In this document: in pieces, positions 1-64,000 of the stretch
Numbering within the stretch: position 1 is the stretch's first letter
How the letters are laid out: the number at the start of each line of letters is the position of its first letter
Source: Dendrobates tinctorius
Lineage: Eukaryota
DNA: 64,000 nucleotides
NCBI RefSeq assembly: GCF_039654945.1
Contig: NW_027361688.1
Span: 12,710,001-12,774,000, forward strand
Reading direction: 5' to 3'
The notes under the pieces: generated by a model
Seen by the model: the letters and a program-made list of their open reading frames with translations, nothing else
Told to the model about the DNA's origin: nothing
The model's database searches: none
Made by a program: the position numbers and the translations under genes

Positions 1-5
1 AATCT

Positions 6-3000
6 GTGTCTGTGGTGAGTTGGGGTTGTCGGTGTGCCCTTAGTGATGCTCCTGTTTTCTCCACCTCTCCCCAGTCGCATGATGTTCCTGACTATTTGGC
101 TGATTTTTATGATGTATTTAGTGAGAATGAGTCTGCGTCTTTGCCTCCTCATAGGAGTTATGACTGTGCAATTGAGCTGAGCCCTGGGTGTAAATTTCCC
201 AAGGGTCGGCTTTTCAATTTATCTGTACCCGAGCACAAGGCTATGCGATCCTATATTAAGGAGTCGTTGGAGAAGGGTCATATTAAACCATTCTCTTCAT
301 CCTTGGGTGCTGTTTTTTTTTTTCGTGGCCAAGAAAGATGGTTCATTAAGGCCTTGTATTGACTATCGTTCCCTCAACAAAATTACTGTTAAATATCAGT
401 ATCCGTTACCCCTGATTTCTGATCTATTTTCCAGAGTTAAAGGTGCTTGCTGGTTTACCAAGCTTCACCTCAGGGGGGCGTATAATCTTATTCGCATTAA
501 GCATGGGGATGAATGGAAGATGGCGTTTAATACTCCGGAGGGACATTTTGAGTACCTGGTGATGCCTTTTGGGCTCACTAATGCCCCTTCTGTCTTCCAG
601 TGCTTCATGAATTATATTTTCCGGGACTTTGTGGATAAATTTTTGATTATCTATCTGGATGATATTTTGATCTTCTCCAAGGATTGGGATTCTCATGTGG
701 AACATGTTCAGACTGTGTTCCGGATTTTGAGGGAAAATTCCCTGTATGTTAAGGGATCGAAATGCATTTTTGGTGTACAGAAGATTTCATTTTTGGGATT
801 TATTTTGTCTCAGTCAACTATTGAAATGGACCCGGCCAAGGTACAGGCCATTTATGATTGGGTTCAGCCCACTTCTTTGAAGCCCCCCAAGAAGGTTTTG
901 GGTTTTGCTAATTTTTATCGTAAATTTATAGCTAATTTTTCTGGTATTGCCAAACCATTGACTGATTTGACTAAGAAGGGTGCTGATGTGCTGAATTGGT
1001 CTCCGGAGGCTGTTTCTTCCTTTCAGGAGCTGAAGCGGAGGTTCACTTCTGCTCCGGTTTTGCGGCAACCTGATGTCTCACTCCCGTTTCAGGTAGAGGT
1101 GGACGCTTCTGAGATTGGTGCAGGAGCTGTTTTGTCCCAAAAAGATCCGGTAACATCTAAAATGAATCCCTGTGCTTTCTTTTCCCGAAAGTTCTCCCCA
1201 TCTGAACGCAACTATGATGTGGGGAATCGGGAACTGTTAGCCATGAAATGGGCATTTGAGGAGTGGAGACATTGGTTGGAGGGAGCTAGACATCAAGTCG
1301 TGGTCCTCACTGACCACAAGAATTTGATTTACCTTGAGTCGGCCAAACGCTTGAATCCTAGACAGGCTAGGTGGGCCTTGTTTTTCACACGTTTTGATTT
1401 TGTGGTCTCTTTTCTTCCGGGCACTAAGAATGTCAAGGCAGACTCCCTCTCTAGGAGTTTCTTTACTGATTCTCCTATTGTGACCAAGCCTGCTACCATC
1501 TTAGGTGAGGGGGTAGTTCTTTCTGCCATCTCACCCGATTTGAGACGTGCTCTGGAAGAATTTCAGGAGGACAAACCTGAGTGTTGTCCCATTGGAAAAT
1601 TGTATGTTCCTGACCAGTGGAGGAAGAGAGTAATGTCTGAAGTTCATTGCTCCGCATTGGCTGGTCATCCAGGTATTTTTGGTACTAGAGATTTGGTGAG
1701 TCGGTCTTTTTGGTGGCCCGCCTTGTCTCGTGATGTCAGGAATTTTGTGTAGTCCTGTGGGACTTGCTCCCGGTCTAAACCTTGTTCTCGCTCTAGTGGG
1801 TTGTTGATGCCTTTGCCAGTGCCCAGGAGGCCATGGACCCTTATTTCAATGGATTTTATTTCTGATCTGCCTGTCTCTCAGAGAATGACTGTTATCTGGG
1901 TGATTTGTGATAGATTCTCTAAGATGGTCCATCTTGTACCACTCCCTAAGTTGCCATCTTCCTCAGAGTTGGTGCCCTTGTTTTTGCAACAGGTGGTTCG
2001 CTTGCATGGGATTCCTGAGAACATTGTATCTGACAGAGGAGTTCAGTTTGTCTCTAGATTTTGGAGGACTTTTTGTTCCAAGCTGGGAATTCAGTTGTCC
2101 TTCTCCTCTGCGTTTCACCCTCAGACCAATGGGCAGACGGAGAGAACAAACTAGACTTTGGAGTCTTATTTGAGATGTTTTATCTCTGCTGATCAGGATG
2201 ATTGGGTCTCATTTTTGCCCTTGGCCTAATTTGCTTTAAATAATAGAGCTAGTTCTGCCACTTTGATGTCACCTTTCTTTTGTTACTTTGGGTTTCATCC
2301 TCGATTCTCTTCAGGGCAGGTGGAGTCTTCTGCCTGCCCAGGTGTTGACACTGTGGTGGAGAGAATGCACCAGATTTGGGACCAAGTGGTGGATAAGTTG
2401 TCTCTCTCCCAGGAAAAGGCCCAGCAGTTTTCCAACCGGCATAGGACCATTGGTCCCTGGTTTAAGGTGGGTGATATGGTTTGGTTGTCATCAAAGAATA
2501 TCTCTATGAAGGTGGCTTCTCCAAAGTTTAAACCTAGATTTATTGGACCTTACAAGATTTTGGAGATTCTTAATCCGGTCTCTTTTCGATTGGCTCTTCC
2601 TGTTACATTTAAGATCCATAACATGTTTCATAAGTCTCTGTTGAAGAGATTTGTTGAGCCAGTAGTTCCTGTGGTGGCACCTCCTGACCCTGTATTGGTT
2701 GAAGGTAATGTGAAATATGAGGTTGAGAAGATACTGGATTCTCGTCTGGCTAGACGGAGACTCCAGTATTTGGTTAAGTGGAAAGGTTATGGCCAGGAGG
2801 ATAATTCTTGGGTCTCTGCATCCGATATTCATGCCGAAAGATTGGTTCGTACTTTTCATCGGGCCCATCCTGATCGGCCTGGTGGCGTCGATGAGGGTTC
2901 GGTGACCCCTCCTCAAGGGGGAGGTACTGTTGTGAGCTCAGTTTCTCGTTCACCTTTGATGTCCAATGAACTCCCTCTGCTGGTGAAGGGAGGTCGTGAA

Positions 3001-3078
3001 GCTGATTTGGATGGGAGAGACCTGTCACCTGAACAGGTGGATTGCGATTGGACATCCGGAATCTCTGAGTGGATATAA
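6..3078 (+). pseudogene. Disrupted Gypsy pol (RT-RNaseH-IN-chromodomain)
   Basis: ORF pieces 6-362, 307-1752, 1801-2154 and 2263-3078. Frameshift in the poly-T near 313-323, in-frame stops at 1750, 2152 and 2228. The first RT catalytic Asp reads FTKLHLRGAY (family consensus ...KLDL...). Confidence 0.9.
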
Positions 3079-3758
3079 GGCAGCCGACGCCCTGTAGGGT
3101 TGCTGGTGATTTCTCTGCTCTGAGCTCTGGCCTCCAGTTCGGTTCCTGTCTTCTAAAGCTAAGTTTTGCTCTGTTACTGTTCCATGAGATTTTATATGAT
3201 TTGCTTAGTTTTGTGTTCAGCCAGCACCGGCTGGGGCTTTGCTGAATTTCCATTTTTGTCCCTGATCGGTTAAATCTCTTTTGATCTGTCTTCAGAATAT
3301 ATCGGAGTGCTGATATAGGGATTTTGAAATCTAGTGACTTCAGGGCCGTTTTTCCTATCAGACGTGTTGGGACATTTTTGGTAGGGTTTTTGCGGATTGC
3401 AGCCAACATCTTTTCTGCCCTTTCCTATCTAGATAGTTGGGCCCCATCGTTTGCTCTGCCTGTCTTTCTGTCTGTGTTTGTGTTTTCATCTGTTTTCACC
3501 GACAGTACATGTTGGGGGCTGTCTATTGCTTTGGGGTCTGCTCTGGGGCAGTTTAGATTTCCCCTTTCTTTCTTTAGGCTTATTTAGCTCTCCGGCTGTG
3601 AAGAGGTGTCTAGGACCACCGTAGGCACGCTTCATGGCTACTGTTAGTTGCTGTGAATAGGATCAGGGGTCTGCAATCCGCTAGCTACCAACCTCTCCGG
3701 TTTTCTGGACCTAGCTTGCATTTTTGCTTTTTCCTTCTCCGGTGACTCATTCATAACT
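2928..3758 (+). repeat. 3' LTR of the Gypsy element
   Basis: Starts TGTTGTGA after the PPT, contains a TATA-like GATATAAGG (~3072) and ends GGTGACTCATTCATAACT. Similar along its length to the solo LTR at 5903-6698. Confidence 0.85.
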
Positions 3759-4580
3759 GCTTGGGCCCTAAATTCATCATGTCTGCCATGGCCTTTTGAC
3801 TATGAGTACTACTCGGATAGCTGTCCAGCAGACAACCCCTCTTGAATTAACACTATTAGATAACACACAAAGCTAAAAATACATGATAGAAAGTTCTTTA
3901 ACTAGTAAGCCCCTTTCTCTTACCAAAAGGAGCACATTAAAAGGAGTTCTCAACTTTTCGAAATCACTTTTTGACAGAGAAAAAAAAAGTAGACTCATAG
4001 CGATCACCTATAATTCACAGAAGAACCTGGTAGCAAGTGTTTCATTCTTCTACAGCACTGCCACAGGTCAGAAGAGGTATTACACTGCACTATTGAAATC
4101 AAAGGACTGTGTGTGTGTAATACACAATCATGTAGGGTCTTCCATAGCAAGATACACTCTTTAAGAGCACTCTTCACTCTGGCTAACATATAAAAGGTCC
4201 TCAATGGAAGAAATGACCTCTCTTTAGGGCAGTGAGCAACCCTTTTTAGAAGGTGCATAACGATCGCGGTTGCAGAGGGTGGAGGACCCGCCGACACCAG
4301 CGCAAACTTCAACTATATGTGCGACCCGCCAGGTCTGTGCATTGCAATACATCATGCCAGCCAGAAGCCAGTAGCTGACATTGGCATGCACGTGACTAAG
4401 GGTGCATGGTAGTCACGTCATGCGATCCAGTTGCTGACGTCAGTCAGAAGATGCAGTGCGGCGGGGGAGTGGATGCGAGGGGATTATAATTGTTTATCTT
4501 TTTATGCATTAAAGAACCAGCATGTGGGATGTATATACAAAAGGATGGGGCCCAGAATAAGGGCAAATATACCAGGATGT

Positions 4581-5172
4581 TGTCACGTCCTCCTGAGAGA
4601 TATGAGGTTAGAAAATCATTAAGTAGTGTGAATCGCAGGTCTTCCATTTAGCCTGTGTGTTTCCTGTCCCATATTACGTAGATTTTTTTCCTTTGGTGCT
4701 GAAGAGGTTAACGACCCTTTCTATGCTGATTGGAAACATGCAGATCCATCTCACAGCTGCTCCTGACCTGGTCATTTCTTCTTTCTATAAAAATCTGGCC
4801 AGACCTTCTCTTCCTCGACAGTGAAAGTTTACTTCCTGGTTCCCTGGAGTTACTGTGCTGAGTTGGAGAACGTTTTTTGCTGCTAGAGATTGTTGTATGT
4901 TGTTTTTGGGTGTATACTTTCCTCTTTGTACTATTCCCATTTGTTTTGCTCATTCCTACCCTTCCCTATATACCTCTCTACCTTTGGTGAATGTTTTGTA
5001 TGTTAGCTGCTTTTGTTATCTGTTTTCTTACGTGTTTAGACACTAGCATTTCTGTCTCAGGCCTCCTGAGGGAGGGGACCGCTTAGGGGATAACAGTAAG
5101 GTACGTGGCCCAAACCTCCTCACCATCAGAGGTACCTTTCCCAAATCAAGTACAATCACAGAGTGACAGACA
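4581..5172. mobile_element. Solo LTR (unrelated family)
   Basis: TGTCAC...GTGACAGACA termini flanked by 5-bp TSD GATGT (4576-4580 / 5173-5177). Internal CTATAAAA. Interrupts an ATACCAGGATG-type repeat. Confidence 0.7.
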
Positions 5173-5274
5173 GATGTGCCCTGGATGAGGGACATATATA
5201 GAGTATACCAGGATGGGAAACATCAGGATGCACCCAGGATGGGGGACATACCAGAAAGGAGGACATATATATAT

Positions 5275-5306
<32 letters not shown>

Positions 5307-5653
5307 AAATATTATATTATATAATATCAGGATGGAGACAAAATGGGGGGCATTACTACATAATTGGGGAGGGGGTGCAACGTGTATGTCCTTATAGGAT
5401 TTAGAACACTATAACGGTCCATATACAGTCATATGTTAACGTTTGGGCACCCCTATTAATGTTATCCTTTTTTCTTTATAACAATTTTGGTTTTTGCAAC
5501 AGCTATTTCAGTTTCATATATCTAATAACTGATGGACTAAGTTATATTTCTGGATTCAAATGAGGTTTATTGTACTAACAGAAAATGTGCAATCTGCTTT
5601 TAAACAAAATTTGACCGGTGCAAAAGTATGGGCACCTCAACATAAAAGTGACA

Positions 5654-7470
5654 TTAATATTTCGTAGATCCTCCTTTTGCAAAAATAACAGCCTCTAGTT
5701 GCTTCCTGTAGCTATTAATGAGTTCCTGGATCCTGGATGAAGGTATTTGTGACCATTCTTGTTTACAAAACAATTCCAGTTCAGTTAAGTTTGATGGTCG
5801 CCGAGCATGGACAGCCCGCTTCAAATCATCCCACAGATGTTCAATGATATTCAGGTCTGGGGACTGGGATGGCCATTCCAGAACATGGTAATTGTTCCTC
5901 TGTGTTATGATTGAGTCACCCTAGGAGGCAGACACAAAAATAGAAGCTACGTCCAGAAAACCAGAGAAGTTGGCAACTATCAGATTGCAGACCCCTGAAC
6001 CTATCAACACAACTAGCAGTAGCTGTGGTGGGTTCCTACGGTGCCCTAGACCCCTTGATCACAGCCGGAGAGCTAAATAGCCTAAAGACAGAAAAGGAAA
6101 TCTAAACTGCCCTAGAGCAGACCCCAAAGTAAAAGACAGCCCCCAACATATAATGACGGTGAAGCAAGATGAAAAAACACTCACACAGATAGAAAGATAG
6201 GCTGAGCAAACGATGGGGCCCAAGCTAACTAAACAGAACAGGAAAGGAAGGTTGCTGTCTGCAATCTGCCAAAACCCTATCAAAAACATAAGCCAACAAG
6301 CTGATATGGAAAAAGACCCTGAAGCAGCTAGGCTTCAAAAACTAAATCAGCACTCAGGTATTTTCAGAAGACAGAGCTAAAGGAATTCAGCTCACCCCAG
6401 CAGGGAATGGCAGAAATCCAGAAAAACAAAGCAAAACAAAGTCAAAGCACAAATGCAAAAAGCCGAGCAGAAAACTTAGCTTTAGAAGAGCAGGAATTCA
6501 GACTGGTCTCCAAGGATCCCACAGAGAAATCACCCGCAGGGCAGAAGGGCGTCGGCGGCCTTATATCCAGTCAGTAACTCCACTCAGCCAGTCATCATCA
6601 TTAGGCTCAGGTGTTTGATAATCAGCTCACTACCTTTCTTTACCAGAAGAGGGAGTTCATCGGGCCTCAGTAGTGAAGGGGAAAATGAACTCACAACACC
6701 TCTGCATGAATGCCTGAGTAGATTTGGAGCGGTGTTTTAGATGATTGTCTTGCTGAAATATCCATCCCCTGCGTAACTTCAACTTCGTCACTGATTCTTG
6801 CACATTATTGTCAAGAATCTGCTGATACTGAGTTGAATCCATGCGACCCTCAACTTTAACAGGATTCCCAGTGCCGGCATTGGCCCCAAAGCATGATGGA
6901 ACCTCCACCAAATTTTACTGTGGGTAGCAAGTGTTTTTCTTGGAATGCTGTTTTTTTTAGCCTCCATGCATAACGCCTTTTTGTATGACCAAACAACTCA
7001 ATCTTTGTTTCATCAGTCCACAGGACCTTCTTCCAAAATGTAACTGGCTTGTCCTAATGTGCTTTTGCATACCTCAGGCGACTCTGTTTGTGGCGTGCTT
7101 GCAGAAACGGCTTCTTTCGCATCACTCTCCCATACAGCTTCTCCTTGTGCAAAGTGCGCTGTATTGTTGACCGATGCACAGTGACACCATCTGCAGTAAG
7201 ATGAGGCTGCCGGTCTTTGGAGGTGGTCTGTGGATTGTCCTTGACTGTTCTCACCATTCTTCTTCTCTGCCTTTCTGATATTTTTCTTGGCCTGCCACTT
7301 CTGGGCTTAACAAGAATTGTACCTGTGTTCTTCCATTTCCTTACTATGTTCCTCACAGTGGAAACTGACAGGTTAAATCTCAGAGACAACTTTTTGTATC
7401 CTTCCCCTGAAAAGCTATGTTGAATAATCTTTGTTTTCAGATCATTTGAGAGTTGTTTTGAGGAGCCCAT
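5654..7470 (-). pseudogene. Tc1 transposase pseudogene
   Basis: MGSSKQLSNDLK...HTH, GRPRK, premature stop at 7054, WIFQQDN, then [15 protein letters not shown]...TKY* beyond the LTR insertion. Confidence 0.9.
5903..6698 (-). mobile_element. Solo LTR related to the 2928-3758 Gypsy LTR, inserted in the Tc1 transposase
   Basis: Reverse complement reads TGTTGTGAG...GGTGACTCAATCATAACA. Flanked by duplicated CCTCTG (5897-5902 / 6699-6704). Confidence 0.9.
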
Positions 7471-10400
7471 GATGCCACTCTTCATAGGAGAATCAAATAG
7501 GAGAACTACTTGCAAGTGGCCACCTTAAATACCTTTTCTCATGATTTGATACACCTGGCTATGAAGTTCAAAGCTCAATGAGGTTACAAAACCAATTTAG
7601 TGCTTCAGAAAGTCAATAAAAAGTAGTTAGGAGTGTTCAAATCAAGAAAATGATAAGGGTGCCCATAATTTTGCACCGGTCAAATTTTGTTTAAATGCAG
7701 ATTGCACATTTTCTGTTAGTGCAATAAACCTCATTTGAATCCAGAAATATAACTGAGTCCATCAGTTATTAGATATATGAAACTGAAATAGCTGTTGCAA
7801 AAACCAAAATTGTTATAAAGAAAAAAGGTTAACATTAATAGGGGTGCCCAAACTTTTACATATGACTGTATCTGATCAGCATAGGTGGTGGGAGGCCCAT
7901 GTCCAGATCTTGCCACTGCCTTTAAGTTATCATCAGTCTATTCTTGGATAAACCTTTGTCCGAATGTCTTACCTCACCAGCCCAAAACTTCTATATCAAT
8001 CTCAGGTCGAAATCTTTAAGCAGCTGCCACGTCCACGCCGGAGACCAAACTGCTAATATACATCTGCAATGTCTAGGAAATACAAATGTGACCCGAATAA
8101 AAGCTGCAGGCCGTCACTTCCTCTTCCTGTGCGACAAGTGACAGTGAAGAAAATCGTGTTTGAGGCAAGAACACAAACTTCCCCATTCGGCTGTAAACGA
8201 GAAGTACAAATCTGACCGTGATGAAATATCAAAAGGAAACTGACCAAAAAAATAAAGTGAACATTCCTTTAATCTGGCATCAATAGAATTTAAAAAGAGT
8301 TGGATTATCAGATATTTTCTGGATTATCAAATTAGTCATTGAGACAGATGGAGAAAATCCAGAAGGACAAGCACGACATAATGTGCCATTCTAGAAAATG
8401 TTGCTGTCTTGGCCAAGACTTCTGCTTTTGGATTTGGGAAATTCCAGATTTTGCTGCAGATCTGAGCTGGTAACAAATGTTGGATTATCAATGTCAGAAG
8501 GGTGGGGATCTGACACCATCACCACGATCAGCCGGAGCAAGAACACAGCGCCGTACACCATGTAGTGGCCATCAATTTCTGGATGGTTGGCAACCGAGGT
8601 CCAGCCACAAGTAGCTGGCAGAGACAGGGAGAGAGATGATACAGATGATGTTTGGGAATAGCCCACTTTGGGAGGGGTTAATGCCAGGAAAGGGAGATTA
8701 CTTCCTGAGTAGTCAGTGAGAAGTTGGTGAGCGAGGAGTGTGCAGCGCCGTCAAAGGGTGATCCACAGCTAGGAGACGGGAACTGACAGAAAAGACAGAG
8801 TGGCTTTCCACGTTAAAGGGATCCTTGGATAGGACGACGTGTAAAGAGAAACCCCGAGCTTGATAAACACTCAAGGTACAGACCTAAAGAAAACAGACTG
8901 TGGGACTAGTGAAGGTCCTGAAGGGCGGATCCAAGGCGTCCATAGTGATAGGATGTGGAGCCGCCGAGAGGTGAAGAGAAACTCGCTGCACTGTACTGTA
9001 GTGGCACTCTAGCCTCTGATGAAGTAGAGCGAAACATTGTGCTGTACCGGCCCTGGAGTAGACTACAGTGGAAGGAAACGATGTCTGTGAAAAAGCTTCT
9101 TGCTGTTAATCAAACATGCTGAAGACTGTGTACTCGCTTATTCCTTGTGCATAACCCTTATTTTGTTCAGTAAAGTTCCCATGTTTGCACAGAGGGGCAT
9201 CAAAGAAAAGGGATCCTGTGGGGTCAGAAAAATCTAAAATTCATCCCTGGCTCCTGTACTCATGTGTTTCATCTCAAGTGATAGGTCTGAGGAATTAATA
9301 TAGTAAGTAACCTGGAAACCAACTAGGCCCAAAGCCCGGCAATAAAGCGTAGTAAATCACTCACCCGGCCTGCTTAATAAATAGGATTAGAGTAATTCAT
9401 TATTTCTCAAGCAGCAAACTGTCACGGATGGAATAAAGCCTAAAAAGGAGGCTCCCTTTATGATGTGCGACCATTTTGATAGGTCGTCCGTGTATTTACA
9501 GAGCACGGAAGACATATCTGGAAACATCACATTTTTTTCAGGCCCCATCCAAAAACAGTCTAGAAATCAGCAAATCTTGAACGTTTTTGGGGGCCTACGG
9601 TCTATTAAAAGGGACAGAACGGAGCCCAGAAGTTTCTGCGGGACTAACTTTCTTGGATTCCAAAATCAGCGTCGGAGCCCGCATCAAAAGCCTAAAGATA
9701 CATCAAGGTTTATGAAGGGGTTAAACGCACAGTCCCTCATTAAGGTGCTTTCTGACGTCTCATTTTTTGGAAGACAAAAAACGTTTTAAAGAGGCGGTTT
9801 GGGGTTTTTAGTATGATTTTTTTTTTTTTTTTTAAGCCATTTTTGCCACATTAGCGTTTTGGGCGTTAGTGCTTTAAATTTCAAAATCACATGTTTTTGG
9901 TATAGTAGGGACTACGCGAAGTTTTTCTTTCGTATACCTTTTTTTTATTCTTTAATTTTTGTTCCAGTATGAACAAAAAAAATTTTTTTAAAAATAGCAG
10001 CCAATTTTTTTTTTTTTTTAGAGAAGATAGACAGATTCCGCTTATGAAAATTAATGGCAGGTGGAGCTTCACTGTCACAATGCCTTAAAAAATAAAATAA
10101 AAAAGTAATAACACACCTTACAGTCTGTATCCCACATCATATTTTATTATAGTCATATTTAACATATTTCCAGTGAATAAATACACGAACACGTAATACA
10201 AAAAAAAGGCGCGAAAACCCTCCCAACATAAATAGCTCTAGAAATAAAGATGGATCCACACAGGAGCGGAACTCTTCTCTATGTGGGCTTCCATCAGGCA
10301 CACAGGGTAATGATTAGTAATACATTATAGGTATTCAGTATTACATGGCTCTTTGGTATAAATTAGAAAAAACACCAGTCCTGATATGATCATTCCAGTA

Positions 10401-10719
10401 TTAACAAAGCAAAAACATTTGTAATGATTGCAGAAAAAAAAACCATTTAAAAGTATTTCAATTTTTTTGTATTTTCACAAAACAGCGCCACTCCAGTGTA
10501 CGGGCTGTGTCAGGTATTGCAGGGGTCAAAAAAAAAAAAAAAAAAAAAATGGTTTCTCATAAAATAAATAAAAGTAAATACAAGTCATTTTCAAGTAATT
10601 TCTTAGCATAAGCCATGCCGGGGAGATTGGATGACCACAAATATGGCCGGCCCGGATGTCCTAGTTAAAGGGGTGGCACAGGTTTAGATAAAAATGGCTA
10701 CTTTGGCTGTAGCATCGCT

Positions 10720-11385
10720 TGGAGAACTGATTGACATAGTGTTTGACGAGTGTGACCAACTTTTTACTATTGAGGCTGCCTGTGCGGCATCAGTAGTAAA
10801 CGACAGAATGTTAAAAATAGTTAAAAAAAAATAATTAAAAAAATCGTGATATTCTCCCCTTCCGGCGTCCCCGATCCTCGCGATGCTCCCGTTCCCAGCG
10901 ATGCCTTGCAACAATGACCCCAGATGACGTAGCATCACGCGAGACCGCTACGTCATCAAAGGTCATTGTCGCAAGGCATCGCTGGGAACGGGAGCATCGC
11001 GAGGATCGGGGACGCCAGAATGGGAGAATATCACGATTTTTTACTTTAATTCTAGTTTTTATAGGGATATGGTACCCAGGACCTGGAGGACAGTCTCCTC
11101 TCCTCCGGACCGTGGGTACCATCCGCACATTTTCCGCATACTTTGCGCATGGTGGGCACAGCCACATGCGGAAAGTAAGCGGATCAATGCATTCCTACGT
11201 GTGCGGAATCCCCGCCATTCCGCACAAAGAATGAGCATGCGGCGGAATCACATCGCGAAAAAATACGCAGCATTAGCACAGCATGTGCGGAATGCCATTG
11301 AAGTCAATGGTTTGCTTATTTTATGCGAAAAAACGAGGCAAAAACGCATAAAATCCGCGGGAATTCCGCACGTGTGCACATAGGC
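10720..11385. mobile_element. Harbinger-like non-autonomous element fragment with a ~205-bp internal palindrome (10838-11042)
   Basis: Near-perfect hairpin. Right terminus CGTGTGCACATAGGC resembles the termini of the elements at 35786 and 43261. Left boundary is approximate. Confidence 0.6.
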
Positions 11386-11954
11386 TCAATTTTATATTTA
11401 AAACTCTTTTCTTTTAAGGAATGGAAATTTATGTCGGGCCGAGAATCTCGCCATTACCTGCGGATGTTACTAAGTAATACAAAGAGCGTTGATGAATAAT
11501 TCAGGGGCCGCGGACCTGAATTTCACTTTGACTGTGCAGCATTCAAGACGTTCGGAAAAAGGAGCAGACCGGGACCGAGACCTTCTACACAACCCGTCAT
11601 TATGGAGCGGAGGCTCATTTACTATTGTACGTAGATAAAAAGGCGCACTCACCACCGGACATTAAAATAAGCGTTATCTGCAGTTCCAAACAGAGCTCGT
11701 GTAGACAATTTGGCTGACAGATGTTTCGCATGCAAGTTACGCTTCGTCGGAGCCTCAGAGGAAGCGCGACTCCCATGCGAAACGGCGATTAGTCCCTACC
11801 CATATAGTTTAGGTGAACTACATTTTCCAGACATAAGTGATAAAGTTATTATATGTGATAGCTGAAAACGTGGAGGAGTGACTCCTGAAACAACATTTAT
11901 ATTCAGTCTTTAAGAAAAAATAAAAACTATAGTCTTTTTGGGGGGGGCGGTGTC

Positions 11955-14900
11955 TCATTCAATGTTCTTGTACTTTGTAAACAGGTTGTATAACACTCTC
12001 ATTGTGGACTTTAAGTCCAGATTTACGATGTCTGCAAAGAAGAAAGAAAAAGAAAAATTAGATTTTTTTTTATTATTATTTATACATTGGAGCTTAAAGG
12101 GGTTGTCTAGGACTTAAGGCATTAGTTTCTGATAGGTGTGGATCAGTCAGCCGACACCTTAATGATCAGCGTCCAGGAGCAATCTATAGTAAAAAAAAAA
12201 AAAAAAAAACGGTCAACAGATCGAGGACACAACAGCGCCGTGCACAGCGTAGTGGCCGTTCTAAGGTATCGCAACATAGATCCCATTCACTTCAATGGGA
12301 GCTGAACTGCAGTAGCTGAGAACGGCCACTACAGTGCATATGGCGCTGTGGTGCCCTCGCTCTGTACATTGTTTACTGCTGGTCCCTTGTGTACTGCAGG
12401 ACAGGGTGGGTCCTCCAGAACAGGAGACGCTCTTTGTAACCACTCTACACTCTATAAAGCATTGAATTTTCTACAGCGGACCATAAAGTGCACTTATTCT
12501 ATCAATACACTATAATTTTTTTTTATATTACTACACTAATATATATATATTTATTTATTTGTCGAGAATAGAGGGAAAATTTTTTTTATAAATANNNNNN
12601 NNNNNNNNNNNNNNNNNNNNNNNNNNNNNNNNNNNNNNNNNNNNNNNNNNNNNNNNNNNNNNNNNNNNNNNNNNNNNNNNNNNNNNNNNNNNNNNNNNNN
12701 NNNNNNNNNNNNNNNNNNNNNNNNNNNNATATATTATATATAATTTTTATTTTATTTTTTGTATATTAACGTTATATTTTTTTCATTTTATTTTTCTCCT
12801 CTATTCAAAACTATTTTTTTTTTTTTTATTAGTTAAACATTGGTACTCCTCTACAGATTTCCCCTGACCACAAGCCCTACTAGAGCAAATAGGCATATCA
12901 GAAGGACTCTCCTGCGCTATCAGAACGATTCCCGTTCGGTCATCTGAATTTTCACCATGTAATACCACAATTCGCCAGAAGTGGCCGCTGTAGCGAAAAA
13001 AGCTCAGCCACACTAGGAGTCGATCAGCTGATCGCAGATTCTTTAAGGGATTTTCTTCATTGAGAAGACAGTTCTAATAGATTTGATTTTTATTCATTGA
13101 TCCCTGTGACGGACAACTCCTGGCCCAGCGTCATCGCGACTTGGACAAGGTGAAGGTTATTCCGTTATGTAACCCTGACAACAGATTGAACCAATCGAAT
13201 TGCTGTAAATTTAGTATCTCAAGGGGAATAAAAAAAAAGGAAATGGAATTGCCAAGCTTTTGCTGTGAAGAGCGAAGTCCATTATCACATTGATTTGTAA
13301 TCCTCGCCACCTCAGGGCGACGTGCAAAAATTAGAATAATAACCCCAATTTACAGAGTCATTTTATTCCACGCCAGGAACAGAATACTGACAGATATCGA
13401 CTTGCAGGGAGATTAAGCTCTGGCCTTGCAAATGATGAGAGATCAAAAAACTAACTGTCCTTGAGATTCTTAAAGGGTACAACAAAAAATAAATAAAATT
13501 ATATATTTTTTATGAACAAAAGCGCCTCCTTTGTCAGCAGGTTGTGTCAAGTATTGCAGGTCAGCTCTTTCGATTTGAATTGAACCGAGCTGCAATACCA
13601 CTCACAACCTGTCAATAGGGGTGGCGCCGTTTTGGAAAAAATAAAAAATAAATCAGCCAAGTATCCCCTTTAAAGTCACCATTCTGCATCCAATATACTA
13701 GAATATTTGATAATCTGGCATGTATACGGTCTTATTGATATTAGCTGTAAAGAATTTTTCCGCTTGTAATAATCCATACCTTCTGGTCTTGCTTTTGGCT
13801 TCTTGAGACCTCCATCTTCCATCAATTCAAAAGCAAAGATCACATTGTGGACCTGCAACAAGAGACCCTCATTGTAAATCACAAGATAAACAAGGATACA
13901 TGTCCAATCCTGGAATCCATTTCAGAACATCTAGAGCCATAGATTGCATGCACTAACAAAGTCAGGCCTTAGAGGGGATGTCCTTTTTGCAACAATTATC
14001 ACCTGACAGATGGCAAATGTGTCACTGATGATATTACCAGTCAGGGATTCCTGCTTTCCTGTCTCTAAGCATAATATAGTGGATATTATAAAGAAGTACT
14101 GAGCAGTTGTAGCTGTGAATCCAGCTCTGGAATGAGAAACACTTACTAGAAAGAAGAAAAAAAAAAATATTTCTCTAGCCGCACTTATTTTGTCCCAATC
14201 CTGGAATACATCTCAGACATCTAGAGCCATAGATTCCTTATATTAACTAAGTCTCGCCTTAAAGGGGATGTCCCTTTAGCAACAACTGTCATCCGACAGG
14301 TGGCAAATGTATCACTGATGGTATCACCACTATCACAAGTCAGGAATTTCTACTCTCTTGTCTCTATGTAGCACATAGTGGACATTATATACAAGTACAG
14401 AGCAGTTGTAGGTGTGAATCCAGCTCTGGAATGAGAAACACTTACTAGAAGGAAGAAAAAAAAACAACTTATTTCTCTAGGTGCACTTATTTTGATCCTC
14501 CTCTCCTCTCTAAATATAGACTTCTACAGACAGCTATAATCTGATCCCTCAGTGATTTTCAAAGTGAATGATGAACTCAAAAAGGCAGGAGGGAATGTGG
14601 AATGAAGTGGCTCATAAGTGGAGAAAGCAGCACATTTCTCTGATAAGATGATATATTAAAGTTTCGTATAGCTTAGTATTGAGCTACTATGTATAATCAT
14701 CAAAAATAGAATATATATTACAAAAACAAAAAACAAACACACACTTGGAACATACTACCAAACACAACCTAGAATAAAAAGGAAACGCTAGTTTAAAAAA
14801 AAAAAAAATCAGATTAATTACAGATAAAGCTGTTATTTTCCTGCCAGCGCCGCATGGCACGAACCGTGAGGAGTCGACTAGGTGGCAAAGTCTGAATATC

Positions 14901-15783
14901 AAGGTAGACAAATTAAAATGTCACCTTTGGATTTATGCAAGTTTGATGCAGAATGTTAAGCAAAAAAAAAAAAAAAAAATTCAACAATTACGGGAAAATA
15001 TTTCATTTACATGTATAATTTGTTTTACATATTTCTAAGAAGTGTTTGCAAAAGATGTGCACACAAGAAGTCAAGGAAATTGGCCTTTTGGTACAAAACG
15101 TTTGACGGGTAATTACGAGCAATTTTGCTAAAATCAACCCTAAATTGCCTTTAAATTGGAGCCGTCATCTCTCCTGTCACATCTGTTTTAGTTTAGAATT
15201 GTAAGCCAAAGTTCTGGAGCATGTTAGGACTCTACATCGTGCCGACCCTCTGCTGTTCCTCCTAGAAATGTATAAATAGACAACTGGGTGTTACCAGATG
15301 GGGGCGTGTCCTTTACATACTGTCCAATCAGTGTGTAAAGGACACAAAGGACACGCCCACGAGGAACAGCAGAACGTAAGTTATTTTAAAAAAAGCTCCG
15401 GAATTTACATTTCAAGGAGAATTCAACTATTCGTAGACCCGATACCCAGATTTAATCAGAAAAATAAAACTGTACTCCCCATAATGAATTGTGGGCCATA
15501 CAATTAGATCAATAAAAGCACACACCTCTCGCCTTTATCTATTCTTTGTGTTGTAAGAACTTGCTGATGGTTTCCAAAAAATAAAATCCAGCAGAATTGT
15601 GAATGTGAACAATGCAAGATAAGTCAAAGTTACCGTACTCTCTATATCCGGCTTACCTTCTGATCAAAGTCCTCAGGGGTCAAGAAGAAGTTGTGCAGTG
15701 GGACGAAATAGTTTTCCAGGAGTCCCATGAGGAGGACAAGGTAGACGCCATCGGCAAACTAGGGACAAAAAAAATAAACCCAG

Positions 15784-15836
<53 letters not shown>

Positions 15837-18800
15837 TATATATATATATATATATATTTATTGTTAAAAATATATATTAAAGGGAATCTGTCACCCTTTT
15901 TTTGGCCTTTCACCTGCCGGCATAGACATCGGGGGCTTATCTACAGCATTCTGTAATGCTGTAGATAAGCCCCCGATGTAACCTGAAAGAGAAGAAAAAC
16001 ACGTTATATTATACTCACTGAGCTGGGCGGTCCAGTCCGATAGGTGTCGTGGTCCCGTCCGGTGCCTCTCTTCTTCATGCAATGACGTCCTCTTCTCCCG
16101 CCCTGTAATGGCTCCGGCGCAGGCGCACTGCTCTGCCCTGTTGAGGCCAGAGCTGAGTCCTGCAGTGCGCAGGCGTCGGGAGAGGTCTGGCGCCTGCGCA
16201 CTGCAGAATTCTGCTCTGCCCTCAAGAGGGCAGAGCAATGCGCCTGCGCCGGAGCCATTTCAGGACGGGAGAAGAGGACGTCATCGCATGAAGAAGGGAG
16301 GCGCCGGACCGGACCGCAACACCCATCGGACCGCCCACCTCGGTGAGTATAATATAACGTGTTTTTCTTCTCTTTCAGTTTACATCGGAGGCTTATCTAC
16401 AGCATTACAGAATGCATTACAGAATGCTGTAGATAAGCCCCTGATGTTCTTGCCGGCAGCTAATAGGGGAAAAAAGGGTGACAGATTCCCTTTAATAAAA
16501 TTCCCTGCTCAAAAAAATAGAGAAAACACGTAAACAACATCATGTAACTCCAAGTCCATCACACTTCTGTGAAATCAACCCGTCCAGTTATGAAACAACA
16601 CTGATTGCACTGTTGTGCAAATAGAAATGATCGGCAATTAGTGAGACACCCACTATAAAGGAACGGTTCTGCAAAGGGTGACCACAGACCATTTCTCTGT
16701 TCTCATCCTTTTTGGCTGTTGTTTTGGTCACTGTTGCATTTTGTCATTGCTCTCCCCCCTAGAGGTACTGTACAGTAGCATGAGGCGGTGCCTATAATCC
16801 ACAGAAGTGGTTCAGGTAGCGCAGCTCATCCAGGATGGCACATCAATGCGAGCTGTGGCAAGAAGGGTAGCTGTGTCTGTCAGCACAGTGTCCAGAGAAT
16901 GGGACAGATACCAGGAGACAGGTCAGTACACCAAGAGTCGTGGAGGTATGTGTGTGTTTTATATATGTGAACTCAGTCATTTGATTGCAATACTCAAATG
17001 CTGCAGTTGTAGATTGACAGCAGCATCTAATTGGTTAAAGTAGCAGTGATTGAAGCAGGTGGTCCAGTCCTAGCTAATGGAGGCAGATGCTAGTGACTCC
17101 CCCCCCCCCCCCCCCCGGTATACGGTCAACTCTGGAGCCCACGTCCTACTGCTGAACCCCACTTGTGATGTACATCTGCGAACGTGTCAGGATGGGTTAA
17201 AGAGCACGGAATGTAAGGGAAGTGTCAGAATCTTTAAAGGGGCCTGTCCAGCATGTGTGATCGGTCTCCGAGCCATGTTTTTTGTTTGTTTTTTTTTACT
17301 TAATCCTGGCCAATCCCTTTAAGTCCATGCTCAGGGCCTGGAGTGCAGGGACGGCGACGGTACCTGTGTCTCCAGTTCGGTGACCTCCAGGTTCAGCTTG
17401 TTTAGATGCTTATTGACAAACGTGATCAGCGACTGCAAATAAAGCGAAGACGTCACAAGAGCGTCCACGATCCCATCCGGACCGACGTCAGGAACCACAG
17501 AGCACTCACCTTCTTGACAACACTCAACTTATCAGGAGCGTGGTCGAAGAGGGTGTCGAACGCGTCACGCTCTGAGAGGAGAGATACGATGGCACACTAT
17601 TATAAAAAAATAAATAGTAGGCTTGCTGCCTTTTTACAAACAGCGCCACCATTGTCTACAGGTTGTGTCTGGTATTGCACCTCAATCCCATTGATTTCTA
17701 TGGAGGTGAACTACAATACCAGACACAACCTGTGGACAAGAAGAAAGCGGCCAGAGCTCTAGATCTCCAAATCCCCCACAAAGAATATAATTAACGTATG
17801 TATTTGTCTACCGGCAGCCATCACTAGGGGGAGCTGGAGCGCTCACTGTATACAGTGTTATGATAAATTCTGTCTGCTGGCGCCATCACTAGGGGGAGCT
17901 GGAGAGCTCACTGTATACAAGTCCTTCTAACACTGTCTAGATGGCCCCCTCACCCTAGTGCACCATTCACTACATAGCAGGGGTCACACATGCGCCCTAT
18001 CGGACCCCCTAAACTCATAGCAGTGAATCCACTGTTATCACTTCATTAACTCAAGCGAATTCATAACCCCCCCGATCTCTGGATCAGCGGGGGGGGGGGT
18101 CCCAGCATTCATAATCGATCATACATTTGTCACTGTGGATGACCCCTTTAAATAAATACTCGGTGCTGCGGCGGACCCCTACTTTTTCCCACTGTCAGGC
18201 AGATACTGGGAGTTGTAGTCTCTCAAAATGAGATATGGATGAGACACCGAGAAGGGCTTTAAATATGACGATACTTACCGAATTTTCCCATCATCATCCT
18301 AAAAGAAAAAAAAAAAAGAAAAGTCAATTAGAAAAAAAAAAAAAGCCATATTGGCTGCCACATTCAGACTAGACGTGTCCGGCTTCGCACAATACACTTG
18401 CACTGAGCGAGGCTGCTCATGTCTAGTCGGCATGTGACTTCATGTCTGAAAAAAAAAAAAAAAAAAAATCACAAACTTGCCGTCACGAGCCCGCCACCTC
18501 CTCACAGTGCATGAAGATTCACTAGTCTGCAGTCACAAACTTTTCCCCAAAGGCCAGACAACCCCTTTAAAGGATACTTCACCTTTTTTTTTTAACTTAC
18601 CTGAATGTATTTGGGGCTAAAGATACATTTCATAACAGTTTCTTATTAAAACTTTTGCGCCGTTTGCCTTCTATGTCCTCTGTACAGTACTACACCAAGA
18701 TGGAGTTTGTAACTCTTATCTGTCATTTTCTGAGCTCCTCTTAGTTGATTTATGACCGCATCAAAGTTCAGCTCAACTTAGATGTGGTCTGAGGTCACAA

Positions 18801-20241
18801 ATTAACACAGAGGAGCTCAGAAAAAAAAAGACAGATAAAGGAGATCAAGCCTTAGCAGAAAGAGCTCACTGACAGATTCTCAGTTAGCTCATTTTGCAGG
18901 CAAGTGTCCAGTTAAGTGTGGATACGGAGCCTCGGCTGGCTGGAGATGAGTTAAAAAGCAATTATATTTTAGTCACGTCTCATGTTATCAGGACGTAATT
19001 TTCAGGTCGTCAGTCACGGCGAGAGCCGTTATTATATATTTCTAATACTCTGTATAAGCAGAGCCAGCGGTGTACATTCCTGCTTTACAAAAAACAGCGC
19101 CATCCATGTCCACAGGTTGCATGTGGTATTGCAACTCAGCCCTATTCACTTCAATGGAACTCAGCTGCAATACCAGAGACAACCTGCATATATGTGGTGG
19201 CGCTGTTTCTAAAAGAAAGCAGGGTAATGAAAAAAAAATGGCATCCTGGTAAGCAAGCAAGTGGCCACTTTTTGAGTGTGGCTCAGGAGTAACGATTTTT
19301 GGCGGTTCAGACAACAGCCTGGCTTCTGGTACAGCGTGAAAGTGCGGCGTATTTAGGAAGCGCTCACTCTGTCGTGGTTGTCAGTTCCTCGGTCACGTGG
19401 GTCGTCTGCAGGAGGCCTTCTCGTTTCTGAAAGGCAAGGACAGGAGATTCGGAATAGAAAAAAAAAAAGTTTTGAGATTTCCTCTTTATAGAGGATGGCA
19501 CGGCCGCTTTGTTTTCAGAAATAGCGCCACCCTTGTTCACAGGATGTTTCTGGTAATGCAGCTCAGACCCAAATGAGGCGAACAAAGCCGAGCTGTAATA
19601 CCAGACGCAACCTGTGGAGAGGGGTGGCGCTGTGTGGGGAAAGAAGAAAACAATTCTGACCCAGAAACCACACGGAATGACCAATTGAAAAACAATTTAA
19701 AAAGTTTAAAAAAAAAAAAAAAAATCAGCTGTAGGAGCAGCGCTGGGATATCGGAACAGCGCTGGGATCGGACTGCGGACTTGCCGCCTGGGGTGAAGGT
19801 TTTCTAATGTGAAGCTCTGCTGCCATCTAGTGGCCATTTAGGAAAATTGTCTGCGCTCATTAAAATTATCAAACCGACTCGCCCCCGATAAAATTTCACA
19901 AAAAAGTTGTAAACTAGTGTGTAATGGTATATGAAACGCAGATGATGGGGGAGGTATGAGGAAAAAAAAATAATATTATATATAAAGTCTTACCTTTACC
20001 ACCACCACCTGCACACACACATGTTCAGGTAGTCGTATAGGAGCTCGGAAATGCATGGCCAGCGCTACTAGAAGGTGCAAAATGGCAACCAGGTTTTTTC
20101 CATGTATCGCTGGAGGTAAGGAATGGAAAAAGTACGTTATAATAATATATTACAAGTTCTCATTCTGTAATAAGCTAAGAATGCAAGACTCCTCCATCAA
20201 CGTACCCCCCCCCAAAATAAATATGTATATAATTTTTTTTA

Positions 20242-20278
<37 letters not shown>

Positions 20279-23200
20279 TTGCAAGTTAGTAGAAAAAAAA
20301 AGGATCTCCCACAAAGCCTAGCCTTGAGCTGGGATTCATGGGTGTACAAAGATGGCGGCATTGGGGGCTTTTAATATGGCCCCAGCTGGAAGGGCAACAC
20401 GTCGGTACCCTTACGATTCAGTGCACATGGATCGCAATTATTTAGACGCGCAGTGAAAGATTGGCAGTGGCATCTAAATGGTTAAATGGCAGCGATCATA
20501 TTTAGCTCTGGTCACTGCTGCTAGAGGCTGGTGCTGGCTGTATAATACAGCCGCCGCCATCCACTGTGTATAGTGCGGGCTCAGCTGCTGAGCAGGCTCC
20601 ATACACCTGCACCCAACCCAAGTGTAATGACCCTGACAACCCAATGGCTTGAGTGAGCAGGGTGCAATGCTTAATTTCTCCTGTAGGGGTGCTGCAGTTA
20701 AATTGAACACTTGCGCCAGTTTTCTCTCACAGCTGATCACTGGTGGTCCCAACAGGAGGACACTGATCAACTTAGCAGATCCACTTACAATCGACATTCC
20801 AGCGTATGGCCCACCCCTGCGGTCTCAGAAATTCCTGTATATCATCCAGGATGGTCTGAAGCTTCTGTTTTTGTCCGATCTCAGACTGCGTCACCTCAGC
20901 AACGCTCAGTTTTCGGTTTGCCAGCTTCTCTGAAAAAAATTAAAAAATAGGTACAGGTATCAGATTTTTTTTTTGCCTGCTGTAAACGCAGCTTTTCTCC
21001 TGAATCCGGTGATGTTTTTCTTTTCTTCCTGCTCCTCTCCGTTCCCGAGATATGACCCCTTCTTCCCTGTGTAGAAATCAAGTCTTGTTAGCCAAGTGGG
21101 AGTTACCAAGGAAACACCTGCATGAGAGTTTAAGACCACTCCCACTTGGCTGATAAGTCTAGTTTTAAATACAAGGAAGAAGGGGTCATATCTCAGGAAC
21201 TGAGAGGTGTAGGAACAAAGCAAAAACATCACTGGATTCAGGAGAACAAGAACGATTATAAAAATTAATTTTTGGCATGTGACAGGTCCCCCCTTTTTTT
21301 TTTTTTTTTTTTTTAATACGGCTGAGCTGCAATACCAGCAATGGACAAGTGTGACAACTAGAGATGGGCGAACCCGAACAGTAAAGTCCGGCGTCCGTAC
21401 CGAACACTGACTTTCACCAGGAAGTCTGTGCTTCTGTTCGGGTTCGGCTGCCCGAACACCGGGTGTTTATCACGCTGTCATGTGCATGGCAGCACGGCAA
21501 ACACCGCCAGTCAGAGAACTGCAGTTCCCACGCTGTCAAAAGACAGCGTGCGCGCTCAGCTGTGATCGGAGGTATAAAGTTTACCTCCAGTCACTGCCGT
21601 AGGCTGATGGGACTACTGATCCCATCATCCGACACCTGCTGCCGCTTATAACAGCAAGAGCAGGAGCGGCTGATGGGTGTATTCATCAGCTGCTCCTGCA
21701 CGGTAAATAATTTAAAAAAAAAAAAAAATATGACGTGGGTTCCCCTGTATTTTTGATAACCAGCAAGGCAAACTCACAGCTGGGGGCTGCAACCTTTAGC
21801 TATCAGCAAGGCTGGTTATCAAGAACAGAGGAGTGCCCACGCTGTGTTTTTAAAATTATTTAATGGCAACCAGCCAAGCTAAAGCAGACAGCTGGAGGCT
21901 GGTATGCTCAGGCTGGTAAGGGGCCATGGATATTGGACCCCCCACAGCCTAAAAATAGCAGCCCAGAAAAGGCTCATCTATTAGCTGCGCCAATTCTGGT
22001 GCTTTGCCTGGCTCTTCCCACTGTCCTGCAGTGGTGGCAAGTGGGGATCATATTTGTGGGTTTGATGTCAGGGGACATCAAACCCACGGCTTAGTAATGG
22101 AGAAGCGTCTATAAGACACCTATCCATTACTAATCCTATAGTTACATGGTAAATAAAGACACAGCCAGAATAAAGTCCTTTATTAGAAATAAAACAAAAC
22201 ACACTTTTACTTTTTTAATTAAAAATAACAAACACAGTTATACGCACCTAACGCCTAACTCCATTGAAGCCCTCATTCTCCTGTAATAAAACTAAAATAA
22301 AAACAATATACCATACCTGTCCGTCGTTGTGTCCCACGCGGTAATCCATGTCTGGGGATAAACAGTTTTCAACCTGGACAGTGCCAAGATTCGACCATCC
22401 AGGATGAAAACCAGTGAACTGCTGCGAGCGCAGCGTCAGTGACCGGCGGTGACATCATCAAGGTTACCTCCAGTCACTGAGGCTGCGTTCCCAGCCGGGC
22501 TGAACTGCTGTGACCATAGTGAGATCCCTGCTAGCACCGTGAGAAAAACTCTCACCGACATCACGGCAGTTAATTATTTATTTACAGCGCAGGAGTAATG
22601 AATACTCCTATCCGCCGCTCCTGCTCTCACTGTTATTAGCGGCAGCAGGTGTCGGATGATGGGATCAGTAGTCCCATCAGCTGACACCGGTGAACGGAGG
22701 TAAACTTTATACCTCCGATCACATCTGAGCATTCACAGAGTGGAAACCACGGCTCTCTGACCGGCCATAGATTTAAGTGGAAACTGTGCAATACTTCCAT
22801 TTTTCCTGTGGGGGAGCTGTAGAAAAAATGGAACACTTACTGATGAGTTTCTCCGAAGATTGCAGCTCATTTCTTAGTTAAATAGCCATTGAAAATAAAG
22901 TGGGAAAAAAAAAAAAAAATCCCACATCGTTCCCACATTAATTAAATAAGTTGGTTAAGCTCCGCATGGATTTATAAAGAGCAGCGGCGACTTCCGCAGA
23001 TTTAAAAGTAATTTAATTTGGACTTAACCTTTAAGGAGGGCAAAAAGGAAGGCGATGCATAATTAAAGACCATAATTCCATTCCATCCGGCTAGATTAAA
23101 TCCCAGGTGTAGGTCATTGAAATTAATTAATGCTTCCGGAATGGAGAAACTGGAGAAACCATTTTCCATGATCTCTGTTTGGTCCCTGAAAGTTATTGAC

Positions 23201-26200
23201 TACAATTAAAGGGATTCTCCATAAATAAAGTACTGATGAGCTTTCATCAGTCATCATATCAGATTTTTTGGGGTCCGACATCCCTAGTGATCTGCTGTTA
23301 GATACAGCAGCAGCCATATGTATAAAGAGTTCCATACACCATGTAGTGGCCGGCCCAGTTGCTATCAAAGGATCTGAACAGCAGTATCCAAAAATGACCA
23401 CTAGTTTACAGTACTGTGCCATTCTGGTTCTGTATCTGTGTATTTCTAATGGGCAAGTACTGGAAAATAATAATAATTAAAAAAAAAAATTAAAAAAAAT
23501 CGGTAGGTATGTTGGGTGGTACTAGGTCATGACTTCTGATGGTCTAGGAGGGGGGGTACTGTTATTCCAAAAAAGTTATGCAAATTACGGCAATTCTCCT
23601 TCAGAAGAAAGAAGGAGTTCTTTCTAGTGACGCCTACTGGAAGTAGGAACGCTATAAAAGTCAGTGTTCGACCCTTTAATGAGCCGTGCTTTCCAGAAGT
23701 GAACAGAAACCTGGCTCTATACATAAAGTAATGCAACTACAGTGTATATTGGTATTATTTGAGCCCCATATTGCGGTATTTATTTAGCCGCTGTTATACT
23801 ATACCGTATGTGCAATGTTTGATGGTGGCGGCACTGTATAGCAGTATTATTTAAGCAATTGGAACAGAAATTTGTCAAAAGGAGCAGGAGCACAAGGCTC
23901 CAATAAGGTGAAAACCCAATACTTTCTAGGGACATTTTTCTGCCCGTTACCACCCATTCTTTGCAGCAGCCATAAAGCGTACACACCCCGCTGCACACAT
24001 CCATACAGGCAGTTTATAGTTTTAGTCACCTAGGAGCTTCTGTAAGACCTGTCCGTCGTAAAAATCTTCCTCCAGGTTCTTCACTATTATCCGCTCCTCT
24101 ACAAGGACTTCATTAATCCAGTCTATTAGGACCTGCGGAGGCAGGAGGAAGTTATGGAGGGTGCATAATCATTAAACAGAAAAGAAGTCAGTCCGCCATC
24201 ACCCTTAAAGGGAAGCAAACCTGTCATTTCAGCTAACTGTTCAGCATGTACGTACATGAGGAATAACGCTGATATATGACTTGTCCCTTCCATTTTTCAG
24301 TTGTCTCTGAGCTAGTGGGTAGAGATTAACTGCTATGATGTATTGTATACACTGCACACAAAGACATGAGGGATTCCTCCTCTCCTGTCTCTATTTAGCA
24401 CATGTCCAGAAGCAGCGTGGAAGACATTATACAGTAGTACTGAGCAGTGTAGCTGCGAATCCAGTAAGTAGCATCATAAAGGACATCATACAGTACTGCT
24501 GTACTGAGTAGTGTAGCTGCAAATTTAGATAGTAGCAGCATGGAGGACATCATACAGTAGTACTAATCAGTGTAGCTGCGAATCCACGAGAACATTATAC
24601 AGCAATATTGGGCAGTGTAGCTGGGAATCCTTCTACGGAGTGAGCTAAAAAAAGAAAAATGTTACACTTGTCATTTCTGTTTTCTCTATGGATTTTAAAT
24701 CCTTGAGCTCAAATGAAAACTTTATTTAAAGGGCAACCATTCTTTTAAGTAACTTTTCAGAATAAGCTGCCCTGTGTATGTACATTAGGAATAACTATTC
24801 CTAGACATTATATGACTTCTATCCTGCATTTTCACAATTTTCATTTCCCCTTAAAAGCACTGAGCTGGTGGTGTTGGGGGACAAGCTGCTATATTATCTC
24901 CATTCAGAGATAGATTCCTTATTTTCATTTTTACTTAGCACACAAATAGACGCAGCAACATGGAGGAAACTATACAGCAGTACTGAGCGGTGTAGATGGG
25001 AAACCAGCCTGGTCGCTTTCTTCAAGTAACAGCGCCACCTTGGTACACAGGTTGCATGTGGTATTACAGTTCAACTTCAATTATGTCAATGAGGCTCAAC
25101 TACAATACCACAAACGACCTGTGAGGTGCTATAAAAAAAAAAAAAAAAACAGTATAAAAGATATATTGCTCTGACCTTTATAAGCTCCTTAAATTTTGCT
25201 TCTTCTTTGGAGTTTGGGTCGATCATGGTCCGCTCCTCATTCTCTTCTGTGCGTTCAGAAAGTGGAGAATCGGTCAGAGACATGACAGAAGCCTCAATGT
25301 TAATAATAAGATAGACGGATATAACAAGAGGAACACAAGATGCCCTTGGAAAATACTCATCAAGTGACTCTGAAGTCATTACGTTCCATCCTGGAATTTA
25401 TCAGTAATAATAATAAAAAATGATACAAAAAAGGGAAGTAAAAAAATTTAAAGGGGATAGACTTTCAATAAATCGGGGGGAGGGGTCCTGGAATTGTGCT
25501 GACTGCAATTCAGTCCCATTCAAGCGAACGGGATTGAGCTGTAGTACCAGACACAGCCACTATCGAAAGGGTGGCGCTGTGTTTAGCAAACAATGGGATG
25601 CACAGTATTGCATATTTTAAAAAAATATATCCTCTGATGAAAATGGGAATATCCCTTTAAGAAAAGTAAATAAAAGCTGCCATTATAAAATGATATTGAG
25701 GCAATACTGTACCGAGCAGGGTGTCCTCCGGGTGGATATCAATGGTGCTGGGTGACATCGGGGCGTTGATGGCGTTTCTGCCTTCATCCTGGAGATCGCT
25801 CACTAGGCAAAAAGAAAAAGTATAGACTGTGTTCAGTTTGGGTACGCGGAGGTTTATACAGATTCCTATAGGAATCCCATTTATTGCGACGACCATTAGG
25901 GCCCATACAGTATGTAATACGGAGCCCATGCCCTTGCTGTATTGCGGAGGGAAGCCTCATGATTGCACCAAAAAAAGTCCATAATCCGGATCCTATTGAT
26001 CTAGCGCCTTACTCCGGAGCGTGGCATTGGCAATAATCCATTCCCAATCATTACCCAATCCTACAAACCTGGCTTCTCCTCGGCGACCTCCTTTCTGCGT
26101 TTCCTACACAGGAGCCCGGACATGGTGCTCCCAGATTGGGGTCAGCAACGTAGAAGAAGAGGAAAGAGCAGGGGTCGCAGATTAGAGCCGGGTTATTTCT

Positions 26201-29200
26201 GACAGGGTGACGACGATGAGGTCTTGTCAGGAGCCGGGCAGATTGGAGGGGTCTGGACAGCTGGCAGGAAAAGAGGAGCCGTCTCCCGCGGTGGGTGGGG
26301 GGTGACTAATGAGCGGTACAGTATGGGAATTTAGGAGAAATAATGGTATAAAAGCTGCAGCGTCGCTGGAGGGGCGTGCTGTGCCAGGAGCGGTGCCAGC
26401 TGCTATGCAGTATAATTAGCTCACTACGGAGATGCTGCGGTCGGTCGCCCGACTGCCAACCACAAGCTCTGTCTATACAATCAGACTCATGTGTAAGCGT
26501 CTTGCAAAAATATTCAACCCCCTAAAAAGTGATTCTTCCGGCTTACAGACGTATTCTTACGCCCGTAGATTACACAAGGGCGGTACATTGTCCGTCACCG
26601 ATAATTCCAAAAATACCCGTTTAACCCCCTTAGATGCCGCAGTTCACTGCAACTAAATGATCTAAAAACGGTACAAATCTGAACTGTGAAATACAGAAGA
26701 GAGGTAGAACTTTAGGGCAGAGACAGACTGCCGAATTTCTCGGGCGAGAACTGCAGGGTAAACCTCATCCTGGCTGTCGGCTCTCCTGACCTGAGCTTGA
26801 CGGCTGCATAGTAATCCATCACGCCGTCTTTCTCAGGTCAGGAGAGGTGCCGGCCAGTCCGTGCAGTGCGATGCGATTCTCGCAGGAGTTACACGGCCGT
26901 CTGACCCTGCCCTTAGATAGAACCTTAAACTCGACCCAGTCCTTTTTGTGCGCCCGCACAGAAATAACGTCCTTTTGGAGTTCCCACACAGTAGCAAGGC
27001 TTAGAAGTCTCCTCACGTTGGCATGCCGGGCTTGACATGTCACTTTCTGCATGGCGAAAAGTTACCCCACACAGTACAATATACTTTTCATGGCCGCCGT
27101 ACAAATAATAAAATGAAAAAGTAATCCAGTTTACATAAAGAGCGGAACACAATGTAGTAACATCATCCACCAGAAGGTGCAGAGAACGGTGGAGCAGGGA
27201 GCAGATGGGACGGATGTCTCCCTGCTCCACCATTGAATCACACTGCACCCAACGCCTGAGGACACAAACAGAAGTCAGGACATGCAGTCAGCCCCCCAGG
27301 ACAGCTTCCTAAATCCGGGAGAGTTGGGAGGTATGAAGTACTTTAGCAGTCAGGGGGCAAACAATGGCCATCACCAAGATCCTATTGGCCATTTTTTGGG
27401 GAAAATTCCTAGAATGCTCAACGTCAAGATGTTTTCTGTAGAGGTGTCTGAGGAAATTACAGAACGGGGGTAAGGTGATTAGTTTGGTGTCTGGAATCAG
27501 GAGACATGTTATGGGGTGAGGTCTGCACTGACATGGGGACGGTATCATTTAAAACAATCTGCTGAGGTGGGTCACAGGACTGCTTAGCTTTAGAGGGACG
27601 GGGCGGAGAGGCTCAGATATAAAAATTGTCTAATCAACATTGTTATTTAATCCCATTTTTGGATTGTGATGTCCTGTGATAGCAGCATTAGGCCGGACAA
27701 ACTCTGTAGTAACGCCCCCTAATGGGCACAATCTAACACAAAGAGTTCCGTAAAGTTTTACAGAGAAAAGGAGATTTAAAAGAAAAAAGGGAGAAAAAAA
27801 AGGGAGAGAACAAATAAAAAGGAGAAGAAAAAAAAAGAAAAAAAAAAAAGAAAGGAAGAAGAAAAATAAGAAGAAGAAAAAAAGAAAGGGAGAAGAAAAA
27901 TAAGAAGAAAAAAAGAAATGGAGAAGAAAAAAAGAAAGGCAAAAGAAAGAAAAAGAAAGGGAGAAGAAAAAAAAGGAAGGAGAGAAAAAAGAAAGGGAGA
28001 AGAAAAAAAAAAGAAAGGGAGAAGAAAAAAAANNNNNNNNNNNNNNNNNNNNNNNNNNNNNNNNNNNNNNNNNNNNNNNNNNNNNNNNNNNNNNNNNNNN
28101 NNNNNNNNNNNNNNNNNNNNNNNNNNNNNNNNNNNNNNNNNNNNNNNNNNNNNNNNNNNNNNNNNAAAAGAAAGGGAGAAGAAAAAAAAGAAAGGAAGGA
28201 GAAAAAAAAGAAAGGAAGGAAGGAGAAAAAAAGAAGGATAAGAAAAAAAGAAAGGGAGAAGAAAAAGAAAGGGAGAAGAAAAAAAGAAAGGAAGAAAAAA
28301 AAAGAAAGAAAGGAGAAAAAAGGGAGATGAAAAAAAAGAAAGGGAGAAGAAAAAAAAGAAAGGAAGAAGAAAAAAAAAAAAGGAAGGAGAAAAAAGAAAG
28401 GGGGAAGAAAAAAAAAGAAAGGAAGAAGAAAAAAGGGAGAAGAAAAAAAAAGAAAGGAAGGGAAAAAAGGGTTCGTATTAAAAAAAAAAACTTTCTGTCC
28501 GATCTAAGACAGCAGCAGAAGAGTCGGTGGCAGTTTTGTGTTCTGGGAACGGTCACATAATAAATATCAGGGATAAAGCCTTATAGGCAGCCTAAACTGG
28601 CAGATAACAGAGAATAATAGCTTGCACTGCCGCTGAGTAATAAAGAGCGGAGAGTATTCATGCTTTTAGTGTGCCATGTCTGAGGAGAAGTAACCGACCA
28701 CAAAACTGAGCCCCGGGGTTCACGAGACACAATGTGACTGACATGTGATGCTAATATGTGACCCAACCGGGGTGACTGCTGCTACCTGTAATGCATCTGA
28801 GGAACAGCAGGGGGCACACACATTATATACACACAGTACTTCAGAAGTATTGGCTTCTCCTGACATACTCTGTGCTGCTGTAAACCTCCACATACAGCCG
28901 CCCCTCATTATATGCAGCAATGCCCCACACACACACACACTAATCTCACGTGTAAGCAGGACACGCAGCCGCCAACACACTCCCCTCCTGAAATACTCTG
29001 TGCTGCTTTTCCATTTCATCTAATGAAAGGGAAGAAAACTTTCATCTTACTTTTCTTTTTTTTTTTTAGTTTTCTGGTGACGAGTCCGCCCGATGTGACC
29101 GTACGGGAACAATCTTGACTCCTCTGGTATTTATATAGCATAACCGTGACCAAAGTGACAAAGCAAGTGACGTAGCCCTGCTGCTTCCTGCAGATAGCGG

Positions 29201-32200
29201 CATTTCACCCAGGGAGGGGATAAAGCATAAAAATGGCCATTTAATTTAAAGGGGCACTGCGCCCATAAGAGTGGGACCGATGTATAAAAGAGAAGTCTCT
29301 AATATTGGTCACACAGGTAGAGAAATATCTACGGCTCATTTTTACAGGCTCTTCCCGGACACGTGCACCCTCGGCCAGAGTGAGCGTGCATATGTTCTGG
29401 ATAGGAAAAGGGGAAGCAAAAGGATAGGTTGATGTTATTCAACTTTCCTCCCCATCCGTCAGGAAGCCCCCGGTACTCCTGCTGAAGTCAACGGGTTCGA
29501 TTGACTCTGCTATAATGTCTCCTTACTCAGTCAGCCCATTCCTGAGTAGAATGGCTGATAACAGAGAACAATAGATTGTATTCAACCCATGTAGGCGACA
29601 CGTGGCCGTATACACGGGATATCACGCTATATATTAGATAGAGCAGTGTCAGTCCTCTGGCAGGTGGGAGGTCCCTGTGGTTCTGTATGGAGCGCTCTAT
29701 ATACCGCCATATGGTGTCATTGCACTACAGGTTTGTTTGTTTTTTGTACTTGCTTTAAAGGCTTTTTTTATTAGAACAGATAAGATGTGGACATTACTTT
29801 ATGGCACCGTCTAATATACAAGTATGACAGGTTCTCCTCCTGCAATTGTTAGCGCCGCCATCCTAACAAACCACCCGGTGCACAAAATGGCTGCTTGTGG
29901 CGAAGCAAGCGACCCAATATGTCCTTCAGACTCCTCCAACGAAAAAAAAACAAAAAAACAACCCTGCTATCCCGCGTGTAGAGCTACCACAGCGGAGGAG
30001 GCCGAAGCATCTCCATCAGGCGGCCATTTTGTAGACAGTAGAGCTGGTCAGTCTGTGAGGAAGAAGGAGACCCTGTAACACTTCTACATTAGTATTTGGC
30101 ACCAAATCACGCTCGTTAAAATAAAAATGAAGTGGACACAACCCATTTTTTAAATTTGTGAGGTAAAGTGTGGCCCCCATAGCAGTCTACGGGCTCACGG
30201 TTACACAAGATGGCCGCCTACACGAGGCCTTTATGTTCAGGCCTGTGCAAATTTATAGGCTTTCTCCTCCCTGCCCTCAGGATGCACATTCCTCACACCC
30301 AAGTGTTGCCGTCCCTGTACAACTACAAACACCGAAGGTTAAAATGGCCGCCTTGTGTCACCACACAACAGGCTGTGCACACCCCATCACAGAGAGGGGC
30401 TACTAAAACCAGCCACTGGCAACCTCAGCCGATGCTACAGCGCCTCTAGAAAACACGTTAGGTCTCCTTCGTCAGCATTCAGAACCATTTTTATTTTATT
30501 TTTAATAATTATATTATTATTATTATTATATTTAACCCCTTAATGCAGATACATGGACACGTGCACCCTCGGCCAGAGGGAGCGTGCATATGTTCTGGAT
30601 AGGAAAAGGGGAAGCAAAAGGATAGGTTGATGTTATTTTTTTTTTTTATGCTTTTTTTTATGTTTTTTATGTTTTGTTTTTTTTTTTTTTTTTAACCTCC
30701 TCTTTGAGGAGTTTTTTCCATTAAGTTTTTTTTTTTATGACACCATTAATTTTAGAAAAAAAAAAAAATTCCAAATGAGGCAAAATTGTGAGGAAAAAAA
30801 AAAGTTGTCATTGTTTTTACAGCAATCATTTTCTGGTTGAAAAAAAATAAATAAAAAAAATAACAGGGCAAAAAAAACTGTAGGTCAGTACGATGACGGC
30901 GATACCAAACTCCAGGGTTGTTGTTTTTTTTTTATGCTTTAGTGGTAGAAATAAAAAAAAATAAATAAAATAAAAAAACTAAAAAAAAAAAAAAAATGTG
31001 ATCACTGTTTATTGTATTTTTTTTTTTTTTTTTTTTTGGATCTATCAAACTTTTCTGGGAAGTCAGGATGATACCAAATATGTTTATTCTTTATTTTTTA
31101 TAAGGGTTGAATTGAAGTTTTTTATTTTTTAGTATGATTTTTATATTTATTTATTTATTTTTTTTTTTTTAACTCTGTTTATGTTTATTTTTTTTTAGTC
31201 CTTTTATGACTTGAACGTGTGATCGCTTATACTTTGTACGGCTATACCATTGCATTGCGGTATGTAGAGAAATCACGGTTCTCTTATGGTGAGGCGGATC
31301 AAGAAGCCAAATTGTAGGGGTTACAAGGCGAATAGTCACTCTGTGGTGGGAGCGGGTGATGAAAAACAATAAAAAAATAATAATAATGAGCCTGTAAAAG
31401 CCAAATGGTGCAAAATATTTATAAGAGACCCCCGTTTTTGTTTTTTGGGGTGGGTGTTACACGCTTTTTAGAAAGAAAAAACATAAAAGTCCCCAGAAAT
31501 GGACAATCCCTTTAAATGACCCTATATTACTAACTGTATGCAGGGAGCGCCCTCTAGTGGTGGCTGCAGGTAGCCAGAATTGTGTAGATTTTTCCTATGG
31601 TTGTGTAAAGCAGGGCAGGGGATTTGAAGGCTCAGTGTCATGAAAGCTGAAGCTCAGATCCGTGAGGACCATAGGGGGACGGATTCCCCTTGGACACGGC
31701 ACGGAGAGGCTGTGCTTCCCTTGCTCAGCAATATCATTAGGAGAGGTGGCGCAGGGTATATGAAGCTAATAAGACCACCGGTATGAGGCATCACAGTAAG
31801 AAAGTTGGGTCCCCCATAGTTGGCACCTTCAGTGCTGGGAGGACCAGGAGGATAAAGAACTTTCCGCCCCTTAATCCGCTGTCAGATCAGATCAGCCACG
31901 ATCACCGGTCACCGAATTCAGCGATAAGCCGCGGCGCAGTTAACTCTATCCTGACTGCCTAAAATGGGTGACAGCACAGCGGACGCCTGAAACTTGACAC
32001 TTTTCTCAATAACCCTGTGCTGGTCAGTCCCTTTAATTTAGGACCAGACAGGAATGAGTGCAAAGGGACTGATGAGTGTGGGACAGGAATGGGTTAAAGG
32101 GAATGATCAGTGCGGAACTGGATGGGATTAGCTGGTTTATTTAGAGTATGGCAAGACAGGAATGGGTTAAAGGGACTGACTATCCTGGGACCAGACATGA

Positions 32201-32649
32201 AGGAGTTACTCAGGCCCATTGACTCATTCATTGCTCACCTTACACTGATCAGTCCCTTTAACCCATTCCTCTCCAGTCCCCACACCCCTCCATCCCTTTA
32301 ACCCATTCCTCTCCAAACCCCCCCCCCCTTTTCCTGGTACCTGGTCACAAGCCAGTCCCCTTTAACCCATTCCTGCCCTCTCCCACAACAATCATTCACC
32401 TTATCCTGTCCCACACTAGTCATTCTTTTTAACCCATTCCTGCACTAGTTGCCATTCCTGTAGCCCCCTCTATAAAACTCCCCAGACCAGACACAGCTGC
32501 CCCCTTTGGCTCTTCGCTGCCCTTCTCTCCCTCTCACCTTCTCTGGCTTTCTTCTTCCTGGCCAGTGTGCCCCCCAGTTTGCCCAGGAAGGACTCATCCT
32601 TCTTCATCCTTTGGCTCTGCAGGGTGGGAGACCTGGGGGTGGCTGACAT
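11955..32649 (-). CDS. PARVB: Beta-parvin, 13 coding exons, 364 aa
   Basis: Exons in transcript order: 32538-32649, 25713-25802, 25176-25246, 24030-24132, 20789-20929, 19994-20109, 19368-19426, 18279-18298, 17510-17571, 17364-17432, 15657-15758, 13780-13852, 11955-12031. All introns GT-AG, phases consistent, total 1095 nt. Translation MSATPRSP...[36 protein letters not shown], two CH domains, ...[34 protein letters not shown]. Confidence 0.97.
12595..12728. other. Assembly gap (N run) in PARVB intron 12
   Basis: Run of N. Confidence 1.
13901..14493. repeat. ~290-bp diverged tandem duplication in PARVB intron 11
   Basis: TGTCC(C)AATCCTGGAAT...GCACTTATTT repeated at 13901 and 14191. Confidence 0.85.
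15881..16491. mobile_element. T2/Kolobok-type MITE, almost entirely palindromic
   Basis: TTAA|AGGGAATCTGTCACC...GGTGACAGATTCCCT|TTAA. The two arms are reverse complements over about 300 bp. Confidence 0.9.
16530..16946 (+). mobile_element. Degraded Tc1 5' fragment
   Basis: Encodes the HTH-like [27 protein letters not shown]. Shares upstream sequence with 57586-57850. Confidence 0.7.
19092..19210. repeat. Short palindromic MITE-like repeat (~115 bp), representative copy
   Basis: AAACAGCGCCA...CAGGTTG...GGTATTGC...GCAATACC...CAACCTG...TGGCGCTGTTT. Other copies near 13517, 17638, 19518, 25029, 25500 and 59229. Confidence 0.75.
21359..22765. mobile_element. hAT-like non-autonomous element, right end truncated
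   Basis: Starts TAGAGATGGGCGAACC. Internal inverted repeat ~21560-21710 vs ~22575-22720. Confidence 0.6.
26069..26123 (-). CDS. PARVB: Candidate alternative first coding exon of PARVB ([18 protein letters not shown])
   Basis: Kozak CACCATG, 18 codons + 1 nt, donor CAG|GTTTGT. Phase 1 matches exon 2 (G+TG = Val). Confidence 0.65.
27765..28470. repeat. GA-rich low-complexity tract containing an assembly gap (N 28033-28165)
   Basis: Almost pure purine (AAAGAAAGGGAGAAG-like units). Confidence 0.95.
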
Positions 32650-32739
32650 GTTCCCCCTGGATGAGAGTGAGGAGGAGGGAGGATTGTCCTCATGTGATAA
32701 GAGGAGACAGGAAGAGGATGTGTCGGTGGCCGCACTTAT

Positions 32740-32850
32740 CAGCCTCCAATGGCGGAGTGTGGAGGGCTGGGCAGGGAGGGTCCGCAGCCACCCACCAGGG
32801 CAACAATGGAACCAGAAGGATCCAACCTGGAAACTCCGAGCCAATCACAA
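32740..32850 (-). promoter_or_regulatory. Putative PARVB proximal promoter
   Basis: CCAAT motifs (~32746 and ~32841) and GC-rich boxes 100-200 bp upstream of the ATG. Confidence 0.4.
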
Positions 32851-33084
32851 CCAGAGGGGACCCCCAGCCTTGTACACTGTGGGGTCCCTCACTTATCACC
32901 TCCTGTGCATCTCAGTGCACCTATCTGGCACAGCTCCTTAGGCTGCGTTCACACGTGACAGATTTCTGTTTTTCCATTCCATTGTACAAGGACATGACAG
33001 AAAGCTTTATTCTGGGGGGGGAAGAAGAGCGCTGGAGTCATAGTGGCACCGGCCCAGGGATATAATCGTGCACGGAGCAATGTA

Positions 33085-35636
33085 TACTGTACATAGAGGG
33101 GTTATCATTGTACAGGAGGGGGAGGAGGGGAGCTGTGATATCACCTATTGTGAATGGTGGATTCTGTGTTATCTACTGTATATAGAGGTGTTATCAGTCA
33201 TTATACAGGAGGAGGAGGTGAGCTGTGATATCACCTATTGTGAATGGTGGATCCTGTGTTATCTACTGTATATAGAGGTGTTATCAGTCATTGTACAGGA
33301 GGAGGAGGTGAGCTGTGATATCACCTATTGTGAATGGTGGGTCCTGTGATATCTACTGTATAGAGAGGCGTTATCAGTCATTGTACAGGAGGAGGAGGTG
33401 AGCTGTGATATCATCTATTGTGACTGGTGGGTCCTGTGTTATCTACTGTATATAGAGGTGCTGTCAGTCATTGTACAGGAGGAGGAGGTGAGCTGTGACA
33501 TCACCTATTGTGAATGGTGGATCCTTTGCTATCTACTGTATATAGAGGTGGTATCAGTCATTGTACAGGAGGAGGTGAGCTGTGATATCACCTATTGTGA
33601 ATGGTGGATCCTGTGCTATCTACAGTATATAGAGGTGTTATCAGTCATTGTACAGGAGGAGGTGAGCTGTGATATCACCTATTGTGAATGGTGGATTCTG
33701 TGTTATCTACTGTATATAGAGGTGTTATCAGTCATTATACAGGAGGAGGAGGTGACCTGTGATATCACCTATTGTGAATGGTGGATCCTGTGTTATCTAC
33801 TGTATATAGAGGTGTTATCAGTCATTGTACAGGAGGAGGAGGTGAGCTGTGATATCACCTATTGTGAATGGTGGGTCCTGTGATATCTACTGTATAGAAA
33901 GGCGTTATCAGTCATTGTACAGGAGGAGGAGGTGAGCTGTGATATCATCTATTGTGACTGGTGGGTCCTGTGTTATCTACTGTATATAGAGGTGCTGTCA
34001 GTCATTGTACAGGAGGAGGAGGTGAGCTGTGACATCACCTATTGTGAATGGTGGATCCTTTGCTATCTACTGTATATAGAGGTGGTATCAGTCATTGTAC
34101 AGGAGGAGGTGAGCTGTGACATCACCTATTGTGAATGGTGGATCCTGTGTTATCTATTGTATATAGAGGTGTTATCAGTCATTGTACAGGAGGAGCAGGA
34201 TGTGAGCTGTGACATCACCTATTGTGAATGGTGGGTCCTGTGTTATCTACTGTATATAGAGGTGTTATCAGTCATTGTACAGGAGGAGGAGGTGAGCTGT
34301 GACATCACCTATTGTGAATGGTGGATCCTGTATTATCTACTGTATATAGAAGTGTTATCAGTCATTGTACAGGAGGAGGTGAGCTGTGACATCACCTATA
34401 GTGAATGGTGGATCCTGTGTTATCTACTGTATATAGAGGTGTTATCAGTCATTGTACAGGAGGAGCAGGATGTGAGCTGTGACATCACCTATTGTGAATG
34501 GTGGGTCCTGTGTTATCTACTGTATATAGAGGTGTTATCCGTCATTGTACAGGAGGAGGAGGAGGTGAGCTGTGACATCACCTATTGTGAATGGTGAATC
34601 CTGTCTTATCTACTGTATATAGAGGTGTTATCAGTCATTGTACAGGAGGAGGAGGAGGTGAGCTGTGACATCACCTATTGTGAATGGTGGATCCTGTGTT
34701 ATCTACTGTATATAGAGGTGTTATCAGTCATTGTACAGGAGGAGCAGGATGTGAGCTGTGACATCACCTATTGTGAATGGTGGATCCTGTGTTTTCTACT
34801 GTATATAGAGGTGTTATCAGTCATTGTACAGGAGGAGCAGGATGTGAGCTGTGACATCACCTATTGTGAATGGTGGGTCCTGTGTTATCTACTGTATATA
34901 GAGGTGTTATCAGTCATTGTACAGGAGGAGGAGGTGAGCTGTGACATCACCTATTGTGAATGGTGGATCCTGTATTATCTACTGTATATAGAAGTGTTAT
35001 CAGTCATTGTACAGGAGGAGGTGAGCTGTGACATCACCTATTGTGAATGGTGGATCCTGTGTTATCTACTGTATATAGAGGTGTTATCAGTCATTGTACA
35101 GGAGGAGGAGGAGGTGAGCTGTGACATCACCTATTGTGAATGGTGAATCCTGTCTTATCTACTGTATATAGAGGTGTTATCAGTCATTGTACAGGAGGAG
35201 GAGGAGGTGAGCTGTGACATCACCTATTGTGAATGGTGGATCCTGTGTTATCTACTGTATATAGAGGTGTTATCAGTCATTGTACAGGAGGAGGAGGAGG
35301 TGAGCTGTGACATCACCTATTGTGAATGGTGGATCCTGTGTCATCAGCTGTATATAGAGGTGTTATCAGTCATTGTACAGGAGGAGGAGGTGAGCTGTGA
35401 CATCACCTATTGTGAATGGTGGATCCTGTGTCATCAGCTGTATATAGAGGTGTTATCAGTCATTGTACAGGAGGAGGAGGTGAGCTGTGACATCACCTAT
35501 TGTGAATGGTGGATCCTGTGTTATCAGCTGTATATAGAGGTGATATCAGTCATTGTACAGGAGGAGGAGGTGAGCTGTGACATCACCTATTGTGAATGGT
35601 GGATCCTGTGTTATCAGCTGTATATCAGTCATTGTA
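33085..35636. repeat. ~87-93-bp tandem satellite (~28 units) between divergent PARVB and YARS2
   Basis: Unit GTGAGCTGTGA(C/T)ATCACCTATTGTGAATGGTGGATCCTGTGTTATCTACTGTATATAGAGGTGTTATCAGTCATTGTACAG(GAG)n. Confidence 0.98.
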
Positions 35637-35785
35637 CTTTTTGATCAAAATAGTGATAACTAATTACCCTAGGTTATTTACATGCACTATTACTATTTAG
35701 CTGATATCGTTGTTGGGATCGCTGGGGAGTCGCTATGTGTGACGGGGCCCCTACTGCGGGGTACTTGTTCATCTTGTTTCTCTCA

Positions 35786-36146
35786 GGGTATGTGCACACG
35801 TTGCGGATCTGTAGCAGAATTAGCTGCGTTGTACAGTACCATTATTTTCAATGAAAAAGCAAAACCGCTGTGCACACGCTGGGGATTTTTCCGCGGATTA
35901 CAATCCGCAGCATGTCACTTCTTTGTGCGGATTCCGCAGCGGTTTCACATCTTCAACATTGCAGAGGCAAAACCGCAGGCTATTCTTCAGATAAACCGCA
36001 GGCTATTCTTCAGATAAACCGCAGGCTATTCTTCAGATAAACCGCAGGCTATTCTTCAGATAAACCGCAGATCTTTGGACCTGCGGATTTTGCCAAATCC
36101 GCGCGGGAAAAATCCGCAGCCCAGTCCGCAACGTGTGCACACAGCC
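35786..36146. mobile_element. PIF/Harbinger-like MITE with an internal 23-bp tandem repeat
   Basis: TIR GGGTATGTGCACACGTTGCGGA...TCCGCAACGTGTGCACACAGCC, flanks TCA/TTA. About 4 copies of AAACCGCAGGCTATTCTTCAGAT. Confidence 0.8.
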
Positions 36147-36571
36147 TTAGGTTCTCAGTGACTGCAGGGAGCCCATGGGAGGGAAGGGCAGGTTAGATCT
36201 TCAATATGGGACCCCATGATCTCCATGTACACCCCTGATCGGTGCCAATTCTTCATCGCCTCGAGTTTTGTGTCAGGGCTTTCTGCAGCAGCCAGTAGGG
36301 GGTATTGGGAGCTGCATAATTACATATGTGGTGAGCGCCCCATAGTGGCTGCAGAGTGCTATGCTGTTGTTTGTAAGGCTGTGTTCACATGTTCAGAATT
36401 TTTTGCGGCGTTTTTTTTGCGTTTTTGGTGCGTTTTTCCACTTTCGGGGAATATCAAAGTTAGATGACTTGAGGATGAGGAAGACAAGTTTTATTTTTGC
36501 TGCTTTTTTTATGTTACTGTTCCTTTAATTTACTCTGCAGAACTTGGTAGATTTAAGAACCCTTCTCCTTG

Positions 36572-36880
36572 TTTCACAGAGCAACCAATCACAGCCCAGC
36601 TTTTACAGTGTGCGAGTAACCAATCACAGCCCAGCTTTTACAGTGTGCGAGTAACCAATCCCAACCCAGCTTTTACAGTGTGCGAGTAACCAATCACAGC
36701 CCAGCTTTTACAGTGTGCGAGTAACCAATCACAGTACAGCTTTTATAGTATGAGTGAAAGCTGAACAGCCAATCACATCGCAGCTTTTATAGTGTGCTTG
36801 ACTGAGGAAAGTTGAGCAACCAGTCACAGCGCAGCATGAAAAACTAAACCTGGGCTATGATCGGTTGCTACAGGCAACAA
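36572..36880 (+). promoter_or_regulatory. YARS2 proximal promoter with a 35-bp tandem CCAAT repeat
   Basis: AACCAATCACAGCCCAGCTTTTACAGTGTGCGAGT x4-5 plus degenerate copies, ending about 50 bp before the ATG. YY1-type CAAGATGGCGGC overlaps the start codon. Confidence 0.6.
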
Positions 36881-36931
36881 ACACCATTAGTTAGCTGGCT
36901 CCATTCCCATCAGCCACCTCGCTCAAACAAG

Positions 36932-39900
36932 ATGGCGGCGTCCATGAGACACGCTCTCCGGTCCCTCTCTCGCCTTTCCCGGCCCCGTGTGCGCTGTCTA
37001 TCCAGTCTCTCTGACCCTTTAGTGTCCGGGACACGCCGGGGTCTTTTTAAGGATGTGTTCCCGGCTGAGACCGCCAGGCTGCATCTCCAGGAGCTCCTGT
37101 CCTCCGGCCCTCAGACCGTATACTGCGGCTTTGACCCCACGGCAGACTCGCTACACGTGGGGAATCTGCTGGCCGTGCTGGGTCTCCTCCACTTTCACCG
37201 GGCCGGGCACCATGTCATCGCTGTAGTCGGCGGGGCCACTGCTCAGATCGGGGACCCCAGCGGCCGTCACCGGGAGAGGGCGCCCCTGAGCCCGGAGCAG
37301 CTGGCGGAGAACGTGCGGGGGATCCGGGACTCGCTGCACCGCATCTTCTCCAACTACGAGGGGCCGGTGCGGGCCGGCGGGCGGGTGACGGTGCTGGATA
37401 ACGCCGCCTGGTACCGGCAGCGCTCGGCCGTGGACTTCCTGGCCTCGGTGGGCAGACACTTCCGCATGGGCACCCTGCTGAGCAGACACAGTGTGCAGAG
37501 CCGCCTCAGCTCCGCGGAGGGCATGAGCCTGGCAGAGTTCACCTACCAGGTGTTCCAGGCCTATGACTTCTACTACCTGCACCAGAAGCATGACTGCAAG
37601 ATCCAGCTGGGCGGCACCGACCAACTGGGCAACCTCATGTCCGGGCACGACTTCATACAGAGGTGCGGGCCCCCGAAAGGGCCATCTGATCCCTACCCCC
37701 CGCTGTAGGACTGGGGCATCTGAAAGGGGCTAATCTGATCTCCACCCCCTTCTACAGGAACGGGGCAGCCGAAAGGGGCATCTGGTCTCTACCCATATAG
37801 GAATGGAGAACAGAAAGGGGCATCTAGTCTTTACCCCCTGCTGCAGGAATGGGGCACCTGTAAGAGGCTCATCTGATCTCTACCCCCTTCTACAGGAACG
37901 GGGCACCTGATCTCTACCCCTATAGGAATGGGGCACCTGAAAGGGGCTCATCTGATTCCTACTCCCCTTACAGGAATGAGGCACCCGAAAGGGGCATCTG
38001 ATCCCTACCCCCGCTGTAGGATCGGGGCACCTGAAAGGGGCTCATCTGATCTCTACCCCCCTCTACAGGAACAGGTCATCTGATCTCTACCCCCCTCTAC
38101 AGCAACGGGGCATCTGATCTCTACCCCTATAGGAATGGGGCCCCTGAAAGGGGCTCATCTGACCCCTAAACACCCTCCTCCTTCCTCCCCCGCCCCGCTG
38201 CAGGAATGGGCCACATGCAAGGGGCTCATCTGACCCCTACCTCCCGCTGCAGGAATGGGCCACCAGAAAGGGGCTCATCTGATTTCTAGTCCACCCCGTC
38301 TACAGGAAAGGGGCATCTGAATGGGGCTAATTTTCTCTACGTCCCCCACAACCACCCTTTTAAATTCCCCTACAAATCTTGACAGCAGCATTTAGAGTGT
38401 GAGATTTGAGCATTGCACTGTTCATCATCCATTGACCCATCAACATGATCACTGGGTGCCGATGGATTCACGTGTCCTCTGGTAGTTTACTAATAGGTCT
38501 CCATGGATATCATGTAACAAGCGAGCCAACGATTAAGGGACTTAAGATTTAAAGTTTGGGGGAAAAAAAATCTGCCTTTCAATATATATAGGAATAGGTT
38601 TAGCGTGCACTCGGTCTTATTATGAATGAGGTGCTGGTGTAACGGACCTGGTGGTCCCAATATAGAGTAATTATATAATTCACCGCACACTCTTGTGGAT
38701 TATCATGCCAAATAGTTTAAATTTTATTAACACACAATCTGGGAGCGTAACAGAATAATGCAATGGAAGCGATATATAGAACGTTTCGGCTCCACCGGAG
38801 CCTTTATCACACAATCGCTTAATCCAGTGCCATACAAGAGAAGGGTATAGAGAAGAGGGATGAAAATCCCTGTGGTGTCACAGAGACTAGTCATATGCTA
38901 AAATCCTTATAAAGGTGCCGGGTCACCATCAATGGCTAGTGGGGACCTGCAGGGGTTGCTGTCTAAAGCGGCGCTCCCGCACCTGGCTGAGTCATTCTAT
39001 ATATCACTTCCATTGCATTATTCTGTTACGCTCCCAGATTGTGTGTTAATAAAATTTAAACTATTTGGCATGATAATCCACAAGAGTGTGCGGTGAATTA
39101 TATAATTACTCTTTCAATATATATACACTTTTTCAAACAGATTTTGTTTGCCCTGTTTTAAGCATTTGATCTGTCAAAATCAAATATTTAACCTATACTG
39201 TAAAGCAAATGCTACAACGCAATCAAGACTTCATACGTGTACCCTAAAATGGTGTATAAAAACTACAGCTCCACACACTAAAACCAAAACCTCACACAGC
39301 TCCATCCATGGAAAAATAAATTCTTGGGTCTCAGAAAATAACGATACATCCTGTATATTCACTATTTACTAAGCACAGGAAACGCATCCCTCATAAATGT
39401 AGTTATGTTTGTTCTCCTGCAGGAAATCCACCATATGAACATACCCATAAGGGCTGCGATAGTCTCCGTACTCATGCAGGAATTAGAAACCCCCTCCTAC
39501 AGATATATAGATATGGGTCATTCTCAGGGGGGTGCGATCTATGTGGTCAGGATTTTATATTGACCCTCAGTCTTTACACAGGACCACAGGAGAAGACGTG
39601 TTCGGGATCCTGTTGCCGCTTATCACAAGCACCACCGGAGATAAGCTGGGCAAGTCTGCCGGAAACGCCGTATGGCTGAACAGAGAGCGGACGTCACCGT
39701 TTGAGTTTTACCAGTTCTTTGTACGGCAGCAAGATGGCAACGTGGAGAGGTGATGTGTGCAAGATTAGGATAGGGGGGCTGGAATATGCTTTATAATTAG
39801 CTGTCTTAAATGCGAACACAGAGGGAACGTTGCTCACTTCAGAAGGTGAGAGGCGCTAATGACACGTCTGCACATCCCTCCATGATACCTGCCGCTCGAT

Positions 39901-41030
39901 GCAGGCGCCCTGTTGGTATGTGCAGACACATCGTCATCAGTGCTGCTCGCCTAGCGATGCAGGAGTAGGCAACGCTGCACAATTAAGCCAGTTTCACACA
40001 TCCAACATTTATGGGCCACGTACAGACCACCATGTCCAGACCAGCCACGGGTCTCCCAATGAAACCTCAGATCACAGTTGTGAATGGAGCCTTAGTGTAT
40101 TAATATACACTATAGACCTGGAAGGTCGGTCGCCGTTCTTGTTGGCGATGGATCCCCTGTGTATTTATAGTGTTTTTTGTTTTTTTTTCCTTAGGTTCCT
40201 AAAACTTTTCACTTTCCTTCCCCTCCCGGAGATTGCACACATTATGGAACAACACGCCAAGGAGCCGGAGAAACGGATACCCCAGAAGAGACTGGCAGCA
40301 GAGGTGACAAAGCTCGTCCATGGCAAAGAAGGACTGGAGTCAGCCAAGAGGTGAGGTGTCAGCCCATTATCATCATAGCAGGTGCCTCCGTCCATCCCTC
40401 CAGGTCCAGTTCTGATGCTCATGTGTCCATTGCTCTTATGGAGAATAGAAAGATGCCAAAAAAAAACCCCATTATATTTATAAAATGTATTTATTTTAAT
40501 GCATGGCTGTAATATCCACCTTTCTCCACTAGGTGCACGCAGGCTCTCTATCACAGCAGCATTGACGCTCTGGCAACCATGTCTGATCAAGAACTACAGG
40601 AACTCTTCCAGGGAGCCCCTTTTGCCGAATTTTTGCTGGAACCTGGTACTAGGGTGCTGGACGCCTGTCTGAAAGTGTCAGCTATCCCAGAAGGTGTCCG
40701 TGGGTAGGTATTTTAATGTTTACGAGTCAAAAAGACCAGTTTATTTCCCGCCATGTGGTTTTTCAGGCAAAAGGGAGGACTTTGGCTGCTGGGGTGATGG
40801 GCATGGAGTAGGTCTATCGTGTGCAAATATGGGGGAGAGACCCTGTAACTGAATGTCCTTTACCCTTCAGCTTTGACATACTGAGCAGCGGGGGAGTAAG
40901 CTTCAACCACATGAGAGTGACAAACCCAGACGAGGTCCTGGTGGTCGGCCAGCACATCCTAAGCAACGGGCTGTCCCTCATCAAGGTCGGCAAGAAGAAC
41001 ATCTACGTGGTGAAGTGGCTGAGCCTGTGA
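36932..41030 (+). CDS. YARS2: Mitochondrial tyrosine-tRNA ligase, 5 exons, 461 aa
   Basis: Exons 36932-37662, 39582-39749, 40195-40350, 40533-40703, 40871-41030 (1386 nt, GT-AG). Arg/Ser/Leu-rich presequence, [15 protein letters not shown] (HIGH motif), [15 protein letters not shown] (KMSKS motif), S4-like C-terminus. Confidence 0.97.
37680..38330. repeat. Degenerate ~30-45-bp minisatellite at the start of YARS2 intron 1
   Basis: Recurring CATCTGATCTCTACCCC...CAGGAATGGGGCACCTGAAAGGGG. Confidence 0.85.
38591..39110. mobile_element. Penelope-like retroelement fragment with an inverted ~118-bp duplication
   Basis: TSD CTTTCAATATATATA (38576-38590 / 39111-39125). Inverted arms at 38664-38781 and 38995-39112. 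Hammerhead-like TGATAAAGGCTCC-GGT-GGAGCCGAAACGTT on the - strand. Confidence 0.65.
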
Positions 41031-41109
41031 CGGCAGCCGCCTGGCGCTGAGGCGGATGATACTCTCACTAAGTGAGACAGCTTTGTACTATGGGACAATG
41101 ATGGATTTT

Positions 41110-41115
41110 AATAAA
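41110..41115 (+). terminator. Candidate YARS2 polyadenylation signal
   Basis: AATAAA 80 nt after the stop codon. Confidence 0.55.
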
Positions 41116-42590
41116 TAACTGTATCAGTTGGGTATTACACTAATTCTCGTGTCGGTTCTTTCTCCCCCTTACATCTAAGTGGTAGATATATAGACTGAGG
41201 TCTCCAGCCATAGACAGTTGAAATGCTTCTTTAATGTGTTGGAGCCCCTGTGGATCAGTGGGGTCTATCCGGGTCCTGAGACTCCTACTTATCACTCAAA
41301 CCACTGTGCAGACGTACACATTGATGTACAGGCCCATAGACTCTCTTGAGTTCTGCTTCTCAGTTGTTTGAGTGATTGGTGGGGGTAGAGAGACCTTTTC
41401 AGGGACCTATTAGGACTATTTTACCACTGACACTTGGTATAGATATACAGGACCTGGTAAAAGATGAAAAGTGATACCTGTCTTGTAGTAATCCGATGTG
41501 CCAGCGCTGAGAAATTTAGCTTTGAACCTTATGCAAATGATCTTGAAAGTGCATTGGGGGCGTGTCAATATACACCATGCCCCTAACGCACTTCCAGGTT
41601 AATTTACATGTTATTTTAAAGCTCAGTTTCTCAGCGTTAACACATCGGATTACTACAAGACTGGTGTTTTTTATTGTTTCACTAGGTCCTATTCATCCGG
41701 ACCACTAGTTTCAATGATAGAATCATTCCGGCAGGTTCCTTTAAGGATCTTCAAGTTTAGAATTTTCTAACATTGCAAGATTCTCCTTTATGCTTTCTGA
41801 TGGTCCAAGGAATGGAACGGCGATGTTCCAGAGCTCATTTATTCTGGGTCTTCCTCTTATCCAGGTCCTGCTGAATCTCGGGAGGAAAAGCATCCTTGTT
41901 CTTGGTGACGCAGGGGAGGCAGAATCTCTTGGAGTAGAAGAGGCTGCAGTCCTAAAGTTGGGCAGAGGAGACGGTGTCGGGATCAATGAAGTCTTATATA
42001 GGGGGCGGCATAGTGACAATTGGTTTAAGGATAAGTTTGCAATAGAATTTACAGAAGGAATCTGCATCAGACACCAATTTCTGCTTCGGCTATGTAAATT
42101 TCTGGGCAGCGGTTCCACAAAAAAAAAATCAGCATTTTGTGCATGTGAATTTCCACATGTTCTTGCAGAATCTGTAATAATTCACATGCACAAAATGCTG
42201 ATTTTTTTTTTTTTTTTTGTTTTTTTTAATGTAATGCAGATTTTGCTGTTGAATCAGCCCCCCCGAAACCCTTGTAAATCCTTACTGTGTGAACGGACCC
42301 CAAAGTGGCAGAACGTAGACGTGGATTAGATCTGATAAATCTCGGGAATGTCTTCACTATTTTCAGCATAAAATGGATCTAGATTTGGGTTTAGATTTGC
42401 AAATTCTTTGTGCAATAAAAAGTGAATCTTGTGGGGGAACTATTTCCTTAGCGATGTAAAAAAAAAAAACAAAAAAAAAAAAAACAAACTAAAATATACC
42501 GCTTGCAAACCATCAGCAAGCTGCTATGGGATCTGCTACCCTTCAGCTATGTGCACACAGCAGTTTTTAAACTCCGGTGAACCTGCTGGC

Positions 42591-42837
42591 TAGTGATGAG
42601 CGAGTATACTCGTTTCTCGGGTTTTTCCGAGCATGCTCGGGTGTCCTCCGAGTGTTTTGGCGTGCTCGGAGATTTAGTTTTCATCGTCTTATCTGCATGA
42701 TTTGCGACTTGTAGACAGGCTGAATACATGTGGAGATTCCCTAACAAGCAGGCATTCCTCACATGTATTCAGGCTGTCCAGCAGATGAGACGGCGAAAAC
42801 TAAATCTCCGAGCAACGAGTATCCTCGCTCATCACTA
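42591..42837. mobile_element. hAT-type MITE
   Basis: TIR TAGTGATGAGCGAG...CTCGCTCATCACTA, 8-bp TSD CTGCTGGC/CTGCTGAC, palindromic body. Confidence 0.85.
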
Positions 42838-43260
42838 CTGCTGACTGTTCCTTATCAAAAGACGCTTCAGGAAACACTTTTTTTTTCTTTTCTAAAGCAT
42901 CTTGAGTTTCCATTTTGGTAATTCCTCCAGCGTGTTTTCTGATGGCTTTGGGCACTGTTGCTTTTTTTTTTTTTTTATAGATCCCTTCCCCTTTTTATTT
43001 TGTCCTCTTCCCCCCCCTTTTTTTTTTTTTGTTTTTGATTTCTCCCCCTTTTCCCTTTTTTTTCCCCCCAAAAAATTCTAGACAAAAGAACAGTTTCCCG
43101 AGGCATCTTCTGCTAGAAAAACTGACATTTTTGACCACTAGAAAAAGACAGTGATTCCTATTGTGCAGACAGGTTTTTTTTTTTTAAAGCCTTGTTTTCT
43201 AAGATCAAGAGGTGGGGGGAAAAATAAAACACTTTAAGGGTATGGTACGGGATCTTTTTA

Positions 43261-43536
43261 GGGTGTGTGCACATGTTGCGGATTCTGCTGCGGATTTTTC
43301 CGCACAGATTTGTCAAAATCCGCAGGTCCAATGACCTGCGGTTTATCTGCGGATTAGCTGGCCGTTTTCCCCCTGCGGTTTGACACCTGATCATGGAGAA
43401 GGTGCCAAACCGCTGCGGAATCCGCACAAAGAATTGACATGCTGCAGATTTAAATCCGCAACATCTGCACTGCGTTTTCCATTGACTAAAATGGTACTGT
43501 ACAACTCAGCAGAATCCGCAACGTGTGCACACACCC
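43261..43536. mobile_element. PIF/Harbinger-like MITE (same family as 35786-36146)
   Basis: TTA|GGGTGTGTGCACA...TGTGCACACACCC|TTA. Confidence 0.85.
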
Positions 43537-43554
43537 TTACATGTGTTCTCCCTA

Positions 43555-45115
43555 CAGTCATGGCCAAAAGTTTTGAGAATGACACAAATATTATATTTTC
43601 ACATGATCTGCTGGCCTCTGGTTTTTATGTGTGTTTGTCAGATGTTTTTATCACATACAGAAATATAATTGCAATCATATTATGAGTAACAGAAGGTTAT
43701 ATTGACAGTTAGAATGAGTTAATGCAGCAAGTCAATATTTGCAGTGTTGACCCTTCTTCAGGACCTCAGCAATTCTCCCTGGCATGCTCTCAATCAACTT
43801 CTGGATCAAATCCTGACTGATAGCAGTCCATTCTTGCAAAATCAATGCTTTTATTTTGACTGAATTTGAAGGTTTTTGTTTGTCCACCCGTCTCTTGATG
43901 ATTGACCACAAGTTCTCAATGGGATTAAGATCTGGGGAGTTTCCAGGCCATGGTCCCAAAATCTCTATGTTTTGTTCCCTGAGCCATTTAGTTATCACCT
44001 TTGCTTTATGGCAAGGTGCTCCATCATGTTGAAAAAGGCATTGTTGATCGCCAAACTGCTCTTGGACGGTTGGAGAAGTTGCTCTTGGAGGACATTCTGG
44101 TACCATTCTTTATTCATGGCTGTGTTTTTAGGCAAGACTGAGAGAGAGCCCAGTCCCTTGGCTGAGAAGCAACCCCACACATGAATGGTTTCAGGATGCT
44201 TGACAGTTGGCATGAGACAAGACTGGTGGTAGCGCTCACCTGGTCTTCTCCGAATAAGCTGTTTTCCAGATGTCCCAAACAATCGAAAAGGGGATTCATC
44301 AGAGAAAATGACTTTACCCCAGTCCTCAGCAGTCCACTCCCTGTACCTCTTGCAGAATATCAGTCTGTCCATGATGTTTTTCCTGGAGAGAAGTGGCTTC
44401 TTTGCTGCCCTCCTTGAGACCAGGCCTTGCTCCAAGAGTCTCCGCCTCACAGTGCGTGCAGATGCACTCACACCTGCCTGCTGCCATTCCTGAGCAAGCT
44501 CTGCACTGCTGGTAGCCCGATCCCGCAGCTGAAACACTTTTAAGAGACGGTCCTGGCGCTTGCTGGTCTTTCTTGGGCGCCCTGGAGCCTTTTTGGCAAC
44601 AAGGGAACCTCTCTCCTTGAAGTTCTTGATGATGCGATAGATTGTTGACTGAGGTGCAATCTTTCTAGCTGCGATACTCTTCCCTGTTAGGCCATTTTTG
44701 TGCAGTGCAATGATGGCTGCACGTGCTTCTTTAGAGATAACCATGGTTAACAGAAGAGAAACTGATGCCAAGCACCAGCCTCCTTTTAAAGTGTCCAGTG
44801 GTGTCATTCTTACTTAATCATGACAGATTGATCTCCAGCCCTGTCCTCATCAACACCCACACCTGTGTTAATGGAGCAATCACTGAAACGATGTTAGCTG
44901 GTCCTTTTAAGGCAGGGCTGCAATGATATTGAAATGTGTTTTGGGGGATAAAGTTCATTTTCTAGGCAAATATTGACTTTGCAAGTAATTGCTGTTAAAC
45001 TGATCACTCTTTATAACATTCTGGAGTATATGCAAATTGCCATTAGAAAAAATGAAGCAGTAGACTTTGTAAAAATTAATATTTGCGTCATTCTCTAAAC
45101 TTTTGGCCATGACTG
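43555..45115 (-). mobile_element. Full-length Tc1 transposon with short TIRs
   Basis: TA|CAGTCATGGCCAAAAGTTTTGAGAATGAC...GTCATTCTCTAAACTTTTGGCCATGACTG|TA. Confidence 0.96.
43732..44744 (-). pseudogene. Tc1 DD34E transposase with one frameshift (~44070)
   Basis: MVISKE...GRPRK...VIFSDESPF in ORF 43995-44807 switches frame to FQHDGAPCH...[11 protein letters not shown]...CKY* in ORF 43732-44106. Confidence 0.92.
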
Positions 45116-45426
45116 TACAGCACCTTTTGTGATGTTTTACCCTACAAAAAAAAATCCATCAAAAGCTAAATAAGGATATGCACGACATCTTATATTTTTT
45201 GGGTGGATTTTCACACAAAAGGGGAAAGATACTTAAAAAAAAAAAAAACAGCCGGCGTTTTCCTGGCTCTTCTTACGCTTGGGAATCTCGGCTTATGCAC
45301 ATACCCTAAAACCTTTTAGAAAGGAGCATTTCCTGCAGTGGTTTTTCCTTGAAAAAAAAACTTGTTTATATGTGGCAAGGATTACATTTTTTTTTATAAT
45401 TTTTTTGAGGAAAAAAAAAAATTCTC

Positions 45427-45457
<31 letters not shown>

Positions 45458-46483
45458 TATATAAAAATTTCATAGGCACATCTTCTTGACCACAACACGT
45501 TACACTGCCTGTGTTGCCCATAGCATCCAATCACTAAGCGTCTTTCATTTCACCAGAGCTGTTTAAAAGATGAAAGCTGAGCTGTGATTGGTTGCTATGT
45601 GCAACAGTTTTCCTTGTAGACAGTTGTGGTAACTGAGGCCTATTATTCTTATCGTCCTTCTGTAAAGCTGGAAATAACACAATTTATTACCGTGCTGACA
45701 CAGACCACCCTCTGACACAGACTGCAGGGGGAGCCCAGAATCAGGAACTTCTCTTTGTCCGGCATGAAGGGATCCCTGGTAACATAGCATTCCTCCAGGA
45801 GGCTGTAACAAAGTGGGAAATCGCTGCTTAACGGTTGGATAAATAATATATAATGTAGGAATGTGTTGGCCTACTGTTCACTTAAAGGGGTTGATAACAC
45901 TACTTTTTTTGTTGGACAGGTTTCATAAAAATAAACTGATTATAGGGTATTCCCCGCCCCAACAATCATCTGTGTGGGCATCAGGTTTTAACTGTGTGGT
46001 TTGCCTACAGCACTCCCGCAGGCGAAGAGAAGAATTACACCATTTCAATTTCACTCAATGTCAGGTCTTCCATAGCAAAAGAGAACACTCATAGCCACAT
46101 CGGCTGATTATTGATGAGGTTCCTTCACTAGGCCAGTATCTGACAACCCCTAAAGCGCCAAAAAAATGAGTAAATTGTCATGTGGATTTCCAGGTAATAT
46201 GAAGACGAAATGTTTGCTGATCACATTTTACTTACATGATGGATCGTGTATTTGGTGGTTTCTGGCCAAAGTATGAATATGGGACAGATAACCTGCAGAG
46301 CTGACATTCAAATATTCCTTGAGGATTTTGGGATTCATCAAGGTCCATCTGGAAACAGAAACACAAAGTTTATAACTAAGTGTGTAATGCTATGTTTAAT
46401 GGTGTGTATGTGGTATAATGTACCGTTGTGACGCTATCGGCTGTACACGTCACTCGGCACTAGTCGGAAATTAGATAAACACT

Positions 46484-46796
46484 AATATTCTCATCTCCAA
46501 GATCCTATCCCAATATCTAGTAGGTGTAGTAATAATATTAGAAATGTAGTATAGTTCTTCTGATTAGCTATGTCGCTTACCCCATGTGCAGGGCATTGCA
46601 GTAGCTTAGGTATCCATGGTTATGAGCACTCATAGTGTTAGTAACCATAGGATACCGAAGATGCTGCAATGCCCTGCACATGGGGTAAGCGACAGTGAAT
46701 CAGCAGAACTATACTACATTTATAACTGGAGGTATTTGCTAATATTATTATACCCACTACATATTGGGATAGGATATTGGAGATGGGAATACTCCT
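46484..46796. mobile_element. T2/Kolobok-type MITE; related copies at 52991-53280 and 58869-59191
   Basis: Palindromic body, terminus GGAGATGGGAATACTCCT|TTAA. The other copies start AGGGGTATTCC after TTAA. Confidence 0.8.
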
Positions 46797-47923
46797 TTAA
46801 ATAACATTTTTTAAAGATATAAAAAAAAAATTTTAAAAAAGTTGGAATCGCCCAAATTTCCCAATCTGAAAATAAAAAAAATATTTAAAATAATATATTT
46901 GGTATCAAGTCAGATAAAAATCTAAAATTAATTAACATGTAAAGTGCAATACCGTAAGGAAAAAAAAAAAGCGATCTTTTAGTTGCTGCATATTCCACGA
47001 CTAAAAAAATACCATAAAAAGAAAACAAAATTGGTATTAAGTACCACACAAATAAAAACAAACCCTCACACAGCTCTGTCAATGTGGGGAAAAAAAAACA
47101 TTGGGCTCAGAAAATGGGATCAAGACCTAATTTCGGATTTTATTTTTTTTTTTTTTAAACCAATAAAATATATAAAAATAACTAAAATCGCATGTTAAAA
47201 AAATACACAGGCGCAATAAAAAAAAAATAAAACAAAGACACAAAAACGCAATGAAAAACCATACACAAAAAAGAATAAAAAATACACAAAAACGCACAAA
47301 AAAGCATTCAAAAATTTTCAAAAATGCAATAAAAAGCGTTCAAAGCAACAGAAATCCGTACGCAAAGTATAAAAAAAAGCAACAAAAAAAAGCACACAAC
47401 AAAACGTACACAAAAACGCAATAAAAAAAAAAAAAAGCAATAAAAATCATACACAAAATCGCAATAAAAAAAGTAACCTAATTTAAATAATAGGTGCAGA
47501 AATTCAGCAGTATCAAAACCTCGCCCAAAGCTAATTGTGTGAACATAGCCTTAAAAAAAATAGTGAACCCTAGAGGCGGGGGTTAAAACACATGAAACAC
47601 AGATGTAGCAGGGCTTAATGAATTTGCCATTACATTGCTGGTGTCAGGGTTTGCTACCAAGGCTTTTACCTAGGACTGCAGCGCGAGTAATCCCTGACGC
47701 AAACAATGCAACCGATTCAGCTCTGCTACATGAAATCCCCCCCACTGTAGCACATGGCGCAGCAGCACCCATCACATACTGCACTATGGTGCTTCCTCCT
47801 CCAGCACAGGCCCCACTCCTGATCTTCCTGTGCAGGTCTCCTCCTACTGTGGGGAAGGCTTTAGTGCAGCACAGATGATCAGCAGCACTGAGTGCAGCAC
47901 AATCCCAGTGACAGCAGATCAGC

Positions 47924-58515
<10,592 letters not shown>

Positions 58516-58783
58516 GACGCGATCATCCGGGATCCATGCATCAATCAGGAATGTGTCACTTAGGGGTTGCAGACCCATCCTATTATGTCTGGGAATGAAA
58601 CCCTACTAAATCAATAGGCCTTAGCATTATTAGTAAGTACACCGGCTCCCTGACCAAAGGAATGGAAAGTTTAATGAAAAGCTACCTGGAAAAATATACT
58701 TTCCAGCGCCATCTATTTGCTTCATAGTTTTATGAACCTCGATGTAAACTTCCTATTCTTGCTTTTATAGTAATTTTCTGCAC

Positions 58784-58789
58784 AATAAA
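58784..58789 (+). terminator. Candidate TTC38 polyadenylation signal
   Basis: AATAAA about 270 nt after the stop codon. Confidence 0.5.
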
Positions 58790-59551
58790 ATTGTAAAAAC
58801 TGATTTTATAGCTAAATAATAATAACCTCGGTGTGATCTTCCTATTTCTTTGACCGTTTTTAATTAAAAGGGGTATTCCTATATCCAAAATCCTATCCCA
58901 ATAGGTAGTAGGTATGATAATTATATTAGCAAATACCTCCAATTAGAAATGTAGTATAGTTCTTCTGATTAGCTATGTCGCTTTCCCAATAGCTTAGATA
59001 TCCATAGTTACTGTCACTATATGAGTGGTTGTAACCATGGATACTAAGCTACTGCAATGCCCTGCACATGGGGTAAGCGACATAGCTAATCAGAAGGACT
59101 ATACTACATTTCTAACTGGAGGTATTTGCTAATATCATTATGATGACACCTACTACATATTAGGATAGGCTCTTGGAGATGAGAATATCCTTTCGAGGCA
59201 ATTATCTAGAAGCAAAAAATCCATAGGTAACAGCGCCGCACCTGTTTGTGTGTGGTATTGCAGCTCACCGCTGACTTCAATGGAACTGTGCTATAATATT
59301 AGACAACCCAAGGCCAGGTGGGGGAGCTGTTGGAATAAAGCAGTCACCCCCCACACACACACACTTTATTTCTATTACTTTCACCATTCTTTTTATTGCT
59401 GTTTATAACTAAAAGTTACTTATATCACTTCCATGACTACATTATTCCTGGATCTCTTCTCCTATATACTCGTCATGTTCGTCCCCCTTACTTTACCCTT
59501 CTTCACTGATCCCTTAGAAGCTTCCACTGCTCAGATCTGTAGTTGGATATA

Positions 59552-61158
59552 CAGTGGGGAAAAAAAGTATTTAGTCAGTCAGCAATAGTGCAAGTTCCAC
59601 CACTTAAAAAGATGAGAGGCGTCTGTAATTTACATCATAGGTAGACCTCAACTATGGGAGACAAACTGAGAAAAAAAAATCCAGAAAATCACATTGTCTG
59701 TTTTTTTTTCATTTTATTTGCATATTATGGTGGAAAATAAGTATTTGGTCAGAAACAAGCAATCAAGATTTCTGGCTCTCACAGACCTGTAACTTCTTCT
59801 TTAAAGAGTCTCCTCTTTCCTCCACTCATTACCTGTAGTAATGGCACCTGTTTAAACTTGTTATCAGTATAAAAAGACACCTGTGCACACCCTCAAACAG
59901 TCTGACTCCAAACTCCACTATGGTGAAGACCAAAGAGCTGTCAAAGGACACCAGAAACAAAATTGTAGCCCTGCACCAGGCTGGGAAGACTGAATCTGCA
60001 ATAGCCAACCAGCTTGGAGTGAAGAAATCAACTGTGGGAGCAATAATTAGAAAATGGAAGACATACAAGACCACTGATAATCTCCCTTGATCTGGTGCTC
60101 CACGCAAAATCCCACCCCGTGGGGTCAGAATGATCACAAGAACGGTGAGCAAAAATCCCAGAACCACGCGGGGGGACCTAGTGAATGAACTGCAGAGAGC
60201 TGGGACCAATGTAACAAGGCCTACCATAAGTAACACACTACGCCACCATGGACTCAGATCCTGCAGTGCCAGACGTGTCCCACTGCTTAAGCCTGTACAT
60301 GTCCGGGCCCGTCTGAAGTTTGCTAGAGAGCATTTGGATGATCCAGAGGAGTTTTGGGAGAATGTCCTATGGTCTGATGAAACCAAACTGGAACTGTTTG
60401 GTAGAAACACAACTTGTCGTGTTTGGAGGAAAAAGAATACTGAGTTGCATCCATCAAACACCATACCTACTGTAAAGCATGGTGGTGGAAACATCATGCT
60501 TTGGGGCTGTTTCTCTGCAAAGGGGCCAGGACGACTGATCCGGGTACATGAAAGAATGAATGGGGCCATGTATCGTGAGATTTTGAGTGCAAACCTCCTT
60601 CCATCAGCAAGGGCATTGAAGATGAAACGTGGCTGGGTCTTTCAACATGACAATGATCCAAAGCACACCGCCAGGGCAACGAAGGAGTGGCTTCGTAAGA
60701 AGCATTTCAAGGTCCTGGAGTGGCCTAGCCAGTCTCCAGATCTCAACCCTATAGAAAACCTTTGGAGGGAGTTGAAAGTCCGTGTTGCCAAGCGAAAAGC
60801 CAAAAACATCACTGCTCTAGAGGAGATCTGCATGGAGGAATGGGCCAACATACCAACAACAGTGTGTGGCAACCTTGTGAAGACTTACAGAAAACGTTTG
60901 ACCTCTGTCATTGCCAACAAAGGATATATCACAAAGCATTGAGATGAAATTTTGTTTCTGACCAAATACTTATTTTCCACCATAATATGCAAATAAAATG
61001 AAAAAAAAACAGACAATGTGATTTTCTGGATTTTTTTTTCTCAGTTTGTCTCCCATAGTTGAGGTCTACCTATGATGTAAATTACAGACGCCTCTCATCT
61101 TTTTAAGTGGTGGAACTTGCACTATTGCTGACTGACTAAATACTTTTTTTCCTCACTG
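59552..61158 (+). mobile_element. Full-length young Tc1 transposon with ~205-bp TIRs
   Basis: TA|CAGTGGGG...CCTCACTG|TA. Near-identical long TIRs at 59552-~59758 and ~60952-61158. Confidence 0.97.
59920..60942 (+). pseudogene. Tc1 DD34E transposase (340 codons) with a single nonsense codon at 60088
   Basis: MVKTKELSKDTRNKI...LP*SGAPRK...VLWSDETK...FQHDNDPKH...[11 protein letters not shown]...TKH*. Confidence 0.93.
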
Positions 61159-61398
61159 TATGTTGTTTCCAGGCCGGATGCATCCTCCGTTTCGGACCTA
61201 TATTATTAAGGCAGAGTAGACAACTCCTTTAAGTTCATCCAGGAATGATATTTTTCCTTTTTATTATTTTTAATAATGTGGCCACGTGAAACTTTACAAA
61301 TATTTTTTTTTTTTTTTTTTTGGAGCGAGAACAAAACCAAAATGTTGGATTTAAATAGTAAAGAGATTTTGTTTTCTGTGGTGAAACTTGTCCGAGAA

Positions 61399-62560
61399 TT
61401 ACAGGAACCGAATCCCAGCGCCGAACTGCACTCCGTCACAGATCCTGGAGGGGAGAGGACACGGTGAAGCAGCAGGTATCCGCTACATCTATGTAAACTA
61501 AGCCCAGACATTTCTGGGGGTTTTATCATCCCCCCCCTCATAATGTCCAAATTAGTTTAAGAACATTTTAATTACTTTTTTTTTTTTATCAAAGTTTTAT
61601 TGTTACGGACGATTCACATCAAGTTCCCAAAGGGGACTATTGAATACAGTAAATAGAAAAAAAAAAAAATCAAGTCACCCCTATTTTTACCCCATTAACC
61701 ATTTAAAAAAAAAAAATACATATTTGGTATCGTCGCGTTCGGAAATGTCCAATTTATCAAAATATAAACAAATGAATCCGATCAGTAAACAGCGTAACGA
61801 GAAAAAAAATCTAAAAGCCAAAATTATTGGGTTTTTTTGGTTGCCATAAAATCAAAACATCAAAAAGATCAGGTCAGGGCACAAAAAATGAAAGCGTTAT
61901 GGGTCTCAGAAAATGGTGGTGTTTTTTTCACCACTGCAGTAAGTAAAAAAAACTTATGTTTGTTATCTGCGAGCTCGTACTGAATCATAATGGCAGGTCA
62001 GTTATAACATATAATGAAAGTGATTAAAAAAATATTGCGGAATAGCACTTTTTTATGCAATGTCACCGCACTTGAAATTTTTTTTCCCTCATTTGCCAGC
62101 ACATTATATGGTAAAATAAATGGTGGCATTCAAAAGTACAAGTCGTCCCGCAAAAAACAAGCCCTGATATGGCTATGGGGACAGAATAATAAAGAAGTCA
62201 TAGCTCTTTGAAGAAGGGGAGGAAAAAACAGAAAATCGCTCGGGGGATGAAGTCCAGGTACAGAGTTAACTCTGATCGCGGCCAATGCTACACACGGTGC
62301 GTCAACAGCTCCCAAGATGGCGCTGCGCAGCACGATGCTGGAAGTGTTAAAGTAGCGGCCATGTGAGAAGTGATTAATGCAGTATTCTGCAGCGCCTTCA
62401 TCATCTAACCTTACGTACCTGTCTCCGCTCTGGACGCCCATGGGGATGCAGTAATTTAGTTCCAGTCTAGCGATGTTTCCAAGGCGTAGCACGATACCCG
62501 CACCGTAAGACCAGCGGATGCACTCCGCCAGCCTGCGGAGGTGAGCTCTGGGGCCCTCAC
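61399..62560 (-). CDS. SAMM50: Sorting and assembly machinery component 50, last two coding exons (gene continues beyond the window)
   Basis: Exons 62419-62560 ([48 protein letters not shown]) and 61399-61444 ([14 protein letters not shown]), GT-AG. Candidate AATAAA on the - strand at 61260-61265. Confidence 0.96.
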
Positions 62561-62601
62561 CTGGGAACAAAGAAACAATAATATTATGTTATCGCCCCTC
62601 A

Positions 62602-64000
62602 ACGTTCCCTCCACCTCCCTCCCCTCCTCTGGACGTTCCCTCCCGTCTCTCCTCTCCTCTGGACGTTCCCTCTCGTCTCCTCTTCTCTGGACGTTCCCTC
62701 CCTTCCCCTCCTCTGGAAGTTCTCTCCCGTCTCTCCTCTTCTCTGGATGTTCCCTCCCTTCCCCTCCTCTGGACGTTCTCTCCCTCCATCCCCTCCCGTC
62801 TCTCCTCTGGACGTTCCCTCCCTCCATCCTCTCCCGTCTCTCCTCTCCTCTGGACGTTCCCTCCCTCCATCCTCTCCTCTGGACGTTCCCTCCCTCCATC
62901 CTCTCCCGTCTCTCCTCTCCTCTGGACGTTCCCTCCCTCCATCCTCTCCTCTGGACGTTCCCTCCCTCCATCCTCTCCCGTCTCTCCTCTCCTCTGGACG
63001 TTCCCTCCCTCCATCCTCTCCTCTGGATGTTCCCTCCCGTCTCTCCTCTTCTCTGGACGTTCCCTCCCGTCTCTCCTCTTCTCTGGACGTTCTCTCCCTC
63101 CATCCCCTCCCGTCTCTCCTCTCCTCTGGACGTTCCCTCCCTCCATCCTCTCCCATCTCTCCTCTCCTCTGGAAGTTCCCTCCCGTCTCTCCTCTTCTCT
63201 GGATGTTCCCTCCCTTCCCCTCCTCTGGACGTTCTCTCCCTCCATCCCCTCCCGTCTCTCCTCTCCTCTGGACGTTCTCTCCCTCCATCCCCTCCCGTCT
63301 CTCCTCTCCTCTGGACGTTCTCTCCCTCCATCCCCTCCCGTCTCTCCTCTCCTCTGGACGTTCCCTCCCTCCATCCTCTCCCATCTCTCCTCTGGACGTT
63401 CCCTCCCTCCATCCCCTCCCGTCTCTCCTCTCCCATCTCTCCTCTCCTCTGGACGTTCCCTCCCTCCATCCTCTCCCATCTCTCCTCTGGACGTTCCCTC
63501 CCTCCATCCCCTCCTCTGGACGTTCTCTCCCTCCATCCCCTCCCGTCTCTCCTCTCCTCTGGACGTTCCCTCCCTCCATCCCCTCCCGTCTCTCCTCTGG
63601 ACGTTCCCTCCCTCCATCCCCTCCCGTCTCTCCTCTCCCATCTCTCCTCTCCTCTGGACGTTCCCTCCCTCCATCCTCTCCCGTCTCTCCTCTCCCATCT
63701 CTCCTCTCCTCTGGACGTTCCCTCCCTCCATCCCCTCCCGTCTCTCCTCTCCTCTGGACGTTCTCTCCCTCCATCCCCTCCCGTCTCTCCTCTCCTCTGG
63801 ACGTTCCCTCCCTCCATCCTCTCCCATATCTCCTCTGGACGTTCCCTCCCTCCATCCCCTCCCGTCTCTCCTCTCCCGTCTCTCCTCTCCTCTGGACGTT
63901 CCCTCCCTCCATCCTCTCCCATCTCTCCTCTGGACGTTCCCTCCCTCCATCCCCTCCTCTGGACGTTCTCTCCCTCCATCCCCTCCCGTCTCTCCTCTCC
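62602..64000. repeat. CT-rich modular minisatellite in a SAMM50 intron
   Basis: Core CCTCTGGACGTTC(C/T)CTCCC separated by TCCATCC(C/T)CTCCC and GTCTCTCCTCT modules. Runs off the end of the window. Confidence 0.97.

What the first reader, a model, noticed from the sequence alone, without database searches (positions are those of the whole stretch)
26069..26450. In-phase alternative first coding exon of PARVB encoding a Cys plus polybasic N-terminus, with its own promoter-like region
Seen: on the - strand, 266 nt upstream of exon 2, CACC-ATG opens [18 protein letters not shown]. It ends at CAG|GTTTGT in phase 1, the phase exon 2 needs, giving ...[11 protein letters not shown]. Flanking it are CCAAT boxes (GATTGG on + near 26134 and 26241), CAGCTG E-boxes (~26259, ~26397) and a GGGTGGGGG box. 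The ORF is too short to appear in the supplied track. Inference: an internal promoter produces a shorter parvin isoform that replaces the 37-aa N-terminus with an LLC-RKRRK segment resembling palmitoylation/membrane-targeting motifs, possibly in muscle.
Basis: partly seen in the sequence, partly recalled or inferred. Interest (0 to 1): 0.7.

Follow-up and report, generated by a model that had tools for sequence, protein, structure and literature searches.

The report
Conserved alternative first exon of beta-parvin
The short open reading frame is a real alternative first exon of the frog beta-parvin gene, conserved from coelacanth to birds and already listed in public annotation as "isoform X2"; nobody appears to have studied what its cysteine-plus-basic start does.

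Summary
On the minus strand, ATG 26123 opens [22 protein letters not shown]|GTTTGT donor follows base 26069 in phase 1. A 266-nt intron leads to exon 2 (25802..25713), giving ...[11 protein letters not shown].

The ORF alone is not beyond chance: intron 1 holds ten ATG-to-phase-1-donor configurations. Conservation is what makes it real.
- The same exon, M-[S/A]-G-L-L-C-basic run ending in phase 1, starts annotated "beta-parvin isoform X2" proteins in all main frog lineages, lizards, turtles, birds and coelacanth. That is 75 proteins with 29 distinct N-termini, and Met1, Leu5 and Cys6 are invariant.
- I found it in intron 1 of five fetched loci.
- Among five frogs, 8 of 9 variable sites in codons 2-11 are third positions.
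- About 340 nt upstream is conserved among hyloid frogs, including both CAGCTG boxes. A 24-nt element there is identical in Discoglossus.

No mammalian counterpart was seen.

So the exon is real and the isoform is already in annotation. The promoter is inferred, not shown. Palmitoylation and muscle expression are untested.

The parts
26069..26123 (-). Coding part of alternative first exon 1b: ATG 26123, [18 protein letters not shown] plus the first base of a Val codon (phase 1).
   Evidence: tblastn to Ranitomeya imitator isoform X2 gives 16/17 identical residues. Orthologous exons were found in L001-L005.
26063..26071 (-). Splice donor CAG|GTTTGT of exon 1b; the exon's last base is 26069.
   Evidence: 5.2 bits on a simple matrix. 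CAGGTTTG(T/G)AGGATT is conserved in Hyla sarda and E. coqui. Phase-1 donors are also present in X. laevis, Discoglossus and Corvus.
25803..26068 (-). The 266-nt intron between exon 1b and exon 2.
   Evidence: In other species the equivalent intron is about 1.4-6 kb.
25713..25802 (-). Exon 2, shared by both isoforms: (V)[29 protein letters not shown].
   Evidence: 100% identical to Ranitomeya and Hyla proteins over 30 residues.
26124..26462 (-). Conserved block upstream of the exon 1b ATG: 5' UTR plus candidate core promoter. The transcription start was not determined.
   Evidence: blastn: window 26462..26057 matches Hyla at E 1.6e-34 and E. coqui at E 1.6e-53. Alignment A1.
26190..26213 (-). 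The most deeply conserved non-coding element, containing GTCACCCTGTCAGAAATA, 67-90 nt upstream of the ATG.
   Evidence: The 24 nt are 100% identical in Discoglossus. The 18-nt core is exact in E. coqui and Discoglossus, with 3 mismatches in Hyla and X. laevis. Partly alignable in Corvus.
26258..26263 (.). CAGCTG E-box, proximal.
   Evidence: Conserved in Hyla and E. coqui; X. laevis has CAAATG at the aligned place.
26397..26402 (.). CAGCTG E-box, distal.
   Evidence: Conserved in Hyla and E. coqui.
32538..32649 (-). Coding part of canonical exon 1a: [37 protein letters not shown] plus 1 nt. Exon 1b replaces this exon.

Best explanation
Window 26123..26069 (minus strand) is exon 1b of the beta-parvin gene (PARVB). 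It is an ancient alternative 5'-terminal coding exon lying in intron 1, about 6.4 kb downstream of canonical exon 1a.

Transcripts that begin just upstream of it splice from the phase-1 donor at 26069 to exon 2. They would encode a protein about 19 residues shorter. The exon 1a segment carries the Ser/Thr-Pro sites, the amphipathic [10 protein letters not shown] helix and LARKKKA. It is replaced by [11 protein letters not shown]plus a short variable acidic tail.

Shown: the exon, its reading frame, its phase-1 donor and its position are conserved across frogs, and it is annotated as an isoform start across sarcopterygians. The protein sequence is under purifying selection.

Inferred: the conserved block of about 340 nt upstream is its own non-CpG-island promoter plus 5' UTR.

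Inferred more weakly: the new N-terminus keeps the Leu-x-basic half of the parvin WH2-like actin-binding motif. L5, R7, K8, R9, R10 match alpha-parvin L37, R39, R40, K41, K42. It adds an invariant Cys next to hydrophobic and basic residues, a layout typical of N-terminal S-palmitoylation and membrane-binding signals. This isoform of the ILK-PINCH-parvin complex may therefore be held at membranes and lack the phospho-regulated part of exon 1a.
For: Sequence: searches give the ATG with A at -3, the in-frame upstream stop, the phase-1 GT donor and a good exon 2 acceptor.

Orthologous proteins: about 45 bird clusters of 339 residues start MAGLLC[KR]RRKKG-V-SDLQEEG. Frog isoform X2 proteins include Ranitomeya [18 protein letters not shown], Anomaloglossus, Engystomops, E. 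coqui and Bufo. Further examples:
- Discoglossus and Pogona
- Lerista, Lacerta, turtles, Latimeria and Lithobates
- Ascaphus, Bombina, Spea, Xenopus laevis, Hymenochirus, Rana, Pyxicephalus, Anolis, Rhineura, Chelydra and Gallus
The tally is 75 proteins and 29 distinct N-termini. M1, L5 and C6 are invariant, and positions 8-11 are almost always K or R.

Genomic orthologues: the ORF lies in intron 1, upstream of exon 2, in Hyla sarda, E. coqui, X. laevis S, Discoglossus and Corvus. Each has a phase-1 GT donor and a purine at -3.

Selection: among five frogs, pairwise pS is 0.26-0.77 against pN 0-0.04 over codons 2-11. Eight of nine variable sites are third positions; the binomial P is about 0.001, my arithmetic.

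Upstream conservation.

Not a cassette exon: the only AG near the ATG (GGGAGCACC) reads GGGACCACC in Hyla and E. coqui. Splicing exon 1a into it would also shift the frame (my reading).

WH2 residues: Vaynberg et al. 2018, PMC6203859.
Against: The 'isoform X2' records are computational gene models, and I could not inspect their transcript support. The X2 products are not on record in the contig index.

The donor is only moderate (5.2 bits, T at +3 and +4). The transcription start is unknown, so a further upstream non-coding exon feeding into the 5' UTR cannot be excluded.

The mild CpG enrichment in the window (o/e 0.7-0.9 against a background of 0.53) is not seen at the orthologous exon in other species. 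It is therefore not promoter evidence.

CCAAT 26246 is not conserved, and no TATA box is conserved.

No test of acylation, localisation or tissue was possible. The conserved basic run may simply be the retained actin-binding or NLS-like motif, with no membrane role.
Confidence: 0.88

Rival explanations
1. The ORF is a chance open frame sitting inside a conserved non-coding regulatory element, such as an intronic enhancer of PARVB or YARS2, and it is not translated. The 'isoform X2' records would then be gene-model artefacts propagated between species by protein homology.
For: Intron 1 offers ten comparable ATG-to-phase-1-donor configurations by chance. The donor is moderate. The surrounding DNA is conserved as non-coding sequence too. 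No transcript was seen here.
Against: Variation among frogs falls on third codon positions (8 of 9 sites) and the amino acids are unchanged. The ATG, the purine at -3 and a phase-1 donor are kept in all six genomes, even though the donor position and the tail length differ. The peptide is kept from coelacanth to birds, where the flanking DNA no longer aligns. An enhancer would not preserve a reading frame.
Confidence: 0.04
2. The exon is real and coding, but it has no promoter of its own. It is reached by splicing from a non-coding exon further upstream, for example one sharing the exon 1a promoter. The isoform choice would then be made by splicing and not by promoter use.
For: The transcription start was not observed. 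A pyrimidine-rich stretch lies 20-45 nt upstream of the ATG. There is no conserved TATA box, and no CpG island in other species.
Against: The AG that could serve as acceptor in the window is not conserved in Hyla or E. coqui. The 340 nt upstream are conserved as strongly as the exon 1a promoter region. That is more than a 5' UTR acceptor would need.
Confidence: 0.08
3. The exon is real, but the conserved Leu-Cys-basic run serves only as the retained half of the WH2-like actin-binding motif, or as an NLS-like motif. The Cys is not lipidated and there is no membrane targeting.
For: Exon 1a ends with the matching G-T-L-A-R-K-K-K motif. The five alpha-parvin residues needed for actin binding (L37, R39, R40, K41, K42) all have counterparts in exon 1b. 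No paper linking parvin to palmitoylation was found.
Against: Cys6 is invariant in 29 of 29 distinct N-termini over more than 400 million years, while the matching position in exon 1a is Ala, Val or Gly. The upstream helix of the WH2 motif is missing, so actin binding by this half alone is doubtful.
Confidence: 0.5

Closest known systems
RefSeq/UniProt 'beta-parvin isoform X2' models of frogs, lizards, turtles, birds and coelacanth (e.g. Ranitomeya imitator XP_069619452.1, Bufo bufo XP_040295096.1, Xenopus laevis XP_041441771.1, Gallus gallus A0A3Q2TSL7, Latimeria isoform X2)
   Same: Same gene, same place in intron 1, same M-[S/A]-G-L-L-C-polybasic start, same phase-1 junction giving Val before SDLQ[D/E]EG. 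The window's peptide differs from the Ranitomeya one at 2 of 18 residues.
   Different: None in kind. The acidic tail (VAEEKP) is a lineage-specific variant shared with dendrobatids. The intron to exon 2 is unusually short here, 266 nt against about 1.4-6 kb elsewhere.
Human PARVB 'CLINT' isoform (397 aa) from an alternative 5' exon (review PMC2792345)
   Same: Alternative first exon of PARVB that replaces the exon 1a-encoded N-terminus and joins exon 2.
   Different: CLINT's exon lies upstream of exon 1a and encodes about 70 residues. Exon 1b lies downstream in intron 1 and encodes 12-24 residues. No sequence relation was shown.
PARVB-s / PARVB-ss (350 and 313 aa), and the 327-aa 'M-SDLQ' models
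   Same: N-terminally shortened beta-parvins that lack part or all of exon 1a's product.
   Different: The review describes PARVB-s and PARVB-ss as products of downstream initiation codons. The 327-aa models start with a Met in place of the junction Val. None carries the Leu-Leu-Cys-basic segment.
N-terminal S-palmitoylation / polybasic membrane signals of the GAP-43 type (from my own knowledge)
   Same: A Cys within the first 10 residues, flanked by hydrophobic residues and followed by a run of Lys/Arg.
   Different: One Cys, not two. No experimental acylation data. Resemblance only.
WH2-like actin-binding motif in the parvin N-terminus (Vaynberg et al. 2018, PMC6203859)
   Same: Exon 1b keeps Leu-x-[R/K]4, matching alpha-parvin L37, R39, R40, K41, K42.
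   Different: It lacks the preceding amphipathic helix (D[D/E]SFLGKLGG), so it is at most half a motif.

Membership tests
PARVB exon 1b ('isoform X2'-type alternative first exon) | Lies in intron 1, between exon 1a and exon 2, on the gene's strand | tested here: met
   Window 26123..26069 lies between 32538 and 25802. The order is the same in L001-L005.
PARVB exon 1b ('isoform X2'-type alternative first exon) | ATG-initiated M-[S/A]-G-[L/F]-L-C followed by a run of 4-5 mostly basic residues | tested here: met
   [11 protein letters not shown], against 29 distinct orthologous N-termini.
PARVB exon 1b ('isoform X2'-type alternative first exon) | GT donor in phase 1, so that G|TG makes the Val before SDLQ | tested here: met
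   CAG|GTTTGT after 55 nt of CDS. Phase-1 donors in all five other genomes.
PARVB exon 1b ('isoform X2'-type alternative first exon) | Spliced transcript joining exon 1b to exon 2 in this species | not testable with these tools
X2 products are not indexed.
Autonomous alternative promoter | Transcription start immediately upstream of the exon | not testable with these tools
   Indirect evidence only: a conserved 340-nt block and a non-conserved candidate acceptor AG.
CpG-island promoter | CpG observed/expected of at least 0.6 and raised GC at the orthologous site across species | tested here: not met
   The window has o/e 0.7-0.9. Hyla has 0.43, X. laevis 0.24 and Corvus 0.20, each at or below its own background.
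N-terminal S-palmitoylation signal (GAP-43 type) | Cys near the N-terminus, flanked by hydrophobic and basic residues | tested here: met
   L4-L5-C6-R7-K8-R9-R10-K11. Cys6 is invariant in 29 of 29 N-termini.
N-terminal S-palmitoylation signal (GAP-43 type) | Thioester-linked acyl group on the Cys, and membrane association that depends on it | not testable with these tools
   Needs a wet-lab assay. No literature was found.
N-myristoylation signal | Gly at position 2 (M-G-x-x-x-S/T) | tested here: not met
   Position 2 is Ser, Ala or Thr; Gly is at position 3.
WH2-like actin-binding motif of parvins | Amphipathic helix followed by a Leu-basic (LKKV-like) segment | tested here: not met
   The Leu-x-basic segment is present. 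The helix D[D/E]SFLGKLGG is encoded only by exon 1a.
Human CLINT alternative exon | Located upstream of exon 1a and encodes about 70 residues | tested here: not met
   Exon 1b is downstream of exon 1a and encodes 18 residues.

The most novel reading that the evidence does not exclude
Exon 1b would encode an ancient lipid-anchored form of beta-parvin, at least as old as the coelacanth-tetrapod split. Cys6 would be palmitoylated and, together with the basic run, would tether an ILK-PINCH-parvin complex directly to the plasma membrane or sarcolemma, free of the phospho-regulated WH2 helix of exon 1a. Mammals would have lost the coding version, leaving only non-coding alternative first exons that yield the 327- and 312-residue forms. 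Exon 1b may itself be an old partial copy of the 3' end of exon 1a, since both end in G-x-L-x-[R/K]4.
Probability: 0.2. Interest if true: 0.5.

Novelty: already known. Interest (0 to 1): 0.25.

Why it matters
For the scan, this is a true positive of an ordinary kind. A reader with no tools found a real 55-nt coding first exon, but the isoform is already in public gene models of dozens of vertebrates.

The biological residue is modest but real. The N-terminus M-x-G-L-L-C-basic has an invariant Cys. It has been kept from coelacanth to birds and frogs. It was not seen in the roughly 80 mammalian PARVB proteins I looked at, nor as a significant match in the one mammalian locus I looked at. My literature searches found no description or functional study of it.

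Beta-parvin links integrins to actin and recruits partners to the sarcolemma. A membrane-tethered isoform missing from mammalian models would therefore interest adhesion biologists who work in chick, Xenopus or zebrafish-like systems.

Tried and rejected

2. Joined spliced model. Under the operators' rule I did not build or search an exon 1b + exon 2 + ... protein. I searched exon 4 alone by reference and then used stored database proteins.

3. Region-limited word search with the frog X2 protein. It gave only 9 candidates, because hyloid X2 proteins sit inside a cluster whose representative is the X1 form. The Pogona query and the cluster listings were more useful.

4. Exact look-ups of X2 proteins. 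They are not on record, since only the longest product per gene is indexed. Alligator, Latimeria and Microcaecilia loci could not be fetched.

5. CpG-island argument. I first thought the CpG-richer patch in the window marked a promoter. I dropped this after the orthologous sites in five species showed none.

6. Mammalian orthologue. The marmot intron 1 has '...QLLCRRRS...' without an ATG at L006:24928. blastn gives only a 13-nt match with E 0.18, among many equally good chance hits, so it is not evidence.

7. Cassette-exon reading. Rejected on frame and on the non-conserved AG.

8. Literature. Searches for PARVB plus alternative first exon, alternative promoter, palmitoylation or isoforms found only the CLINT and s/ss isoforms and the WH2 work. 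Nothing on this exon turned up.

No human contigs were fetched or compared.


Full report
**What is in the sequence**

On the minus strand the window reads caccATG at 26123. The frame is [18 protein letters not shown], followed by CAG|GTTTGT with the last exon base at 26069. That is 55 nt of coding sequence, so the exon ends in phase 1. After a 266-nt intron, exon 2 begins at 25802 behind a good pyrimidine tract and ttgcctag. The split codon G|TG gives Val, and the frame continues [29 protein letters not shown] to a donor at 25713. An in-frame TGA lies seven codons upstream of the ATG.

The canonical first coding exon, called exon 1a here, runs from ATG 32649 to 32538. It encodes [37 protein letters not shown] and ends in the same phase with a strong AAG|GTGAGA donor. 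tblastn with frog beta-parvin proteins places the whole gene in the window, from 32649 down to about 11958 on the minus strand. The best matches are poison-frog (dendrobatid) proteins, close but not identical.

**Is it more than chance?**

On its own, no. A simple scan of intron 1 finds ten ATG-to-phase-1-donor configurations of at least ten codons, using six distinct donor sites. Most of those sites score as well as or better than the candidate's 5.2 bits. CCAAT, CAGCTG and G-rich boxes are too short to count as evidence. The case therefore rests on comparison with other species.

**Comparative evidence from proteins**

I searched exon 4 alone by reference, took a full-length bird PARVB from the hits, and ran the word search with it.

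About 45 bird clusters named 'beta-parvin isoform X2' (339 residues) begin MAGLLC[K/R]RRKKG-V-SDLQEEG in place of the canonical 38 residues. Cluster listings and two region-limited searches then showed the same start in many other groups:
- **Frogs:** Ranitomeya ([18 protein letters not shown]), Anomaloglossus, Engystomops, Eleutherodactylus, Bufo, Rana, Lithobates, Pyxicephalus, Spea, Xenopus laevis, Hymenochirus, Bombina, Discoglossus and Ascaphus.
- **Lizards:** Pogona, Lerista, Lacerta/Podarcis, Anolis and Rhineura.
- **Turtles:** Trachemys, Chrysemys, Terrapene and Chelydra.
- **Birds:** chicken, in addition to the bird clusters above.
- **Coelacanth:** Latimeria (MAALLCGTKQKKG).

Altogether I hold 75 such proteins with 29 distinct N-termini. 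Met1, Leu5 and Cys6 never vary, and positions 8-11 are almost always Lys or Arg. Roughly 80 mammalian PARVB proteins passed through the same listings. None has this start; they show the canonical form, a 327-residue 'M-SDLQ' form or a 312-residue form.

**Comparative evidence from genomes**

I fetched the PARVB loci of Hyla sarda, Eleutherodactylus coqui, Xenopus laevis (S), Discoglossus pictus and Corvus cornix. In every one the MSGLLC/MAGLLC frame lies in intron 1, upstream of exon 2. Each has a purine at -3 and a GT donor in phase 1, although the donor position and the length of the acidic tail differ.

Over codons 2-11 the five frogs differ at nine sites. Eight of these are third codon positions, and the ninth is a conservative Arg/Lys change. 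Pairwise pS is 0.26-0.77 against pN 0-0.04. If variable sites fell evenly over the three codon positions, eight or more of nine at position 3 would have a probability of about 0.001 (my arithmetic). This is the signature of a translated sequence and not of a conserved enhancer.

**The upstream region**

blastn of window 25000-34000 against the loci shows that 26462..26057 is one of only a few conserved blocks in intron 1. It matches Hyla at E 1.6e-34 and E. coqui at E 1.6e-53, comparable to the block containing exon 1a and its upstream flank. In the alignment:
- Both CAGCTG boxes are conserved among the three hyloid frogs.
- The proximal box reads CAAATG in Xenopus.
- A 24-nt element (26213..26190, containing GTCACCCTGTCAGAAATA) is identical in Discoglossus and nearly so in Xenopus.
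- The CCAAT at 26246 is not conserved (CCACT in Hyla, CCACA in E. coqui).
- No TATA box is conserved.
- The only AG that could serve as an acceptor near the ATG is absent in Hyla and E. coqui. Together with the frame shift it would cause, this argues against a cassette-exon reading.

I first took the mildly raised CpG content of the window's patch as a promoter sign. The orthologous sites in five other species show no such enrichment, so I dropped the argument. If this is a promoter, it is not a CpG island.

**What it most likely does**

Shown: there is an alternative coding first exon under protein-level selection, widely annotated as the start of an isoform.

Inferred: transcription starts within the conserved block upstream. 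This is plausible because the exon is 5'-terminal in all models and the block is conserved like a promoter. No start site was observed.

Functional reading, which is inference only:
- Exon 1a encodes the Ser/Thr-Pro-rich start.
- Exon 1a also encodes the WH2-like actin-binding motif. In alpha-parvin its residues L37, R39, R40, K41 and K42 are required for actin binding (PMC6203859).
- Exon 1b drops the Ser/Thr-Pro part and the amphipathic helix of that motif.
- Exon 1b keeps a matching Leu-x-basic run (L5, R7, K8, R9, R10), with an invariant Cys where exon 1a has Ala, Val or Gly.

A Cys beside hydrophobic residues and a basic run at the extreme N-terminus is the layout of GAP-43-type palmitoylation and membrane signals (my own knowledge). 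Gly is at position 3, so myristoylation is not expected. The muscle idea rests only on two conserved CAGCTG boxes and on the known muscle enrichment of PARVB.

**Known or new**

The exon is already in RefSeq and UniProt gene models of many species, so as a feature it is known. The literature I could search describes the human upstream-exon isoform CLINT and the downstream-initiation forms PARVB-s and PARVB-ss (PMC2792345). It holds nothing on this exon or on parvin palmitoylation. The apparent absence from mammals rests on a sample of proteins and one marmot locus. An LLCRRR-like stretch without an ATG in that locus is not significant.

**Limits**

The X2 records are computational models whose support I could not inspect. 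No human contigs were fetched.

**Verdict**

The feature is already known from annotation, and interest is low to moderate.

Noticed in passing
window ~37000-38000 (+ strand); L001:1-117: A tyrosyl-tRNA-synthetase-like (YARS2-type) ORF lies divergent from PARVB exon 1a, in a patch with GC 0.63. The same neighbour (PF00579) sits upstream of PARVB in Hyla sarda, so the gene order is conserved.
   Followed up: partly
window 27800-28500: A long purine-rich (GA) low-complexity tract in intron 1 surrounds the N gap at 28033-28165. A second N run lies at 12595-12728.
   Followed up: no
window 30250-30300 and 29062-29201: Two further conserved non-coding blocks in PARVB intron 1. The first is 92% identical to both Hyla sarda and E. 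coqui. The second is 74% identical to Hyla over 154 nt.
   Followed up: no
window 32000-33500; L001-L006 exon 1a regions: The exon 1a regions of frogs are strongly CpG-depleted (o/e 0.04-0.3), while exon 1a of crow and marmot sits in a clear CpG island (o/e 0.8-0.9).
   Followed up: partly
proteins P0276, P0399, P0404, P0383, P0392, P0305 and others: A 327-residue 'M-SDLQ...' beta-parvin model recurs in frogs, turtles, lizards, mammals and coelacanth. A Met stands where the junction Val is, which suggests a further first exon ending in A (A|TG). I did not locate that exon in the window.
   Followed up: no
L006:24900-24945 (Marmota monax PARVB intron 1): A stretch reading ...QLLCRRRS... with a following GT but no ATG loosely resembles exon 1b. 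blastn support is at chance level (13 nt, E 0.18).
   Followed up: yes
L003:11335-11440 (X. laevis S); protein P0403: The X. laevis S homeolog has an in-frame upstream ATG that adds 20 residues (MLLGVTCPQSEAAERESHRI) before MSGLLC in one annotated model.
   Followed up: no
window 25713 (exon 2 donor): The exon 2 donor TCG|GTACAG scores very low on a simple matrix (0.6 bits), yet it is the conserved constitutive junction. My simple donor scores should therefore be read with caution.
   Followed up: no
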